Positions 1 to 64,000 of a DNA stretch of 64,000 nt are shown one piece after another (positions within the stretch are counted from its first letter, which is position 1; each line of letters starts with the position of its first letter). Location of the stretch: the IMG/VR virus record IMGVR_UViG_3300032896_000001, positions 41,096 through 105,095 of that record. One strand, written 5' to 3'. The position numbers and the translations under genes are program-made. The DNA comes from a virus. The notes beneath the pieces were generated by a model, which saw nothing but the letters and a program-made list of their open reading frames with translations, had not been told where the DNA came from and did not search any database.

Positions 1-1
1 C

Positions 2-931
2 TACGGCTCCGGCAACAGCCAGGGCAACAGCAACAGCGTCGAGACCGGCGGCAGCACCTCCACCAACACCGTCACCGGCACCGTCACCGCCATCCGCGGC
101 GCCGTCTGCTACGACTGGTTCCAGAGCAGCAACGGCACCGTCTGGTACTACTACACGACGACCACCGTCAACTCGGTCACGATGACCAAGGTCATCACCA
201 CCAACCAGGCGCTCCCCACCACCATCCCCGACCTGTCCGCCAACTGGAACGGCGTCGCCGGCGTCCCCACCTACAACGCGGCGGCTGACAACGGCTCCGC
301 GAACGCCGACGACTACGACGGGTTCCTCGCCAGCCTCTCCGGCGACTACTCCTCCACCGGCCAGTGGGTCAAGCCCGGCACCGGCACCGCCAACCCGTCC
401 CAGTGGACCTCCCTCAACGGCGCCGCCCTCACCCTCGGCGGCGGCACCGTCAACGAGATCGAGGAATACCTCTTCCTCACCCTCTGGAACGCCGTCAAGT
501 GCTCGCCCACCGCGATCATGATGAACGCAGCCCAGGCGCAGGAAGTCGCCAACCTCATCCTCGCCAGCGGCAGCGCGACCACCTTCCTCAACACCGACGC
601 CTCGGGCCGCATCAGCGTCACCGCCGGCGGCCGCGTCGGGGAGATCGTCAACGCCCCCGCCGGCGGCGCCACCGTCCCCATCGAGGTCCACGTCTCGCTG
701 CCCCCGGGCACCATCATCGCGAGGACCGACCGGGTGCCCTTCCCGCAGGCCAACATCAGCAACGTCCTCGCGATGCGCTGCCTCCGCGACACCGCCCAGT
801 TCGACTACGGCATCGCGCGAGTCGCCGGGACCAAGGGCGGGGGGCCCCGCAAAGAGTTCGAGATAAGGTCAGTCAGTGCCCTGGCGAACCGCGCGCCGGT
901 AGCCATGGCTGTGCTGTCAAACGTCTCCTAG
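2..931 (+). CDS. Major capsid protein, 5' truncated by window edge
   Basis: Frame is open from base 2 into ORF 182..931; C-terminus (PIEVHVSLPPGTII...FEIRSVSALANRAPVAMAVLSNV) is typical of HK97-fold capsid ends; lies directly before head-tail and tail genes. Confidence 0.7.
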   Translation, partial: YGSGNSQGNSNSVETGGSTSTNTVTGTVTAIRGAVCYDWFQSSNGTVWYYYTTTTVNSVTMTKVITTNQALPTTIPDLSANWNGVAGVPTYNAAADNGSANADDYDGFLASLSGDYSSTGQWVKPGTGTANPSQWTSLNGAALTLGGGTVNEIEEYLFLTLWNAVKCSPTAIMMNAAQAQEVANLILASGSATTFLNTDASGRISVTAGGRVGEIVNAPAGGATVPIEVHVSLPPGTIIARTDRVPFPQANISNVLAMRCLRDTAQFDYGIARVAGTKGGGPRKEFEIRSVSALANRAPVAMAVLSNVS

Positions 932-1084
932 CTGGGGCGACAAGACAATTCAAGGGTTTTCATCGCACCGTACACGTGTTCTACCTCGGCATGATAGGCT
1001 CTTGGTAGTAATCAGGCGGCCCGGTCGGTGAGTCACCACCGGCCGGGCCAAGCCTGCCAACCCGCCATCACCGGGAGACAGACC

Positions 1085-2155
1085 GTGATCAACCCTACGG
1101 AAGAAAACCCTGCTCGCAAGGGCGAGCCGTGCCCTCTCGTGGAGAACGGCAAGATCTGCGGGGAGCCCGTGTTCGCGCGCGGGTGGTGCTCGAAGCACTA
1201 CACGACCGCGAGGCGCTTCGGCGACCCGCTGTTCCCTGTGAAGCGCCGCGGCAAGCAGGGCGGCAAGTGTCTCGCGCCCGAGGGGTGCGACAAGCCGGCC
1301 AAGGCGCACAATCTCTGCGAGAACCACCGCAGGCTGATGGCCAAGTACGGCGAGACGACACCCTCGCGCGAGCGGCGTTTCTGGGCGAAGGTCGACAAGA
1401 GCGGCGGCCCCGACGCCTGCTGGCCTTGGACCGGCTGGTGTCAGAAGAACGGCTACGGCCAGTACGGCTCCACTCGCAACGGCTCGAACCTGGTCCACCG
1501 CATCGCCTACGAGTACCTAGTCGACCCCATCCCGGACGGCCTCGTACTCGACCACCTGTGCCACACGGCCGACCCGCAGTGCGCAGACAACGACGCCTGC
1601 CCGCACCGCAAATGCTGCAACCCGAAACACGGGGAGCCCGTCACCAGGCGCGAGAACATCGCCCGAGGTCGAGGCGGCGACTCGTGGGGCTACGTGCCCG
1701 ATCCCATCCCGGCCCCGGCCGAGAAGCCGATCAACTGCGTCAAGTGCGGCCGCACGGACAAGCCCGTCTACAAGAGCGGCATGTGCCGCCTCTGCTACCG
1801 CAAGCGTCACGAAGACCCCGCTTTCATGCCCCGGGCGGAGCGAACGCTCGAGGTCCGCTTCTGGTCCAAGGTCGACAAGGACGGCCCGCTCCCTTATGAG
1901 CGGCTTGACCTGGGGCCGTGCTGGATCTGGACCGCCGGCATCAATAAGACGACCGGCTATGCCCGATTCGCCGTCAAGCATGGCGAGATGATGGACGGCC
2001 ACCGCCTCTCGTACCTAATGGCCCACGGCTCGATCCCCGAGAAGCACGACGTGCATCACGTGTGCCTCCGGCGGGCCTGCGTTAACCCGGCCCACCTCGA
2101 GGCCGTGACTCGATCTGTCAACCTCGCCGAGCGGAAGAACCGCCGGAGCAGGTAG
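1085..2155 (+). CDS. HNH homing endonuclease with two HNH domains and Zn-finger repeats
   Basis: Two RFW(A/S)KVDK..CW.WT..HR..Y..H.C..C.NP.H.E.VT...N units; GTG at 1085 after GGAGA; upstream TAGGCT -10 and hairpin. Confidence 0.85.
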   Translation: MINPTEENPARKGEPCPLVENGKICGEPVFARGWCSKHYTTARRFGDPLFPVKRRGKQGGKCLAPEGCDKPAKAHNLCENHRRLMAKYGETTPSRERRFWAKVDKSGGPDACWPWTGWCQKNGYGQYGSTRNGSNLVHRIAYEYLVDPIPDGLVLDHLCHTADPQCADNDACPHRKCCNPKHGEPVTRRENIARGRGGDSWGYVPDPIPAPAEKPINCVKCGRTDKPVYKSGMCRLCYRKRHEDPAFMPRAERTLEVRFWSKVDKDGPLPYERLDLGPCWIWTAGINKTTGYARFAVKHGEMMDGHRLSYLMAHGSIPEKHDVHHVCLRRACVNPAHLEAVTRSVNLAERKNRRSR

Positions 2156-2158
2156 GCG

Positions 2159-2206
2159 CAGCGGAACGGCCCCGGCGGGACTGCTCCGCGCCGGGGCCGT
2201 TCGCTG
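2159..2206. terminator. GC hairpin between convergent genes
   Basis: cagcggaacggccccggcg...cgccggggccgttcgctg inverted repeat. Confidence 0.6.
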
Positions 2207-2212
2207 TCGGGG

Positions 2213-3106
2213 CTAGGGCAGGTCGGGCTCCTGGCTGTCGTCCCACGGGCCGAATTCCTCCGGCGGGAACATGATCTCCGCGACGTCGGCCGGGGTCATC
2301 CCGAGGTCGCGGGCGACCTTCTTGACGGGCGACGGGTGACCTTCGGGGACCTCGTTCCAGGCGTCCCAGACGTCCTTGAACATCTGCTTCGTGCGAATGA
2401 AGGCGGCCTCTTCCGCGTCCTCGGCCGTTGTGGCGTCGTCGGGGACCGCGAACCGGGCGGCCTCGCGCTCCACGTCCGGGACGTCCTCGGCGGACTCGAG
2501 GACGAGCTCGGCGGCGCGCGTGAGCCGGTTGGCGATCAGGAGCGCCTCCTCGGGCGACAGCATCGCGTACGCCTGCTGGCGGTCGTCCCCGTCGATTCCA
2601 AGCCCGACCATGCCGGGGGTCATCCCGAGGTCGCGGGCGACCTTCTTGACGGGCGACGGGTGACCTTCGGGGACCTCGTTCCAGGCGTCCCAGACGTCCT
2701 TGAACATCTGCTTCGTGCGAATGAAGGCGGCCTCTTCCGCGTCCTCGGCCGTTGTGGCGTCGTCGGGGACCGCGAACCGGGCGGCCTCGCGCTCCACGTC
2801 CGGGACGTCCTCGGCGGACTCGAGGACGAGCTCGGCGGCGCGCGTGAGCCGGTTGGCGATCAGGAGCGCCTCCTCGGGCGACAGCATCGCGTACGCCTGC
2901 TGGCGGTCGTCCCCGTCGATTCCAAGCCCGACCATGCCGGGGTCGTGGCCGGGCGCGCCGCAGTCGTCGCATTCGAAGGCGCCCTCGGGGGCGAAGACGT
3001 GCTCGACGGCGATGCGGTCTCCGCCGCAGTCCCCGAAGACGACTCCGATCGTGCGGGTGCGCATCGGGATGCCCTTGCTGGCGGCTTCGGGTTCGCTCTC
3101 GCTCAC
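2213..3106 (-). CDS. Hypothetical protein with exact internal 108-aa duplication
   Basis: ORF track; GTGA overlap with upstream gene; duplicated block visible in DNA and protein. Confidence 0.65.
   Translation of the reverse strand: MSESEPEAASKGIPMRTRTIGVVFGDCGGDRIAVEHVFAPEGAFECDDCGAPGHDPGMVGLGIDGDDRQQAYAMLSPEEALLIANRLTRAAELVLESAEDVPDVEREAARFAVPDDATTAEDAEEAAFIRTKQMFKDVWDAWNEVPEGHPSPVKKVARDLGMTPGMVGLGIDGDDRQQAYAMLSPEEALLIANRLTRAAELVLESAEDVPDVEREAARFAVPDDATTAEDAEEAAFIRTKQMFKDVWDAWNEVPEGHPSPVKKVARDLGMTPADVAEIMFPPEEFGPWDDSQEPDLP
2292..2939. repeat. Tandem direct repeat, 2 x 324 bp
   Basis: 2292-2615 matches 2616-2939; flanked by gccggggtc microhomology at 2289 and 2936. Confidence 0.9.
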
Positions 3107-3477
3107 GGGTTCTCCTTGGGGTCGATGATTCGAAGGTTGGACAGGTCGTTGTTGCGCGGGTCGCCGTCTATGTGGTGGACGACGCGCCCGTCTTGCGGAG
3201 TGATGCCTGCGCGGCGGCGTCCGGCCCGGAGCGCGGCGGCCTTGTCGCGGTACTCTTCCGCCGCCTCCACGTCGGCCAGGAGGGCGTCAAGGCCGGCGAG
3301 CCAGTCGGCGCTGACGAGGACGGCCGTCCCGTCGAGTCGCAGGCGGGCGCTGTCGAGCGCGGCCACGAGGACGTCGTTCATGCCCGCTCCGCGCTGCGCC
3401 GCCGAGACCTTGAGCCAGCGGTGGAGCTCTGGCGGCAGTTTCGCGAGGAACCTAACCCGCTTATCTTCATTACTCAT
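3103..3477 (-). CDS. Ribbon-helix-helix domain fused to an HNH core
   Basis: N-term RFLAKLPPELHRWLKVSAAQRGAGMNDVL (Arc/RHH-like); C-term VVHHIDGDPRNNDLSNL (HNH); leaderless TAAGCT-7nt-ATG. Confidence 0.7.
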   Translation of the reverse strand: MSNEDKRVRFLAKLPPELHRWLKVSAAQRGAGMNDVLVAALDSARLRLDGTAVLVSADWLAGLDALLADVEAAEEYRDKAAALRAGRRRAGITPQDGRVVHHIDGDPRNNDLSNLRIIDPKENP

Positions 3478-3506
3478 GTAATCAAGCTTATCAGATAAGG
3501 AGCGCC

Positions 3507-3974
3507 ATGGACCTCTACTCGAAGGTCGGCGCCGACTCTCACGTCGACCCCGTGCACGGCCGGTTCACCCCAGACGAGGAGACCGGCGCGTTCCACTTCC
3601 CCGACGAGGTGTCGGACGCGATCGGCGGGTTCGCCGTCAAAGGGAAGAAGTTGTGGGAGAACGAGACGGAGCGGGCCGACCGGATGCACGGCCTGGACCT
3701 CGCCCGCCGGCGCGATCCCGCGACGATGCTGACGATGCAGGAGGAGAACGTCGCGCTGATGCGGCAGCTGACGCAGCTGACCGCGCAGCTCGCCGCAGTC
3801 CAGATCGGCCAGGCCGCGCCCGCGGCCCCGTCCGAGCCCGCCGTCGCCGCCGAGGCGACCGTCGAGCCCGTGGCCGAGCCTGGGGTCGAATCCGCCCCCG
3901 AGCCGTCGCCTGAGCCGCGCGCAGCCGCCGTGAAGGCCTCCCGCACGCCGAAGGTCGCGGCGAAGCCCGCATAA
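3507..3974 (+). CDS. Hypothetical protein, head module
   Basis: AAGGAG RBS; position after capsid; Ala/Pro-rich tail. Confidence 0.6.
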   Translation: MDLYSKVGADSHVDPVHGRFTPDEETGAFHFPDEVSDAIGGFAVKGKKLWENETERADRMHGLDLARRRDPATMLTMQEENVALMRQLTQLTAQLAAVQIGQAAPAAPSEPAVAAEATVEPVAEPGVESAPEPSPEPRAAAVKASRTPKVAAKPA

Positions 3975-4107
3975 CCCCGCAGCACCCCGTTTCCGCCCCC
4001 GCGAGCGCCCGCTCCGGAGGTTTCGTCATGCCCCGCCTCCGCGGCCGGGCAGCCGCCCCAGCCCGACCCGCGCGGCATTCCCCGCGCCAGCCCACCGGAG
4101 GTAAACC

Positions 4108-4767
4108 ATGCCGAACTCAGTGCTCGTGACCGGCGGCAACAACGGCCCCCTCGCGACGGAGAACATCAGCACCCCGGCGACGTTCAACGCCGAGATCACC
4201 GCCCTCGGCGGCATCAACACGCAGCAGCTCCCCGCCGGGTACCTCGGCCAGTCGATCAGCTCCGACGTCCTGTCCGCCACGGCGGTGGTCCTGACGACCG
4301 CCTACGGGTACCTCACCCGGGTCGTCGTCCCCGTCGCGGGCGTCACCTCCTACCTGGACGTGATCCTCACCGCGTACGGTTCGCCGACCGGGGCGATCTG
4401 GGGGCTCTACACCGGCTCCGGCGTCAACCCGGTCGCCTGGACGGCGGAGTCCCACGCGAGCATCACCGGCAACGGGCTCACGTCCGTCCCCTGGGTGACG
4501 CCGGCGAGCATCGCGGCGGGGACGTACTACGTGTACCAGTGCTACACGGCCACCACCCCGTCGATGCCGGGCGTCACCGCGACGTCCACCGGGTCCGCCG
4601 GGGCGGCGATCATGAACCCGAACTGCTCGCTGTCCGCCACGGTTCCCACCCTGAACTCGGCCGTCCTGACATCGGGCGCCCCGACGACGATCGGCTCGAC
4701 GACCCAGCTCACCTGGGGCACCTCGTGGGCGTTCGCGGCGACCAAGCTGTGGTACGGGATCCGGTAA
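4108..4767 (+). CDS. Putative virion structural or decoration protein
   Basis: GGAGG RBS; Thr/Gly/Ser-rich beta-type composition; late operon. Confidence 0.6.
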   Translation: MPNSVLVTGGNNGPLATENISTPATFNAEITALGGINTQQLPAGYLGQSISSDVLSATAVVLTTAYGYLTRVVVPVAGVTSYLDVILTAYGSPTGAIWGLYTGSGVNPVAWTAESHASITGNGLTSVPWVTPASIAAGTYYVYQCYTATTPSMPGVTATSTGSAGAAIMNPNCSLSATVPTLNSAVLTSGAPTTIGSTTQLTWGTSWAFAATKLWYGIR

Positions 4768-5205
4768 CCGCCTGCACCGGCAGTCCGGCTTGACGTGCAC
4801 CATGATCCCGCCCGGGGTCCGGTGGCAAGGGCCTGCGGGCTGCGGGATGACGTTGCGGAACGGCGTGAAGACGACCGGCTTGTACCGGGGCGCCTCGCCG
4901 ACCCGCGCGCCCGCAGCGTAGGCCCAGGTCTTCTCCAGACCCGCGCGCCCGCAGTGACCGCAGGTGTCCTCTTCCTCGGTCACCGTCCAGACGGACCAGC
5001 ATTCCCGGCACCGCCACGACTCGCCGACGGCCAGCGTCTCGAGGCGGGGCCGGGATAGGCAGCGGTGGCGGGTGACGGCCTCGTCGCACGTCTTGCACCC
5101 GCTGTCGCCCGTCATCAGCCACCGGTTGCCGAGAGGCGTCCCGCACTCCGGGCAGCACGCCGGGGCCAAGTCGTAGGCGAAGATCCCCGTCTCGTTCTCG
5201 CTCAC
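4117..5205 (-). CDS. Cys-rich Zn-ribbon protein; only ~5205-4770 looks coding
   Basis: Multiple CxxC motifs; GTGA coupling to 5202..5651; the rest of the ORF is antisense to 4108..4767. Confidence 0.45.
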   Translation of the reverse strand: MSENETGIFAYDLAPACCPECGTPLGNRWLMTGDSGCKTCDEAVTRHRCLSRPRLETLAVGESWRCRECWSVWTVTEEEDTCGHCGRAGLEKTWAYAAGARVGEAPRYKPVVFTPFRNVIPQPAGPCHRTPGGIMVHVKPDCRCRRLPDPVPQLGRRERPRGAPGELGRRADRRRGARCQDGRVQGGNRGGQRAVRVHDRRPGGPGGRRGDARHRRGGGRVALVHVVRPRRDARRRHPGDGREPVAGDARVGLRRPGDRVDAGAGVEPPDRPGRRTVRGEDHVQVGGDARDGDDDPGEVPVGGRQDHRRGGQDVGADRLAEVPGGELLRVDAAEGGDLGVERRRGADVLRREGAVVAAGHEH

Positions 5206-5651
5206 GGGTGCAACTCCAGCGTGAAGCCGTGTGCCCGGGGCTCTCGCACGAGCATCCCCTGCCCTCCGGTCATGTCCGCGTCGTCGATGTCCGCGCTTCC
5301 GCCCAGCTTCCGGACCAGCGCGGCGACGATGTACGACGAGTCGACGGCCTCGCGCCGCATCTTCCGGTCTGCGCAGTCAAGGCTCTCCAGCGTCGCAGTC
5401 AACTCCTCGCGCAGCCGCATGACCTCCTGCGCCCATTCCAGCAGCGTGTGGGTTTCCAGGTGCGCCCTGACGACCTCTTCGGCCGCCATGGCGCGGTCGC
5501 GGAGGAACCGCCAGATGTCCGCATCCGAGGTGATCGCCTCGCCTGGTGGCGGCGGCGGGCCGGTCCCCTTCCAGGGGCATGCGGCCAGCGGGCACTCGTA
5601 GATCGTCACCGGCATCGTGACCTCAGCCCGCGGCGGCGTGCTCTCGCTCAT
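5202..5651 (-). CDS. Hypothetical protein (C2H2-like, coiled coil)
   Basis: CPLAACPW...HLETH; leaderless CATCAT-7nt-ATG. Confidence 0.55.
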   Translation of the reverse strand: MSESTPPRAEVTMPVTIYECPLAACPWKGTGPPPPPGEAITSDADIWRFLRDRAMAAEEVVRAHLETHTLLEWAQEVMRLREELTATLESLDCADRKMRREAVDSSYIVAALVRKLGGSADIDDADMTGGQGMLVREPRAHGFTLELHP

Positions 5652-5691
5652 GCCGTCAATGATGGCGCAAGCCGGGAGGTGGCCTCCTCCC

Positions 5692-6675
5692 GTGCCCTTG
5701 ACTACGCCCTACGTTTCCGTCCAGATGCTGGTTGACGCGCCTACCGGTGTGAGCTGGTCGCTCCTCCCGAAGCCGAAGGCGACTACGGCCCAGAATTACG
5801 CCGAGCTCAATAACTGCCTGTGGCGCGCGACGAGCATGGTGGATACCTACTGCCGGCAGGCGCTCCGCTCCACCCTCGCCGTCGAGTACCTCAACGGCCC
5901 CGGCGTCCCGCGGTGCAACGTCGACCCGAACACCGGCAACGGGGTGCTGCAGACCCGATGGTGGCCGGTCACGGAGATCCTCGCGATCCAGGTTTCCTCC
6001 AGCCGGAACTTCGACAACAACTACACGCCGGTCACCGCAGGGCAGTGGCGCATCCGCCACCCGCTCATCTCGATCGGCGACTCGGCCAGCGCGACGGCCC
6101 CCGACGGCGGCTGGACGATCGACGTCGCCCCCGGGTGGATCACCTGGTCCGCGTGCGGGCGCGGGCCCGTCCCGGGGTCGTGGTCGGGCGGCGGCGGACG
6201 GGGCGGCACGCTGGTGCAGCTCGCCTACTTCAACGGCTGGCCGCACACCTCGCTCACCGGGGACGCCGAGGCGGGCGATACCGAGATCAACGTCGACGAC
6301 GTGACCGGCTGGACGAACGCGTCCGGGTTCGTGTACGACGGCTCCGCGACCGAGGCCATGTCGGGCGCGTCCGTCGCCGCGACGACCCCGGTCACGCTGC
6401 CGTACGACGCCGGCACCGCGCAGGCCGGGCCGGGGACGATCACCCTGTCCTCGCCGCTGAACTTCGGCCACCAGGCGGGGACGGTCGTCTCCGCACTGCC
6501 GGCCGATGTCATCTACGCGACGATCCTCGCCGCGGCGGTGCAGGCGCTCACGGGCGGGACGGACGCGATCACGATCCAGTCGATCGGCGGCGAGCACTCC
6601 TCGCCGCAGCCGACGGCCGACGGGATGACGAAGCAGTACCAGGCGCTCCTGAACGAGTACCGCCGGGTGATGTGA
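5692..6675 (+). CDS. Head-to-tail adaptor/connector-like protein
   Basis: TPYVS..L, RATSMVDTYC and C-terminal LLNEYRR are typical of gp6/gp15-like adaptors; GTG start after GGAGG. Confidence 0.65.
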   Translation: MPLTTPYVSVQMLVDAPTGVSWSLLPKPKATTAQNYAELNNCLWRATSMVDTYCRQALRSTLAVEYLNGPGVPRCNVDPNTGNGVLQTRWWPVTEILAIQVSSSRNFDNNYTPVTAGQWRIRHPLISIGDSASATAPDGGWTIDVAPGWITWSACGRGPVPGSWSGGGGRGGTLVQLAYFNGWPHTSLTGDAEAGDTEINVDDVTGWTNASGFVYDGSATEAMSGASVAATTPVTLPYDAGTAQAGPGTITLSSPLNFGHQAGTVVSALPADVIYATILAAAVQALTGGTDAITIQSIGGEHSSPQPTADGMTKQYQALLNEYRRVM

Positions 6676-6684
6676 GGGGGCCGG

Positions 6685-7188
6685 GTGCTCGACAGCGTCC
6701 AGTGTTACGTCCGCGGCATTCTCGACAACCTGCCGATCCCGGTCGCGGGCATCCCGCCTCTGACCGCATGGGTCACGCCCCCGGCGCTCGAGCAGGCGGA
6801 CGGCCCGAGGGCTCACGTGTGGGGCGGCACCGTCCCTGTGAGCAGGCAGACGGCGCCGCGCGGCCAGGGTTTCAAGAAGTTCCCGTGGACGATCGACGTC
6901 TACCTTGTGTACCTCACGACCCCGGACGACGGGCTCGCGTCGGAGCCGTTCCCGAAGATCATCGACGCGGTGATGTGGGCGTTCTTCACGACGACGATGC
7001 CGTTGTTCATCAGCGCCGAGGGCGTCCCGATGGGGCCCAATGCGGTGAACGAGACCGACACGCAGATCCAGAAGATAGGCGAGTCGCCGCGCCTGCAGTA
7101 CCCGCCGGAGAAGATGGTCGGCCCGATGCAGATGCTCTGGTACACCGCGTTGCTGCAGGTCGACGTCGAGGAGGTCGTCCAAGCGTGA
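6685..7188 (+). CDS. Tail terminator/neck-type protein
   Basis: Size and synteny between adaptor and tail tube. Confidence 0.5.
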   Translation: MLDSVQCYVRGILDNLPIPVAGIPPLTAWVTPPALEQADGPRAHVWGGTVPVSRQTAPRGQGFKKFPWTIDVYLVYLTTPDDGLASEPFPKIIDAVMWAFFTTTMPLFISAEGVPMGPNAVNETDTQIQKIGESPRLQYPPEKMVGPMQMLWYTALLQVDVEEVVQA

Positions 7189-7643
7189 GCATGACCATGA
7201 CGGTCTCCGGCGCGGACCGGTCGCTGAAGTTCGACTGGCAGGCCGCGAGCCGGGCGTGGGCGGCGGACGTCGAGCCGCTCGCGTCGAGGGCGGTGAAGAT
7301 GGCGTCCCCGGTCGGGGCCGGGCCGACCGCGGGGAAGCTGCGGCAGTCGATCGGCTCCCGCCTCGAGCCCTCTCCGTCGCAGATGTGGGTGGTCCTGTTC
7401 GGCACCGTCCCGTACCTGCCGTACGTCATCGGGGGCACGAGGGCTCACCCGATCGCCGCGAGGAACGCGAAGGCGCTGCGCTGGCTCGAGAACCGGGGGC
7501 ACGGGCCGATCGCGTACGCGAAGAGCGTCCAGCACCCCGGGACCAAGGCCAACGACTTCCCCGAGCGGGCCATCTCGCCGCTGACGAGCCTGATCCTGCA
7601 GAGCTTCGCCGACGCCGCGAGGGAGGCCGTCATTGTCGAGTAA
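7185..7643 (+). CDS. HK97 gp10-like neck protein
   Basis: SPV...GKLRQSI...YLPYVIGGTRAHPI...VQHPGTKANDF motif; GTGA overlap. Confidence 0.7.
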   Translation: MSMTMTVSGADRSLKFDWQAASRAWAADVEPLASRAVKMASPVGAGPTAGKLRQSIGSRLEPSPSQMWVVLFGTVPYLPYVIGGTRAHPIAARNAKALRWLENRGHGPIAYAKSVQHPGTKANDFPERAISPLTSLILQSFADAAREAVIVE

Positions 7644-7875
7644 CGAACGGGTGCGGCTCCGGTACACCGGAGGCCACCCGACCACGTTCACCCACCACGG
7701 CATCGGCGAGGTAGAACCCGGGGCGGAGTTCGAGGTCCCGGCGGCCGACGCCGGCCGGTACACCCGCAGGGCGGACGTCGAGCCCGTGACGGCCAGCGGC
7801 AAGCGGAAGCCCAAGGGCGCCGCCGCGCAGGCCGACGGCGGCGCGGACGGCGCCGAAGGCGCCGAAGGCGAGTAG
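7633..7875 (+). CDS. Small hypothetical protein (tail module)
   Basis: VRLRYTG...GEVEPGAEFEVP; GGAGG RBS. Confidence 0.55.
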   Translation: MSSNERVRLRYTGGHPTTFTHHGIGEVEPGAEFEVPAADAGRYTRRADVEPVTASGKRKPKGAAAQADGGADGAEGAEGE

Positions 7876-7882
7876 CGAGGCG

Positions 7883-8053
7883 CTAGCCGAGGTGCGCGGC
7901 GGACCAGAACGCCATCGGGACGGCCGCCGCCTCCCCGATGAGCAACCCGGTCACGGCGACTGAGATCGACGCCCGCAGCAGCCCCCGCGCGAACAGCGCG
8001 CAGCCGCCGGGGAACAGGACGGCGGCGAGCGCGAGCTCCCACCATCCGCTCAC
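7883..8053 (-). CDS. Small membrane protein
   Basis: Two hydrophobic segments; GTGA-coupled. Confidence 0.4.
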   Translation of the reverse strand: MSGWWELALAAVLFPGGCALFARGLLRASISVAVTGLLIGEAAAVPMAFWSAAHLG

Positions 8054-8430
8054 AGCCGTATCACCGCGAAGTCCACCCGCAGGCTGATCGCGCGCTGGAC
8101 CGCAGGCTTCACCAACTCCCCGGCGAGCGTGCGGACCAGCGGCGTGAGGCTGCCGTCGAACCGCATCCGCGGGCACTCCGACAGATGCCACCCGGCAGGC
8201 TCGAGCGCCGCCAGGGCGTCCTCCGCCCTCGCCAGCAGCGCCGCCCGGACCCCCCTAGCGGTGGCCGGCATCTCGTCTGCGGCGATGACGACCGACTCGA
8301 ACTCGTACGGGCCGAACGGCAGATCGATTCGCAGCGCCGGGCGCCTGATGTCCTCGACGTGCAGCCATGGCCTGACCAGCTCGGCAATCGCCGTGATCTC
8401 GCTTGCTCCCGTGATCTCAGGCCAGCTCAC
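8050..8430 (-). CDS. Hypothetical protein
   Basis: GTGA-coupled within antisense cassette. Confidence 0.5.
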   Translation of the reverse strand: MSWPEITGASEITAIAELVRPWLHVEDIRRPALRIDLPFGPYEFESVVIAADEMPATARGVRAALLARAEDALAALEPAGWHLSECPRMRFDGSLTPLVRTLAGELVKPAVQRAISLRVDFAVIRL

Positions 8431-8801
8431 GGCTTCCACCCCGGCTTGTACTCCGGGTGCTTGTCGTAGGCGGACACGAGCGACATGAGCGTCCGGAACG
8501 CCAGGTTGGCGTGTGGCGCCGGGAACGGCGACCCGTACCGGGCATGGCCGGCGTTGAACCCCGGCTGCCTGCTCATGGCCCGCTCGCAGTCGGCGACGAT
8601 GCGCCGCTTGGCCGCGATCTCGCGCAGCGTGCGGGCAGGGCGGCCGCAGTTGCAGTCAGGGTCACGGCGAGCCGCGTCCGCCATGTCTTCCGCGTACAAG
8701 AGCGCGTCGCACTGCCCCACGTCGTGGACGGCCCATGCTCGCGCCTCTTCCTCGTCGAGCCTCGCCGCGTAGAACGCCGCGATCTCGCCTGTCTCGTCCA
8801 T
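8427..8801 (-). CDS. DUF6221-family protein
   Basis: F.AARLDEEE...RTLREIAAKRRIV...AYDKHPEYKPGW matches the actinobacterial DUF6221 pattern; leaderless CATGCT-6nt-ATG. Confidence 0.7.
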   Translation of the reverse strand: MDETGEIAAFYAARLDEEEARAWAVHDVGQCDALLYAEDMADAARRDPDCNCGRPARTLREIAAKRRIVADCERAMSRQPGFNAGHARYGSPFPAPHANLAFRTLMSLVSAYDKHPEYKPGWKP

Positions 8802-8867
8802 GCCGCCAGCATGCCATTCCCGGCACGCGCCCCGCCCACGCACGCACCAGAGCAAAGGAGGAGCGCC

Positions 8868-9851
8868 GTGGCTTACCCAGCCCTAACAGAGCGCCCAGGA
8901 TCGCTGTCCGCCACCGGCTTCGCGGTGGAGACCGACTTCGGGGAAGCGGTCAGCGCGACCACATTTCTCCCCATGACCAGCAACGGGATGGAGTACGACC
9001 CGGGCTGGTTCTCCCCGACGCTGATGATGGGCGACCGGGACAAGCAGGTTTTCAACCTCGAGGGCGAGGCGAAGAACGTCGGGACGATCGAGGGGCCGCT
9101 GTTCCCCTCGAACGCGATCCCGCTGCTGGTCGCGGCGATCGGCACGGACGCGGTGACGGGCTCGTCGCCGTCGTACACGCACACTTTGAGCCAGGCGAAC
9201 ACGCTCGCGTCGCTGACGGTCGAGAAGAACCTCGGCAACTACCAGAGCCTGCAATTCGCCGGGTGCAGGGTCGGGAAGTTCTCGGTCAAGGCGCCGGTCG
9301 GCAACGACCCGGTGATGATCAGCGCGGACATGTCCGGGCAGTCGGTGGCGATCCTCACCAGCCCGACCGCGATCAGCGTCACGAACGAGCTGCCGTGGGT
9401 GTTCTCCGAGGCGTCGTTCTCCCTCGGCGGGTCGGCCCGCGCGGACATCACGAACGTGACGCTCGACATCGACAACGGGCTGAAGGAGACCTGGACGTAC
9501 TCGGGCGAGCACGGGCCGTCGTTCATCACCCCGGTCAGCCTTCACGTCTCCGGCACCTGCGACGTCGTGTGGACGAGCCTGAACGCGGCGACGTACGGCG
9601 ACTTCACCACGATGCTCGACCAGACCCTCGGGGCGCTGTCGCTCTCGTTCACCCACCCCGGGGGGAGCGGCGCGTCGGTCACGTTCAACTGCCCGCAAGT
9701 CGTCCTGAGCAAGTTTGGGGCAGATCTAAAATTCGACGACGTAATCATGTCGAGCTGGTCCTGGGAGGCGAGCCGCCCGCTAAGCGGCGGCAGCGAGTAC
9801 ACCATCCAGGCGGTCGTGGTGAACTCGGTTTCCACCGCCTACACCGGCTGA
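8868..9851 (+). CDS. Major tail (tube) protein
   Basis: AAGGAGG RBS; G.A.ET.FG, YTHTL, SLTVEK, FAGCRV tail-tube motifs; followed by terminator, chaperone and TMP. Confidence 0.85.
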   Translation: MAYPALTERPGSLSATGFAVETDFGEAVSATTFLPMTSNGMEYDPGWFSPTLMMGDRDKQVFNLEGEAKNVGTIEGPLFPSNAIPLLVAAIGTDAVTGSSPSYTHTLSQANTLASLTVEKNLGNYQSLQFAGCRVGKFSVKAPVGNDPVMISADMSGQSVAILTSPTAISVTNELPWVFSEASFSLGGSARADITNVTLDIDNGLKETWTYSGEHGPSFITPVSLHVSGTCDVVWTSLNAATYGDFTTMLDQTLGALSLSFTHPGGSGASVTFNCPQVVLSKFGADLKFDDVIMSSWSWEASRPLSGGSEYTIQAVVVNSVSTAYTG

Positions 9852-9874
9852 CCTGCGTCTTCCTAGCCATTCTC

Positions 9875-9906
9875 AGCCCCTCGGATAACCGTCCGAGGGC
9901 TTTTTC
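9875..9906 (+). terminator. Intrinsic terminator after tail tube gene
   Basis: agcccctcgga...tccgagggc followed by ttttt. Confidence 0.75.
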
Positions 9907-9933
9907 ATTCCCGCACAAGAAAGGCTTTCCCGC

Positions 9934-10434
9934 GTGGGCTTTCTCGCCGCATCCGGTTACGAGGGCACCGAGGAGATAGACCTCGGCAACGGGTACTGGG
10001 TGAAAATCAAAAAGTGCATCAGCCACGCCGAGTACCAGCGGGTCCAGGACCACCTCGGCGGCGGCAAGATGAGCGTGAACATGGACGGGAACCGGTTCGC
10101 GCAGATGGACGTGGGCGCCTCCCAGGTGGAGCTCGTCGCCGCCTCCGTCGTCGACTGGAACCTCGACGACGACAACGGGGAGAAGTGGCCGCTGACCCCG
10201 CCGGCCGCCCTGAAGGCGAGCCTCGCCCGCCTGCCGGCCCCCGCGTTCATGAAGGTCTACAAGGCGTGCGACGAGCTGAACGGCCCCCGCAAGGGGACTG
10301 ATGCCGTCAACTTTCCTGACGAGCCTGTCGGCGGCGATACGGATGGGGACGGCGGGGCCTCCGATATTCCAGAAGTTCCTGATGGAGCGGGAATGGTGGA
10401 CGCAGCTGGGGATGGCGGGCACGCCGCTTTCTGA
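9934..10434 (+). CDS. Tail assembly chaperone (gpG-like)
   Basis: Between tail tube and TMP; ASVVDWNLDDDNG motif. Confidence 0.75.
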   Translation: MGFLAASGYEGTEEIDLGNGYWVKIKKCISHAEYQRVQDHLGGGKMSVNMDGNRFAQMDVGASQVELVAASVVDWNLDDDNGEKWPLTPPAALKASLARLPAPAFMKVYKACDELNGPRKGTDAVNFPDEPVGGDTDGDGGASDIPEVPDGAGMVDAAGDGGHAAF

Positions 10435-10531
10435 GCGGCCCCACCGGGAAGTCGCCGACTACGAGCTGATCATCGCGATGCTGCGGCGAGACGAGAACGC
10501 CCGCGCCGCGCAGGCGAACAGGCGCAAGTAA
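10301..10531 (+). CDS. Tail assembly chaperone extension (gpT-like), probably reached by frameshift
   Basis: Overlapping +1 frame ending just before the TMP. Confidence 0.6.
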   Translation: MPSTFLTSLSAAIRMGTAGPPIFQKFLMEREWWTQLGMAGTPLSERPHREVADYELIIAMLRRDENARAAQANRRK

Positions 10532-10569
10532 GCCGCACCGGCCCCCCTTACCCCGTCTGGCGGTGAGCG

Positions 10570-13500
10570 GTGGCAGGCGCCGAGAGCTTTACCGTGCTTG
10601 CGATCCTCGAGGCCCGTGATGCGGCCAGCGAGATCTTCGCCAAGATCGACGAGTCTCTCGACAAGTTCGGCGAGACCGCGGCGAAGGCGGCGGAGACCGC
10701 CAGGGGCGCGGGCGACAGCATCGACGAGTCGCTGCTCCACACCGCCTCCGGCGCCGACGCCCTGGACCTCGCGACCGCCCGGGTGGTCGCGACCCAGGAG
10801 AAGGCGACGCGGACGGCGGAGGCGCAGGCCGATGCCGAGCGGGCGCTGCTGGAGGCGTACCGGGCCTCGCAAGGGGCGGCGGACGACGATGTCGCCTCGC
10901 AGTACCGGCTCCTGGAGGCCCAGCAGCTGCTGACCGCCAAGTCGAAGGAGAACGCGGCGGCGCAGAAGGACCTGAGCGCCGCGCAGAAACTCCAGGCCGA
11001 CACGGCCGAGGCGGCGGCCGCGAAGAACGACGAGGCGGCCGCCAGCACGACCGCCGTGAAGGACGCCAGCGAGGCCGGCGGGATCAGCCTCGGCACGATG
11101 GGGAAGGTCGCGGGCATCACCGCCCTGGGCCTCGGGGTCGCGGCGGCGGTCATGGTCAAGGCCGCCGGGAACTTCCAGTCCAGCACCACCCACCTGGTCA
11201 CTGACGCGGGCGAGTCCGCGTCGAAGCTCGCCATGGTGCAGGCCGGGATCCTGAACGTGTCGACGGCGACCGGCACCGCGGCCTCCGACGTCACGACCGC
11301 GATGTACCACATCGAGTCCGGCGGGATGCACGCCCAGGAGGGGCTGAACGTCCTGAAGGTCGCCGCGGAGGGCGCGAAGGTCGGCAACGCGGACCTCGGC
11401 ACCGTGTCCCAGACGCTCGTCGGCACCCTGAACGCCTACTACGGCAGCACGATGAACGCGGGCAACGCGACGCAGCGGTCCACGTCGATGATGAACGAGC
11501 TCATCGCGATCGTCGGGTCCGGCGACATGACGATGCAGCAGCTCGCCTCCTCCATCTCCTCTGTCGCGCCGATCGCGTCGAAGGCCGGCATCAGCCTCGC
11601 CCAGGTCGGCGGCGCGATCGCCACGATGACCAGCCAGAACATGTCCGCCAACCAGGCGACGCAGGATCTCGCGCACACCATCAGCGCCCTGCAGAACCCG
11701 TCGTCGATCCAGACGGCGGAGATGGCTCAGCTCGGCCTGAGCTCGACGAAGGTCAGCCAGAACCTCGGCAAGGAAGGGCTCACCGGGACCATCGCCACGC
11801 TGACCGGCGCGATCACATCGCACATGGGACCGGCCGGCACCGTCCTCATGAACGCCTTCAACCAGAGCAAGACCGCCTCGGCGGACGCGAACACGATGCT
11901 GTCGAAGCTGCCCGCCTCGATCCAGTCGGTCGCCAAGGGGTACCTCGACGGGACGGTCAGCTACAACACCTGGTACGCGGCGACGAAGAGCCTGCCGCTG
12001 GTGGCGCGGACGATGGCGGACCAGTTCGCGTCGACCGCCGGGAAGGCCCACGGGTTCAACAGCATCCTGGCCGCCGGGGGCCCCGCGGCGCAGACCTACA
12101 GCGCGGCGCTGTCGAAGATGATGGGCGGCCAGATGGGCCTCAACACGGCCCTGATGCTGTCCGGGAAGAACCAGGGGACTTTCGACAAGAACGCCGCGAC
12201 CGCCGCGAGGGCCGCCGCCGCGGGGGGGTCCGCCGTCCAGAACTGGGCGGCGATCCAGGGGACGTTCAACCAGAAGGTCGACGTCGCGAAGACCGGCATC
12301 GAGAACACCGGCATCGCGATCGGGACCGCCCTGCTGCCCGCCGTGACGTCGGTCCTGTCGGCGATCACCCGGGTCATCATCCCGATCGCGGAGTGGACCG
12401 CCAAGCACCGGACCCTCACCGAGGTCATCTTCGTCTCGGTGACCGCGATCGCCGCCGTGATCGCGGTCATCGCGATAGCGAAGAAGGCGTTCGACGCCGT
12501 GTCCGGCGCGGTGAAGACCGTGCAGGCCACCCTCAAGGCGCTCGGGATCATCTCCAAGGAGACCGCCGACACGCAGGCCGCCTCGGCCGAGTCCGCCGCG
12601 GCGGCGCAGGAGTCGTCGTCGGCGGAGGCCTCGGCGGCGATGACGGCGGACGCCGAGGAGGTCGCGGCCGCCAACGACGAGGCGGCCGCAGAGTCGTCGG
12701 CGTCCTGGCTGACGGCCGCGACCGAGCAGATCGCCACGGCCGCCGGGTGGGTGGCCGAGCAGGCGGTCAAGGTCGCCTCGGTCGTCGCGTCCAACGTGGC
12801 GGCCGCCGCGACGACCGCGGGGGCGTGGGTCGCTGCGGGGGCGCAGCAGGTCGCCGGGGCGGCCGTGTGGGTGGCGCAGACCGTCGCGAAGGTCGCCGTC
12901 ATCGTCGCGAGCAACGTGGCCGGGGCGGCCGTCACCCTGGCGGCGTGGGTCGCGGCGAACGCCGCGATGCTGCTGGGGATCGCCCTGATCGTCGCCGCCG
13001 TCGTCGCGGCGGTCCTGTTGATCGTCAAGTACTGGAAGCAGATCTCGGACGCCGCCAAGGAGGCGTTCGATTTCGTGATCCAGATCGCCGAGACCGTATT
13101 CGACTGGGTGAAGGCGCACTGGCCGCTGCTGCTCGCGATCCTGCTCGGGCCGTTCGCCGTCGCGGCGCTGGAGATCGCCGCCCACTACAAGCAGATCCTC
13201 AAGGCCGTGTCCGACGCGATCGACTGGGTGAAGTCCAACTGGCCGCGCCTGCTGGAAATTCTTACCGAGCCGATCGATTCTGCTGTCACGTGGATAGAAC
13301 AGAGATTCGATCAGATACGGTCCGGGGCGGCGTCCCTCGTCGGCGACCTGGTCCATTTCTTCACCACGCTTCCCTCTCGCATCATCGGCGCCCTCGGCAA
13401 CGTCGGCTCGATGCTGTTCGGCGCCGGCGAGAAGATCATCCAGGGGCTCATCAACGGCATCGAGAACATGGTCGGCTCGGTGGGGTCCGCGATCGGGTCG

Positions 13501-13890
13501 ATCGCCTCGACCATCAAGTCGTTCCTGCCGTTCTCCCCGGCCAAGCGCGGCCCGCTGTCCGGGGCGGGCGACCCGTCGAACTCCGGCAAGTCGATCGCGA
13601 AGAAGCTCGCGCAGGGGATCACCGCCGGGAAGGGCGAGGTCGCCGCGGCCGCGCACGCGCTCGCCGGGTCGGTGACGACCGGGACGTCCGGGGGCATGGG
13701 CGGGCTCGCGCTCAGCGCCGCCGGCGGCGCGGGCGCGGCGGCCGCGGGCGCGGGGGGCGTGAACCTCACCATCGACCTGCGCGGGGCGTCGATCATGAGC
13801 GACAGCGACGTCAACAACCTGGTGCGCAAGCTCGGGCCGGCCGTTGTGAAGGCTCTGAACCAGGCCGGGATCAAGGTGAGGATGCCTTGA
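10570..13890 (+). CDS. Tape measure protein
   Basis: 1106 aa, Ala-rich helical, TP901-like core, Trp-spaced repeats, C-terminal LPFSPAKRGPLSG. Confidence 0.95.
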   Translation: MAGAESFTVLAILEARDAASEIFAKIDESLDKFGETAAKAAETARGAGDSIDESLLHTASGADALDLATARVVATQEKATRTAEAQADAERALLEAYRASQGAADDDVASQYRLLEAQQLLTAKSKENAAAQKDLSAAQKLQADTAEAAAAKNDEAAASTTAVKDASEAGGISLGTMGKVAGITALGLGVAAAVMVKAAGNFQSSTTHLVTDAGESASKLAMVQAGILNVSTATGTAASDVTTAMYHIESGGMHAQEGLNVLKVAAEGAKVGNADLGTVSQTLVGTLNAYYGSTMNAGNATQRSTSMMNELIAIVGSGDMTMQQLASSISSVAPIASKAGISLAQVGGAIATMTSQNMSANQATQDLAHTISALQNPSSIQTAEMAQLGLSSTKVSQNLGKEGLTGTIATLTGAITSHMGPAGTVLMNAFNQSKTASADANTMLSKLPASIQSVAKGYLDGTVSYNTWYAATKSLPLVARTMADQFASTAGKAHGFNSILAAGGPAAQTYSAALSKMMGGQMGLNTALMLSGKNQGTFDKNAATAARAAAAGGSAVQNWAAIQGTFNQKVDVAKTGIENTGIAIGTALLPAVTSVLSAITRVIIPIAEWTAKHRTLTEVIFVSVTAIAAVIAVIAIAKKAFDAVSGAVKTVQATLKALGIISKETADTQAASAESAAAAQESSSAEASAAMTADAEEVAAANDEAAAESSASWLTAATEQIATAAGWVAEQAVKVASVVASNVAAAATTAGAWVAAGAQQVAGAAVWVAQTVAKVAVIVASNVAGAAVTLAAWVAANAAMLLGIALIVAAVVAAVLLIVKYWKQISDAAKEAFDFVIQIAETVFDWVKAHWPLLLAILLGPFAVAALEIAAHYKQILKAVSDAIDWVKSNWPRLLEILTEPIDSAVTWIEQRFDQIRSGAASLVGDLVHFFTTLPSRIIGALGNVGSMLFGAGEKIIQGLINGIENMVGSVGSAIGSIASTIKSFLPFSPAKRGPLSGAGDPSNSGKSIAKKLAQGITAGKGEVAAAAHALAGSVTTGTSGGMGGLALSAAGGAGAAAAGAGGVNLTIDLRGASIMSDSDVNNLVRKLGPAVVKALNQAGIKVRMP

Positions 13891-13912
13891 CGCGCAGGGC
13901 GGGGGGGTCTGC

Positions 13913-15295
13913 GTGGTCGCCAGGCCGAACCTGACCCTGACCCTCACCCCTCCGGGCGGCAGCCCGGTCCAGGTTCAGTCGATGCTCGCCTACGAGGGCC
14001 ACAGCAACGACTTCACCATCACGCAGAACTTCGGCCGGCAGGGCGACACCGCGTCGTTCCCGCTGGTCGACGAGTACTCGGGGACGCCGAACCTGGCCTA
14101 TGTCGAGCCGATGACGCTGGTGTCGCTTTACGACGGGAACTGCTCGCAGACGCTGTTCGCCGGGGTCGTCAGCGACCCGAACCTGTCGCCGACGAGCCCG
14201 ACCCGCAACGAGTGGACGCTCAACTGCACCGACTACACCTATTACGCGGACAAAGCGATCGTGCACGGCGTCTACAACGGGCTGACCGCGGACGTGGTGA
14301 TCGTCGACCTGGTGGCGCAGGCGAACTGCGGGATCAGCGCCGCGACGGTCGCGGACGGCGGGTTCGTCGCCCCGGGTCCGGTGCTGCCGAACCTGATCCT
14401 CAACTACGGCAGCCTGAGCGACGCGTGGCGGAAGCTGGCGACCCTCGCCGGGGCGGCGACCCCGTACGGGTGGTACGTCGACCAGAACCGGGCGCTCCAC
14501 TTCTTCGACGCGAGCACGGCGATCGACTCCGGGGTGACGGTCACCACGACGCCGACCGTCGGCGGGTCGACGACCCAGTGCCACATGCTGCTCGACAATA
14601 CGAACAATTACGAGTGGGATGGCACATCATTGCACAATAAGGTACTTGTGCAGGGCGCCACCCAGACGATCTCGCAGCCGACGAGCGGGCCCGCCACGGA
14701 CGTGTGGCTCGCCGACGGCGCGCAGCAGGCATGGCCGCTCCGCTACACCGTCTCCGGCACCCCGTCGCTGACCGTCGGCGGCGTCAGCCAGACCGTGACG
14801 TCGGTGACGCCCGGGACCGCCTCCCCGTCCGGCTGGTCATGCCAGCAGAACGCGTTCGGCCAGTACTTCCTCTGGTCGTCGACCCCGCCCGGCGCCGGGA
14901 ACGTCATCGAATGCTGGTACTCCTACCAGGTGCCCGTCGTCGCCCAGGCCACCGACTACAGCTCCGTCGCCACCTACAACGGGCCGAACGGCGGGGTCTT
15001 CGCCGAGTTCATCTCCGACACGACCCTCACGACCGCGCCGATGGCATTGGCCCGCGCGCAGCAGGAACGGCAGGAGTACGCGTTCGCCGCCGAGAAGTGC
15101 ACCTTCAACACCAGCGAGGACTTCCTCGGCTGGGTGAGGGCCGGCGACACCTTCACCTACGTGAACCAGTTCATCCCCGACTCCGAGCGGTCATGGGCGC
15201 TCGGGGTGAACGACACGTTCATCTGCACCGCGAACACCATCACGTTCGGCACCGGCGGTTATCGCCAAATGCAGCCGACCGGGGTCCGGCTCTGA
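13913..15295 (+). CDS. Minor tail protein (hub/Tal-like)
   Basis: Follows TMP; WYVDQNRALHFF motif. Confidence 0.75.
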   Translation: MVARPNLTLTLTPPGGSPVQVQSMLAYEGHSNDFTITQNFGRQGDTASFPLVDEYSGTPNLAYVEPMTLVSLYDGNCSQTLFAGVVSDPNLSPTSPTRNEWTLNCTDYTYYADKAIVHGVYNGLTADVVIVDLVAQANCGISAATVADGGFVAPGPVLPNLILNYGSLSDAWRKLATLAGAATPYGWYVDQNRALHFFDASTAIDSGVTVTTTPTVGGSTTQCHMLLDNTNNYEWDGTSLHNKVLVQGATQTISQPTSGPATDVWLADGAQQAWPLRYTVSGTPSLTVGGVSQTVTSVTPGTASPSGWSCQQNAFGQYFLWSSTPPGAGNVIECWYSYQVPVVAQATDYSSVATYNGPNGGVFAEFISDTTLTTAPMALARAQQERQEYAFAAEKCTFNTSEDFLGWVRAGDTFTYVNQFIPDSERSWALGVNDTFICTANTITFGTGGYRQMQPTGVRL

Positions 15296-15390
15296 CGTGA
15301 AGAGCAAGGGCGGGGCTTAACCGGACGTGACCCGGAGGCGCTCCCGCCGCCCAAGCCACGCCTACATGATAACCGGGGGTGGCCTGACCG

Positions 15391-15600
15391 ATGCCCGGCG
15401 TCTTCCGCCCGTCCACACTCGCGGACGTCCTCAACACGATCCAGCAGCAGGCGATCGGCGACACCGACACCAGCGTCTCCGGGGTCGGCTACATCGCGGA
15501 GGCCGACGACCAGATGACCGTGGCCGACTCCGCGACCGCGACGGCCGGGACGAACCCGACGTGGGGAAACGGCGAGTGGGGCTCGGTGGCCTGGTCATGA
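15391..15600 (+). CDS. Small minor tail protein
   Basis: C-terminal WGNGEWG; ATGA coupling. Confidence 0.6.
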   Translation: MPGVFRPSTLADVLNTIQQQAIGDTDTSVSGVGYIAEADDQMTVADSATATAGTNPTWGNGEWGSVAWS

Positions 15601-16118
15601 TCGCCGCCGAGGGCATCCCGCTGAACGGCCGGCTGTCGGTCTCCGTCATCCGCCCGGACGGCACGATCCGCGACCGGCGCGAGGGCCGCAACGTCGTCTG
15701 CGCCGCCGGGTACACCGCGCTCGCGGCGGCGCTCGTGTGGTCCGGGATCCAGGACCAGGCGAACAACCTCGGCGTCACCTCCCCGACCTTCCTGACTCCC
15801 CTGTACGGGGCGGTCGGCAGCGGCTCCGGCACCCCGGCCAACAGCGACACGGCGCTGTTCTCCGAGCTCGGCCGGCAGACGGTCGGGGCGGGGGCGTCGA
15901 GCCCGGCCACGTCGAGCATCCCGGCCGAGGCGACGTTCCTCTTCTACTTCCCGCAGCAGCTCGCGACGTGGACCGTCACCGAGGCGGGGGCGTTCGCCGG
16001 GGGAACCTCCGCGGCGGGGTCGGGGACGCTGCTCGACCACTGGGCGTTCAGCCCGTCCGTCACCGTGCCCACAACCGACACGCTGCTTTTGCAGATCAGT
16101 CTGCTGCTAGGGCCTTGA
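15597..16118 (+). CDS. Minor tail protein (fibre-anchor type)
   Basis: AVGSGSGTP..SDTALFSELGR...TEAG.F motif. Confidence 0.7.
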   Translation: MIAAEGIPLNGRLSVSVIRPDGTIRDRREGRNVVCAAGYTALAAALVWSGIQDQANNLGVTSPTFLTPLYGAVGSGSGTPANSDTALFSELGRQTVGAGASSPATSSIPAEATFLFYFPQQLATWTVTEAGAFAGGTSAAGSGTLLDHWAFSPSVTVPTTDTLLLQISLLLGP

Positions 16119-16199
16119 ATTCGAAAACAGCCGCTCGCAGCGCCATCTTACCGGGCCTGCCGCCCCCGCGCTCGTTCTCGCAGTCACCGGGGGTGAGCG

Positions 16200-16922
16200 T
16201 TGCCCACCCCGGCATGGCTAGGCGCGACCAGCGGATACAACGCGTACGCAGGCCAGATAAACCAATTCTTGGGCGTTCACGCCATTTCGTACATTTATCA
16301 GGGCGTCGAGACCGCCATCGAGCCGACCCTCGGGAGCGGGACCGTGAGCAGCGACGGGCTTTACGTCGCCCAGTCGTTCGCGACCGCCGCGGGCCAGACC
16401 GCGATCGGGTACGTCACGGCGGAGGTCGGGGTCACGGGGTCGCCGGGGCCGCTGGCGGTCAGTGTCCAGGCGAGCTCCGGCGGGGCGCCGTCGGGGACGG
16501 CGCTGGTGACGACGATGCTCCCGGAGGAGCTCGCGGGGACTCCCGCGTCGGTGATGCTCCCGGTGACCGGGCTCACGGCGGCCACGACGTACTGGATCGT
16601 CTTCGCCGCGGCCGGCGACGCGAGCGACTACTTCACCCTTTACAAGAGCAACCAGACCTCCGGCGTTTCCACCAGCGCGAACGGCACGTCGTGGACCGCG
16701 CAGGCTTACGGGATCGTGTACGCCGTGTACGACCAGTCGCCCGTCGCGCCGCTCGCGGGCACATGGGAGGACTCCGGGGCCCGCTGGACGGCCCTGGCCT
16801 ACAACGGGTCCGGGCAGCTGTCGGGGCTGAAGGAGTTCACGACGGGGCAGTCCGCGGCCGGCTACACGGCGTCGTCCCGGGCGCTGTCGTACTCCGGGAC
16901 GCTCCCGGCGGGGGTGGCCTAG
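16200..16922 (+). CDS. Minor tail/receptor-binding protein
   Basis: AQSF.T...TTYWIV beta-sandwich motif; paralogous to 17528..19411. Confidence 0.65.
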   Translation: MPTPAWLGATSGYNAYAGQINQFLGVHAISYIYQGVETAIEPTLGSGTVSSDGLYVAQSFATAAGQTAIGYVTAEVGVTGSPGPLAVSVQASSGGAPSGTALVTTMLPEELAGTPASVMLPVTGLTAATTYWIVFAAAGDASDYFTLYKSNQTSGVSTSANGTSWTAQAYGIVYAVYDQSPVAPLAGTWEDSGARWTALAYNGSGQLSGLKEFTTGQSAAGYTASSRALSYSGTLPAGVA

Positions 16923-17492
16923 ATGGCGAGCACGATCGAGCTGCTGCTGCTCGCCCTGCGGGACTCCCGGCCGCCCGTCGCCTCGTGGACGAGCATCGCG
17001 ACCCACGCCAACGCGAACTCGACGACGCCGCTGCAGCTCACCGACGCGTGGACGATCCCCGCCTACGACGCGCAGCCGGGCACCATCTACGAGGTGGAGT
17101 GCCCGTTCTCCGGGCTGTGGGAGGGCGAGGCGCTCACCTTCGAGATCAGCGTCGACGGGTCGTCCTCGGGGATAGCGGACGTCACGGTCGGCGCCGTGTT
17201 CCTCTCCTCGGCGACCACGTTCGCGGGGACGGTGCGGGCGAAGATCCAGTTCACCGCGACGGGGGCGTCCGGGAACTTCACGGCGTTCATCGACGGGACG
17301 ATGGGCGACCTGGCGGCGAACCGGATCTCCGGGTCCAGCGGGAACACGGTGACGCTCAACGGGCAGGGGCTCACGAACGCCCTGAACACCACCACGTCGC
17401 ACACCATCCAGCTCAGCACGGCATGGGGCGCGGCGGCGACGGGGCAGACGGTCACCGGGCAGGGCAGCACGTACACCCGGAAGGGCCCGTGA
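16923..17492 (+). CDS. Minor tail protein
   Basis: Beta-rich; adjacent in operon. Confidence 0.55.
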   Translation: MASTIELLLLALRDSRPPVASWTSIATHANANSTTPLQLTDAWTIPAYDAQPGTIYEVECPFSGLWEGEALTFEISVDGSSSGIADVTVGAVFLSSATTFAGTVRAKIQFTATGASGNFTAFIDGTMGDLAANRISGSSGNTVTLNGQGLTNALNTTTSHTIQLSTAWGAAATGQTVTGQGSTYTRKGP

Positions 17493-17527
17493 CGGCGCCC
17501 CCTGGCCGGGAACCCTAGGCGGCCCCG

Positions 17528-19411
17528 GTGCCCTTCATCGTCGACGAGGGCGGCTCGGACGCGCTCCTCGCCGAGGACGGGAGCAGCCTCCTCGCCGAGA
17601 GCTCCACGCCCGGGCCGGGATGGCAGGCGGCCCGCACGGGCCTGCCCGGCGACGCCAGCGCGGTCAACTACCCCGCCCAGGCCGGCCAGTTCCTCATCAC
17701 CCACGCGATCGCCCCCGTGTACGCCGGGAACCAGATCGTCGCCTCGACGGGCGCGGCCGACTGGTCCGGCGTCCAGTGGGTGAGCCTCGGGGCCTCCGAC
17801 GTCGACCAGCCGTTCACGATGCCGTCCGGGTCGACCGCGGTCGGCCGGGTGACGCTTCCGCTGTCCCCGGCGGGGAACGGCGCCGACGTCACCGTGTCGC
17901 TGTGCGCGGACTCCGGCGGCGCCCCGGGCTCCGTCATCGTCTCGACCCGGGTCCCGGCGGCGCACCTGGCGCAGCTCGCCGCCCCGTCCGGCCTCGGGTC
18001 GGGCGGGCCGCTCGCGACCGCGCAGAGCAACACGATGATGTTCGGCGCCGGGACGACCGCCGCCTGGGCGCAGCCCGCCGTGTCGCTGAACGGCTCCGGG
18101 AACTACGCCGCGCCCGTCACCAGCGGGAACTACACCATCCTGCTCGCCGGGTTCGACGCCACGGCGTCCGCCGCCGTGGCGACCGTGGCGACGATCGCCT
18201 ACCTCGGCGGCGGCGCGATCTCGGGGCCCGTCCCGCAGCCGTCCGTGCCGCAGGCCGCGTTCCAGGCGATGGCCGCCGCCACCGCGGACACGGTCGTCTT
18301 CGCGGGCGGCACCAGCGGCCCCGGCCACTACTTCGCCAGCGTGTGGACCGCGTCGTGGGACCCGTCGACCGGGACGGTCGGGGCGTGGACCGCGCAGACG
18401 TCCCTCCCGGCGGCGGTCGTCTCGGGCGGCATGGCGGCGTCGGGCAGCACCGTCTACGTCGCCGGCGGGAACACCGCCGACACCGCCGCCACGTCGACCG
18501 CCGCGGTCTGGCAGGCCAGCGCCGTCAACGGGCAGATCCAGTCATGGGCGGCGGGCCCGTCGCTGCCGCAGGCGGTCAGCGGCCCCTACGTCGCGGTCGT
18601 GAACGGGTGGCTGGTCGTCGCCGGCGGCGCGAACGCCTCCGGGACGGCCGTCACGTCCGTGTGGTGCTCCCAGATCCAGGCGGACGGCTCCCTCGGGGGC
18701 TGGCAGCCGGGCCCGTCCCTGCCGGCCCCCGCCTACGCCTACTCGCCCGGCTGGAACCTCGCCGTCGCCGGGGACGCGATGTCCGTCGTCGCCGGCAGCA
18801 CGACAGGCGGCGCCACCACCGAAACGCAGACGCTGACCGTGACCGCGGACGGCCCCGCCCCCGCATGGCAGGTCATGCAGGTCTACAACGCAGGCGGCCA
18901 GTGGCAGACCGCGGCCTACCCGGGCGCGGCCGGCGGGTCATGGGAGGTCTTCAACCTCCACCTCGCCACCTACGACACGGTCCCCCTCGTCCCCCTGCCG
19001 ATGATCTCCGTCCCGCTCCCCGCCACCGGCCTCACCTCCGGCGGGACCTACCACATCCTCTGCCACCAGGACGCCGGCGGCGACCTCAACGACTACACGA
19101 CGCTCGGCCTCGACCCGTCCGCGCTCCCCGCCCCGGCGCAGACCCGGCCGAACGCCGGCGGGTCGTGGACCGGGCAGCCCGACGGGTACGCGGTCATCGC
19201 GTCCGTGTGGGACCAGACCCCCGGCGGGCGGATCCTCCACACCTGGGAGGATTCAGGCGCGAGGATCACGACCATGGTCTACGCCGGGGCGGGCGGGCAG
19301 CTCCTCGGCCTCTGCGAGGCGACGGAGTTCGAGGACGGGACGATGCTCGCCGCCGTCACCCAGGTCACCTACACCGGCTCGCTCCCGGCCGGGACCGTGC
19401 AGCTCGCGTAG
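17528..19411 (+). CDS. Minor tail protein with Kelch beta-propeller insertion
   Basis: Repeated VYVAGG/LVVAGG...W..GPSLP Kelch blades between termini homologous to 16200..16922. Confidence 0.7.
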   Translation: MPFIVDEGGSDALLAEDGSSLLAESSTPGPGWQAARTGLPGDASAVNYPAQAGQFLITHAIAPVYAGNQIVASTGAADWSGVQWVSLGASDVDQPFTMPSGSTAVGRVTLPLSPAGNGADVTVSLCADSGGAPGSVIVSTRVPAAHLAQLAAPSGLGSGGPLATAQSNTMMFGAGTTAAWAQPAVSLNGSGNYAAPVTSGNYTILLAGFDATASAAVATVATIAYLGGGAISGPVPQPSVPQAAFQAMAAATADTVVFAGGTSGPGHYFASVWTASWDPSTGTVGAWTAQTSLPAAVVSGGMAASGSTVYVAGGNTADTAATSTAAVWQASAVNGQIQSWAAGPSLPQAVSGPYVAVVNGWLVVAGGANASGTAVTSVWCSQIQADGSLGGWQPGPSLPAPAYAYSPGWNLAVAGDAMSVVAGSTTGGATTETQTLTVTADGPAPAWQVMQVYNAGGQWQTAAYPGAAGGSWEVFNLHLATYDTVPLVPLPMISVPLPATGLTSGGTYHILCHQDAGGDLNDYTTLGLDPSALPAPAQTRPNAGGSWTGQPDGYAVIASVWDQTPGGRILHTWEDSGARITTMVYAGAGGQLLGLCEATEFEDGTMLAAVTQVTYTGSLPAGTVQLA

Positions 19412-19587
19412 GCATCTGACCGGCAGGCCGGGGAGGGGCGCGCAGCGGCGGTTTCTGCGGCTTCACGCCTCCTCGCCGCCGCCGAAGCGGAGCCGCGTCA
19501 GGCGGCGGGGCGCGCCCCTCTCCATCGCACGACTCGCCCGCAGGGCCCGGATGCGGACCGCCCGGAGCCGCCGCGAGGGAGGCGGCT

Positions 19588-20034
19588 GTGCAGTGGCTCC
19601 CCATCGCCCACGGGCTGGCCGCAGGCGCCGCGATCATCTCCCAGGGACCCGGGGCGTCCCTCACCCCGGCCGACTCCGCGAGCTCCAGCGTCGTCGGGTA
19701 CGTGCTGGGTTTCGGTCCGCTGGGGATCGTGGCCCTCGCCATGGCGTGGCTGCTCTACAAGGGCTGGCGGCTGGTCCCGCCCGGATTCGAGTCGTCGGTC
19801 CGCGACGCCGCCCGCGCCGACGCCCGCGCGGACCTGATCGCGGAGCGGGACCGGATCCTGACGGAGAAGCAGGCCGTCGAGGACCAGCGGGACGACGCCC
19901 TCACCATCGCCCGCGACCAGATCGCGCCGCTTCTCTCCCAGTTCGTCGGCACGACCTCCGCGCTGGTGCCGCTCCTGCAGGAGATCATCCGCGATTCCCC
20001 GGCCCGGCGCCGCAGAGGAGGCGCCGCCCCGTGA
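19588..20034 (+). CDS. Holin-like membrane protein
   Basis: TM segment plus coiled coil at the start of the lysis region. Confidence 0.5.
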   Translation: MQWLPIAHGLAAGAAIISQGPGASLTPADSASSSVVGYVLGFGPLGIVALAMAWLLYKGWRLVPPGFESSVRDAARADARADLIAERDRILTEKQAVEDQRDDALTIARDQIAPLLSQFVGTTSALVPLLQEIIRDSPARRRRGGAAP

Positions 20035-20282
20035 CCGAACCCGACGTGAGGGCCAGCGCGGAACGGGTCCGGGCCGAGGCCGCCGCGCTCCCGTCCGCGG
20101 CGGACATCCGCACCCTCGCTGACCGCGCAGTCGCCCTCGGAGGCACCCCCGATATGAGCCTGGACGAGATCCGGACGCTCGCCGACCAGGCCGTCGCGGG
20201 CGCCGAGCAGGTCACCGTGCTCCTGCGGCGGCTGTCGGACCTCCTCTCCGACGCCGCCCCGCCCGCAGGGGGTGGCCTGTGA
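20031..20282 (+). CDS. Hypothetical protein
   Basis: GTGA-coupled. Confidence 0.5.
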   Translation: MTEPDVRASAERVRAEAAALPSAADIRTLADRAVALGGTPDMSLDEIRTLADQAVAGAEQVTVLLRRLSDLLSDAAPPAGGGL

Positions 20283-20416
20283 GCGACACCGAGGTCCGGG
20301 CCGTCATCGGGGAGCTCGAGCAGCTCATGGAGGCGGTGCGCGGCAACGTCGCCGCCCTCCAGGCCATCCTCACCGACACGCCGGAGGTCACTGGTGACCA
20401 GCCCGCCCCAGCCTGA
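20279..20416 (+). CDS. Small hypothetical protein
   Basis: GTGA-coupled 45-aa ORF read manually. Confidence 0.4.
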   Translation: MSDTEVRAVIGELEQLMEAVRGNVAALQAILTDTPEVTGDQPAPA

Positions 20417-20948
20417 CCCGGACAGCGCGATCGGGACCGCGCAGACGCTCGCCGCCGCCCTCGACGGCATGGCGGAACGCCTCGCCGAGGTCAACGCGAG
20501 CAGCGAGACCCGCGACGCGCGCCTGACGAAGTACGGGCGGGCGAACCGGCATCGCATCTGGGTGACGTACGCGCTCCTCGCCGTCGACGTGGCGCTCACG
20601 ATCATCGTCGCGTTCCTCGCCGTGCAGGCCGGGAACGCGTCGAGCCGGGCCGAGTCCGCGACCGCGCGGGCCGCCGCCGCGACCGCGGCCGAGGCCGCCC
20701 TCCACACCGCGCAGGTCTCCGGGTGCGTCGCGGGCAACCAGGAGCGGTCCGGGGAGCTGGCCTTGTGGACCTACCTGTTCAAGGCGTCCAAGCCGGCGTC
20801 CAAGGCGCAGGCGCAGGCCATCGCGAAGTTCATGGGCCTCGTCGAGTCGACGTTCGCCCCCCGGGATTGCAGTGCTCTGTACTCGCTGACACCACCTAAG
20901 CAGCGGGGATTACAGTCCGGTCGGCATTCCATGCCTTCCCTATCTTGA
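20394..20948 (+). CDS. Membrane protein of lysis cassette
   Basis: One TM helix; two C-terminal Cys (GC..GN, PRDC). Confidence 0.55.
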   Translation: MTSPPQPDPDSAIGTAQTLAAALDGMAERLAEVNASSETRDARLTKYGRANRHRIWVTYALLAVDVALTIIVAFLAVQAGNASSRAESATARAAAATAAEAALHTAQVSGCVAGNQERSGELALWTYLFKASKPASKAQAQAIAKFMGLVESTFAPRDCSALYSLTPPKQRGLQSGRHSMPSLS

Positions 20949-21243
20949 TGCGGCTGATCGCGGTCTGGCTAACGCCGTAGCGGGCAGCGATGTCAACCTG
21001 CCTCTCGCCTGCGGCCAGGGCGACGTGGATCTGCGCCACTTCCGCTTCGGTTAGCTTCGCAAAGTGGCACGCGCTCCCCCCGGGCCTCATGGTTACGGCG
21101 CGGCCCTGATGCTCTGACCTCGGCCGGGGAACGAGGTGTCGCGGGTTGCAGCACAAGCGGTGGGCGCACATGCCGGGCTTGCAGTCCCCGTCGCGTACGG
21201 CCTGGTTGTGGCAGTCGTGGTCGACTTCCCACCCGGTACCCAA
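20896..21243 (-). pseudogene. 5'-truncated HNH endonuclease with C-terminal HTH
   Basis: EVDHDCHN...HRLCCNPRHL, AKLTEAEV...IAARYGVSQTAISRI; N-terminal half missing, TAGAAT abuts the remnant. Confidence 0.6.
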
Positions 21244-21274
21244 ATTCTATCAGTGGCGAAGGGAGCGCAGGCCG

Positions 21275-21823
21275 ATGGCTCTCGATGACCGCGTGGTGGC
21301 CGCGCACGAGCAGGCCGGAGCGCACTATGAGCGCCGCACCCTGCGGGAGGTCGTCGCCTACCCGGAGCATGGTCCCCGCGAGTCGGATCCGCATTACAAG
21401 ATCTTCAACGCGGCAAAGCACCATCTCGTGCATGTCCTCGGCGTGGGCTGCTGGATAGGCGGCGCGACCCTCGCGCAGGTCAAGGCCGGGCTGCCTGACG
21501 GCCACCGCTGCGCGGGCGCGACGCAACTCGAGGCGCACCACGCCGTCGCGGAGTTCTCCGGGCTGAACGAGATCGACTGGCAGAAGGTCGCGAAGGACTT
21601 CCCGCAGGCGGAGCTGCACTCGGACGAGGATTTCCTACGCTTTGCGGAGTCAGAGGGCGGGCTGACCATAGTCTGCGACAAGCATCACAGATTCGCAGGT
21701 ACAGGAATACATTCCGTCACATATCCCGCGTGGCTGCTAGACCGCTATGCGCGCGACGATTGGGAGTTCCTGGCCCCGGCCGAGGCTAAGAAGCCAGACG
21801 CCGCCAAACGGCCCCGGGTCTAG
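21275..21823 (+). CDS. Conserved phage protein (HNH-like His/Cys motifs)
   Basis: YPEH.PR..DPHY, CWI, LEAHH, CDKHHR; GGAG RBS. Confidence 0.6.
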   Translation: MALDDRVVAAHEQAGAHYERRTLREVVAYPEHGPRESDPHYKIFNAAKHHLVHVLGVGCWIGGATLAQVKAGLPDGHRCAGATQLEAHHAVAEFSGLNEIDWQKVAKDFPQAELHSDEDFLRFAESEGGLTIVCDKHHRFAGTGIHSVTYPAWLLDRYARDDWEFLAPAEAKKPDAAKRPRV

Positions 21824-22381
21824 CTCGCGCCCGGCCCGCTTCTCGGCGACGTGAAGCCTGCGATGGGCGCTCAAACTCGGAAGCGCGATGAGGTTGGCCG
21901 GGCAGTTGTCGGCGCGGTCCCTGTTGCGGTGGTGCACCTGCTCCTCGGTCGTCAGCAGTCGCCCTAGGTGCTGCTCGGCGACGAGTCGGTGCTCGTGGAC
22001 GTAGCGGCCACCGTGGACAAGCTTTCCCTGGTAATCGTCCGGCGGGAGAACGCGCACGTAGCCGCCGCCGTCGACGAACCTGCCGCCCTTCCACTTGCCG
22101 GACTTCTCGCGGCGGTTCGGGCTGTCCGCCTGCGCCGCCGAGATGCGTTCGCGGTGAGTCTCGCTGCCGAACAGGCTTGCGTCCGGGTAAAGCCGGAGCA
22201 CCGAATAGCAGCTCTTGCAGAGCCCCTTCGAGAACGGCAGGCGCACCTGCCCGCACCGGGCGCAGGCGACCGGCGTTCCGTTCTCGTACCGCCAGCGGAC
22301 GTAACAGGGCGAGCACATCTTGCGCCCGACGAACGTCCGAGTCTTTCCGCAGCGAACGCACTCCCCAACAGTTCTCGGCAT
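21737..22381 (-). CDS. HNH endonuclease
   Basis: WKGGR...GYV...HRLVAEQHLGR.L...VHHRNRDRADN; leaderless TAGAAT-7nt-ATG. Confidence 0.85.
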   Translation of the reverse strand: MPRTVGECVRCGKTRTFVGRKMCSPCYVRWRYENGTPVACARCGQVRLPFSKGLCKSCYSVLRLYPDASLFGSETHRERISAAQADSPNRREKSGKWKGGRFVDGGGYVRVLPPDDYQGKLVHGGRYVHEHRLVAEQHLGRLLTTEEQVHHRNRDRADNCPANLIALPSLSAHRRLHVAEKRAGRELDPGPFGGVWLLSLGRGQELPIVARIAV

Positions 22382-22443
22382 GAAGTTAATTCTACATGAT
22401 CAGTTGGGCGCTGGTATTTCGATGAAGTGATCGGGGTGACTAG

Positions 22444-22852
22444 GTGACCTCCAAGAACCGCGCCTCCCTGCTGACCACGACCGAGCTCTACCACCTCGAC
22501 CAGGGCCTGCCAGGTGATCAGCCGGGCGTTCGGCGGCCAGTGCCCGTACCTCGTCGGCACGGCCGGGGTCGGCGGCGCGGAGTCGTACCGGGACGTTGAT
22601 GTGCGGCTCATGCTCGACGACGCCGAGTTCGCGACGGCGTGCCCGACCCGTGAGCGGTGGGAACTGCTCTGCCTGTCGGTAAGCGCCTACCTCGCCTCGC
22701 GCACCGGGTTGCCGATCGACTTCCAGATTCAGCGGAAGGCCGAGGCGCTCGAGAAGTTCGGCGACTGCCCGCGCAACCCGGTCGGGCTAGTCAGAGGCGG
22801 CCGGGTCTTCGCCGGGGGCGGCGACGGGACGCCCGACTGGGGGTCCTCATGA
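22444..22852 (+). pseudogene. Minimal nucleotidyltransferase-like protein, frameshifted near 22503
   Basis: PYLVGT...YRDVDVRL (GS/T + DxD); 5' part from GTG 22444 joins only if one G of caggg is removed. Confidence 0.55.
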
Positions 22853-22964
22853 GGGTTCACGTCTCTTCGAAGCCTGGTGCGCCGAGTTTGCGGGAGCTCG
22901 GCGCACCGGATTACCTCCCGCTCCCGGAGGCGGCCGGGCCGGTCGTGCCGCTGAACGCCGGGCC

Positions 22965-23675
22965 GTGACGACTTACTGGTGGGTCGACCGCGCGTTGCCC
23001 GGCATCGTCAACGGCGTCATCATGGCCGCGGCCCTCGCCGTCCTGCACCTGCTCATGCGCCGCTTCATCAGGCGGACGACCAGCGAGCAGACCGCCACGA
23101 TAACCGGCTCCGCGCCGACCAGACCCGGCAGCGTGAAAGAGGCGACGATGACCGAGACCCCCGCAACTGCGACCGCGACCCCGCCGCCGCCACGCAATCA
23201 TGGCGGCCTGTACGCGCACATCCCGCACCCTCACATCGCCGCCCGCGCCGAGGCGGGCCCGGTCAAGATCGCCGACCAGATCCCGCAGGCCGAGGGGAAG
23301 TCCGGCCTCCGCCGCTGGTACACGAGGGGCAACGCGTGGCTCGCGGTCAAGGTGACCGCCGGGGTCGGGTCCATGACGTGCGCCTGGCTCTTCTGCCTTC
23401 TCGCGATCGCCGGGCTGCCGACCGCGCTGCAGCCGGGGAACATCGGGTTCCTGTTCTGGTTCTCGAGCGACCTGCTGCAGCTGACGCTCCTGAGCGTGAT
23501 CATCGTCGGCCAGAACATCCAGGCCAGTGCATCGGACAAGCGCTCCGAGCAGACTTACCGCGACGCCGAGGCGGTCCTCGCGGAGGCGCTGAAGATCCAG
23601 GAGCATCTCGCGGTCCAGGATGACGTGCTGACGAGACTGGCCGCCGCGATGCAGGCGAAGGACGCGGCCTCGTGA
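22965..23675 (+). CDS. DUF1003-like membrane protein
   Basis: TAGVGSM...WFSSDLLQLTLLSVIIVGQN; start may be ATG 23148. Confidence 0.6.
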   Translation: MTTYWWVDRALPGIVNGVIMAAALAVLHLLMRRFIRRTTSEQTATITGSAPTRPGSVKEATMTETPATATATPPPPRNHGGLYAHIPHPHIAARAEAGPVKIADQIPQAEGKSGLRRWYTRGNAWLAVKVTAGVGSMTCAWLFCLLAIAGLPTALQPGNIGFLFWFSSDLLQLTLLSVIIVGQNIQASASDKRSEQTYRDAEAVLAEALKIQEHLAVQDDVLTRLAAAMQAKDAAS

Positions 23676-24532
23676 GCATCGCGACGGTCCCCGGCTACGA
23701 CGCGACCCACGGCAACATCGGGTCTCTCCCCTCGGGTCAGGCGATGGGCTACGCGACGGGCTCCCCGTGGGTGGTCTGGACGGGCGCCGACTGGGACGCT
23801 CACCCGGGGGCGCTGCGGGTCGACCAGGACCCGGACGCCGCCGACCCGACCGCAGACATCCTCGACGTCGAGAACGGGGCGGCTACCCCCGCTGACGCCC
23901 CGGGCTGGTACCGGAGGGCGCTCGCGGACTACGAGTCGGCTGCGCGCCCGGGCCAGCGACGGCCTGCGGGGTACGCGTCGCTGGACAGCGTCACGAGCCT
24001 CGTCAACGCGTTCATCGCCGGGGGCGTGACCTCGGCCGGGCTGGTGATCGCGGACTACAGCCTCACCGAGGCGGAGGCGGTCGCGCTGGTTGCGAACGCG
24101 TCCGGGCCGTTCCCGGTCGTCGGGGTGCAGTGGCGAGACGCAGGTCTTTATGACTGCGACGTCTTCTCCGTCCCGTGGCTCGAGGCGGTCTCCGGGAAGC
24201 CGGCGCCGTCCCCGCCCCCCGTCACGTACGGCCGCCCCAGGTCCCTGCGGGCGTTCGGCGGGAAGACCTCCGTCCGTCTTGAGTGGGAGCCGCCCGGCAC
24301 CCCCGGCCTTCCCGACCCGGCCGAGTACGCGATCTACATCTACGCCGGGGCGGTGTGCGACCGGTCGACGCTGGTCCCGTCCTACCCGCGCACGGCCCGC
24401 TCGTCGGCGCCGTGGGAAGGCGGGTCGCTGCCGCAGGGCGAGGCGTTCACCGCTCACGTCGTGGCGGCGGGCGCGAACGGCGAGAACGTGCGGCCGTTCA
24501 CGTACTCGACCGCGACTTTCTCGACCGGCTGA
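23672..24532 (+). CDS. Endolysin (GH25-like muramidase fold plus FN3-like domain)
   Basis: DILDVENGAA, RPAGY.S, VIADY, GVQW...YDCDVF; C-terminal VRLEWEPP..Y.IY. Confidence 0.7.
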   Translation: MSIATVPGYDATHGNIGSLPSGQAMGYATGSPWVVWTGADWDAHPGALRVDQDPDAADPTADILDVENGAATPADAPGWYRRALADYESAARPGQRRPAGYASLDSVTSLVNAFIAGGVTSAGLVIADYSLTEAEAVALVANASGPFPVVGVQWRDAGLYDCDVFSVPWLEAVSGKPAPSPPPVTYGRPRSLRAFGGKTSVRLEWEPPGTPGLPDPAEYAIYIYAGAVCDRSTLVPSYPRTARSSAPWEGGSLPQGEAFTAHVVAAGANGENVRPFTYSTATFSTG

Positions 24533-24587
24533 CCGTGACCGGCCTCAAGCACCCGCCCGCCGACCCCGAGAGCGGAGGCCGGGCGTC

Positions 24588-25997
24588 GTGACCAACTACG
24601 AGATCACCCAGCTGTCCGCGATCGCGAGCGCTTCGATCCTGCCCGCGGTGATCCTCCCCGTGGTCGACCCGAATGACACGTCGACCGCTCCCGCTGGTGC
24701 CGGCGGGTCGAACAAGCAGATGACCCTGTCGCAGATGCTCCCCGGCTACCTGTGGCCGTCGGGCGACACGACGGGGGCGAAGGACGCGGCGGCGATCAAC
24801 GCGGCGGTGTCCGCGCTGCCGTCGGGCGGCGGGGCGATCACCCTCGCCCCCGGCGCCTGGTACCTGGTCCCCGGGACGGTCACGATCAGCGTCGCCAAGC
24901 CGGTGTGGTTCCTCGCGTACGGAGCGACGTTCAACGCCGTCGGGACGACCTCCGGGCCGCTGTTCAACATCTACGACAGCAGCAGCATCATCCCCCGGAA
25001 CTACTCCGGCGGGGGTTTCCTCGGCGGCACCTTCTACGTCAACGGGACCAACGGGTCCTACGCGCTGCACGTCGGGGACATCTTCCAATGGCAAATCGAC
25101 GTGCGCGTTTTCAACAGCGCGGGGACCGCGGCGAAGGGCGTCTACTTCGATAACCGGTACTACTGGACCGAGGAACTCCGGGGCGTCATCTACACCGAGG
25201 GCTGCGAGGTCGTCTACGACAACTCGGCCGGCTCCGCGGGGACCGCCACCGGGTCGTTCGACCGGAACTCGATCATCCACAACATCAACAACGCGATCGG
25301 CGGGGCGTCGCCCGGCGTGTGCAACGGGGTTGTCCTGCAGGGCGGGGCGGTCATCGGCGACCCCGCGGGGATGATCATCCAGGGGAACATGCTGACGGCC
25401 ACCACCCAGTACGCGGTGCTGCTGTTCACGGGCTCCAACTCGCAGGGGTACTCGGGGATGAACAGCGGGTCCGTCATCTTCGGGGTGGAACTCGACGACA
25501 ACGCGCACACCGCCCCGTACACGATCCAGTTCGGGTCGACGTCGAACCAGTGGTACAACGGCAGCGGGTCGATGGACTTCGCCGCCGCCGCCTACTCATT
25601 CACCGCGAGCAACAAGAACGGGAACTTCACGTTCTACGGCCTGATCAAGGGCGACGCCAACCTCGCGTCCGCGACGAACAACTGGACGACGAGCTTCAAC
25701 TTCCAGGGCGGCATCGCCCTCGGCGACTACAACACCGCGCAGACGATCGCGTCGAACGGGACGATCAGCCCGGCCGGCCCCGGCTACTGGCCCGTCACCA
25801 ACAGCGGGGCGGTCACGGGCGTCATCCTCGCGACGGGCGCCTACTCGGGGCAGCTGCTCGCCATCGGGAACGAGGGAAGCGGCACGATCACGTTCGCCGC
25901 GTCCGGGTCGAACGTCGCGCAGGGGAACACCGCCGTCATCGCCGCGAAGGCATCCCGGACGTTCTACTGGGACACGAACACGAGCCTCTGGTACTAG
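24588..25997 (+). CDS. Tailspike/depolymerase (pectate-lyase-like beta helix)
   Basis: PSGDTTGAKDAAAINAA..LPSGGG.ITLAPG.Y; Asn/Gly-rich. Confidence 0.7.
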   Translation: MTNYEITQLSAIASASILPAVILPVVDPNDTSTAPAGAGGSNKQMTLSQMLPGYLWPSGDTTGAKDAAAINAAVSALPSGGGAITLAPGAWYLVPGTVTISVAKPVWFLAYGATFNAVGTTSGPLFNIYDSSSIIPRNYSGGGFLGGTFYVNGTNGSYALHVGDIFQWQIDVRVFNSAGTAAKGVYFDNRYYWTEELRGVIYTEGCEVVYDNSAGSAGTATGSFDRNSIIHNINNAIGGASPGVCNGVVLQGGAVIGDPAGMIIQGNMLTATTQYAVLLFTGSNSQGYSGMNSGSVIFGVELDDNAHTAPYTIQFGSTSNQWYNGSGSMDFAAAAYSFTASNKNGNFTFYGLIKGDANLASATNNWTTSFNFQGGIALGDYNTAQTIASNGTISPAGPGYWPVTNSGAVTGVILATGAYSGQLLAIGNEGSGTITFAASGSNVAQGNTAVIAAKASRTFYWDTNTSLWY

Positions 25998-26191
25998 CGC
26001 CTCACGCGGCCCTGGCGAGGGGTTCCCGGGCCGTCGGGGGCGCGTTCCGCCGGGACCGCGCCCGTGCGCCGCCATGAGCGCCGGAACCGGCGGCACTCGC
26101 ACAGCGGGCAGTCGGCCCCCGCCCGGTGGTGGCGGTGGGCATCGCGGTCATGACCGCAGCGGCAGGGGCGCGAGCGCAGCCGGGAACGCAT
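25994..26191 (-). CDS. Small Cys/His zinc-finger protein
   Basis: CRCGHDRDAHRHHRAGADCPLCEC; leaderless TAGATT-7nt-ATG. Confidence 0.55.
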   Translation of the reverse strand: MRSRLRSRPCRCGHDRDAHRHHRAGADCPLCECRRFRRSWRRTGAVPAERAPDGPGTPRQGRVRR

Positions 26192-26246
26192 GCCGCTAAA
26201 TCTACGGGGCCCGCGGGCCTCTCCCTGCTCCCGGAGGTGGCCGCGC

Positions 26247-27371
26247 GTGCCGACGACGATCGCGAGCATCCTCGCCGGCCGGAACGCGGGCCGGGTCGAC
26301 ATCCCCATCCTCGGCGACTCGGTGACCGAGGGCTACGGGGCCAGCGCGTTCACGACCCGGTACGTCGAGCAGCTGAACACGCTGGCCAGGCAGGCGTACC
26401 CGACGACCGCGGGCGGAAGCTCGGGCGGCCTCGGCCTCATCCCCCTGGCGCCGGTGATCTCGATGCTGTTCACGTGGCCGGTCGCGGGGGACACCGCCGG
26501 CGGGGCGATCGACGTCGGGCCGATCCGGTACTCGGTGTGGGAGTCGGCGTCGGAGGGGTCGGCGGCCCGGACCTGGACCGCCCCGGCGGGCACCACGTCG
26601 GTGAGGCTCATGTACTTCGACTCGGCCGCCGCCGGCACGTTCAGCTACCAGGTCGGCGCCGGGGCGGCGACGGACGTCTCCAACAGCGGCGCCGGGGTCG
26701 ACGGGGCGCTCACCGCGCCGATCCCCATCGGCGGCGGGGAAGTCCTCACCATCGCGTGGGTGAGCGGGAACGTGTTCTTGCACGGCATCGTCCACTACGC
26801 GGGCGACGAGGGCAGCGGGATCACGTTCCACGCCTGCGGGCACTCGGGGTCGACTGCGAGCACCGCGTCGTCCGGGTGGATGCAGACGGGCAGCGGCTTC
26901 GACTGGCGCCCGGCGATCGCGAGCCTGATCCCCGCGGCGGGCGCGTTCGGGGTGTTCCTGGGCCTGAACGACGCGAGCGCGTCAGTCGGGGACGAGACCG
27001 CCGCGCAGTTCCAGGCCGACCTGGAGAACATGTACGCCTACCTGCGGGGCAACGCGGCCCTCGCGAGCCTGCCGCTCCTGGCGGTGGTCCCCTACGACGC
27101 CGGGATCACCTACGCCGACGCGGGCGGCTACCCCGCTTACGTCGCGGCGGTCGAGGCGGCGGCGGCGCACGACGGCAACGCGCAGGTCGTCAACCTCGGG
27201 GCGACGATGCCGTCGTACGCCGCCGACCCGGCCTACTACTACAACTCGGTCCACCCCAACGACTCGGGGCACCTGCTGGTCGCGCAGATCATCGAGGGCG
27301 CGCTCGCGCCCCCCGCCCCGCCGTCCCCGGGCGCGTCGGCCGTCCCCGCGTTCCTGACCATGAGCACCTAG
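26247..27371 (+). CDS. SGNH/GDSL hydrolase (esterase/deacetylase)
   Basis: GDSVT, GHSG, GLND, VHPNDSGH blocks. Confidence 0.85.
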   Translation: MPTTIASILAGRNAGRVDIPILGDSVTEGYGASAFTTRYVEQLNTLARQAYPTTAGGSSGGLGLIPLAPVISMLFTWPVAGDTAGGAIDVGPIRYSVWESASEGSAARTWTAPAGTTSVRLMYFDSAAAGTFSYQVGAGAATDVSNSGAGVDGALTAPIPIGGGEVLTIAWVSGNVFLHGIVHYAGDEGSGITFHACGHSGSTASTASSGWMQTGSGFDWRPAIASLIPAAGAFGVFLGLNDASASVGDETAAQFQADLENMYAYLRGNAALASLPLLAVVPYDAGITYADAGGYPAYVAAVEAAAAHDGNAQVVNLGATMPSYAADPAYYYNSVHPNDSGHLLVAQIIEGALAPPAPPSPGASAVPAFLTMST

Positions 27372-27379
27372 GAGGCGCC

Positions 27380-27673
27380 GTGATCATCACCGGCCAGGCG
27401 GCCGCGACCACCGCGGCGGCGGAACTGTGCGCCGTCCCCGAGGGGGCGTGCCTGATCACCTTCACGTCCGACCCGGCGAGCGCCGGCACCGCGTACATCA
27501 TCGGCCTCAGCCCCTCCGGGGGCGGCCAGTCGTCGTCGTCGCAGGGCCTGCCGCTGGCCGCGGGCGGCACCGTCACCACCGCGACGTACGGCACCTCGAA
27601 GGGCACGACGCTGCAGGTCGCCTGCGCGACGGGAACCGCCGTCGTCGGCTACCTGATCAGCACATACAACTGA
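27380..27673 (+). CDS. Small virion-like protein
   Basis: GGAGG RBS; beta-rich. Confidence 0.55.
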   Translation: MIITGQAAATTAAAELCAVPEGACLITFTSDPASAGTAYIIGLSPSGGGQSSSSQGLPLAAGGTVTTATYGTSKGTTLQVACATGTAVVGYLISTYN

Positions 27674-27720
27674 CCCGGGCCGGACGGCGCCGCCCGGGAC
27701 GACAGGAAAGGGGGCCGTTC

Positions 27721-27969
27721 GTGGACGGCGAGACGCGGGACCAATTCCGGGAGCGGATGCGCTCCATCGGGTTCATGGCCGGAGGCCGGACCCGGGACAA
27801 GGTGGCGACGATCACCCGCCCGGAGGACGACCCCGGGGCGGACGCCGGCCAGCGGGCGAAGCAGGTCACCGACGAGCTCGGCACCGTCATCACCGAGTCC
27901 GACAACCGGCAGGACGTCAACATCCACCCGGTGACGCACGTCGCCGAGATCAGCATGCTAGGAGACTGA
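27721..27969 (+). CDS. Hypothetical protein
   Basis: RBS; coherent 82-aa ORF. Confidence 0.5.
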   Translation: MDGETRDQFRERMRSIGFMAGGRTRDKVATITRPEDDPGADAGQRAKQVTDELGTVITESDNRQDVNIHPVTHVAEISMLGD

Positions 27970-27975
27970 TAGCAG

Positions 27976-28515
27976 ATGGCCTGGTCCAGCTCCGGCGAGT
28001 CCGGATTCTTCATCGCCACCATGATCGCCGGGCTGACAGCGGCGACCCAGACCGGCACTCCCACCGCGATCAACATCAACGAGAGCTCGGAGCAGAACCT
28101 GAGCCTCGTCTCCGGGTCGGCGGTCAGCTACACCAACGCGCCGCTCCAGTACGGCGCCGCCGCCCCCGGGTGGACGAACGCCGACGAGGTCACAGGCACC
28201 GGCTGGAGCACCGGCGGCGTCCTGCTCTCAACTGCCACCTCCACCAACGGCGACGTTGTGCCCACCACGACCATCACCGGCTCCGGGCCCTATGTTCTGA
28301 CGTACAGCTGGACGCACGCGCTGAGCGTGGCGAGCACGACGCTGACAGGCATCTACGGGTGCCTGATCTACTTCCCGAACATCACCGCAGGGGTCGCGTC
28401 GAAGCCGGAGATGCTCGCGCTGTACTTCGGCAACACCGCCTACAACACGGTCAACGGCACGTTCGGCATCACCCCGTCCGGGTCGGGCCTCGCCGCCCTC
28501 ACCCTGACCGCGTAG
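27976..28515 (+). CDS. Virion structural protein
   Basis: EVTGTGWSTGG...NGTFGITPSGSG, common in actinophage minor structural proteins. Confidence 0.6.
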   Translation: MAWSSSGESGFFIATMIAGLTAATQTGTPTAININESSEQNLSLVSGSAVSYTNAPLQYGAAAPGWTNADEVTGTGWSTGGVLLSTATSTNGDVVPTTTITGSGPYVLTYSWTHALSVASTTLTGIYGCLIYFPNITAGVASKPEMLALYFGNTAYNTVNGTFGITPSGSGLAALTLTA

Positions 28516-28525
28516 GGGGCGGGTC

Positions 28526-29155
28526 ATGGCATCGCAGAACTGGGTGGCGCTCCTCAACCCGGGCATCACGCCGACCGGGCCGGGCGTCACGTTCACGGAG
28601 TCCGCCACCACCGCGGTCCTGTCCCCGCAGCTATCGGGGTCTGCGGCCGATTACGCGGTCGTGAACGCGGCCGGGCAGCCGTATGGCTGGCAGGTCGGCA
28701 CCCTGCTGCGGGTGACGGCCCGCGGGTGGATCACGACCAGCACGACCACGGGCACGCTGACGATCTTCCTGCGCGCGAACAAGGGCAACGCCGGGTCGAC
28801 GTTCGTCACCCTGGCCACGCCGAACGGGATCACGACCGGCGCCACCGCCGTCACCGGCATCCAGTTCAAGCTGGAGGCGATGATCCGGTGCACGGCGGTC
28901 GCCAGCTCCGGGAGCACGCTGAGCACGCAGGGCGAATTGAACCTGTTCAACAACCTCGCGGCGGTGGCCGCCAACCCGATCGCGCTGTCAGCGTCACCGC
29001 CGCCCGGCTTCGCGCTGCCGATGCCGAACATCTCGGGCGAGACGGCGGCGGCCGTCGACACGACCCAGGCGCAGGGCATCGAGCTCGCCGCCACCGGCAC
29101 GGCGGCGTCGGGGACGATCGCGTGCACGCAGTGGCTCGTCGAGCTGCTCGACTAG
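28526..29155 (+). CDS. Virion structural protein
   Basis: Beta-rich; G..LRVTARG, VDTT motifs. Confidence 0.55.
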   Translation: MASQNWVALLNPGITPTGPGVTFTESATTAVLSPQLSGSAADYAVVNAAGQPYGWQVGTLLRVTARGWITTSTTTGTLTIFLRANKGNAGSTFVTLATPNGITTGATAVTGIQFKLEAMIRCTAVASSGSTLSTQGELNLFNNLAAVAANPIALSASPPPGFALPMPNISGETAAAVDTTQAQGIELAATGTAASGTIACTQWLVELLD

Positions 29156-29183
29156 ACGGGCCGGGGCACTAGGGAGGGTTCGG

Positions 29184-29369
29184 ATGGGTCGCGAGGTTCC
29201 CGCGGTGACGGCCGTCATCAGGATGCAGCCGAGCCCCGTGGAGATCTACGCGTGCGCCGCCCACGTCATGGCCACCATCCGCGAGCTCGGCGGGAAAGAC
29301 CTCGGCCTGCGCCCGGCGGACCCCGGCATCCACGGGTGCAAGGGCTGCTGGGATGACTGGCCGGCCTGA
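29184..29369 (+). CDS. Small hypothetical protein
   Basis: GGAGG RBS; TGATG coupling. Confidence 0.4.
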   Translation: MGREVPAVTAVIRMQPSPVEIYACAAHVMATIRELGGKDLGLRPADPGIHGCKGCWDDWPA

Positions 29370-31915
29370 TGGCGTCGGTCGTCCAGTCGGCGATCATCAA
29401 CCAGTCCGGCAGCAGCTGGTCGGGGTCGTTCGGCTCTAACGTCACCGCCGGCTCCTCGGTCGTGCTGCTCGCGACCGCCGCGAACAGCACGACCGCCATG
29501 TCGAGCTCCGCGCCGACGTTCAACGGGGCGTCGGTCGCCGGGTCATCCCAGCTGTGGTCGGAGAACTTCGGCGCGAGCAGCATCGCCTACTCCACCGGCT
29601 GGCTGATGCCCAACGTCGCCGGCGGGTCGGCCGCCGTCGGGCTGACCGTGACCAACGGCACCAACTTCGGCAGCGGCGCGACCGGCACGTGGGGCATCGA
29701 GGTGGCCGCGCTCGGCGCGAGCCCGACCACGGTGGCCGCCGCGGCGGCGGGCGGCTCCAGCGCGGCGTTCAGCTCGGGGGCCACCGGCAGCGCCACGGGC
29801 ACGGGCATCGCCGTCGCCTGCTGCGTGGGATTCGGGCAGACCGTCGCGCAGTCGGGCGGCGGCTGGACGAACCTCACCCAGATGTCCAGTGATTTCGGCA
29901 TCTGCGGGTACCAGCTCGTCAGCAGCGGCACCGTCACCTACGCCGGCACGCTGAGCACGGGCAACTGGGCTGTCGGGGCGACGATCATCCTGGCGACGCC
30001 GGCCGCCGCCTCCCAGGCCGTCGCGTACCCGGTGGCGCTCCCGCCGGGCCGCAGCTCGCCGATGGCCTTCCCGTGGACGCCGGCGCCCTTGCCGGTGCAG
30101 CCGCCGTACGGGGTCGGCGCCACCGCCACCACCGCGGTCCTCGCCGGCTCGGCGTCCTTCCCCTCGCCGTCGGTCGAGGCCGACGAGAACCTGACCACCA
30201 CCGTCCTCGCCTGCTCCGCCTCGTTCCCGGCGCCGATGGTGAGCGCGGGCGAGACCGCCACGCCGTCCGTCCTGGCCGGGTCCGCGAGCTTCCCGGCCGC
30301 CACGGTGACTGCGGGCGCCACGATCACGCCCGCGACGCTGTCGGCGTCGGTCGCGTTCCCCGCCGCCGCGGTGACGACCGGCGAGACCGTCACGACCGTC
30401 GTGCTGGCGGCCTCCGCCGGCTTCCCGGCGCCGTCGCTGCGCGCCGACGAGATCCTCACGACGTCCGTGCTCGCCGGCGCGATCGCGCTGCCGCCCCCGG
30501 CGGTCAGCGCCGGCGAGACCGTCACCACGACACTGCTGCCGGGGTCCGCCTCCTTCGCCGCGCCGGCGATCAGCGCCGGCGAGACCGTCACCGCGGCGGT
30601 TCTGGCCGGATCGGCGTCCTTCCCCGCCCCGGGGGTCGGCGCGGGCTCCGGGGCCTCGCCGTCCGCGCTTCCCTGCGCCGTGTCGTTCCCCGCCCCGACG
30701 GTCACCGCGGGCGGCGGAGCCGCCGTCACGCCCGCGGCCCTGGACGGCGCCGCCTCGTTCGCCTCGCCGGGCATCCGCGCCGACGCGAACCTGACCGCCG
30801 CGACCCTGACGTGCGGCGTCGCCTTTCCCGCCGCCGGGCTCCGCGCGGACGTGAACCTGACCAGCGTCCTGCTGGCAGGGTCCGCCGCCTTCCCGGCCGT
30901 CACGATCGGCGCCGGCGAGACAGTCACCCCTTCCCCCATGGACGGCTCGGCAGCGTTCCCGGGGCCTGCGGTCGGCGCGGGCAGCGTCGCCGCCCCCGCC
31001 GCCCTGGCGGCCAGCGCCGCCTTCCCCGCGGCCACGGTGGCAGCAGGGTCGGGCGCCACGGCATCAGCGCTGGCCTGTTCGGCCTCGTTCCCGGCGGCCG
31101 CCGTGTCCGCAGGCTCGGGCGCCGCACCCGCCGCGCTCGCAGGGGCAGCCGCGTTCCCCGCGGGGAGCTTCCGCGCGGACGCGAACCTCACGGCCGCCCT
31201 GCTGCAATGCGCGGCCGCGTTCCCCGTCCCGTCGATCTCCGCCGGGGGCAGCGCCACCGTCGCCCCGGCCGTCCTGGCCGCCGGCTCCGCGTTCCCCGCC
31301 CCGGCGCTCTCCTCGGGCGAGACCGCCGCCGCCGGCCCGCTGACCGCAAGCGCATCATTCCCCGCGCCCGCGCCGGCCGCCGGGTCCGGCGTCGCCCCGG
31401 GCGCGCTGAGCGGCACCGCCGGATTCCCCGCCCCGCAAATCAGCGCAGGCGAGACCGTCACCCCGGCCGCACTCGCCGGCGCCGTGTCGTTCCCCGCCCC
31501 GACTGTCTCAACCGGGTCGGGGGAGACCATCATCCCGGCGCCCCTGGCCGGCTCCGTCTCGTTCCCCGCCGCCGTCACGGGCGCGGGCGCGACGGTCACC
31601 GCCGGCGTCCTGCCCGGCGCCGCGGCGTTCCCTGCGGCCGGGCCGACCGCCGGGACGGTCATCACCCCGGTGGCGCTCAGCGGGACCGCGGGCTTCCCGG
31701 CGACCGCCGTCACCACCGGGTCCGCCGTCATCCCCGCCGCGATGACCGGCTCGGCCGCGTTCCCCCCGCCGGATGTCACCGGCGGGGCGGGCGTCGGGAT
31801 CGTCTTCACGGCACTCGCGTCCCGGCAGCTCTGGTCCGCCGGCCCCGCCCGGCAGCTCTGGTCATCGTCGGCCGCCCGGCAGCTGTGGTCCGCCTCCGCA
31901 TCCCGGAACACCTGA
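29369..31915 (+). CDS. Long repeat (fibre/solenoid) virion protein
   Basis: About 25 copies of a 22-24 aa unit centred on (S/A)FP(A/S)P. Confidence 0.75.
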   Translation: MASVVQSAIINQSGSSWSGSFGSNVTAGSSVVLLATAANSTTAMSSSAPTFNGASVAGSSQLWSENFGASSIAYSTGWLMPNVAGGSAAVGLTVTNGTNFGSGATGTWGIEVAALGASPTTVAAAAAGGSSAAFSSGATGSATGTGIAVACCVGFGQTVAQSGGGWTNLTQMSSDFGICGYQLVSSGTVTYAGTLSTGNWAVGATIILATPAAASQAVAYPVALPPGRSSPMAFPWTPAPLPVQPPYGVGATATTAVLAGSASFPSPSVEADENLTTTVLACSASFPAPMVSAGETATPSVLAGSASFPAATVTAGATITPATLSASVAFPAAAVTTGETVTTVVLAASAGFPAPSLRADEILTTSVLAGAIALPPPAVSAGETVTTTLLPGSASFAAPAISAGETVTAAVLAGSASFPAPGVGAGSGASPSALPCAVSFPAPTVTAGGGAAVTPAALDGAASFASPGIRADANLTAATLTCGVAFPAAGLRADVNLTSVLLAGSAAFPAVTIGAGETVTPSPMDGSAAFPGPAVGAGSVAAPAALAASAAFPAATVAAGSGATASALACSASFPAAAVSAGSGAAPAALAGAAAFPAGSFRADANLTAALLQCAAAFPVPSISAGGSATVAPAVLAAGSAFPAPALSSGETAAAGPLTASASFPAPAPAAGSGVAPGALSGTAGFPAPQISAGETVTPAALAGAVSFPAPTVSTGSGETIIPAPLAGSVSFPAAVTGAGATVTAGVLPGAAAFPAAGPTAGTVITPVALSGTAGFPATAVTTGSAVIPAAMTGSAAFPPPDVTGGAGVGIVFTALASRQLWSAGPARQLWSSSAARQLWSASASRNT

Positions 31916-31924
31916 GGAGGCGGC

Positions 31925-32263
31925 GTGCAGACGCTAACCCAGTCGGTGCTGAGCACCCAGTACGTGCAGACGCTGATCGCCGTCACCAGCGTCAGCGGCG
32001 ACTACGACCCGACCACCGACACGATCGCGTGGGCGTTCACCAGCGCGAACGCCTACCCGGCCGTCTCCCCGTCCGCCTGGACCGACGGCGAGTGGATCAC
32101 CTACCCCGGAGACCAGTGGTGGGCTCAGATCCTCGTCGGGCCGGCCGGGGCCGTCACCCTCGCCACCGGGACATGGCAGGCATGGGTAAAGATCAGCGAT
32201 TCACCCGAGGTCCCGGTATTGCAGCCGTTCCTGCTCCAGATCGTGTTATGGCGGAATTCGTGA
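31925..32263 (+). CDS. BppU-like baseplate/Ig-type protein
   Basis: W..G.W...ILVGP.G...GTWQAWVKI.DSPEVPV. Confidence 0.55.
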   Translation: MQTLTQSVLSTQYVQTLIAVTSVSGDYDPTTDTIAWAFTSANAYPAVSPSAWTDGEWITYPGDQWWAQILVGPAGAVTLATGTWQAWVKISDSPEVPVLQPFLLQIVLWRNS

Positions 32264-32356
32264 CCCGTTGACCGCTAGAATGTACGAATAAGGCCCCCGC
32301 GCCTGCGCTAACAGGCGCGAGGGGTAAAGCAAGCCAACCTGATCGGACAGGCTGAC

Positions 32357-33103
32357 ATGAGCAAGCGTAAGCCGCTCGAAGAACGGTTCTGGCCTAAGGT
32401 CGACAAGAATGGCCCCGTCCCCGAATACCGGCCCGACCTCGGCCCGTGCTGGGTGTGGACGGCATGCCTCGCTTACGGCTACGGCAAACTCACCGACGGC
32501 GGCAAGCACGGCGTGTCGCTGTCGGCCCACCGAGTCTCCTATGAGCTGCTTGTGGGCACGATTCCCGACGGCCTGGAGTTGGACCACCTGTGCCGCGTCC
32601 GGGCCTGCGTCAACCCCTTCCACCTTGAGCCGGTCACGCGGGCCGAGAATATGCGCCGGGCGATGGAGGCCAAGACCCACTGCGACAAGGGCCACCTGTT
32701 CGATGACGCGAATACGCGCTGGTATAGAGGCGGCCGACGATGCCGCACTTGCGACAGAGCCGCCGCCCGGGTTAAGCGGCAGCGGCCGGCCGTTCCCGGT
32801 ACCAGATCCACGTCGGTCACCGTGAAGCTGAGCGAAGCGGATGCGACGCTGATCGACACTGCCCGCGAGCGCCTGGGACGCCCAGCATGGATGCGCGCCG
32901 CAATGCTCGCGGCGGCCGAGGATGGCGCGAGCGCTCCCGGGAAGCGGGATCGGCAGGTTGAGGCGTTGCGAACCGTCCAGGTTCACATCCCGGCCGCCCC
33001 GGAAGAAATCGAGAAGATCGACGCCGCGCGGGGTGACGTGCTGCGCGGTGTCTGGATTCGCCGGGTCGCGGTCGCCGCAGCCCTCGCTCGTCACGCAGCA
33101 TAG
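32357..33103 (+). CDS. HNH endonuclease with C-terminal RHH-like repeats
   Basis: RFWPKVDK..CW.WT..AHR..LDHLC..CVNP.HL; KTHC.KGH; two RHH-like tails. Confidence 0.85.
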   Translation: MSKRKPLEERFWPKVDKNGPVPEYRPDLGPCWVWTACLAYGYGKLTDGGKHGVSLSAHRVSYELLVGTIPDGLELDHLCRVRACVNPFHLEPVTRAENMRRAMEAKTHCDKGHLFDDANTRWYRGGRRCRTCDRAAARVKRQRPAVPGTRSTSVTVKLSEADATLIDTARERLGRPAWMRAAMLAAAEDGASAPGKRDRQVEALRTVQVHIPAAPEEIEKIDAARGDVLRGVWIRRVAVAAALARHAA

Positions 33104-33123
33104 CCTCGCAAACTCTCAGATCC

Positions 33124-33155
33124 AAAGCCCCCGGCACTTACCTGCCGGGGGCTTT
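33124..33155. terminator. Intrinsic terminator
   Basis: aaagcccccggca-cttacc-tgccgggggcttt. Confidence 0.7.
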
Positions 33156-33176
33156 CCCATTGCCCAGGAGGCCTCC

Positions 33177-34070
33177 TTGACCACTCCCGCCCGCGTCCCC
33201 GGCAAGCGGGGCAGGCTCCCCGCCAAGCGCCTGGCTATGGGCTACCTGCACTCGTACCTCAAGGCCCCGCTTCCCGCCCCGGCCTACCCGGTCGACGTCC
33301 GCGCGGGCATCCCGGACGGAAATTGGCAGATGCTCGGCAACGGACCCGACCCGACGTGCACGGTCGCGCCCGAGGGCGTCGGCGACTGCACGTTCGCCGG
33401 CCGCCAGCACTACCGCATGGCGAAGGCCGCCCACTACGGCGAGACGGAGACCTGGGAGACCAGCAACGCGCTCGTCGAGGAATACCTCGCCTACGACGAC
33501 GGCCAGGACGGGGGCGCAGTAATCGCGGACCTTCTCCTGTCCTGGTACAAGGCGGGCACGATCCTTGCGTTCGCCCCGGTCGACCACACCGACCCGGCGG
33601 CGGTCGACTCGGCGATGCAGGAGTTCAAGGGCGTCTACGCCGGCGTCAACCTCACCGACGACGCCGACCAGCTGTTCAGCGACGGCCAGCCGTGGACGAC
33701 CGCGAACGGCGAGCAGCCCGACCCGAACGACGGGCACTGCATCGTCAAGGTCTACGCCGACGGCAAGGACTCCGACGGGTGGGTTACGTGGGGCGCCTAC
33801 CAGCAGTCCACCAGCGGGTGGACGAAGGCGTGCCTCACCGAGGCGTGGGCGATCATCACCAGCGAGGATGAGGCGGCCAAGGTCGACATGACCTCCCTCC
33901 TCGCCGACATCGAGGCACTCGGCGGAACCGAGCCCGTGACGCCGACTCCGGCCCCCTCGCCCGCGCCTGTTCCCGGGCCTGACCACAAGAGCCTCCTTGC
34001 CGAGCTCGCAGCCATCGTCCGGGAGGACGCCGCCAAAGCGGTCGCCTGGCTCCACTCCAAGGGCCTCTAA
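33177..34070 (+). CDS. Papain-like cysteine peptidase
   Basis: MLGN...GDCTFAG (Cys), GHCI (His), VTWG; TTG after GGAGG. Confidence 0.65.
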   Translation: MTTPARVPGKRGRLPAKRLAMGYLHSYLKAPLPAPAYPVDVRAGIPDGNWQMLGNGPDPTCTVAPEGVGDCTFAGRQHYRMAKAAHYGETETWETSNALVEEYLAYDDGQDGGAVIADLLLSWYKAGTILAFAPVDHTDPAAVDSAMQEFKGVYAGVNLTDDADQLFSDGQPWTTANGEQPDPNDGHCIVKVYADGKDSDGWVTWGAYQQSTSGWTKACLTEAWAIITSEDEAAKVDMTSLLADIEALGGTEPVTPTPAPSPAPVPGPDHKSLLAELAAIVREDAAKAVAWLHSKGL

Positions 34071-34145
34071 GCCCCCCAAGCTCTCACCGGCTCAAGCCCC
34101 GGCCGTCCGGTCGCGGGCTCTTTTCATCCACGGAAAGGCAAGCAA

Positions 34146-34403
34146 ATGACAACTCCCGCTCCCGTCCCCGCCCCGCCCGTCTCCGAGCCGCACGGTTTCG
34201 TGGATTGGCTCCGCGACCACCTGGTCCCCGACTTCAAGGAGATCGAGGCCGACGCCGAGAAGGCCCGCACGGTCATCCCGCTCGTCGAGGCTTACCTCCC
34301 GAAGATCACCGCCGCGGCCGAGGCCGACCCCGCGATCGCCGCCGCGATCGCGCCTCTCGTGAAGGAAGCGACGGAGATCCTGGCGGTGCTCGCCGGGCTG
34401 TAA
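34146..34403 (+). CDS. Hypothetical protein, last late gene
   Basis: GGAAAGG RBS. Confidence 0.6.
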   Translation: MTTPAPVPAPPVSEPHGFVDWLRDHLVPDFKEIEADAEKARTVIPLVEAYLPKITAAAEADPAIAAAIAPLVKEATEILAVLAGL

Positions 34404-34452
34404 GCTCTCACGAGAACGGCCGCCGGGTTCACGAAACCAGGACGCCGAAGCG

Positions 34453-34491
34453 AAGCGCCTCGCCGCCCCTAGTGGGTGGCGAGGCGCTTTT
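34453..34491 (+). terminator. Terminator ending late operon
   Basis: aagcgcctcgcc...ggcgaggcgctttt. Confidence 0.75.
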
Positions 34492-34501
34492 CGCGTGCCC
34501 G

Positions 34502-34546
34502 GAAACAACAGCGCCCCGCCTTCCCGTGAAGGGACGGCGGGGCGCT
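34502..34546 (-). terminator. Terminator downstream of tRNA-like RNA
   Basis: agcgccccgcc...ggcggggcgct followed by gttgttt on minus strand. Confidence 0.7.
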
Positions 34547-34556
34547 CGACGTGTTC

Positions 34557-34634
34557 GCCCTGACGGCTGGAGTCTAACCAGCGATCACCCGGAAGCAAGA
34601 GCCAGGCCGCACTATCGCGCGCGCACGCCGGGGC
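34557..34634 (-). ncRNA. tRNA-like RNA (non-canonical cloverleaf)
   Basis: GCCCCGGCG-TG-CGCG/TGCG D arm-G-CCTGG/CCGGG with 9-nt loop-TGATC-GCTGG TTAGACT CCAGC-CGTCAGGGC; TATAGT -10 at 34649-34644. Confidence 0.65.
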
Positions 34635-34657
34635 TTGGCGCCAACTATAGCGGGCGC

Positions 34658-36080
34658 TCACGTGGTGCCGAGGTAATTCCCGGCAGCGTCCTTGACGGGC
34701 AGCGCCCCGGCGACGATCCCGCCCGGGACCTCCATGCCCGCCAGGTCCGGTCGCAGGCCCTTCCCGGAGAACGCCCCCGCCCGCCGCAGCAAGGCCGCCC
34801 ATGACGGGTCGGAGATCTCCACCCCATGGACAAGCTCGGGCGTCGGCGTGAACTCCGCGACGGCCCCCGTGGCGCGGGGCGCGGTCCATCCCCGCGTGCC
34901 GGGGTCGACGCCCATTTCCGCGCAGGCGGCCTCGACGTCGGCGCGCGTGCAGCGCGCAGTGCCGTCGATGACGTCCCACGGCATCGGCAGGAACGCCCAC
35001 ACCTTCGTGTCGGGGTCCACGTCGCCGCCGCTCGATCGATGCCACCAGACGAGGTCGGCCGCCATCAGGCGCATAACCTTACCGGGCAGGAACGGCTCGA
35101 GCAGAGCCTCCGCGCCCGACGCGACCGCGCAGTTCAGCCAGCCGGCGCGGGCCGCGTTGTACGCCTGCGCCATCGTGTTCCACGTCGAGGAGTCCATGCC
35201 CCGGCGGACGATCATCGACAGGCGGTTCACGCCCTCCGGCCAAGCCCCCCGGAGCTCGGCCGAGGTCTCCCGCATGACCGACCACCAGCGGCCCGTCAGC
35301 GCGCCCCGCTGCTCATCCGATAGTCGCTCGAGAACTTCGGGCCTCGGGTGCGCCATGGCCAGGATCTCGAAGTCCGCGTCCCGTGATGCGAGGACGTGGC
35401 GGAGCATGATGTCCGCCGCCTGGTCGATCGGGTTCTCCTTCGACGCGAGCGTGAACAGGCGGCGCCTGTTCCGCCGCGAGGCGAGGTAGGCGATGAAGCA
35501 CGCCGACGCCGGGTCGGCCGCGAACCGCCCGGGCGGGATGTCGCAGGTGAATCCGGAGCGGCCGATGAGGATCAGCCGCCGGAGATGCTGGGCGCGCTCC
35601 ATCCGCGCGCACTTGCCCTCGAGGTTCCGCAGGACCCGGATGCGGCGGTTGTAGCCGCGCCGCGACTTGAGCGCGGGAAGCTCAACCCGGTGCTCGGCGA
35701 GAGCCCCGTAAAGGGAGGCGCGGCCCGCCCGGTCGAGGCGGTCGGCCTTCCAGTCGTCGCCCCACTGCCATCCGCCGACGACGTGCCCCATCCCGGCGAT
35801 GAAGCCGCGCACCTGCCCCGGGTCGGCGGGATCGATGCCCTCGCCGCCGAAGCCGAACACCCGGGCCGCCGAGGCGAGCTGAGCCGAGCAGTCGCCCGGC
35901 CGCTCGAAGTCGTCCGGCATCGACGAGTACCGCCACGCCGGCCGGGCGGCGGCGACCCGCTGAAGCTCGTGCTTCAGCCCTGACGGCCACGCCCTGTTCC
36001 CCGCGAGGATGATCCGCGCCACGTCCTCCGGCATCGCCCCGCTTGTCGAGGGTGCCGTGCAACTCTTCCAGCCAGCCCAT
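34658..36080 (-). CDS. Conserved unknown alpha-helical protein (~470 aa), apparent 1-nt frameshift near 36040
   Basis: GGGAG RBS before ATG 36080 (MGWLEELHGTLDKR) joins MPEDVARI if one G is removed; long coherent ORF. Confidence 0.7.
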
Positions 36081-36178
36081 GCCTTCGATTCTCCCTGCCG
36101 TCGCTAACGGTTTTCCGGGTGCGGGACGCTGTGCGCGCCCCTATGCTCTCCACTGCCGCTGTAATTGACGATGCGCTC

Positions 36179-36222
36179 CCCGCCCCCTCGCCAGCCGATG
36201 GTTCCGGCGGGCGAGGGGGCGG
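36179..36222. terminator. Hairpin/terminator
   Basis: ccgccccctcgcc...gggcgagggggcgg. Confidence 0.55.
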
Positions 36223-36238
36223 CTCTGCGTTTCCGGGG

Positions 36239-36745
36239 TCAGACCTCCATCGCCCTCGGCGCGCCGAGTGAGGTGTCGGAGAGCATCGCGGCGAGTTGGT
36301 CGCCCATGGCCGTCTCGGCGGGCCGGATCTCCCCGCGGCTCACCCGGTCGATCGCCTCCTGCCAGCGGGCGCTCGTGTCGACCGGGTCGACGGCGATCCG
36401 GTCGAGGGCCTCGCGGTGTGCCTCGGGGACCCGGAACCGGAAGGTCAGGTACGTGGCGTCGAGCGTGTCGTCGGCGTCTCGCAGGTACAGGGGATGAGCG
36501 GCGAGCGCCTCGTTGCAGGCGGCGTAGCAGGACTCCGGGGCGTGGGCGGTGCCGTCCTCCGCGCAGCAGCACTCCCGGTACGGGCCCCCGGTGCGGGTGT
36601 AGACCGCGATCACGAGGCCGTAGGCCGTCCGCTCCACCCAAATATCGCGGAAACGCTGAACCACCGGGCTCCCGAGGACGGGCAGCAGCAGCGCCGCCCG
36701 CTCGTCCTGGCGGCCGTCCGCGACCGCTATCTCATACAGGGACAT
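36239..36745 (-). CDS. Hypothetical phage protein
   Basis: RFRD...VYTRTGG..R...HPLY..D.DD..D.TY..F.F conserved-looking motif. Confidence 0.65.
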   Translation of the reverse strand: MSLYEIAVADGRQDERAALLLPVLGSPVVQRFRDIWVERTAYGLVIAVYTRTGGPYRECCCAEDGTAHAPESCYAACNEALAAHPLYLRDADDTLDATYLTFRFRVPEAHREALDRIAVDPVDTSARWQEAIDRVSRGEIRPAETAMGDQLAAMLSDTSLGAPRAMEV

Positions 36746-36805
36746 CTGCTCGTCCGTTCCTTCGTCGTCGTCTTCGGCCGGAACGCCGGCCGGGTCGGGG
36801 CTGTT

Positions 36806-37006
36806 CTAGTAGTCGCGGCCAATGCAAACGCTCTCAGCGTTGCAGCCGTCAATCCACCGGCAGCCGGCGGGGAAAAAGCAATCGCCGGAGGCCTCGCTTT
36901 CCTCTTCGTCATCGTCGGTCTCGGGGTCGGATTCCGGCTCGGGAGGCGGTGCCGGACGTGGTCTCGGTCCCGGGAGCCCGGGGGGAATCATCGGCGGGCG
37001 CGGCAT
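36806..37006 (-). CDS. Small Pro/acidic/Cys protein
   Basis: ORF immediately after the ParB-like gene. Confidence 0.35.
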   Translation of the reverse strand: MPRPPMIPPGLPGPRPRPAPPPEPESDPETDDDEEESEASGDCFFPAGCRWIDGCNAESVCIGRDY

Positions 37007-37008
37007 GG

Positions 37009-37896
37009 CTACTTCGGCTCGGGGAAGTTCTTCGGGGTGAGGCCGCCGGCCGGGAGCTTGTACAGGCTGACCGCCGTGTTCCCCGCCCGGTAGTGGTTCC
37101 ACGCGAGGACGAGGAGGAACAGCTGCTCGTGCTCGGTGAGCCGCTCGTCGTTCTCCTTGGCCCGCCAGATCTTCGCGCGGAGGGTGTGGACCGGGTGCCC
37201 GGCGGACAGGTCCGCCCCGTCGAGGAGGCGGGCGAGGAACCATTCGGCCTGCTCCGGGCTCTTCCGGTTGAACAGCAGCCACGCCATGCCGAACACGACC
37301 GGCCGCACGGACCGCATCTTGGGGCGGGCCGACATGGCGAACGACACTGCGTCGCGCAGTTCCGGGTGGGCGTCGAGGTAGCCGCCCATCTCGGCGTGCG
37401 TCGGCTCGCCGTCGCTGCCCCGCTGCCGCACCCGCCCGCCCCGGTCCCAGACGCACGCCGACCGGGCCAGCGCGGCGAGAAGGTTCGCGTTCTGCTCCCC
37501 GGCGAGGGCGAGCACGTCGCCCATTCTCCGCTTCGCCCCGGTGTCGATCGTCTTCTGCGTGTCACGGGGCAGCCCGGTGACGACGAACGTCTCGAACGGG
37601 ACCTCCGCCATGATGCACGCGGTGAGCCGGTGCTGGCCGTCGAGGAGCGTCCCGTCGTCGGCGATCTTCACCGTCTCCCCGTTGACGTCCCACTTCCCCT
37701 CCCTCATGTCGCGGGCGAGCTGCGCGGCGAGGGGGTAGCGGAGTGGCCGGTTGCCGTCGTTGCGGGACAGCCACTCCTTCGCCATGCCCGGCGTCACCGT
37801 CATCAGAGATTGCGCGACCTGCCTGCGGGGGATGCCGCCAACTCGCCCTTCCGGGTCGGGGGCGATGAAGATGGGCGCTGCCGCTGTCGCTGTCAT
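37009..37896 (-). CDS. ParB/Srx-like nuclease-domain protein
   Basis: VTP..A.EWL..N..NRPL...LLDGQHRL.A; AGGAG RBS. Confidence 0.75.
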   Translation of the reverse strand: MTATAAAPIFIAPDPEGRVGGIPRRQVAQSLMTVTPGMAKEWLSRNDGNRPLRYPLAAQLARDMREGKWDVNGETVKIADDGTLLDGQHRLTACIMAEVPFETFVVTGLPRDTQKTIDTGAKRRMGDVLALAGEQNANLLAALARSACVWDRGGRVRQRGSDGEPTHAEMGGYLDAHPELRDAVSFAMSARPKMRSVRPVVFGMAWLLFNRKSPEQAEWFLARLLDGADLSAGHPVHTLRAKIWRAKENDERLTEHEQLFLLVLAWNHYRAGNTAVSLYKLPAGGLTPKNFPEPK

Positions 37897-37997
37897 ACTG
37901 GTCTCCTGTTGCTCGATCGGTTCAAATCGGGACCGCGCCCGGTTTCGTTGGCTCTAGGCCGGGCGCGGTAACGCCTGCCTGACGGTTGCCGTCAGCT

Positions 37998-38321
37998 TCA
38001 CTCGCTGCGGGTCAGCGGAATCCCGGCCAGCAGCGAGCGGACCTCGGTCTCCCGGTAACGCCGGTGCCCTCCGAGGGTGCGGATCGACGTCAGCTTCCCG
38101 GCCCTCGCCCACCTGGTGACCGTATTCGGGTCGACACGGAACATCGTGGCCACCTCGGCCGGGGTCAGCAGCGCCTCGGCCTCCGGGACGCGGCGGCCCG
38201 CGTGCGAGGGCGCCGGGGGCTCGTCGAGCAGGTGCGGGGCCTGCCTCCGGATCGTGTCCAGCAGCCTCTCCGGTGTCGTCCTGCCGACGAGCTCAATCGT
38301 CGTCTTGTTCTGCGCGCTCAA
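37998..38321 (-). CDS. bldC: BldC-family developmental regulator with N-terminal extension
   Basis: LLTPAEVATMFRVDPNTVTRWARAGKLTSIRTLGGHRRYRETEVRSLLAGIP is nearly identical to Streptomyces BldC as recalled; TTG start after AAGGAAGG. Confidence 0.85.
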   Translation of the reverse strand: MSAQNKTTIELVGRTTPERLLDTIRRQAPHLLDEPPAPSHAGRRVPEAEALLTPAEVATMFRVDPNTVTRWARAGKLTSIRTLGGHRRYRETEVRSLLAGIPLTRSE

Positions 38322-38386
38322 TTGCGTGCCCTTCCCTTCCTTAAGACTTCCCGTCCGGAGCCGCCGGGCGGACCGGTGAACTTCTG

Positions 38387-38533
38387 TCACCCGAGATGGC
38401 GGATCGCCAGCCGGCAGAGCATGAACAGGCCCGCGGCGGCCCACACGACGGCGATCGGGCCGCCGACGATGAGGACCGGCACGAGCGCGATGGGCATGCG
38501 CTCGAGCCGCGGCGCGCGGTGCCGCCCGCTCAC
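38387..38533 (-). CDS. Small membrane protein
   Basis: GRHRA motif plus TM segment; GTGA-coupled. Confidence 0.45.
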   Translation of the reverse strand: MSGRHRAPRLERMPIALVPVLIVGGPIAVVWAAAGLFMLCRLAIRHLG

Positions 38534-38889
38534 GACGGCGCTCCCTGCGGGACGGGGCGGAGGGCCGGCCCCGGCTTCGGCATGCTCCGGAGCATCGCGG
38601 CGAGCCTCGCCCGCGCCTTGTGGCCGAGCGCCTTCAGCGTCCGCCTGCGCTTCCGCCGCCGCCAGTTCTTCCACGAGATCCACGCCCAGCCCGCCGCCCC
38701 TGCGGCGTATATCGCGGAGGGGAGCCAGTGCCCGCCCGCCGCGTCAACGGCCGCCGCCAGGCCGAGCGTGACTGCGGCGGCAGCAGCCCACATCGCCGCC
38801 CTGCCGTACCGCCCGCGGCCGACGGCATTGCCGCACAGCCACGCGCTGACGACGCTCAGCAGCCCGATGGCGAAAGCCGGAAGACTCAC
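38530..38889 (-). CDS. Membrane protein
   Basis: Three hydrophobic segments, basic tail. Confidence 0.55.
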   Translation of the reverse strand: MSLPAFAIGLLSVVSAWLCGNAVGRGRYGRAAMWAAAAAVTLGLAAAVDAAGGHWLPSAIYAAGAAGWAWISWKNWRRRKRRRTLKALGHKARARLAAMLRSMPKPGPALRPVPQGAPS

Positions 38890-39098
38890 CCCCGCCCCCT
38901 CGCCGCCGCCCGGAACGCGGGGCACGCCGCCCCGCCGCAGCGCCCGCAGTCCGACCCCGGGCGGTAATGCTCGTGGCACTCGCGGGCGCAGCCGCAGGCG
39001 CACGCCCGGGCCAGGGCGCGCAGCCGCCGCCGGGCCGGCCGCGAGACCCGCCTGGGGGCCGGCCGGGCGCCCGCCGCGCCGCCGCCGATCTTGAGCAT
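38886..39098 (-). CDS. Small Cys/His zinc-finger protein
   Basis: CACGCARECHEHYRPGSDCGRC; AAGGAGG RBS. Confidence 0.55.
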   Translation of the reverse strand: MLKIGGGAAGARPAPRRVSRPARRRLRALARACACGCARECHEHYRPGSDCGRCGGAACPAFRAAARGRG

Positions 39099-39177
39099 GC
39101 AGTCCTCCTTGGTGGCGCCCCCCGCGCCGTCCGGTTCTCGCGGCCGGGCGGCGCGGGGGGCTGTCGTGCTTGCCGGG

Positions 39178-40170
39178 TCAGCTGGCGGCGGCGCAGGCCC
39201 CGGTGATGTCCCCGGTGTTGGCGTTGAACGCCTGCACCATCGTTTCCTGCACCTTCGGCGAGGTGCAGTTCTCGCTGGTCGCAAGGTAGGTGAACGAGTA
39301 GTCAGGCTGGCTCACCGCGCCCGCCCCGGCGGACGACGCGATCTTCGTGCCGGCCGGGAAGAACGGCGCGTACCAGGCGGCGTCGCCGCTGCCCGACGCG
39401 TACGAGTCGTTCAGGTTGTTCACCGTCGCGGGCACCCCGGAGGAGCTGAGGGAACCCGAGTCGGCGTAGAACTCGAAATCAAACGAGCCGTCGAGCGTCC
39501 CCTGCACGATGCCGTCGATGGCCTTCCCGCCGAGGGGGGAGTTCGCCCCCGCGAGGGTCTGGAAGGTCCCGTCCATCGACGCGGTGCCCGTGTAGTAGTA
39601 GCAGGTCGCGTTGCCGGCGGGGGCGTTGGAGCACTCCGACAGGTCGGCGGCGGCGTGCCGGGTGATGCTGACGTCGAACGCGAAGTCGTCCAGCGCCCAG
39701 ATCCCGCCGTTCGCCAGCGTGAGCGGCTCGGTCCCGCTCGCGCTGTCCGGGTCGTTGCTCACCGAGATGTCGGCGGACGCGGTGACCGGGGCGGCGTTCG
39801 CCCCCGGGGCCCCCGCGGGACCCGCAGGGCCCGCCGGGCCGGTCGCCCCGGTCGCCCCGGTCGCGCCCTTCGGCCCCGTCGCCCCGGTCGCGCCCGCGGC
39901 TCCCCTGGGGCCGGTCACGCCCCAGTAGACGAGGAACGAGCCGGACGGGCAGGTGGTCCCGGACGTGTTCGACTCGAAGACGCGCTCCAGCACCCGGCCG
40001 GAGCCGGTCACGCAGCCGTGCAGGGTCCCCGCGGGGATGGAGACGGCGGCGGCGCTCGCGCCGAGCGCCCCGGTCGCGGCCATCGCGATGCCGCCCCCGG
40101 CCAGCGCGAGGGCGACGGCGCCCCCGCCGACGGCGATCCGCAACGGCATCCGCCTAACAGACTTCAACAT
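39178..40170 (-). CDS. Secreted collagen-repeat protein
   Basis: Signal peptide, Gly-X-Y run, GAGGAG RBS before ATG 40170. Confidence 0.75.
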   Translation of the reverse strand: MLKSVRRMPLRIAVGGGAVALALAGGGIAMAATGALGASAAAVSIPAGTLHGCVTGSGRVLERVFESNTSGTTCPSGSFLVYWGVTGPRGAAGATGATGPKGATGATGATGPAGPAGPAGAPGANAAPVTASADISVSNDPDSASGTEPLTLANGGIWALDDFAFDVSITRHAAADLSECSNAPAGNATCYYYTGTASMDGTFQTLAGANSPLGGKAIDGIVQGTLDGSFDFEFYADSGSLSSSGVPATVNNLNDSYASGSGDAAWYAPFFPAGTKIASSAGAGAVSQPDYSFTYLATSENCTSPKVQETMVQAFNANTGDITGACAAAS

Positions 40171-40553
40171 GGAACTACTCCTCGGTTTAACGGACCTGCC
40201 CGGGTTATCCCGGGCAGGGGCCTGTGGGGCGGCGAGCCGCCGCTGCGGGGGCCGCGCGCGGACCCGGGGCGGCCGCGCGGCCGCCACCCGGGGTCCGGGG
40301 ACCTCCCCTATCTCGTCCTCCGCGACCCTGAGCGCCTCCCGCTCGCCGGCGCCGAGCAGGCCGAACTGGTCCCCCGCGGCCGGCCTCGCGTGCGCGGGGG
40401 GCCCTGCCGCCGCCGGCGCCGCCTGCGCGGCCGCCATCCCCGCGAGCACCTCGAGGGCGCTGAGCTGATCGCCCGTCGCCGGGCCGGTGCACGGGCGCCC
40501 CCCTAGCCGCCAGTCGTTGGGCAGGGTGTCGTCGTTAGGGATGGTGGGGGTGC

Positions 40554-40847
40554 TCACGCGGCGCTCCGCCTTTTCTGCTGCTTGGACCTCGAGGCCGCGG
40601 TCGCGACGGTGCGCGGCGCGGCCGGCTTGTTCAGTCCCCTGGCTATCTCCGCGAGGTTCGCGGGGGAGAACACGATCGACCTGCCGACCCGCGTGCACGG
40701 GAACAGGCCGCTGCGGGCCCTCTTGAGCAGCCAGTAGCCGGTCGTCTTCCCCGAGGGGTCGAGAATGCCCGCCGCCTCGGCGGGCGTGTAGTGAACGGGG
40801 GCGCCGACTGCGGCGAGCTCCTCCGGGGACGGCCGTGCCGTCGTCAT
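40554..40847 (-). CDS. Excisionase-like HTH protein
   Basis: YTPAEAA.IL...WL...AR.G.FP..RVGR.IVFS; second gene of cro operon. Confidence 0.7.
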   Translation of the reverse strand: MTTARPSPEELAAVGAPVHYTPAEAAGILDPSGKTTGYWLLKRARSGLFPCTRVGRSIVFSPANLAEIARGLNKPAAPRTVATAASRSKQQKRRSAA

Positions 40848-41098
40848 TGCTCCTCCTGCTCTGCCTGCTCTGCCTGCTCGAGTCGAGCGAGCAGGTCCGC
40901 GTACCGGGCTGCGCGCTCGCCGTGCGGCATCTTCCGTCCCGCCTCCCAGTCGGCCACCGTCGGCTGGGTCACGCCCACCGCCTCGGCCACCTCGGCCTGC
41001 GACAGGCGGGATCGCTTCCTGATCTCCCGCACCCGCCCGCTGGCCACGTCCGCGCGCAGGCGCGCCAGCGTCACGGCGCTGTCCGCCGATATCGTCAT
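40844..41098 (-). CDS. Cro-like XRE HTH protein
   Basis: RLSQAEVAEAVGVTQPTVADWEAG; divergent from repressor. Confidence 0.8.
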   Translation of the reverse strand: MTISADSAVTLARLRADVASGRVREIRKRSRLSQAEVAEAVGVTQPTVADWEAGRKMPHGERAARYADLLARLEQAEQAEQEEQ

Positions 41099-41180
41099 AG
41101 GATTCCTTCCGACCACACATGGGGATACTAATCCTATTTCAGGATGCGGCGCGACTACATAGCCATGTAATGTCTGATCC
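41099..41180. promoter_or_regulatory. Lysis-lysogeny switch region
   Basis: AT-rich; palindromes ataggatt/aatcctat, atcct-atttc-aggat, tacat-agcc-atgta; TAATGT-7nt-ATG leaderless repressor promoter. Confidence 0.65.
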
Positions 41181-41690
41181 ATGTCATCGGATGACGAGCG
41201 ACTCCGCGGCGAGCGGAAGGCGTTCGGCGAGAACCTCCGCGCCGTCCGCGAGCGCCGCGGCACGGGCCAGCGGGAACTCGCCGCGCGCATGGCCGCGCAG
41301 GGCTACCCGTGGCACCAGAACACGGTCACCAGGGTCGAGGCGGGCGACCGGTCCGTCTCCTTCTACGAGGCGATGGCCCTCGCGGCGCTCCTCGGCGTGA
41401 CGACGGACCGGTTCACCTGGTCGGCCCCGGAGGCGGCCGAGCGGGAGATGGCCGCCGCCGCCGCCGCGCGGCTTCGCGGGGCGTGGCGCGAGCTCGCCCT
41501 CGCGAAGGCGCGGCTCGACGACGCCCGCGACGCCGCGGCGCGCACCGCCGAGCGCGGCGCGAAGTCGGAGTTTCCCCGCGTCGCCGAGGCGGCGCGCGGG
41601 ATCGCCGAGGACATCGAGGACTGCACGGCCGAGCTCGCGCTCGCCGAGGCGGACAGGATCAGGGAGCGCGACGAGAAAGGCGGCGGCTGA
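41181..41690 (+). CDS. Immunity repressor (XRE HTH)
   Basis: LRAVRERRG.GQRELA..M...G..WHQNTVTRVEAG.R; coupled to integrase. Confidence 0.8.
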   Translation: MSSDDERLRGERKAFGENLRAVRERRGTGQRELAARMAAQGYPWHQNTVTRVEAGDRSVSFYEAMALAALLGVTTDRFTWSAPEAAEREMAAAAAARLRGAWRELALAKARLDDARDAAARTAERGAKSEFPRVAEAARGIAEDIEDCTAELALAEADRIRERDEKGGG

Positions 41691-43375
41691 TGGCGTACGC
41701 GGAGAGAGTGCCGTCCCCGAGGGGCGACTACTGGCGGGGCCGGTACAGGGATGCGGGCGGGGGCTGGGTGACCGTCCGCGACGAGAACGGCGATGTCATC
41801 CGGTTCGCGCTCAAGCAGGACGCGAAGAACGCCGCCGACGACCGCCAGTCCGACGTCCGCAACGGCCGGGTGGCCAAGCCGGCGTCCGAGATGACCTTCG
41901 CCGACTGGGCCGAGGAATGGTACGGGGGGCTGAACCTCGCCTGGTCGACGATGGCGGGGCGCAGGCGCCACCTAGACGATCACCTCCTCAAGGAGTTCGG
42001 CGCGGTGCGCCTGGCCGACATCACCGAGGCGATGATCGGCGCCTGGGAGATGAAAGAGCGCAAGGAGGGCAAGAAGCCCGCCAGCATCGCGACATGGCGC
42101 GGCACCCTTCACACCTGCCTCGAGGACGCGGTGCCCGAGATCATCAGCCAGAACCCGGCGCGCCGGAAGGGGAACCGCGGCAAGCGGGCGGACAAGGGCA
42201 AGGGCCGCGGGCCGGAGAAGCCGTTCACCGACGCCCTCGGCGTGCTCCTTATATCCGAGCGGATGGCGATCCTCACCGGCCAGGACCAGGAGTTCGTGAT
42301 GAGCCAGGCGTCGTTCTGGGGGGCACTCCGCCTAGGCGAGCTCGTCGGCCTCGAGCGGCGGTACCTCCGGACGGAGGGGCTGCGGGTGGAGTGGCAGCTG
42401 CACCAGCTCGACCTCCAGCAGGCGAGGGAGGGCGAGGCCGACGTCGCGGCGACGATGCGGGCGGAGGCGCCCGGGGGCCTCCTGCGCTGCCCGCCGAAGG
42501 ACAACTCGTTCGGCGACGTGATCCTCGCCCCGTTCATGACGGCGATGCTCGACGGGTTCGCGGCGTCCCGCCCGGCCCGCTCGTGCCCGTGCCACGGTCA
42601 CGCCTACCTGTTCCGGGGGTTCGGCGTCCCGTCCGGCGGCCGGGCGCCCGACGGCTCCGTGACGCTGGCCGACCTGGCCGCGATCGCGGGCGTGTCGCCG
42701 ACCACGGCGCGCAAGGCGCTGACGGGCGCGGCCGGGATATCGGCGGTCGTGCGGAAGCGCGTCGAGGAGACCGCGGCCGCGACCGGCTTCGCGCGCCGCC
42801 GCGCGGCGGCCGACCCGGCGTGGCACTGGCGCCGCAGCGCGTTCGAGGCGCTGGTGTCCGCTGCGGCGACCGGCGAGCTCCCCAAGGCCGGCCGGGGGCT
42901 GCCGAAGCGCCCCGTGCCGCTCGGCGGCGAGTGGCCGGGGACGCGGCTGAGGGGGCCGGGCGCGATCAGCCGGGCGACGCTGCGCTGGGAGCCGGTGGCG
43001 CCGGGCCTGACCCCGCACCTGATGGCGCGCCACTCGATGCGCACGCTGATGGAGGAGAAGCGGATCCCGCACATCATGTCCGAGACCCACCTGCGGCACG
43101 ACATCCCCGGGGTGTCGGGGGCCTACCGCCACGTGACCGACAACATGAGGGAGGAGCTCGCCGCGATGATGACCGCGGAGCACGAGAGGGCCCTCGACGC
43201 CCGGCTCGCGATGTCGCCCCGCTCCCCCGTGGCGGTCCTCGACGCGATGCTTCTCGAGCGCTCGGAGGCCCGGAAAATCCGGGCCGTCTCCAGAATCTCA
43301 CCAGAACATGACAATGCGGTAGTTTCCCTCCCGACCGGTACGCGGCCTGACCTGCGGAGGGATGGTCGTGCGTGA
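41690..43375 (+). CDS. int: Tyrosine integrase with inserted LacI-type HTH
   Basis: Arm-binding N-terminus, LRLGEL, PPK, PHLMARH, AYRH; LacI-like TLADLAAIAGVSPTTARKAL. Confidence 0.9.
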   Translation: MAYAERVPSPRGDYWRGRYRDAGGGWVTVRDENGDVIRFALKQDAKNAADDRQSDVRNGRVAKPASEMTFADWAEEWYGGLNLAWSTMAGRRRHLDDHLLKEFGAVRLADITEAMIGAWEMKERKEGKKPASIATWRGTLHTCLEDAVPEIISQNPARRKGNRGKRADKGKGRGPEKPFTDALGVLLISERMAILTGQDQEFVMSQASFWGALRLGELVGLERRYLRTEGLRVEWQLHQLDLQQAREGEADVAATMRAEAPGGLLRCPPKDNSFGDVILAPFMTAMLDGFAASRPARSCPCHGHAYLFRGFGVPSGGRAPDGSVTLADLAAIAGVSPTTARKALTGAAGISAVVRKRVEETAAATGFARRRAAADPAWHWRRSAFEALVSAAATGELPKAGRGLPKRPVPLGGEWPGTRLRGPGAISRATLRWEPVAPGLTPHLMARHSMRTLMEEKRIPHIMSETHLRHDIPGVSGAYRHVTDNMREELAAMMTAEHERALDARLAMSPRSPVAVLDAMLLERSEARKIRAVSRISPEHDNAVVSLPTGTRPDLRRDGRA

Positions 43376-43546
43376 GCTACCGAGCCCCTTCGCCAGTACA
43401 AGGGGGTCCGCGAAAAAATCTCGTGCAGTTGTCGCAGGTGACAACGCTGCGTGTTCGGCCGCCCAGGTAGCGGCTGCGCGTTCCGGGGCGTTCCCGTGCG
43501 CTCCGGGGTTCTCCGGGGCGATGTCGTCCCCAGATCGTCCCCAGAA
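43287..43546. other. Probable attP site
   Basis: Paired TCNCCAGA(A/T) arm-type repeats at 43287/43298 and 43527/43538 (11-bp period) flanking a non-coding spacer. Confidence 0.55.
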
Positions 43547-43561
43547 TTGGAGCGCACGCGC

Positions 43562-43996
43562 GTGACGCGAGTGACGACGAGCCGCGAGGTGCCCGCGTGC
43601 TGGACATGGCCGGCCCCGACGGCGGAGGCCCTGGAGAAGGTCCGCCGCCGGATGGTCGCCGACGCCGAGCAGGACGGCGTCGGCTGGCGCCCCAGCCCCC
43701 AGGACGTCCGCTGGGAACTGATGGATCAGTGGAAGCGCGGCCGGTGCGCGATATGCGGCCGGCGCACAGGCAGGCTGATCGAGGATCATGATCACGAAAC
43801 CGGGCTGTTCCGGGGCTGGCTATGCCGGGCCTGCAACACCTGCGAAGGGTATGCAGGGGACCGCGAGCCCTTCGCCGCGTACCGTGAGCGGAGCCCGGCC
43901 ATCATCTTTAACCTCAAGTCGCAGTACTCCAACCTCTACGCCTGGGGGTCCTCGACGAACGTCACGCCTCCCGCATCTTCTCCGGGTCAGCGATGA
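43562..43996 (+). CDS. Endonuclease VII-family protein
   Basis: CAICG...DHDHETG..RGWLCRACN. Confidence 0.8.
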   Translation: MTRVTTSREVPACWTWPAPTAEALEKVRRRMVADAEQDGVGWRPSPQDVRWELMDQWKRGRCAICGRRTGRLIEDHDHETGLFRGWLCRACNTCEGYAGDREPFAAYRERSPAIIFNLKSQYSNLYAWGSSTNVTPPASSPGQR

Positions 43997-44225
43997 ACGA
44001 CCCCCCGTACGTCGAGTACTCGGCGGTCCAGTAGATCTGGACGACATTGCGCCCGCGGTCGTCGGTCCACCAGGCGCGGACGTCGACCGGGTGCCACTGC
44101 TTGTCGCCGAAGAGGAACTCCCACCCGGTCTCGCTCTCGTCCCGGTGCCAGCCGGTGTCACGGCGGGTCGTGTCGCGGGACAGCGCCACCTCGAGGGCGG
44201 GGGAGTTCCTCGGGCTCGGCGGCAT
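43962..44225 (-). CDS. Hypothetical protein
   Basis: Trp-rich coherent ORF. Confidence 0.45.
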   Translation of the reverse strand: MPPSPRNSPALEVALSRDTTRRDTGWHRDESETGWEFLFGDKQWHPVDVRAWWTDDRGRNVVQIYWTAEYSTYGGSFIADPEKMREA

Positions 44226-44235
44226 GAGAGTAGGT

Positions 44236-44580
44236 CTACCCAGCTAATTGCCAGCCGGTGACAGGTAATTGCGGTGCTGACGCCCGGACGACGCGCCTGG
44301 CAAGGGCGGCAAGCTGCGAGTCCCCGCGCCATGAGTCGTCACCCGGTTCCCACGGCTGCGTGTAGCCGCTGACCGGGGAGCCGGAGTGCGCGTGAACGCC
44401 GGGGCTGCAGATGTTGCGATCGGCCGGCACGCGCCAGCGGTCGCCCTGGTCGGTGTCCTCGTTGTGGCAGCACTCGATCAGGGGGCAGAGGCAGAGCAGG
44501 CCGAGGTGGCGGTCAACGCCTGTTGCGTCGCGGAACCGGCGGTTGTCGATCAGGTCCGACCAGCGATGATGCCCGCTCAC
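44236..44580 (-). CDS. Hypothetical protein
   Basis: GTGA-coupled. Confidence 0.35.
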   Translation of the reverse strand: MSGHHRWSDLIDNRRFRDATGVDRHLGLLCLCPLIECCHNEDTDQGDRWRVPADRNICSPGVHAHSGSPVSGYTQPWEPGDDSWRGDSQLAALARRVVRASAPQLPVTGWQLAG

Positions 44581-45011
44581 CGCTCGGACTCGTTCTGCTT
44601 GATGTGGTGCGCGGCGGCGATCCACCAGGCGGCGTCGCGGTCACTGGCCGCAGACCGCTCGGCCTCGGTGCAGCAGGCGTCGTAGAGCGCGGCGACGGGC
44701 GGTTCCATGCCCTTGTAGCACGGCTTCTGCGGTCGGAGCCCCCGCTTCCTCGCGGCGAACAGGTGCCCGAGCTCGTACTCGGCGCGCAGCGGCTTCAGGT
44801 CGTCGAGGGTCCTCCGCAGGAGCGGCACGTCGGCGACCATGATCTCCTCGAAGTCGGCGGTCGCCCAGTGGAACAGGTCATTGCACTCGGCGAACAGCCG
44901 CGTCTCGCGGTTCGCGCCCGGGGTCATGTCGACTCGCCAGATGAGCGCGGCCTCGAAGTCCTCGGCCTCGGCGAAGAGGGCGAAGACCTCAGCGGCCTCG
45001 TACGGCGTCAT
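44577..45011 (-). CDS. Hypothetical phage protein
   Basis: CNDLFHWATAD.E.I...LFAARKRG.RPQ; leaderless TACGCT-6nt-ATG. Confidence 0.65.
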   Translation of the reverse strand: MTPYEAAEVFALFAEAEDFEAALIWRVDMTPGANRETRLFAECNDLFHWATADFEEIMVADVPLLRRTLDDLKPLRAEYELGHLFAARKRGLRPQKPCYKGMEPPVAALYDACCTEAERSAASDRDAAWWIAAAHHIKQNESER

Positions 45012-45371
45012 GATCCGAGCGTAGCCCCGGAAAGCGCGGACCCGGCAGCCAAGGGGCCTGCCGGGTCCGGCACTGTCACGGGGCGCGGCGGCGGCTGGCC
45101 AGGTGCCGCCCGCGGCTTCAGGTCACCGCGCCCCGCTGCCCGGGACCTGGCCGCGCCGCGCAGTGGTGCGGCGCGCGGCGTTGTCCGGCGGTTCCCGGGC
45201 CGTTCTTTACGTAGCGCGGCGCCGGGCCAGAGTGATCCGGCCCGGCGCCGCTTCTCCATGGCGGGGAGGCAGGGAGCGAACTGTCTCAGCCGTCGCCGCT
45301 GGCCGGCTCGCCCTACGCCGGCGATCCCGTCCCTGTGCGCCATCCCCTTATTGGGAAGCCCGCAGGTGATC

Positions 45372-45689
45372 CTAGCCGACGCGCAGCCGCCCGCATTCGC
45401 GTGCCTCGAACATGACGGTGATCCCCTTGGCCTTCGCCTGCCGTCCGAAGCAGGCGGGGCACAAGATCCCGTGCAGCGACCCGTGGGCCTCCGCGTACAG
45501 GTCGTCGGGCGCTCTCCAGAGCGGGAACTTGCGCCCGCAGTCCTGGCAGTGCTCGCCTATCTCGAACAGCGGGTGGAGGACGAAGTCCGCCCACCACAGG
45601 CGCAGCAGCCCGGCGGGCGACGTCGGCTTGCGGCCGGTCCGGATCGCCCATCGCAGGCGGCCGAGCGCGCCGGGCTTGACCGCGGTCAC
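45372..45689 (-). CDS. Zn-finger hypothetical protein
   Basis: CQDCG...GILCPACF. Confidence 0.55.
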   Translation of the reverse strand: MTAVKPGALGRLRWAIRTGRKPTSPAGLLRLWWADFVLHPLFEIGEHCQDCGRKFPLWRAPDDLYAEAHGSLHGILCPACFGRQAKAKGITVMFEARECGRLRVG

Positions 45690-45901
45690 CCGGCCGGCTG
45701 GCCGAACCGGTCGAACTCCCCGTTCCTGACCCCGCCGATGAAGGCACGCATCTCGTCCGGCGTGAAGCGCAGGACCGGGCCCTGCGGATCCCGGCTGTTG
45801 CGGACTCCGACGACGCTGCCGCCGAGGTCGGCCACCTCCACGCACGTGCCCGCCCCGGAGTCGCTCAGCGTGCTTTTCACCCACTCGGCCCCGCCGCTCA
45901 C
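45686..45901 (-). CDS. DUF397 protein
   Basis: WVKST.S...CVEVA...VRNSRDP.GP.L.FT..E..AFI.GV..GEFD. Confidence 0.9.
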   Translation of the reverse strand: MSGGAEWVKSTLSDSGAGTCVEVADLGGSVVGVRNSRDPQGPVLRFTPDEMRAFIGGVRNGEFDRFGQPAG

Positions 45902-46161
45902 CCCGCGCTCGCGAACCGGTCGAACTCGCCGAGACGGACGCCGCCGATGAACGCGTCCCACTCGGCGGGGGTGAAGGACAGCGTGCCGCCTTCGGGGTCC
46001 CTGCTGTTGCGGACGAGGATCGCGCCGGTTTCCAGGCCCGCCACCTCCACGCAGGCGCCGACGGCGACGCTCCGCGAGCTTTTGACCCACGCGACTTCGA
46101 CGCAGTTTCCGTTGGCGAAGCTGAGAGAGCTCTTGATCCACTCCGGGCCCGACTGTTGCAT
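45898..46161 (-). CDS. DUF397 protein with duplicated WxKSS..CVEVA motif
   Basis: WIKSSLS..NGNCVEVA-WVKSSRS..GACVEVA...VRNSRDP. Confidence 0.9.
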   Translation of the reverse strand: MQQSGPEWIKSSLSFANGNCVEVAWVKSSRSVAVGACVEVAGLETGAILVRNSRDPEGGTLSFTPAEWDAFIGGVRLGEFDRFASAG

Positions 46162-46404
46162 GACGCTGCCTCCGTTGTTCCGATTTGCCATCTTTGACTA
46201 CTTATTGTTCCCGAATCGTTTCCCTCTGTACAGGTCGCGGAGCCAGCGGGCGAGGCGCTTCACCGGAGCCACTGCTCCCATAGATCGGGCCTCCAGATGG
46301 TTGTCGGAGTCGGGTAGCCGGTCATGGTGGGCGCGCAGACGACCGTCACCGTGATCCCCGATGTGCGGGTCACGGATTCGGCGAGCGGCCGGCCCTCGTC
46401 CTGG

Positions 46405-46623
46405 TTATCCGCCATTGCCGCCGCCCTCCGTTTTCCGCCCGCAGGTCGGGCAGATGCCCAGCACCATCATCGCGCCCCGGCGGAGCACGTCGCTGACCGA
46501 CTCGCCGTTCTCGTCCGCGAGTTGCCGCAGTGCCGTCACCACATCGCCGGGAAGCCGGAAAGAGGTCATCTCGCCGCGCCCCTTTCCCGTCGCCGGGCTC
46601 GCGTCATTCGCAGGCTGGGTCAT
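46405..46623 (-). CDS. Ribbon-helix-helix protein with CxxC
   Basis: TSFRLP...LRQLA...GESVSDVLR. Confidence 0.7.
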   Translation of the reverse strand: MTQPANDASPATGKGRGEMTSFRLPGDVVTALRQLADENGESVSDVLRRGAMMVLGICPTCGRKTEGGGNGG

Positions 46624-46852
46624 CGGCCGCCTCCGGGTCGTCACGAAACGAGCGCCAGTCAACCTCGAGCCACGCCAGTCCCCGGCCCTCGCTGACCTCG
46701 GCCACGACCGCGTCGGCCATGATGCCGTCGAACGGCTCCACCGCGAGTACCTTGTCACCAGCGGCGACGGGGCCGCTGGCCTTCGCAAGGTGCCCGTATG
46801 CACGGCCGTTGCGGTCGCGCTCGTTGAAGTCGACGGGGATTCGGACGGTCAC
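46604..46852 (-). CDS. Hypothetical protein
   Basis: Coupled ORF in leftward operon. Confidence 0.5.
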   Translation of the reverse strand: MTVRIPVDFNERDRNGRAYGHLAKASGPVAAGDKVLAVEPFDGIMADAVVAEVSEGRGLAWLEVDWRSFRDDPEAADDPACE

Positions 46853-47187
46853 GTCCCGGCCTCTTCTCGCCTGAGCCAGTCCACGGCCTTCGCCAGCGCG
46901 TCGCCGGGGCTCACGCCGAGCATGACTCGCCACGTCACCGTCCCCGACCTCCGGAACTGAAGGTGGTACGGCTCAAGGTAGTCGGCCGGCGTGGAGGCGC
47001 GGGCGAGCTCGAACTCCTGCCGGGCTTCGTCGAGCAGCCAGCGGAGGTTCCCGGCGAGCGCCCGCGCCTCGCAGGCCTCCGGGTCGTGAACCCGCTGCGC
47101 CGGCAGGGCGTGAGCCTCGTGGCATCCCCAGCCGTTGATCTCGCAGTCCTCATCGCAGGGCGTGGGGCAGCGGTAGGGATCGGTCAC
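46849..47187 (-). CDS. Hypothetical protein
   Basis: Coupled ORF, Cys/His motif. Confidence 0.5.
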   Translation of the reverse strand: MTDPYRCPTPCDEDCEINGWGCHEAHALPAQRVHDPEACEARALAGNLRWLLDEARQEFELARASTPADYLEPYHLQFRRSGTVTWRVMLGVSPGDALAKAVDWLRREEAGT

Positions 47188-47720
47188 CGTCCCTCCCGTT
47201 GCGCCTTCAGGAGCTCAGCCGGCCGCCACATGCGGTAGACCTCGATCCCATGGGCGGCCATCCACTCGGCCACCTCCTCCTCGCGCCCGTTCGGCAGGTA
47301 TGCGGCGATGTCCCACAGGTCATGATGCTCGGAGTCGGTGAGCCGCATGCGCTCGTCGAGCTCGCCGAACACCGGCTCCTGCCGGTCGTCCTGGCCGGTC
47401 CACGGGAGGGCGTAGCCGTCGTGCTTCAGCCTCGGCAGCAGATGCCAGTGGAGATGGAAAACGGATTGCGTGGCCTCAGGTCCGCGCGAGGTGATCAGGT
47501 TGAGCGCGCCGAGACCATGGCGCCCCGCCCACTCCGACGCGAACCGCACGGCCATCGCGGTCACCATCGGGTCCTCGATCGCGTCGGCGACGTGGACCCT
47601 CGGGACGAACAGCCGGTGGCCCGGGCCGACGGGCTTCAACGGGCGGAACGTCACCGCGAACGCGTCGCCGTCGTCGAACTCGCCGCGCTCGACCCGGCCG
47701 CAGAACACGCAGTCGGTCAT
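47184..47720 (-). CDS. HIT-family nucleotide hydrolase
   Basis: DCVFC...P..PGH.L.VPR.H...ATQSVFHLHWHLLPR. Confidence 0.9.
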   Translation of the reverse strand: MTDCVFCGRVERGEFDDGDAFAVTFRPLKPVGPGHRLFVPRVHVADAIEDPMVTAMAVRFASEWAGRHGLGALNLITSRGPEATQSVFHLHWHLLPRLKHDGYALPWTGQDDRQEPVFGELDERMRLTDSEHHDLWDIAAYLPNGREEEVAEWMAAHGIEVYRMWRPAELLKAQREGR

Positions 47721-47839
47721 AATGACGCCCCCTTGTTGTCGGTGCTGGTTTCCGCCGCCGCCGGCGCGTACCCTGCCCGCTCGGCGAGGATCCGCGCTCC
47801 GGCGAGAGCAGCGCCCGCAGCAGCGCCGCGTACCGGTCC

Positions 47840-48232
47840 TCAGCCATGATCGGCCTCCGTCCCGGCTGGCGGCAGGATGCGGGCCGTGATCTCCAGCCGC
47901 GTCCCCTCCGGCCAGTCACTTGCGAACGCCATGAACCCGGGGCCGTCGACCTTGCCGGACAGCAGGAGCCAGAACGGCGCGGCCCACATCAAGGGAGACT
48001 CCCACCTTGACGCGTTCGGGCGCGGAACGGCCGTCATGACGCTGGTGATCTCCACCCGCTCCGGGCCGAGCACCTCGCCCGGCCTGGAATGCCGGACGCA
48101 CTTCCACGGCCTCGCCTGCTGGTCCCTGACCGAGGCGGCCTCATCGCGGCGCGTCTCGTGATGGTAGACGATCTTCTCCGGGCAGGGCCGCTCGGCGCAG
48201 AGGATCGTCTGGCGGTAGTCACCCCTCGGCAT
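47840..48232 (-). CDS. Hypothetical protein
   Basis: Coherent ORF with RBS. Confidence 0.5.
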   Translation of the reverse strand: MPRGDYRQTILCAERPCPEKIVYHHETRRDEAASVRDQQARPWKCVRHSRPGEVLGPERVEITSVMTAVPRPNASRWESPLMWAAPFWLLLSGKVDGPGFMAFASDWPEGTRLEITARILPPAGTEADHG

Positions 48233-48411
48233 CGCCGGCCTCCTCCCCGGTCAGCTCGGCGAGCGCCCCCCGGGCGTCCTCCAGATCCTCGGGCGCATCA
48301 GGGTGGGCGCACGCCTCCAGATGCGCGATGAACGCCCGGAGAGCCGAGACCGGATCGGGCCGCCCGTCATCATCGGCGCCGCACACGCACCGGTAGCCGT
48401 GGATCCCGCTG

Positions 48412-48660
48412 TCAGCCACCGTCGGCCGCCTTCCCGGCCAGCTCAACCAGAGCCCGGGCGGCTTCAGCCCTCTCGGTGTAGGCCATCTCGAACCATGCCT
48501 GCTGGCTCATCCGGGGCGTCGGCTCGCCCGCGTGCCACCCCTGCGATCGAATGCTCGTCTTCAGCCGCAGAAGGCCTGCGTCGGTGGTCGCAGGGCCGAC
48601 CATGATACGCCGGCCGTCATCATGGATCGCGGGGACGAACAGCGGCTCCTCAAGCTTCAC
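48412..48660 (-). CDS. Hypothetical protein
   Basis: Coupled ORF. Confidence 0.45.
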   Translation of the reverse strand: MKLEEPLFVPAIHDDGRRIMVGPATTDAGLLRLKTSIRSQGWHAGEPTPRMSQQAWFEMAYTERAEAARALVELAGKAADGG

Positions 48661-48974
48661 GTCGCGTTTTCCTTTCCGTCTGGGCGGCCCCGGTTGCAGT
48701 CAGGGGCATGGGATGCCCGGATGTCCGCGTCCTGCCGCATCTCGGTGATGAGCTGGTCCCGCAACTGCCCGAGCTGTGCGGTGAGCTGGTCGATAACGTC
48801 TATGGCTTCGCGGGCCGCCCGGATCGCCCCGGCGGACCTTTCGCCAAGCGGCGGAATTGCCTTGCACTCCGGGGACGGTGGCGCCGCGTAGCCGAAGTCG
48901 TGCCAGGCACCCACCTGGAAGTAGATGAGGTCGGCCAGTTCGCTGATGCCGTGCGAGAAATCGGGAGCACTCAC
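48657..48974 (-). CDS. Hypothetical protein
   Basis: GTGA-coupled. Confidence 0.5.
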   Translation of the reverse strand: MSAPDFSHGISELADLIYFQVGAWHDFGYAAPPSPECKAIPPLGERSAGAIRAAREAIDVIDQLTAQLGQLRDQLITEMRQDADIRASHAPDCNRGRPDGKENAT

Positions 48975-49375
48975 GTGCCGTCGCCTCCCTTCCCGGTCAG
49001 CGCCGCCAGGATCGCCTCGTACTCCGGGCACGGCCAGTCGATGCGCTCCCCGCCAGCTTCATCGACGCAGGTTTCACACACCACCCCGGCCAGCTTGTCG
49101 GCGCAGAGCCACTCGCCGTCGTCGCCCTCGAAATGCCTGTCGCCGTCGTAGTCCTCGCCGTGACCGCAGATCACGTTGCCCTTGTAGTCATGGACGCGCT
49201 CGTACAGCGGGAGGCGTTGGTGGCGCTCAAGCGCCGCGTCAATGGCAGCCAGGAGCCGGGGAACGTCCGCCTGGCTGTCGAGGTATGCGACCGCATCAGA
49301 GGAGAACCCGTCCTTCGTTCTCGCCAGCCGCTCTTTGATGGCCGCCAGTTCGGCGGTCAGCCGGTCGTCAGCCAC
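48971..49375 (-). CDS. Hypothetical phage protein
   Basis: DVPRLLAA, C..C...WPC motifs common in actinophage small genes. Confidence 0.6.
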   Translation of the reverse strand: MADDRLTAELAAIKERLARTKDGFSSDAVAYLDSQADVPRLLAAIDAALERHQRLPLYERVHDYKGNVICGHGEDYDGDRHFEGDDGEWLCADKLAGVVCETCVDEAGGERIDWPCPEYEAILAALTGKGGDGT

Positions 49376-49733
49376 GGCTCACCGCCACGCCGAGCTCGGC
49401 CGCCATCTCCCGCGCCCCGACGCTGCCGGTGACCGGCAAGCCGGGGAACTGCCCGCGCGCCGCGCTCGCGCATCCGGGGCACGGCTTGTGGATGATGCCC
49501 GGGCCGCTGATTCCGCCGCCCCGAGACCAGCCGGGGCCGTCGGCGGCGAACCGGTCGATGCCGCACAGCGTCGGCCCCGGCGTCCCCCTGCGCGTCTCGC
49601 GGACCAGGTGGACGGCGTACCCGTCGTCAGCCGGGCGCCAGTCGAGCAGGCCGCCCCAGGAGAACTGCAGGGTGCACAGGGCGATGATCTCCTCGTCGGC
49701 CCGCACGGCGGCTAGCCTGTCGTCACCGGCCAT
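49368..49733 (-). CDS. Hypothetical protein
   Basis: Overlap-coupled. Confidence 0.5.
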   Translation of the reverse strand: MAGDDRLAAVRADEEIIALCTLQFSWGGLLDWRPADDGYAVHLVRETRRGTPGPTLCGIDRFAADGPGWSRGGGISGPGIIHKPCPGCASAARGQFPGLPVTGSVGAREMAAELGVAVSRG

Positions 49734-50067
49734 CGGGATACGCTCCGTTCACATGCATCCTCGCGTCGCCGATGACCTGCTCAACGGCGATGCCGACATG
49801 CTGAACGCCCGCGTCGAACCCAGCGGCGTAGGCGTCGCGGTCGGCAGGGACCAGCAAGGTCAGCGTCCGCCCTTCGGCTCGGCGCCACACGTCCCACCAC
49901 GTCGGGTGGGCGTCGCCCGGCATCGGGATGTCCGGGCAGTACCAGTTGCCGACGTTGGCCCGGTTCGACACCCACACTTCCTGGCGGTGGTCGCCCCAGT
50001 CGATAGCCATCACGGAGCCTATTGGGGGTTCCTCGGTGATGCGGGCCGGGCTGGTGTCGTCAGTCAT
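49723..50067 (-). CDS. Hypothetical protein
   Basis: GGAGG RBS. Confidence 0.5.
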   Translation of the reverse strand: MTDDTSPARITEEPPIGSVMAIDWGDHRQEVWVSNRANVGNWYCPDIPMPGDAHPTWWDVWRRAEGRTLTLLVPADRDAYAAGFDAGVQHVGIAVEQVIGDARMHVNGAYPDGR

Positions 50068-50464
50068 GAATGTCCTCCGGTCCAATAGCGAAGAACGCGA
50101 TCGCCCGGCCGCCGCCCTCCGCGATGTCCTTGCACTTGCCAGCGCAGTCACGGCAGTGCAGCACCAGCACATTGCCTGGGGCGGGAGTGCGGTCCGCGTT
50201 GGTGCGGCCGAGCACCACGAGCACCGTCGCCGGGGCGGCCGTGCACCCGGTGCACGTCAGCGGCGATGGGTTGTGCGGAGTGAAGCCCGGACCGAAACTC
50301 GGGTAGCTGTCGATCTCCCGCTTCAGGTCCTCGGCGAACCCCTGCGGGTTCGCGATAGTCCCGATGGCCATGCCCGGGTTCTTGTCCAGAGGCCGCCAGT
50401 CCCTGATGACGACGCGGATTCCGTCAAGGCCCTGCGCGATCTCGGCGGCGGTCACGTCAGGCAC
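50060..50464 (-). CDS. Hypothetical Zn-binding protein
   Basis: Two CxxC motifs; coupled. Confidence 0.5.
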   Translation of the reverse strand: MPDVTAAEIAQGLDGIRVVIRDWRPLDKNPGMAIGTIANPQGFAEDLKREIDSYPSFGPGFTPHNPSPLTCTGCTAAPATVLVVLGRTNADRTPAPGNVLVLHCRDCAGKCKDIAEGGGRAIAFFAIGPEDIHD

Positions 50465-50708
50465 TGGTCTTCCCTTCCCCGGTCAGCGCGGCGTCAGCGT
50501 CCGGCCCTCCGCCCGTCTCCGCCGGGCGCAGGTTGTAGGTCTGGTAGTCGTCGCAGTAGCCCGGGCACTGGCAGCCGCCGCACGCAAAGCAGTGCCGGTG
50601 AGAGCAGCTGGTGTAGCCCCACTCGTCCTCGCACTCCTCGTCGTGGTCGTGATAGCAAGGCTCGTCGTCGTAATCGTCCGCCTCGCCGGCGAGGTCGTCG
50701 TCAGGCAC
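50457..50708 (-). CDS. Acidic Cys-rich small protein
   Basis: AAGGAGG RBS. Confidence 0.5.
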   Translation of the reverse strand: MPDDDLAGEADDYDDEPCYHDHDEECEDEWGYTSCSHRHCFACGGCQCPGYCDDYQTYNLRPAETGGGPDADAALTGEGKTSA

Positions 50709-50940
50709 CGGATTCCTCCTTCGGGTACTCGATCAGGAACGCGGGCGTCTGCATGTCCAGCCCGATGAACACGCCGACCACGTTCCGCGCGGCGTCCGGG
50801 TAAGGCGACGGGGCGGCCGACTCGTCCGGGTAGACGCCACGCACGATCACCCTGCGGAACGGGGTGCCGTCCCGCTCGTAAGGAACGCAGTCGAGCACCA
50901 CGTAAGCGGTGTCCCCGCGCTTCAATGCCACGTCAGCCAT
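50701..50940 (-). CDS. Hypothetical protein
   Basis: Coupled ORF. Confidence 0.45.
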   Translation of the reverse strand: MADVALKRGDTAYVVLDCVPYERDGTPFRRVIVRGVYPDESAAPSPYPDAARNVVGVFIGLDMQTPAFLIEYPKEESGA

Positions 50941-51151
50941 AAAGAACTCCCTTGGCCTCGTCAAGTAGGTTCTTGGCCTGGCTGGCGAGTTTCAGCGCCT
51001 CGCGGGCGGCCTCGGCCTGGGCGGGGGCCAGGGGCGAGTCGATCCCGCGCAGCCAGTCCGTGGCCTTGGACGCCTCATTGCGGGCGGTGTCGAGGTGGCC
51101 GAGCGCGTGGCCGCTGATCTCGGGCCACGTCGGCAGGCTGCCGTCAGCCAT
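50933..51151 (-). CDS. Hypothetical protein
   Basis: Coupled ORF. Confidence 0.5.
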   Translation of the reverse strand: MADGSLPTWPEISGHALGHLDTARNEASKATDWLRGIDSPLAPAQAEAAREALKLASQAKNLLDEAKGVLYG

Positions 51152-51554
51152 GGTCCGCCGCCTCTCCGTCCTCGTCCTCCCGGATGCCGAGCCCGGCGAT
51201 GGCTGTCTGCGCGGCCTGCAAAGCGGCGGTCAGGGTGCGCGCCGCGCTCGCCGCATCGGCCAGACGTGCGGCAGCCAGCGCCGCTTGCTCGCGCGGATTA
51301 CGGCCGCGCGCCTCGTAAACGCCGCGGCGGGTCGCCTGTGCCTCCAGAAATCGGCTGATCTGATCGCAGGTCTGCGGGAGCCGCCCGGTCGCCGCGTAGA
51401 TGTCAGCGATGAGGCGGTAGGCGTCGGCGGGGTACTCCATGCCGCGCGTCTCCCTCATCGCGGCGTACACAAGGAACCGGGAGCAGTCATCGAACAGCTG
51501 CCCGACCTCGGCCGTTCGCTCCGGGCTGTGCGGCCCGTCCGGGTTGAGGTCCAT
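51144..51554 (-). CDS. Hypothetical helical protein
   Basis: RBS; YPADAYRLI...RLPQ motif. Confidence 0.55.
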   Translation of the reverse strand: MDLNPDGPHSPERTAEVGQLFDDCSRFLVYAAMRETRGMEYPADAYRLIADIYAATGRLPQTCDQISRFLEAQATRRGVYEARGRNPREQAALAAARLADAASAARTLTAALQAAQTAIAGLGIREDEDGEAADHG

Positions 51555-51598
51555 CTCAGTTCCCTTCTCCTGCCGTCGTGGTCGTCGCCTCAGCAGCG

Positions 51599-52081
51599 TC
51601 ACTCATCGTCGCTCCCTCGTACGGTGCCTGGCATTGGGTGGCCTTCGTCCGGAGCGTCCAGGGCGCATCTCTGGCAGGTCGCCGGGTCGCCGGGGATGAA
51701 GTCCGGGTGGCTATGGCCGACCTCGGGTATCGGAGGCTCGAGCCGGACATCGCAGCCCATCGCGAACGCCTCAGCCACGGCGCGCTTGTGCGCGTAACCG
51801 AGGTTGCGCAACCTGAACGGGTCAATCGCGATGAACTCGGCGAGTTGCAGCACGGCCAACTCCGACGACGAGCATCGCGGGTTCTTCGCGATGAATCCTC
51901 CGGTCTTCGACCAGGCGATCACCATGAACGAGCCCGCGGTCCGGACGCATTCCCGGGTGAAGTCGGCGCGCCGCAACCAGTACTCGTGCCACAAGATCAG
52001 CTCGGTCGCGGCGCGCTCCGGGGCGTCCAGTCGCGGCAGTGACGCGCGGAGCCCGGCGGTCCTCTCGAAGTCAGCAGCCAT
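51599..52081 (-). CDS. Hypothetical protein
   Basis: RAA.ELI..H.YWL.R.DF motif. Confidence 0.55.
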   Translation of the reverse strand: MAADFERTAGLRASLPRLDAPERAATELILWHEYWLRRADFTRECVRTAGSFMVIAWSKTGGFIAKNPRCSSSELAVLQLAEFIAIDPFRLRNLGYAHKRAVAEAFAMGCDVRLEPPIPEVGHSHPDFIPGDPATCQRCALDAPDEGHPMPGTVRGSDDE

Positions 52082-52337
52082 CGGGGCGCGTCCCCTCGGT
52101 GTCGCGGACCTGCCCGGCCGTGGGCGTTCCCGTGGCGCAGACCTCGCGCCATTCCTCCAACTCGACGATCGGCACCATGCCGTTCTCCCTCAGCGCCGTG
52201 GCGGCCGTCAGCGCCATCCTCGCGTGGAAGTCCGCGGCGAACATCTGCCACCGCTCCACCTCGCTCCCCTCCTTGGCGTTCTTCGCGTTCTCGAACGCCC
52301 GCTCCGCGTCCCGGTAATGCTGCGCACCCGATGCCAT
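52071..52337 (-). CDS. Hypothetical phage protein
   Basis: G..HYR.AE...HA..AL.AATA motif. Confidence 0.6.
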   Translation of the reverse strand: MASGAQHYRDAERAFENAKNAKEGSEVERWQMFAADFHARMALTAATALRENGMVPIVELEEWREVCATGTPTAGQVRDTEGTRPDGC

Positions 52338-52391
52338 CAGTTGCCTCCGTCTGCTGCTTCTGTTATGTCGTCAGTGGGTTCATGGCGGCCC

Positions 52392-52919
52392 TCAGAAGGG
52401 CGGCTCGCGATCGAAGCCCCGGACGTAGCGGCGGGACTCGGCAAGCGAGGCGATCGCCGAGCCGCACTCGCACAGCGCCGCCCCGTTGTAGCCGGGCGGA
52501 ATCGGGTCGGGCTCCGCGCTGGACATCGTGTAGAACCAGCCCTTACCACCGCACGCCCCGCACCTGCGGTCAGCGTGCAGCCGCAGCGTGACCTCCGCCG
52601 GGCCGAGACGGAACGTCCACGGCTCGTACGCCTTGACCCTCAGCCGGAACCATGGCTCGGTCAGGCGGTTGAACATGCGCCAGGCGGGCCACACCGCCCT
52701 GGCGCGCAGCGACGGCCCGCAGTCGCATTCGCCGCCGCCGTGGGCCGTCAAACAGTGCTCGGCGTGCTCGGCGTAGTCCCTGGCGATCTCGTAATCCTCG
52801 GGGTCCGGCTCCCGCTCGTAGTCGGGGTCGTCGTAGTCGCGCCAGTCGCCGTCGTCTTCCTCGCCGTCGAACATCGGGTTGCCGCCGTTCTCGGCGGACC
52901 ACTCGTCGGCGGAGGTCAT
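52392..52919 (-). CDS. Hypothetical protein
   Basis: ATGA-coupled; CxxC. Confidence 0.5.
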   Translation of the reverse strand: MTSADEWSAENGGNPMFDGEEDDGDWRDYDDPDYEREPDPEDYEIARDYAEHAEHCLTAHGGGECDCGPSLRARAVWPAWRMFNRLTEPWFRLRVKAYEPWTFRLGPAEVTLRLHADRRCGACGGKGWFYTMSSAEPDPIPPGYNGAALCECGSAIASLAESRRYVRGFDREPPF

Positions 52920-53215
52920 GATGCGGGCCACACGTCATGAACGGGGCATCCGCCCCGGTGGCCGCCGCGCTCCACCAGGCCGGGCGGGCAGATGCAAGTC
53001 GGCGCGGGCCGGTCGGCGACCTCGACGACATCCGCCGGGTTCAGCGTGATCGGCTCGGCGTCGCCGTAGTACATCGAGAAGGCCATCAGCGCGAGTTCGA
53101 TCTCGCCGAGCACCTCAAGGTCGGAACCGTCACCGGTCGCGGCGTCCAGGGCCGTCGCGAGGCGCTTCAGACCGTAGTCGCGGAATCTGGCGGCGTTCCC
53201 GTCCGGCGCGGTCAT
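52916..53215 (-). CDS. Hypothetical protein
   Basis: ATGA-coupled. Confidence 0.5.
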   Translation of the reverse strand: MTAPDGNAARFRDYGLKRLATALDAATGDGSDLEVLGEIELALMAFSMYYGDAEPITLNPADVVEVADRPAPTCICPPGLVERGGHRGGCPVHDVWPAS

Positions 53216-53766
53216 GACCTCTCCAGTTCCCGCATCTTCGCGAGTGTCGTCCGGTTCGCGCTGACGAGCGAGAAGTGAGCGGCGGCTACCTCAGTGCCGG
53301 GCACCGACTGGGCTACCGCATAGTCCGAGTTGATGCGGGCGGTCAGGTCCGCCTGGAGCGCCTCCCATCGGCTGTCGGCTGCCGACTTCACCGCCGCGTC
53401 GATCGAAGCCTCGTCGATGGTCCGGGTCAGGCGCCCGGCGATGATCTTGCGAACCTCGCAGTCCTCGGGCCTCGCCGGGTTGCCGTACTCGTCGCGGCAC
53501 CGGTCGCATCCGGTCCACTCGACGACCACGCAGTCCGGGCACTCGCGTCGGCCGTGGATGCTGGCGTGGTGCTGCGGGCACGCCTCGGTGTGCCGGTGCA
53601 GGGCCGTCAGCGAGTGAACCGCGAGTAGTGTTTCCAGGGCGGCGTAAGCGCCCTCGTTCGCCCGGGTCAGGGCGGGCGACGGGGACGCGACAGCCAGGAT
53701 GTGCGTCACCCGGTCGCGGATCTTCCCGACTCTCTCGGCGAGCTTGTCGGGCTCGGCGGCGGTCAT
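53212..53766 (-). CDS. Hypothetical protein
   Basis: ATGA-coupled; Cys motifs. Confidence 0.5.
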   Translation of the reverse strand: MTAAEPDKLAERVGKIRDRVTHILAVASPSPALTRANEGAYAALETLLAVHSLTALHRHTEACPQHHASIHGRRECPDCVVVEWTGCDRCRDEYGNPARPEDCEVRKIIAGRLTRTIDEASIDAAVKSAADSRWEALQADLTARINSDYAVAQSVPGTEVAAAHFSLVSANRTTLAKMRELERS

Positions 53767-53944
53767 TGGTTCCCCTCTCCTGCCGCGAAGGCGGCGATCG
53801 CCGCCTGCTGTGCCGCGAGCCAGTCCCGCGCCTTCTGCTTCCGCCCGTACGTCGTCCGGACCTCGTGCGTGGCCCGCCTGCCGGCCGGGGCGCCCCGCCA
53901 CGCGCGGCGGCGCTCCCGGCGCAGGACCCGTGACCCTTCAGGCA

Positions 53945-54187
53945 TCACCGGGAATCCCTCCTCTCTCTTGCCGCGTAGGCGGCGCGGACCGCCCGGTCCC
54001 GCTCGGCGAGCAGCCGGGCGGTGTCCTCCGGGCTCTGCCGCAGCGAGGGCGTCCCGGCCGGGCGGAGCCAGCCCCCGAACATCTCCCGGCACTCTTCGCA
54101 CGGGGTGCCGGGATCATCGGCGGGGACCTGGTTGCGGCAGCCTGGAAGCGGGCAGTCCGCCAGGAGCGGCAGAAGCTCGGCGCTCAT
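53945..54187 (-). CDS. Hypothetical protein
   Basis: ATGA-coupled. Confidence 0.45.
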   Translation of the reverse strand: MSAELLPLLADCPLPGCRNQVPADDPGTPCEECREMFGGWLRPAGTPSLRQSPEDTARLLAERDRAVRAAYAARERRDSR

Positions 54188-54594
54188 CGCGCATCTCCTC
54201 CTGCTGCCTCCTGCGGGTTTCCCTGGCGCTCCTGCAGTTCCCCGTGCAGCAGGTCATACATCGACGCCACCGCCTCGTCGGCCTCGTGGTCGCCGCAAAA
54301 TACGCCCGCCGGCAGCGCGTCGCAGTCGGCGCAGTCCCCGTCCCGGTACTCGCGGCGGTAGTCTGCGGCGTCCTCCAGGGCGGCGAGCGCGGTCCCGAGC
54401 TGCTCCCGGTCGAGGGCCGGGCCGAGCGCCTTCCGGAGCCCGGCCTCGATCGCCCCCGTTCCCGCGCCGTCGTCCCCCCTGATGCCGAGCAGGGGCAGCA
54501 GCGCCTCCGCCCGGCGGGTCGCGGACCGGTCGCCGTAGACGGCAGCCCGGACAAGAGCGGCGAGATCGGGGATGACGTCGTTCTGGTCGCTCAT
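54184..54594 (-). CDS. Hypothetical protein
   Basis: AL.DA..YR...C.DC......C.DH motif. Confidence 0.55.
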   Translation of the reverse strand: MSDQNDVIPDLAALVRAAVYGDRSATRRAEALLPLLGIRGDDGAGTGAIEAGLRKALGPALDREQLGTALAALEDAADYRREYRDGDCADCDALPAGVFCGDHEADEAVASMYDLLHGELQERQGNPQEAAGGDAR

Positions 54595-55151
54595 CAGGAC
54601 TCCACCAGAGGGAGGCCCTCGTTGCCGCATCCCGGCTTGCAGGCGGCCAGGCCGCCGCACTCGTCGCAGGCGACCCCGTGGACGTGACAGGCGACCGGGA
54701 GAACATTCCAGCCGCTGACCGCGCACCCGCACCAAGCCTCCGGGTCGTCGCAGGACAGGAGGGAGTGAAGGCGACGGAGTTGGTCGTAGCCGCCGTGCGC
54801 CCGCATCGCCAACAGCCGCCTGCCGACCTCAACCCAGTCGGCCAGCTCAAGGTTGTGCGGCTCGGACGGGTCGGCGAGGCCGGGGATGCCCGTCAGGTCG
54901 TCGCGCGCCTCCTCGAGATCGTCGTCGTTGATGCAGAAGTCGTCGAAGTCGAGTGTCCGCAGCCGGTAGCGGGCGAGGGCGTTCCAGTAGTCGACGATCC
55001 GGGCCTCAAGCTCACGGACGCCCGCAGGCCGGCAGGTCATCGACGGGGCGACAAACTCATCGAAGTCGCGGAAGACGGTGCGCGCCAGTCCCTCGTGGTC
55101 GTGAACTACGCCCAGCGTGACGTTCCCGTCGGCGTCGTGGATGACGGTCAT
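54594..55151 (-). CDS. Hypothetical protein
   Basis: AGGAG RBS; TGATG coupling. Confidence 0.55.
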   Translation of the reverse strand: MTVIHDADGNVTLGVVHDHEGLARTVFRDFDEFVAPSMTCRPAGVRELEARIVDYWNALARYRLRTLDFDDFCINDDDLEEARDDLTGIPGLADPSEPHNLELADWVEVGRRLLAMRAHGGYDQLRRLHSLLSCDDPEAWCGCAVSGWNVLPVACHVHGVACDECGGLAACKPGCGNEGLPLVES

Positions 55152-55165
55152 GGTCGTTCTCCTGT

Positions 55166-55447
55166 TCAGATCTCGCCGCGCCGCTTGCGGCCCAGTGTCT
55201 TGATTCGCTCCTCGGACCGCTCGCAGTCCCCCGCGAGCCAGCAGCCGCCCGGCATGGAGTACGCGACGTACCGGTGCCGGTCGGCGGTGTACTTGTAGAC
55301 GCCGGGGAAACTGGCGGCCTCGGCCATCAGCGCCAGCGCCTCGGACCCGTAGCCCCCGGCGATCAGGTAGGCGAAGGCCTGCTCGTTCGTAAGCCGGTCA
55401 CTGCCGTCGACGGCGTGCGGGTGGGTGGGGATCGTTTCGCCGGTCAT
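55166..55447 (-). CDS. Hypothetical protein
   Basis: GGAGG RBS. Confidence 0.5.
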   Translation of the reverse strand: MTGETIPTHPHAVDGSDRLTNEQAFAYLIAGGYGSEALALMAEAASFPGVYKYTADRHRYVAYSMPGGCWLAGDCERSEERIKTLGRKRRGEI

Positions 55448-55448
55448 G

Positions 55449-55781
55449 TCAGCACCTCCCGCAAACAACGTCGCGCTGCTCCGCGTGCTCGCCGCGATCG
55501 TGCGCCTGGATTAGCTCCACGTACTGGAGGGCCGACCCGTCGGCCGTGGCGGCGCGGGCGGCCGTCAGCGTCCCGTACCAGTCGCCTTCTGTCCCCGTAG
55601 GCAGGTGCACCGCCATCCACGGGGTGCCCTTGACCTCCAGGCGGTCATACCGCCACATGCCGTCAAGGGAGACGGCCTGCCAGTCCTCCACCCGGCCGGT
55701 GCGGAAAGACGGGAACCGGCGGGTCACCGTCACCGGGGTCAGCGTCCGCCGGGGCTTGCGGGGGCGCGTAGCCGTGGCCAT
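55449..55781 (-). CDS. Hypothetical protein
   Basis: Coherent ORF. Confidence 0.5.
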   Translation of the reverse strand: MATATRPRKPRRTLTPVTVTRRFPSFRTGRVEDWQAVSLDGMWRYDRLEVKGTPWMAVHLPTGTEGDWYGTLTAARAATADGSALQYVELIQAHDRGEHAEQRDVVCGRC

Positions 55782-55782
55782 A

Positions 55783-56196
55783 TCAGGCCGCCGTCGCGTA
55801 GTCGGTGCGCTTCGCGGTCCCGGCGTGGGCCATCGCGGCGCGCAGGGCGCGCCCGGCGAGGCGGTGGTAGCAGCCGGTCTTGCCTTTCTGGCCGGCCTTG
55901 CACCCGCAGTGCCTGACGGTCAGCGGGTGCACCTCGTCGCCGTCGGTGCTGTCGGCGTGGAAGAGGATGCCGTTCTTCGCGGTCTCGCGGACCGGCACGA
56001 TCCCGCCGTCGGCGATGAGCTCGGCTGCGGCGTCGACCTGCGCCGGGGTGTACTCGCCGATGGCGGCCAGGGTGGCGAGGGCCTGGCGGATCTTGCGGGC
56101 GCAGGTCTCGCCGTACGGGCCGCGGGTGGCGGTGAGCTTGCGTCCGCAGGCGAGGCAGCGGTGCTCGGCGGCGGGGGTCTCGGTGGCGTTGCTCAT
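55783..56196 (-). CDS. Zn-finger protein (DUF6011-like plus SWIM-like)
   Basis: CLACGRKLT..YG.TCA; CGC.AG....CYH; leaderless CATACT-6nt-ATG. Confidence 0.65.
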   Translation of the reverse strand: MSNATETPAAEHRCLACGRKLTATRGPYGETCARKIRQALATLAAIGEYTPAQVDAAAELIADGGIVPVRETAKNGILFHADSTDGDEVHPLTVRHCGCKAGQKGKTGCYHRLAGRALRAAMAHAGTAKRTDYATAA

Positions 56197-56206
56197 GTGA
56201 ATAGTA

Positions 56207-56245
56207 TGTGCCAAGACCATTGGCATTGTCAAGACTATTGGCACA
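56207..56245. promoter_or_regulatory. Tandem palindromic operators between divergent leaderless promoters
   Basis: tgccaagaccattggca (56209) and tgtcaagactattggca (56227). Confidence 0.75.
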
Positions 56246-56260
56246 GAGTATTCTTCCGGC

Positions 56261-56488
56261 ATGGACACCGAGACTTTGCGATCGCTCGCACGGGCGAACG
56301 ACCGCGACAAGGCGCGTGAGAAACGGTCGCACAACGCGCTCGTCGATGCCATCTGGGAAGCGGCCGATGAAGGATGGGCGCAAGTAGACATCGTGAAGGC
56401 GACCGGACTGACCCGCGAACGAATACGGCAGCTATGCGACCCGCTGTACCGTGAGCGCGCGCTCGAGCGCCGGAAGCAAGAGCAGTGA
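56261..56488 (+). CDS. Small HTH regulator
   Basis: QVDIVKATGLTRERIRQL; leaderless TATTCT-6nt-ATG. Confidence 0.75.
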   Translation: MDTETLRSLARANDRDKAREKRSHNALVDAIWEAADEGWAQVDIVKATGLTRERIRQLCDPLYRERALERRKQEQ

Positions 56489-56964
56489 GCTGGCCTCCCG
56501 GTCGCACGGCCTTGTATCGTCTCTACGATTCCGCCGACGCGCTGCTTTACATCGGAATCGCCCACGACCCCGGAGTCAGGTGGTCCCGCCATGCATCGAC
56601 CAAGCCGTGGTGGCCGGACGTAGCCCGCAAGGCCGTCGAATGGCATGACGAAAGAGAGATCGCCGAGGCATTGGAGACAGCGGCCATCACCGCCGAGCAC
56701 CCTCGTTACAACGTCGCGAACTCCCCATGGGCGCCGAAGCCCCGCGAGCTCGAAGCGTGCGAGATGACGGTCGGCGAGGCACGGAAAGACCTGACCGACC
56801 TGATTGCGCGGGTCCGGTTGCGCGGAGAGCTGATCACGCTCGTAGACCGCACCCGCGATCGCCGTCCCGCAGCGATGATCGTGCCCACCAAACTCGGAGA
56901 GGCGATCATCGCGGCAGGTGGCCCCGAAGCTGCGCTCAATCTGCTGCGCGACTACGCCGACTAG
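56485..56964 (+). CDS. GIY-YIG nuclease fused to Phd/YefM-like domain
   Basis: LYRLYD...LLYIGI...R...E..AI..E.P.YN; MTVGEARKDLTDLI.RV..GE.ITL...PAA.IVP. Confidence 0.75.
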   Translation: MSWPPGRTALYRLYDSADALLYIGIAHDPGVRWSRHASTKPWWPDVARKAVEWHDEREIAEALETAAITAEHPRYNVANSPWAPKPRELEACEMTVGEARKDLTDLIARVRLRGELITLVDRTRDRRPAAMIVPTKLGEAIIAAGGPEAALNLLRDYAD

Positions 56965-57242
56965 CCCGCCCACGACCACCACGGCCCCTCGTCGGCGACC
57001 CGTTTCCGGAGCGCCGCCCGCAGCTCGCCGAGCGTCCGAGCGGTGACCTCTTCGCACACTTCCGGCCTCGGCGTCCGCCGGTCCTGAGCAGCCGGGTACA
57101 GGTAAGCGCGCCACCGCCTGGCGCGGCCGTGCGCGCCGCCGCCCTCGTCGAGGCAGAAGCCGACGCACTTCCCGCCAGATCGTATGTCGGCAGCGCCGAT
57201 GTCGTACGCGGGGAAGGCCAGGCGGGCGGGCGGGCCGCTCAT
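56961..57242 (-). CDS. Hypothetical protein
   Basis: ATGA-coupled. Confidence 0.4.
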   Translation of the reverse strand: MSGPPARLAFPAYDIGAADIRSGGKCVGFCLDEGGGAHGRARRWRAYLYPAAQDRRTPRPEVCEEVTARTLGELRAALRKRVADEGPWWSWAG

Positions 57243-57454
57243 CGCAGGGCCCCCGCCCATCGCAGGGCCCCCGCCCGCCGCAGACGGGATTCGAGGTTCT
57301 TCAGCCCTCGCCGGTTCGATGGCGTCGAACCGCAGTAGGCCACGATCCTGCCGTCCTTGTCGCGGATCTTCACATGGCCTGAGCGTTTCCCCTTGGCGGC
57401 CGTGAAGCCGTCTTCGCTGCGGAGTCGTTTCAGCAGCGCGTCGATGTCCCTCAC
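57239..57454 (-). CDS. HicA-like (dsRBD-fold) protein
   Basis: LLKRL...GF....KRSGHVKI.......STPS..R...N...LRRAG. Confidence 0.6.
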   Translation of the reverse strand: MRDIDALLKRLRSEDGFTAAKGKRSGHVKIRDKDGRIVAYCGSTPSNRRGLKNLESRLRRAGALRWAGALR

Positions 57455-57565
57455 GGTCTCCCCGTCTCCCGCCACCAGCGGCAGCCGTCGCATTCGCGGA
57501 CGCCGAAGACGCAGAGCAGCGTCCGCCAGTGCCACGGCCGCCGTGAGCGCGCCGCGTAGCCGGTC

Positions 57566-57853
57566 TCAGCCACGTCCGCCACCGAGCCCCCGCCGCAGCT
57601 GGACGGCCATCCACGCGGTCTCCGCGACCTCCCGGAGCGCGTCCTGCACGATCCGCTCGGCCTCCGCCTGCCGGGCCGGCTGCAGGGAGACCAGGTAGCG
57701 CTCCCGCCATTCCTCGCACGCCCGCGCGTACAGCTTGCGGGCGTGGCGGGCACCGAAACGGCAGGCGGCGAGCAGGTCCGCGTCGGAGACCAGTGGGGGC
57801 GGCGCGGCGCGGCGGCGCGTCACGGCGGGCGGCGGCGTGCGCAGCGCGGTCAT
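57566..57853 (-). CDS. Hypothetical protein
   Basis: ATGA-coupled. Confidence 0.45.
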   Translation of the reverse strand: MTALRTPPPAVTRRRAAPPPLVSDADLLAACRFGARHARKLYARACEEWRERYLVSLQPARQAEAERIVQDALREVAETAWMAVQLRRGLGGGRG

Positions 57854-58275
57854 CCGGACACCGACCAGACGCTCGCATGATCATCCGGCACGGCGTCCCG
57901 CATCTCGCGCAGCACCCCGAGCAGGCCGTCGTAGCTTCCCCAGCCGTTCGGCGGGTTCATCGCCCGGAAGCGCTCAGGGTCGGCCTCGAGCCCGCCGATG
58001 ATCGCGGCCAGGTACTTCCTGCCGTCCTCGCCGGTCGCGCCGTCGAGCCTGCGCCACCACGCCGGGCCGATGGCGTTGCCGAGCGGGCCGCCGCACTGCT
58101 CGGTTCCCTCGCCGCTGGCAGACTCGTACGCGGCGGCGATCATGCCGTTGATGTTGTGGGTTGTGTTCCACCAGCCGATCTCCGACCGGTCCTGCCGGGG
58201 CTCGGGGAGCTTCTGCCCGCAGTGCTCGCAGTTCGCGACCTCGGCGACGGCGTAGAGGGTGGCGTCCCAGCTCAT
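57850..58275 (-). CDS. Hypothetical phage protein
   Basis: MSWD..L...N.THN...M...NPPNGWGSY motif. Confidence 0.65.
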   Translation of the reverse strand: MSWDATLYAVAEVANCEHCGQKLPEPRQDRSEIGWWNTTHNINGMIAAAYESASGEGTEQCGGPLGNAIGPAWWRRLDGATGEDGRKYLAAIIGGLEADPERFRAMNPPNGWGSYDGLLGVLREMRDAVPDDHASVWSVSG

Positions 58276-58811
58276 GACGGGACGCCCGCCTCGTCGCCGA
58301 GCTCGGCGTTGATCCACGCCAGGAACGCCGTCCAGCGGTCCTCGGGGCTCATGTCGTCGAAGCGCTCGTCGTTGCGGAATGCGATCTCAACCGCCAGCGG
58401 CCGGGCTAGCCCCGCCTCGTGCGCGATAAGGTCGGCGCTCTCCCACCCGCTGTGGTTGCTCTCCTCAAGCGTCGGCAGCGAATCGAACGCCGCGATCGGG
58501 TCCATGCCGCTCTTGACCTTGAGGTGCCAGAGCGGCGCGCCGCCCGCGCAGACCCCTTCGCCCATCTCGGCGATGTCGGCGAGGAGCCAGTCCGGGTCGG
58601 CGCGGCCCTCGGCGCGCTTGGCCGGGTTGACGGTGCACAGCGCGCCCGCGATCAGCCTCGGCTCGGGCAGCGCCAGAAGCGCGGCCCGGAGGTCCCGGAG
58701 CGCCCGCCTGCCCCGCTTGCCCTTCAGCGCCCGCTCGGCGTTGGCCTGCCACAAGGCGGCCTGGTTCGGGAAGTCCTCGCCGTCGTAGTCGTCGTCTTCG
58801 AACCTGCTCAT
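58272..58811 (-). CDS. Hypothetical phage protein
   Basis: GKRG...LRDL..AL.A.PE.RLI; E....ND...SPE.RW. Confidence 0.65.
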
Positions 58812-59248
58812 GCTGCGTCTCCCGTTCTCCGCTCGAACCGGCGGACCGGTATCCCGGCCCGCTCCGCCATGTCCGCGCACCCGGTCGCGCCGGGCGAGCA
58901 GTCCTTCACGAATGCGAGGCAGACGTCCGCCCCGGCCTTAACCATCTCCCGGTTCCGGCGCGGTCCCGCCGCGCGCCCGTGAAGCTCCCAGTCGGCCGGG
59001 TGAGGCTCGACCTCGATGCCGTGGTCGCGGGCGAGCCGGTCGGCCATCGCGTCGGCCCCGGTAGGGCACGCGCCGTGAACGACAAGCCCCCGCCGTCCGT
59101 CACGGAACCCGTCGCCGAGTGCGAGGCCGAGCTCCCATGCGAGCAGCTCGCCGTCATCCCAGTCCCTGCTGCCGGCCACGAGAACCCGGTACGGGGGCTT
59201 GGCGAGAGCGTCTGAGTACGCCTTGTGGAGCGGGTGGGCGTCAGGCAT
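58808..59248 (-). CDS. SLOG-family protein (DUF2493/YspA-like)
   Basis: [36 protein letters not shown]. Confidence 0.85.
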
Positions 59249-59552
59249 CGCGGGCGCCCTCCTTCGGCACGGGGAGCTCATACAGGTGAAAGACGAGTCC
59301 CTCGGCTGTCCGGGGGCAGGTGGCGACCCATTCCGCGCCGTCCGGCAGCCGGTGGCCGGTCCCGAACACCTGGTACGCGCGGGCGATCGCCAGGCCGCCG
59401 TCGGCGTGCTCCGCCCAGAGCTCGACCGAGAACTCGCCGGCGTCACGGGAGACGGCGGCGAACGCGACCGGCGTGTCCCACAGCTCGAGGACGTGCGCCC
59501 GGTCGTCCACGGGGACCGTGTAGCGGAACATGCGGCGGTCGATGTCAGTCAT
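59241..59552 (-). CDS. Conserved small phage protein
   Basis: YTVPVDD...LWAE...VFGTGH.LP...GLVFHLYE. Confidence 0.65.
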
Positions 59553-60066
59553 TGCCGACACCGCCTGCGGTGAGCTGCCGGTACTCGTCCGCCTCGTCCC
59601 CGGTGATGGCCCCGGACGCCTCGGCCCGGTCGGTGAGGCTGGCGAGCGCCGCCCGCAGTTCCCCGGCCTCCTTGCGCACGGCCGGGTCGGGCGGCAGTTC
59701 CGCTATCGCGTCGGCGTTCTCGGCGAAGACCACCCGGAGGCCGTCCTGTGCGAAGGCGGCCGTCATCGCCGTTCTCGGGCCTTCCCCGATGGGCTCCCGG
59801 GCCGCGATGACGACGGTGGCGGAAAGAGCCGGCCGCAGGGCGAGAGGGCCGTGCTCGGTCAGGAAGGCGGGCTCGGGTGCGGGCTGCGGGAGCTGGAGCC
59901 TGTCGGCGTCGGCGAGAGCGTCGGCAGCCGCCCGCGCGATCACGTAGGAGGCGTCGCCTCGCTCGCAGGCGTGCCGGACTTCGCGCAGGCCGGCAGACAG
60001 GCGGGCGATGGCGGACAGGTAGAGCGCGGCGCCCGGGTCGAGCGCGGACTCCGGGGCGGCGGTCAC
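59545..60066 (-). CDS. Hypothetical protein
   Basis: GTGA-coupled. Confidence 0.5.
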
Positions 60067-61265
60067 AGCGTCGGCTCGCAACGGTCGTGGTCGCCGTCTT
60101 CCGGGCTGCCGATGTCAACGGACACGCCGTCGGGGTCGCCCAGTTGGGCGCGCAGCCGGGCCACCTCGTCCTTGACGGGAGCGAACAGGCCGTCTGCGTA
60201 CGCCTTGTAGTCGGACTCGCGCGCGGGCTGCAGCTCGTTCCCGGCGCCAGGCTGGAGCAGGTTCCCGTCGGAGTCGATGCGGGCCCGCTCCCGGTAGCCG
60301 TCAACACGGGCCTGCTGGTCGCGGAGCCCCTCGCTGGCGCCCTCGCGCAGATCTTCAGGCCAGAAGTCGGCGAGGATCTCGGCGGCGAGGGAGCGCAGTC
60401 CGTCGCGGTCGGCCTCGGCCGCGTCTCGTCCGGCGCGGGCCTCGTCGCGCTCGCTCTCGCGCTCGGCGACGGCCTCCGAGACGCGCGCCCAGTCGACGCG
60501 CGGACTCGCCTTGACGGCGAGCTCCGGCGCGGGCCTGGTGTCGTGCGTGGTCTCGGACACCGACAGCTCACGGCCGGTCAGGAAGTCCCGGACGGCCAGC
60601 GGCGGTCGCCGGGGACGTGCGGGCGCGGGCGCGGGCTTCGGCTCCCAGGGAACGCTGCCGTCGCAGTCGGGGTGCGGGAAGACTCCCGGCACTACGGTCG
60701 CGGTCGTGCCGCAGTAGCACGTGCGGACCTCGCCCGGCTGCAGGCCGAAGACCCGGCCGATGCCGAGGCGGTCGGCGAGCTCGTAGTTCGCCGCCGGCTG
60801 GCCGCGCACGGCGGCGCTTTCCAGGGACAGCCCGTCGCGGTCGCAGAGCGCCTCGAGGACGTCCCGGAACTGCCCGTCGTCTGCCTCGATCCGGGCGCGG
60901 AGCCGGGTGATCTCGGCGGCCTGGTCGCCGTGCGGGCAGGCTCCCAACTTGAGCACGTCCTGCCCTGCGGCCTCGAGGCGCTCGCGCTGCCCCGGGGGGA
61001 CGTCTTCCCAGGCTTCGAAGTCGCCGACGCTTCGGCCGAAGGCGACCACGGCCGATCCTCGCAGCGACTCGTGGATCGCCTGCCCCGGCGTCATCCCGGT
61101 CTCAGCGGGGGCGTTGCCGCCGGCGACCGCCCGCCAGTACTCCCGTTCCCCTTCGACGAGGAACCGCCAGTCGGCGGCGGCAGCCTCGGCGTCAAGCTTG
61201 TACCGGGCTGCGTAGGCGGCGATAGCGGCTGTGTCGTCCCGCGCTGTCTGCGGTGTGTCGGTCAT
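60063..61265 (-). CDS. Hypothetical mosaic coiled-coil protein
   Basis: GAAGGGA RBS before ATG 61265. Confidence 0.55.
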   Translation of the reverse strand: MTDTPQTARDDTAAIAAYAARYKLDAEAAAADWRFLVEGEREYWRAVAGGNAPAETGMTPGQAIHESLRGSAVVAFGRSVGDFEAWEDVPPGQRERLEAAGQDVLKLGACPHGDQAAEITRLRARIEADDGQFRDVLEALCDRDGLSLESAAVRGQPAANYELADRLGIGRVFGLQPGEVRTCYCGTTATVVPGVFPHPDCDGSVPWEPKPAPAPARPRRPPLAVRDFLTGRELSVSETTHDTRPAPELAVKASPRVDWARVSEAVAERESERDEARAGRDAAEADRDGLRSLAAEILADFWPEDLREGASEGLRDQQARVDGYRERARIDSDGNLLQPGAGNELQPARESDYKAYADGLFAPVKDEVARLRAQLGDPDGVSVDIGSPEDGDHDRCEPTL

Positions 61266-61592
61266 GAGGTGTTCCCTTCGGTGGTGGTTTCTGCGGGGGT
61301 CGCGGGCGGTACGGTGTAGCGGCCCTTGGAATCCGGCTCGCTGATCTCCCCGTCGCGCGCCAGGCAGGTACGCGGCGCGGGCGTAGCCGACGCGGACTTT
61401 CCGCTGAACCATCCCGGCGGTCACGGTCTGGCTGCCGGCCAGCTCGGCGATGTACTCCGCGAGCGATCGCCGGACCTGCTCGGCGGCGTAGGTGTTGCCG
61501 CACTCGCACGGGCCGGGCAGGCCGGGGGCGAACGAGCACTCGTGGCCGACGGCGTGGTGCGTGTCGTCAGCGGTCTGGCCGTGGTCGGTCAT
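61262..61592 (-). pseudogene. FtsK gamma-domain protein, frameshifted near 61365
   Basis: VQRKVRVGYARAAYL continues in another frame as LARDGEISEPDSKGRY. Confidence 0.5.
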
Positions 61593-62017
61593 CGGGTCGC
61601 CTCGCTAACGGCGTCGTCCCACTCGCCTTCGTGCAGCTGCGATGTCGGGCCGCTGCCGTCGTCCTCGCCCTCGCCGCCGTTGCAGGGCCCGTCGCAGCCG
61701 CACTCGTTGCGGTCGGGATCGTCCTCGACGCCGACCCGGCAGTTGCAGCCGGCAGGGCAGCGGGGCCACGCCCGGAGAAGCTTCCGGTTCTCGTCCTCCG
61801 CCTCGTCGCGCTCGCGCTGCATGGCGGCAAGCGCGTCGCGCAGGCGGGCGTTCTCGGCTTCCAGCGGCCCGGCGACTGCCTGCCCTGCGGCCTCGTAGCG
61901 GGCGCGGACCGCTGGCGTGAGGCTCTCGTACGCCTTGTGGTGGCTGCCGCGTCGGCCGGTCTGCTCGTGCATGGTCGCGTGGTGGGCGTCGTAGACGGTC
62001 TGGCCGTGGCCGGTCAT
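61589..62017 (-). CDS. Hypothetical protein
   Basis: ATGA-coupled. Confidence 0.5.
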   Translation of the reverse strand: MTGHGQTVYDAHHATMHEQTGRRGSHHKAYESLTPAVRARYEAAGQAVAGPLEAENARLRDALAAMQRERDEAEDENRKLLRAWPRCPAGCNCRVGVEDDPDRNECGCDGPCNGGEGEDDGSGPTSQLHEGEWDDAVSEATR

Positions 62018-62439
62018 GACGCCTGCCCGAGCGCCGCGCCGAGTTGACGGGCGCAGTCGCGGAGCAGCGCCGCCCGGTTGCCGTGCTCCCCCCGGTTGCC
62101 CCACGGGCCGTGGTCGGCGAGAGCGCTTTCCTCCCTGGCGGCGGCCTCCCAGTTCCCGGCGAGCCGCCCCAGGGCGATCGGGTCGGGCGGCTTCGGACGG
62201 TCAGCGCCGTCAAGCCACCCCTCCCAGAGCACGGCCCCGTCGTCGGTGACGATCGCGTACTCGTCATGGCTTATGTCGGAGCGCTCGGAGTCGGTGTAGT
62301 CGACGATGATCTCGCCGACGAAGGCCGCCCCTGCCTCGCCTTCCTTGACCATGAACAGCGCGTCGCGGATCTGCGGCTCCTGGTAGTCGGCGTCCGCGTC
62401 GATCGTCGTGGCGCCCTGGCTGATGACTTTGATCTTCAT
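62014..62439 (-). CDS. Hypothetical protein
   Basis: GAGG RBS. Confidence 0.5.
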   Translation of the reverse strand: MKIKVISQGATTIDADADYQEPQIRDALFMVKEGEAGAAFVGEIIVDYTDSERSDISHDEYAIVTDDGAVLWEGWLDGADRPKPPDPIALGRLAGNWEAAAREESALADHGPWGNRGEHGNRAALLRDCARQLGAALGQAS

Positions 62440-62488
62440 GGCTTCCTCTCGGTGATGGCTTGGGTTGCGGCCGGCGCTTCCGAGGCGG

Positions 62489-62866
62489 TCACGGGTCGTA
62501 GCTCTCGTGCAGCAGTTCCAGCTCGCTCGTCGCCGTGAGCCTCGCCTGCGGCCCGGTCGCCCGGTTCCGGGAGTCCGTCGCGGCCTGGATGTCGGCGAGG
62601 ACCTTCGCCCTCGCCTCCGGGTCGAGGCTCCCCGGCTCCCTGCGGTCCAGGACGCCCCGGACGTCATCCCATAGCTCCCGGGGGTGAGACGGGGGCGTGT
62701 CGTCGCGGACTGCGATCGCCACCAGGCGGGTCACGATGAGCTTCCACTCGCGTCCCGCCGTCTTGCACGCCAAGATGGCCGTCCATGTCTCCTCCGCAGA
62801 CCAGTCCTCCCGCATGGCGGTCACGAGGGCGAGGAGCTCGCGGGGAGCCTCCCGGATCTCGGTCAT
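62489..62866 (-). CDS. Hypothetical protein
   Basis: ATGA-coupled to methyltransferase. Confidence 0.55.
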   Translation of the reverse strand: MTEIREAPRELLALVTAMREDWSAEETWTAILACKTAGREWKLIVTRLVAIAVRDDTPPSHPRELWDDVRGVLDRREPGSLDPEARAKVLADIQAATDSRNRATGPQARLTATSELELLHESYDP

Positions 62867-63999
62867 GACGCCGCGCCGAGCACATCCGGGAGGTCGAACA
62901 GCGTCGGCGCCGAGGCCTCGTCCGCCGCCGTCTTCACGTAGGCGGCGCCGTCTGCGAAGTAGCGGGCGTTGAGCTCGATCCCGACGCCCCGGCGGCCCAT
63001 CCTGACGGCGCAGTACGGCACGGTCATGAGGCCGCCGAACGGGTCGAGGACGGTGTCGCCCTCGGCCGAGTAGCGGTCGATCAGCCGCTCCACGATGTCG
63101 AACTGGAGCGGGCAGAGGTGGTACTGCTGCCCCTTGTGGTGCTGCATCAGGTTGAGGGTCCGCATCCGGGCGACGTCGGTCCAGACGTCGGGGTGGTGCG
63201 ACGGCGGCTGCAGCAGCATGAACCCGGACGGCAGCCGGCCCTTGTCCTCCAGGTGCTCGCCGAGGCCGACGTGCGCCCGGTAGTCGTAGACGCTGGCGAG
63301 CTGGTGGTCGCGGAACCTCTTGAACATGTCCGAGGCGGACAGGGCGCCGAACTCGTCGGGGAGCAGCGGCCTGTCGCCCGACGACCGCCAGAAGCCGTGC
63401 GCGTCGGTCTGCCAGCGGGCCCGCGAGTAGTCCCGCTTGGCCTTGACGACCGGCTGGTCGGCGTAGCTGGTGGAGCTGTCGGTGGGGGGCTTGCGGAACA
63501 CCAGGACGTACTCGGGGACGCCGGCGCCCATCTTGGTGCCGTCCTTGCACTGCTCGGTCCAGCCGAGCCGGTACGTCTGGTTGTTCTCCCGCACGACGTC
63601 GGTGACGACGGTGATCATCGCCATGAACGCGAACCCGTGCCGCATGTAGTGCTGGATCGCCTCGGCGTGGAACGGCTGCAGGGTCTGGAAGCCGAGCCCG
63701 GTCAGGCCGCCCGGGGCGATCCGGTCCTTGACGTGGACGCAGGCGATCCGCCCGGGCGCGAGGACCCGGTGCAGCTCGGGGGTGAGGAAGTCCATCTGCG
63801 CCCAGAAGTGGGCGTTGTCGTCGGTGTGGCCGAAGTCGTTGTACGACGGCGTGTACTCGTACTGGGTCGCGAACGGGATCGAGGTGACGATGAGCCCGGC
63901 CGAGCCGTCGGGCATCGTCGCGCACTCCTCAACGGAGTCGTTGTTGACCAGCCGGAAGCCGTCGCCCGCGATCTCCCGCCGGCGCACTCCCATCGAGCG
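62863..63999 (-). CDS. DNA methyltransferase (N4-C/N6-A, beta class), 5' truncated
   Basis: VTSIPF (motif IV), HLCPLQ, VLDPFGG (motif I), GIEL; frame open to window edge. Confidence 0.9.
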   Translation of the reverse strand, partial: RSMGVRRREIAGDGFRLVNNDSVEECATMPDGSAGLIVTSIPFATQYEYTPSYNDFGHTDDNAHFWAQMDFLTPELHRVLAPGRIACVHVKDRIAPGGLTGLGFQTLQPFHAEAIQHYMRHGFAFMAMITVVTDVVRENNQTYRLGWTEQCKDGTKMGAGVPEYVLVFRKPPTDSSTSYADQPVVKAKRDYSRARWQTDAHGFWRSSGDRPLLPDEFGALSASDMFKRFRDHQLASVYDYRAHVGLGEHLEDKGRLPSGFMLLQPPSHHPDVWTDVARMRTLNLMQHHKGQQYHLCPLQFDIVERLIDRYSAEGDTVLDPFGGLMTVPYCAVRMGRRGVGIELNARYFADGAAYVKTAADEASAPTLFDLPDVLGAAS

Positions 64000-64000
64000 G

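What the first reader, a model, noticed from the sequence alone, without database searches (positions are those of the whole stretch)
34502..36080. tRNA-mimic RNA with its own promoter and terminator, paired with an unknown ~470-aa protein: candidate new ribonucleoprotein system
Seen: minus strand 34634-34557 folds as a cloverleaf with canonical spacing (TG at 8-9, 4-bp D stem, 5-bp anticodon stem, 5-nt variable loop, perfect T arm GCTGG-TTAGACT-CCAGC). It has non-decoding features: a 9-nt anticodon loop CTCTTGCTT (like Lys-CUU CT-CTT plus 2 nt), no GG in the D loop, an acceptor stem extendable to 9 bp with a C.A mismatch, and no CCA. It lies between a TATAGT -10 box and a strong terminator, 24 nt after a large helical, Arg-rich protein of unknown family. 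Known: bacterial Y RNAs (YrlA) are tRNA mimics encoded beside Ro60/TROVE proteins, and phage tRNA variants counter anticodon nucleases such as PrrC and PARIS. Inference: a Ro60/Y-RNA-like protein-RNA pair, or a decoy against tRNA-cleaving defence.
Basis: partly seen in the sequence, partly recalled or inferred. Interest (0 to 1): 0.82.

Follow-up and report, generated by a model that had tools for sequence, protein, structure and literature searches.

The report
Unknown protein with private tRNA look-alike
The odd tRNA-shaped sequence is real: it is a worn copy of a tRNA look-alike that cannot read codons and that is encoded, in every one of about 107 loci examined in bacteria, plasmids and phages, right beside one protein family of unknown fold, a pairing I found described in no paper and whose job is unknown.

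Summary
Observation confirmed. Window 34556-34634 (minus strand) folds as the cloverleaf described, 23 nt after the stop of a real 458-aa gene (34658-36034). ARAGORN and Rfam miss it. A covariance model built only from RNAs next to the protein's homologues finds it at 42.6 bits, E 1.6e-10, the only strong hit in the 105-kb phage genome.

The protein has no Pfam, NCBIfam, PHROG or PADLOC match and no PDB fold match. All about 107 homologous loci examined (80 genomic, 9 metagenomic, 15 viral, 3 plasmid; 33-84% identity; Actinomycetota and Bacteroidota) carry one or two such RNAs on the same strand. No other neighbouring gene is conserved.

The RNAs keep a covarying tRNA body (97.6% of cells paired, 13 of 21 pairs with compensatory changes) and an invariant G30-G31-C32-U33-C34-U35 motif shared with tRNA-Lys(CUU). 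The 3' half of the anticodon loop drifts at about the neutral rate, and loop length ranges from 4 to 16 nt. They are therefore not ordinary decoders.

The Ro60/Y-RNA reading is not supported. A dedicated protein-RNA module is supported by genomics only. The window's copy is single, degenerate and about 20 bits below its closest relatives. Function is unknown; my best guess is a tRNA-centred conflict module.

Earlier reports of this scan found the same cassette on other DNA (e1-5943581, e1-5348523).

The parts
34658..36034 (-). Gene for the 458-aa protein P0001, of unknown family. It is all-alpha with a small C-terminal beta element. Conserved motifs are VRRGxDSSTWN, PGKVMRLMAADLxxWH and TPELVHG.
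   Evidence: Open frame. Third-position GC 0.9 in this frame. More than 700 homologues, all named 'hypothetical'. 540 clusters at 50% identity in an exhaustive profile search. AF2 model with pLDDT 81.5. No family or fold match.
36035..36080 (-). Out-of-frame N-terminal segment. An ATG at 36080 encodes MGWLEELHGTLDKR, the conserved N-terminus of homologues. One extra G in the run CGGGGCG (about 36043-36037) separates it from the main frame.
   Evidence: It is either an assembly error in a G run or a real frameshift. The protein can still start at the ATG at 36034, where some homologues such as P0082 start.
34556..34634 (-). tRNA-like RNA of the 'type B' subfamily: long acceptor helix and 9-nt anticodon loop. 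This copy is degenerate, with C14, A19, A46 and A56 in place of the family's A14, G19, G46 and C56, and a C.A mismatch in the acceptor helix.
   Evidence: Model R1 scores it 42.6 bits, E 1.6e-10. The cloverleaf is the minimum-free-energy fold. Alignment with type-B relatives, which score 63-67 bits.
34588..34606 (-). Anticodon arm CCUGG-CUCUUGCUU-CCGGG. It carries the family's invariant G30-G31-C32-U33-C34-U35 signature, followed by the freely drifting 3' half of the loop.
34503..34546 (-). GC-rich hairpin followed by GUUGUUU. It is the likely intrinsic terminator of the gene-plus-RNA transcript.
   Evidence: Fold. The simple scan did not call it. The weak Rfam Pxr and CC1840 rows here only reflect the two hairpins.
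34644..34671 (-). Promoter-like site TCGGCA-16 nt-TATAGT, overlapping the stop codon of the gene. Its role is uncertain.
   Evidence: 9 of 12 positions match. Not conserved as a feature of the family: the stop-to-RNA distance is 5-220 nt.
34450..34495 (+). Second hairpin, with a T run on the plus strand. It is the likely terminator of the convergent small plus-strand ORF 34146-34403 and is not part of the cassette.
   Evidence: Sequence and GC3 frame analysis. This is an inference.

Best explanation
The element is a diverged, probably decaying, member of a family of RNAs derived from tRNA-Lys(CUU) that do not decode. These RNAs are the obligate genomic partner of one uncharacterised protein family of about 460 aa.

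Shown:
- Gene and RNA(s) form a self-contained two-part cassette on the same strand. The spacing is so short that they are almost certainly transcribed together.
- The RNA keeps a full L-shaped tRNA body under roughly 6-10 times stronger constraint than fourfold-degenerate sites.
- The anticodon arm keeps G30-G31-C32-U33-C34-U35 invariant across phyla.
- The rest of the anticodon loop drifts in sequence and length.

Inferred:
- The RNA is cut out of the transcript by the tRNA-processing enzymes.
- It is bound by the protein through the constant anticodon stem and the 5' half of the loop, giving a ribonucleoprotein.
- The RNA acts as a look-alike (pseudo-substrate) of tRNA-Lys(CUU)/Gln(CUG)/Glu(CUC)-type anticodon arms.

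My preferred mechanism is a conflict module centred on tRNA. The protein acts on or holds C32-U33-C34-U35 anticodon arms, and its private RNA occupies, restrains or programmes it, in the manner of an RNA antitoxin or bait. The cassette is carried by chromosomes, plasmids, temperate phages and jumbo phages.

In this phage only one RNA (type B) remains. It has lost several tertiary-contact bases, so the cassette here may be losing function.
For: Synteny. There are 1-2 family RNAs next to the gene in 80 of 80 genome loci, 9 of 9 metagenome loci, 13 of 13 viral loci plus 2 more found from the RNA side, and 3 of 3 plasmid loci, including Hymenobacter of the Bacteroidota. No other neighbouring gene is conserved. 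Flanks are ordinary chromosomal genes in some genera.

Exclusivity. In five large genomes there is one protein copy each. The one or two best model hits (88-96 bits) are the copies adjacent to the gene. The next hits (70-79 bits) are Val, Asn and Thr tRNAs plus one odd tRNA-Pro(CGG)-like gene far from any cassette.

RNA-first test. A D-arm+GGCUCU pattern hit 24 viral loci. The 9 loci with the family body all have the protein. The other 15 are canonical tRNA-Lys(CUU) genes without it.

Structure. 97.6% of cells are paired and 13 of 21 pairs change on both sides, against 0 of 500 shuffles.

Spacing. Stop-to-RNA distance has a median of 35 nt. The gap between the two RNAs has a median of 8 nt.

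Loop. Lengths are 4-10 nt in 144 RNAs, only 75 of them 7 nt, and about 12-16 nt in distant loci. C32 is present in 144 of 144, U33 in 140 and C34 in 127.

Rates. In 17 independent close pairs, loop substitutions were 13 observed against 25 expected if neutral. Loop length differed in 10 of 34 comparisons. The body had 60 changes against 341 expected.

Window. The window's element is a family member at E 1.6e-10.

Protein. Predicted structures of two uncharacterised giant-virus proteins (Edafosvirus, Yasminevirus) match the model full-length at E 5e-10 and 1e-8. From my own knowledge, these viruses encode large tRNA sets.
Against: - No direct evidence exists that the protein binds the RNA, that the RNA is expressed or processed, or that either is toxic or protective.
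- The protein has no recognisable nuclease, transferase or RNA-binding fold.
- PADLOC has no match.
- In some lineages (Micromonospora, many second RNAs) the loops are canonical 7-nt loops with a purine at position 37, so decoding is not excluded for those copies.
- In type III toxin-antitoxin systems the RNA precedes the toxin gene, whereas here it usually follows the gene.
- Stable vertical inheritance in Lentzea-type chromosomal contexts is not typical of defence islands.
- The window's own copy deviates at conserved positions and may be non-functional.
Confidence: 0.55

Rival explanations
1. Counter-defence decoy. The RNA alone soaks up host nucleases that cut the anticodon loop of tRNA-Lys-type tRNAs (PrrC, RloC, PARIS-like and similar). 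The protein is an accessory factor for stabilising, repairing or processing it.
For: The anticodon arm and D arm match those of genuine tRNA-Lys(CUU) genes. The 3' half of the loop is free to change, as expected of a non-cleavable mimic. The cassette lies within or beside phage tRNA arrays. Phage tRNAs with altered anticodon loops are known to evade such nucleases (PMC10264068, PMC11464382, PMC11555353; found, abstracts only read).
Against: The cassette is also a single-copy chromosomal module with conserved housekeeping flanks in several genera. A decoy does not need an obligate 460-aa partner kept in every locus examined. Loop drift is about neutral, not faster, so there is no sign of an arms race at the loop.
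Confidence: 0.2
2. Special decoding tRNAs, such as four-base or frameshift readers, tRNAs that switch anticodon, or tRNAs that complement a host tRNA gene broken by prophage integration. The protein would be their dedicated modifying or charging enzyme.
For: About half of the loops are 7 nt, and many have U33 and a purine at position 37. Close relatives differ by clean anticodon changes (CGG, CGA, CCA, CCG, CAG) with the 7-nt frame kept. The body has all tRNA tertiary hallmarks. tRNA-dependent lysogeny exists in actinophages (PMC10865867).
Against: Loops of 4, 5, 6, 8, 9, 10 and about 12-16 nt occur in closely related loci. The discriminator base and the first acceptor pair are not conserved, and CCA is rarely encoded (10 of 144). 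The window's loop is 9 nt and its elbow bases are lost. ARAGORN assigns no amino acid to many copies. The protein resembles no synthetase or modification enzyme.
Confidence: 0.08
3. Cis-acting transcript-end element. The tRNA shape only recruits RNase P or RNase Z to cut and stabilise the protein's mRNA ('tRNA punctuation'). There would be no free-standing RNA function.
For: The RNA is always on the same strand and very close to the gene (5-220 nt after the stop, or just upstream). A terminator follows in the window.
Against: RNase P and RNase Z need only the general tRNA shape. That does not explain an anticodon-arm sequence invariant across phyla or two tandem copies. The RNA lies upstream of the gene in some loci.
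Confidence: 0.1
4. Ro60/Rsr-Y RNA-like RNA quality-control particle.
For: Only the general logic fits: a tRNA-like RNA encoded beside a largely helical protein.
Against: No TROVE or vWA domain. No Ro60 chain appears in the listed fold-search output. No YrlA hit in Rfam. Y RNAs have a long stem with a Ro-binding bulge, which is absent here.
Confidence: 0.03
5. Decayed pseudo-tRNA, leftover of an integration site, or chance neighbour.
For: The window's copy is degenerate: 42.6 bits against 63-67 for close relatives. It is not more stable than shuffled sequence. The gene has an N-terminal frame break.
Against: The pairing recurs in all of about 107 loci, with covariation and strong constraint on the RNA body. 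Chance and att-site remnants cannot give that. 'Decaying copy of a real cassette' is part of my main reading.
Confidence: 0.04

Closest known systems
Rsr/Ro60 with YrlA Y RNA (bacterial Ro ribonucleoprotein)
   Same: A protein gene with an adjacent gene for an RNA that contains a tRNA-like module. The pair spreads on mobile elements and chromosomes.
   Different: No TROVE or vWA domain and no Ro60 fold detected. The RNA is a complete 75-80 nt cloverleaf without the Y-RNA stem. There is no Rfam YrlA match.
Phage tRNAs with altered anticodon loops that evade tRNA-cutting defences (T5 tRNA-Lys against PARIS; mycobacteriophage tRNAs; PMC11464382, PMC10264068, PMC11555353)
   Same: tRNA-Lys-type anticodon arm with changes confined to the loop. 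Occurs within phage tRNA arrays.
   Different: Those are working decoders with 7-nt loops and have no dedicated protein partner. Here loop length is free (4-16 nt) and a 460-aa protein is always adjacent. The cassette is also chromosomal.
Type III toxin-antitoxin systems (ToxIN and relatives; from my own knowledge)
   Same: A stand-alone protein-plus-RNA gene pair with no other conserved neighbour, found on plasmids, phages and chromosomes. The RNA would neutralise the protein by direct binding.
   Different: The antitoxin there is an array of short repeats upstream of the toxin gene, processed by the toxin itself, and the toxin is a small endoRNase of known fold. Here the RNA is one or two tRNA cloverleaves, mostly downstream, and the protein fold is unknown. 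Toxicity is untested.
Non-decoding stable tRNA-like RNAs of phages
   Same: RNAs with a tRNA body in phage tRNA clusters that cannot read codons. Function unknown.
   Different: Those replace the anticodon arm by other modules and have no fixed protein partner. Here the anticodon stem and the 5' half of the loop are the most conserved part.
Bacillus cereus tRNA-Other with class I LysRS; tmRNA with SmpB (from my own knowledge)
   Same: A pseudo-tRNA that works with one dedicated protein rather than in ordinary decoding.
   Different: The partner here is neither a synthetase nor SmpB. The G3:U70 pair is almost absent (1 of 138 at the third acceptor pair; CG in 96) and there is no mRNA-like domain.

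Membership tests
Canonical decoding tRNA (Rfam RF00005 / ARAGORN) | Detected by tRNA finders | tested here: not met
   ARAGORN finds 0 genes in the window. Rfam shows no tRNA row at E<=10 over 33500-37000.
Canonical decoding tRNA (Rfam RF00005 / ARAGORN) | 7-nt anticodon loop with U33 and a purine at position 37 | tested here: not met
   The loop is 9 nt, CUCUUGCUU.
Canonical decoding tRNA (Rfam RF00005 / ARAGORN) | Elbow and core contacts: U8-A14, G18-G19 with U55-C56 | tested here: not met
   The window has C at 14, no GG in the D loop, and the T loop UUAGACU with A at 56.
Canonical decoding tRNA (Rfam RF00005 / ARAGORN) | Aminoacylation and use on the ribosome | not testable with these tools
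   Needs acid gels or tRNA sequencing of a carrier strain.
tRNA-like RNA family linked to the P0001 protein (this cassette; undescribed) | Significant match to the family covariance model | tested here: met
   42.6 bits, E 1.6e-10, full length, with a model built without the window.
tRNA-like RNA family linked to the P0001 protein (this cassette; undescribed) | Same strand as, and directly beside, a P0001 homologue | tested here: met
   23 nt after the stop codon. The family median is 35 nt.
tRNA-like RNA family linked to the P0001 protein (this cassette; undescribed) | Invariant G30-G31-C32-U33-C34-U35 with a variable 3' half of the loop | tested here: met
   The window has GGCUCU followed by UGCUU.
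tRNA-like RNA family linked to the P0001 protein (this cassette; undescribed) | Intact tRNA tertiary hallmarks, as in other members | tested here: not met
   A14, G19, G46 and C56 are all changed. The score is about 20 bits below type-B relatives.
Ro60/TROVE-Y RNA | TROVE domain (with vWA) in the protein | tested here: not met
   Pfam gives no family at E<=0.01. NCBIfam gives none.
Ro60/TROVE-Y RNA | Ro60 ring fold | tested here: inconclusive
   No Ro60 chain is listed by Foldseek or VIA-align for the whole model or the C-terminal model. Absence from such lists does not exclude a fold.
Ro60/TROVE-Y RNA | Y RNA / YrlA architecture | tested here: not met
   No Rfam YrlA hit. The RNA is a plain cloverleaf.
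Type III toxin-antitoxin | Tandem short-repeat RNA upstream of a small endoRNase toxin | tested here: not met
   The RNA is one or two cloverleaves, mostly downstream. PADLOC finds no match for the protein.
Type III toxin-antitoxin | Protein toxic, and neutralised by the RNA | not testable with these tools
   Needs expression assays.
tmRNA-SmpB | G3:U70 alanine identity pair and an mRNA-like reading frame | tested here: not met
   The third acceptor pair is CG in 96 of 138 and GU in 1. There is no insert in the 78-nt RNA.

The most novel reading that the evidence does not exclude
The cassette is a new class of protein-RNA system built around tRNA. An enzyme of a so far unseen fold acts on tRNA-Lys/Gln/Glu-type anticodon arms (C32-U33-C34-U35). 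It is kept in check, or aimed, by its own pseudo-substrate tRNA encoded beside it. In effect this would be a tRNA-shaped RNA antitoxin or bait, shared by actinomycete chromosomes, plasmids, temperate and jumbo phages, with structural relatives in tRNA-rich giant viruses.
Probability: 0.25. Interest if true: 0.9.

Novelty: categorically new. Interest (0 to 1): 0.8.

Why it matters
If the pairing is functional, this is an undescribed ribonucleoprotein family of wide reach. An exhaustive search of 1.84 billion representative proteins found 540 clusters at 50% identity, and about 394 species genomes carry it. It occurs in Actinomycetota and Bacteroidota, on plasmids and in temperate and jumbo phages.

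It would add a new way in which the tRNA shape is reused outside decoding. It would also give an unknown protein fold a defined RNA ligand with a clear recognition motif (GGCUCU in the anticodon arm). That makes the question directly testable by pull-down, binding and toxicity assays in culturable Streptomyces, Micromonospora or Lentzea.

It also matters for annotation. These genes are currently called as odd or undetermined tRNAs, or missed altogether.

Tried and rejected
Protein family and fold searches that gave nothing useful:
- Pfam, PHROGs, NCBIfam and PADLOC on the protein: no match.
- PDB sequence profile search: only a chance 40S ribosomal protein S6 row at E 0.012.
- Foldseek against PDB, whole model and C-terminal 263 residues: nothing at E<=0.001.
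- VIA-align wide, both models: best Z 6.0, generic helical bundles only, including weak Avd-like four-helix rows.
- ESM Atlas: no usable hit.
- Search for longer fused forms: none.

Sequence and locus searches:
- tblastn against 50,697 phage records: no match.
- First genome-contig scan with the single protein: no relatives. The alignment-based scan then found 394.

RNA tests:
- Rfam at E<=10: no tRNA or YrlA. The Pxr and CC1840 rows are the terminator hairpins.
- Thermodynamic test of the element: z -0.15, uninformative.
- Diversifying selection on the loop: rejected. Substitutions run at about half the neutral rate, though length changes are frequent.
- A link between the RNA and the +1 frame break in the gene: the loop has no complement to the GGGG site, so dropped.

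Literature: seven searches found no description of the cassette.
Full report
WHAT IS IN THE WINDOW

The window is the right 64 kb of a 105,095-bp virus record. It is very GC-rich (0.78-0.80). The stretch 31.9-38.5 kb is a lower-GC island (0.67-0.72).

Third-position GC shows which of the many open frames are real. On the minus strand there is a run of genes:
- 37896-37009 (matches phrog_5931, function unknown);
- 36745-36239;
- 36034-34658 (P0001, 458 aa).

Convergent plus-strand genes end at 34403. The conserved N-terminus of homologues (MGWLEELHGTLDKR, as in P0003) is present from 36080 but is one base out of frame, because of an extra G in CGGGGCG.

It is also the minimum-free-energy fold. 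Its features are:
- an 8-9 bp acceptor helix with a C.A mismatch;
- a D arm without GG;
- the anticodon stem CCUGG/CCGGG with the 9-nt loop CUCUUGCUU;
- the variable loop UGAUC;
- the T arm GCUGG-UUAGACU-CCAGC;
- no encoded CCA.

A strong hairpin with a U-rich tail follows at 34546-34503. ARAGORN and Rfam do not see the element. It is no more stable than shuffled sequence (z -0.15). By itself it could therefore be chance in GC-rich DNA.

WHY IT IS NOT CHANCE

P0001 has more than 700 homologues, all annotated 'hypothetical' and without Pfam domains. An exhaustive profile search finds 540 clusters at 50% identity, nearly all of 430-500 aa. I fetched DNA around homologues from four collections:
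- 80 loci from species-representative genomes, out of 394 hits;
- 9 metagenome loci;
- 13 viral loci, plus 2 more found later from the RNA side;
- 3 plasmid loci.

ARAGORN or the covariance model finds one or two tRNA-like genes beside the gene in every one of them, on the same strand. Most lie 5-220 nt after the stop (median 35 nt), and the two RNAs are a median of 8 nt apart. In a minority of loci the RNAs lie just upstream.

This holds down to 33-38% protein identity. It holds in low-GC organisms (L007-L011), in a Hymenobacter (Bacteroidota) plasmid and in a Miltoncostaea plasmid. All-against-all comparison of the flanking ORFs finds no other conserved neighbour. The best neighbour cluster occurs in 16 of 83 loci and consists of lineage-specific housekeeping genes such as YaaA, RIO kinase, a DEAD-box helicase and GNAT.

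THE RNA FAMILY

An alignment of 138 distinct RNAs (A2) has 97.6% of cells base-paired. Thirteen of 21 pairs show changes on both sides, far above shuffled and slid controls. Six of the seven acceptor pairs covary.

The body carries the standard tRNA hallmarks: U8, A14, G18-G19, G26, U33, C48, G53-C61 and the T loop UUCGAGC. Its sequence is almost constant.

Model R1, built from A2 without the window, hits window 34556-34632(-) at 42.6 bits, E 1.6e-10. The next window hit has E 0.05. It is the only strong hit in the whole phage genome.

In five large bacterial genomes there is one protein copy each. The one or two best R1 hits (88-96 bits) are those next to the protein gene. The next-best hits (70-79 bits) are Val, Asn and Thr tRNAs plus one odd tRNA-Pro(CGG)-like gene far from any cassette.

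The reverse test agrees. A pattern made of the D arm plus GGCUCU finds 24 viral loci. The 9 loci whose RNA has the family body all have the protein beside it. The other 15 are canonical tRNA-Lys(CUU) genes (loop CUCUUAA, or CUCUUAC in one) with no such protein in the stretch fetched.

That test also shows what the family imitates. Its D arm and its anticodon arm up to U35 match those of genuine tRNA-Lys(CUU) genes.

THE ANTICODON LOOP

In 144 RNAs the loop lengths are as follows.

| Loop length (nt) | 4 | 5 | 6 | 7 | 8 | 9 | 10 |
|---|---|---|---|---|---|---|---|
| Number of RNAs | 1 | 1 | 4 | 75 | 46 | 15 | 1 |

(One further row, L089, was mis-parsed as 13 nt.) Distant loci have loops of about 12-16 nt.

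C32 is present in 144 of 144, U33 in 140 and C34 in 127, and U35 is the commonest base at its position. G30-G31 and C39-C40 are kept in nearly all copies, across phyla, while the outer stem pairs covary.

To ask whether the variable part is driven or merely free, I took 17 phylogenetically independent pairs of loci with fourfold-site divergence of 0.30 or less:
- Loop positions 34 onward had 13 substitutions, against 25 expected at the neutral rate.
- 10 of 34 loop comparisons differed in length.
- The 49-nt body had 60 changes, against 341 expected.

The body is thus under strong constraint. The 3' half of the loop is close to unconstrained, with frequent length changes and no sign of diversifying selection. 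The discriminator base (G 85, A 28, U 20, C 11) and the first acceptor pair are not conserved, and CCA is encoded in only 10 of 144.

Together these features argue against a fixed amino-acid identity and against ordinary decoding for the family as a whole. Some lineages do keep 7-nt loops that could decode.

THE PROTEIN

AlphaFold2 with 30 homologues gives a confident all-alpha model with a small C-terminal beta element (pLDDT 81.5, pTM 0.75). The C-terminal 263 residues, modelled alone with 41 sequences, give pLDDT 84.

Neither model matches a solved structure beyond generic helical bundles. Foldseek finds nothing at E<=0.001, and the best VIA-align Z is 6.0.

The only convincing structural relatives are two uncharacterised giant-virus proteins in BFVD: Edafosvirus at E 4.9e-10 and Yasminevirus at E 9.8e-9, TM about 0.53, full length. 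From my own knowledge, these viruses carry unusually large tRNA and translation gene sets. This is suggestive only.

No fused forms were found. Invariant polar residues (D281, S282, N286, R296, K319, D327, H403; H332 nearly invariant) lie in the motifs DSSTWN, PGKVMRLMAADLxxWH and TPELVHG. They could form an active site or an RNA-binding surface, but I cannot say which.

THE WINDOW'S COPY

Its nearest relatives with DNA in hand (L001, L003, L005, L006; 56-67% protein identity) have two RNAs after the gene. The first is 'type A': 7-bp acceptor, AA at positions 8-9. The second is 'type B': over-long acceptor helix, D arm CGCC...GUGCG, 9-nt loop CUCUGNNUU.

The window has only type B. Compared with type-B relatives (63-67 bits) it scores 42.6 bits. 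It differs at positions that are otherwise constant: A9 to G, A14 to C, G19 to A, G46 to A and C56 to A. It also has the acceptor C.A mismatch.

With the N-terminal frame break, this suggests a cassette that is drifting in this phage. An assembly error in the G run and lineage-specific change cannot be excluded.

HOW IT MOST LIKELY WORKS

Shown: a two-part cassette; an RNA with a selected tRNA shape; an invariant anticodon-arm motif borrowed from tRNA-Lys(CUU); a loop that is not kept for decoding; and tight spacing that implies co-transcription.

Inferred:
- The tRNA-processing enzymes release the RNA.
- The protein recognises the constant anticodon stem and the 5' half of the loop.
- The pair works as a ribonucleoprotein in which the RNA is a pseudo-substrate, bait or restraint for a protein that deals with C32-U33-C34-U35 anticodon arms.

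The cassette's lifestyle fits a conflict module: stand-alone, single copy, present on plasmids, prophages, jumbo-phage tRNA arrays and chromosomes. I put 0.55 on this package. About 0.95 of my belief is on 'real conserved cassette', and much less on the mechanism.

The rivals are a pure decoy, special decoders, a transcript-end element, a Ro-like particle, and decay or chance. They are weighed in their own sections.

COMPARISON WITH WHAT IS KNOWN

No membership test for a known family is met (see the table). In logic, the closest are Ro60-YrlA, phage tRNA-Lys variants that evade PARIS or PrrC, type III toxin-antitoxin pairs, and the unexplained stable tRNA-like RNAs of T4-type phages.

Seven full-text searches found no description of this pairing. 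A 2023 catalogue of viral structured RNAs mentions tRNA-like candidates only generically (PMC10690425).

Earlier reports of this scan (e1-5943581, e1-5348523) reached the same cassette from other genomes. My tests were run independently and agree. They add the neutral-rate test, the RNA-first test with its tRNA-Lys(CUU) match, the giant-virus structural relatives, and the finding that this copy is degenerate.

Noticed in passing
window 36035-36080 (minus strand): The conserved N-terminal 15 residues of the protein family are encoded one base out of frame. An extra G in the run CGGGGCG causes this. It is either an assembly error or a real frameshift.
   Followed up: partly
window 31900-38500: A lower-GC island (0.67-0.72 against 0.78-0.80 in the flanks) holds the cassette. 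It also holds an HNH homing-endonuclease-like ORF (32357-33103, plus strand; PADLOC HEase, E 3e-7) and a phrog_5931 protein (37009-37896, minus strand). It looks like a block of accessory genes acquired by the phage.
   Followed up: partly
L097:2937-3095 (minus strand; genome G000 about 35,937-36,095, outside the window): A second, unrelated tRNA-like element of about 160 nt lies right after another leftward gene. It has a 12-bp acceptor-like helix, a class-II-type D arm, a long insert and a good T arm (GGGUUCGAAUCCC). ARAGORN does not call it, and R1 matches only its T arm (12.5 bits).
   Followed up: partly
L024:4965-5041, L028:4734-4808, L034:4734-4808 (minus strand): In three Streptosporangiales genomes a genuine host tRNA-Lys(CUU) gene lies convergently 100-350 nt beyond the cassette.
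   Followed up: no
L144 (Miltoncostaea oceani plasmid NZ_CP064357, 391689-398951): Here the cassette sits among two peptidyl-tRNA hydrolase genes, a nucleotidyltransferase-domain gene, a DprA gene and an HNH endonuclease. This hints at a tRNA-related neighbourhood.
   Followed up: no
L001:37-1538 and L015:2-2744: In an IMG/VR contig and in Micromonospora maritima the cassette follows arrays of 11 and 16 ordinary tRNA genes. In jumbo-phage contigs (L110, L111, L113) it is likewise embedded among tRNAs.
   Followed up: partly
L098 (G002:C1:8560713-8560786, Lentzea sp.): An odd tRNA-Pro(CGG)-like gene (starts CAUGGAG, D stem GAUC/GAUC) is the best non-cassette hit of model R1 (79 bits). It lies far from any P0001 gene.
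   Followed up: no
L002, L143, L144 (RefSeq plasmids): Locus-tag numbers skip exactly where the tRNA-like genes lie (for example RS01380, and RS22695/RS22700). NCBI's pipeline therefore annotates something there that the plasmid table does not show.
   Followed up: no
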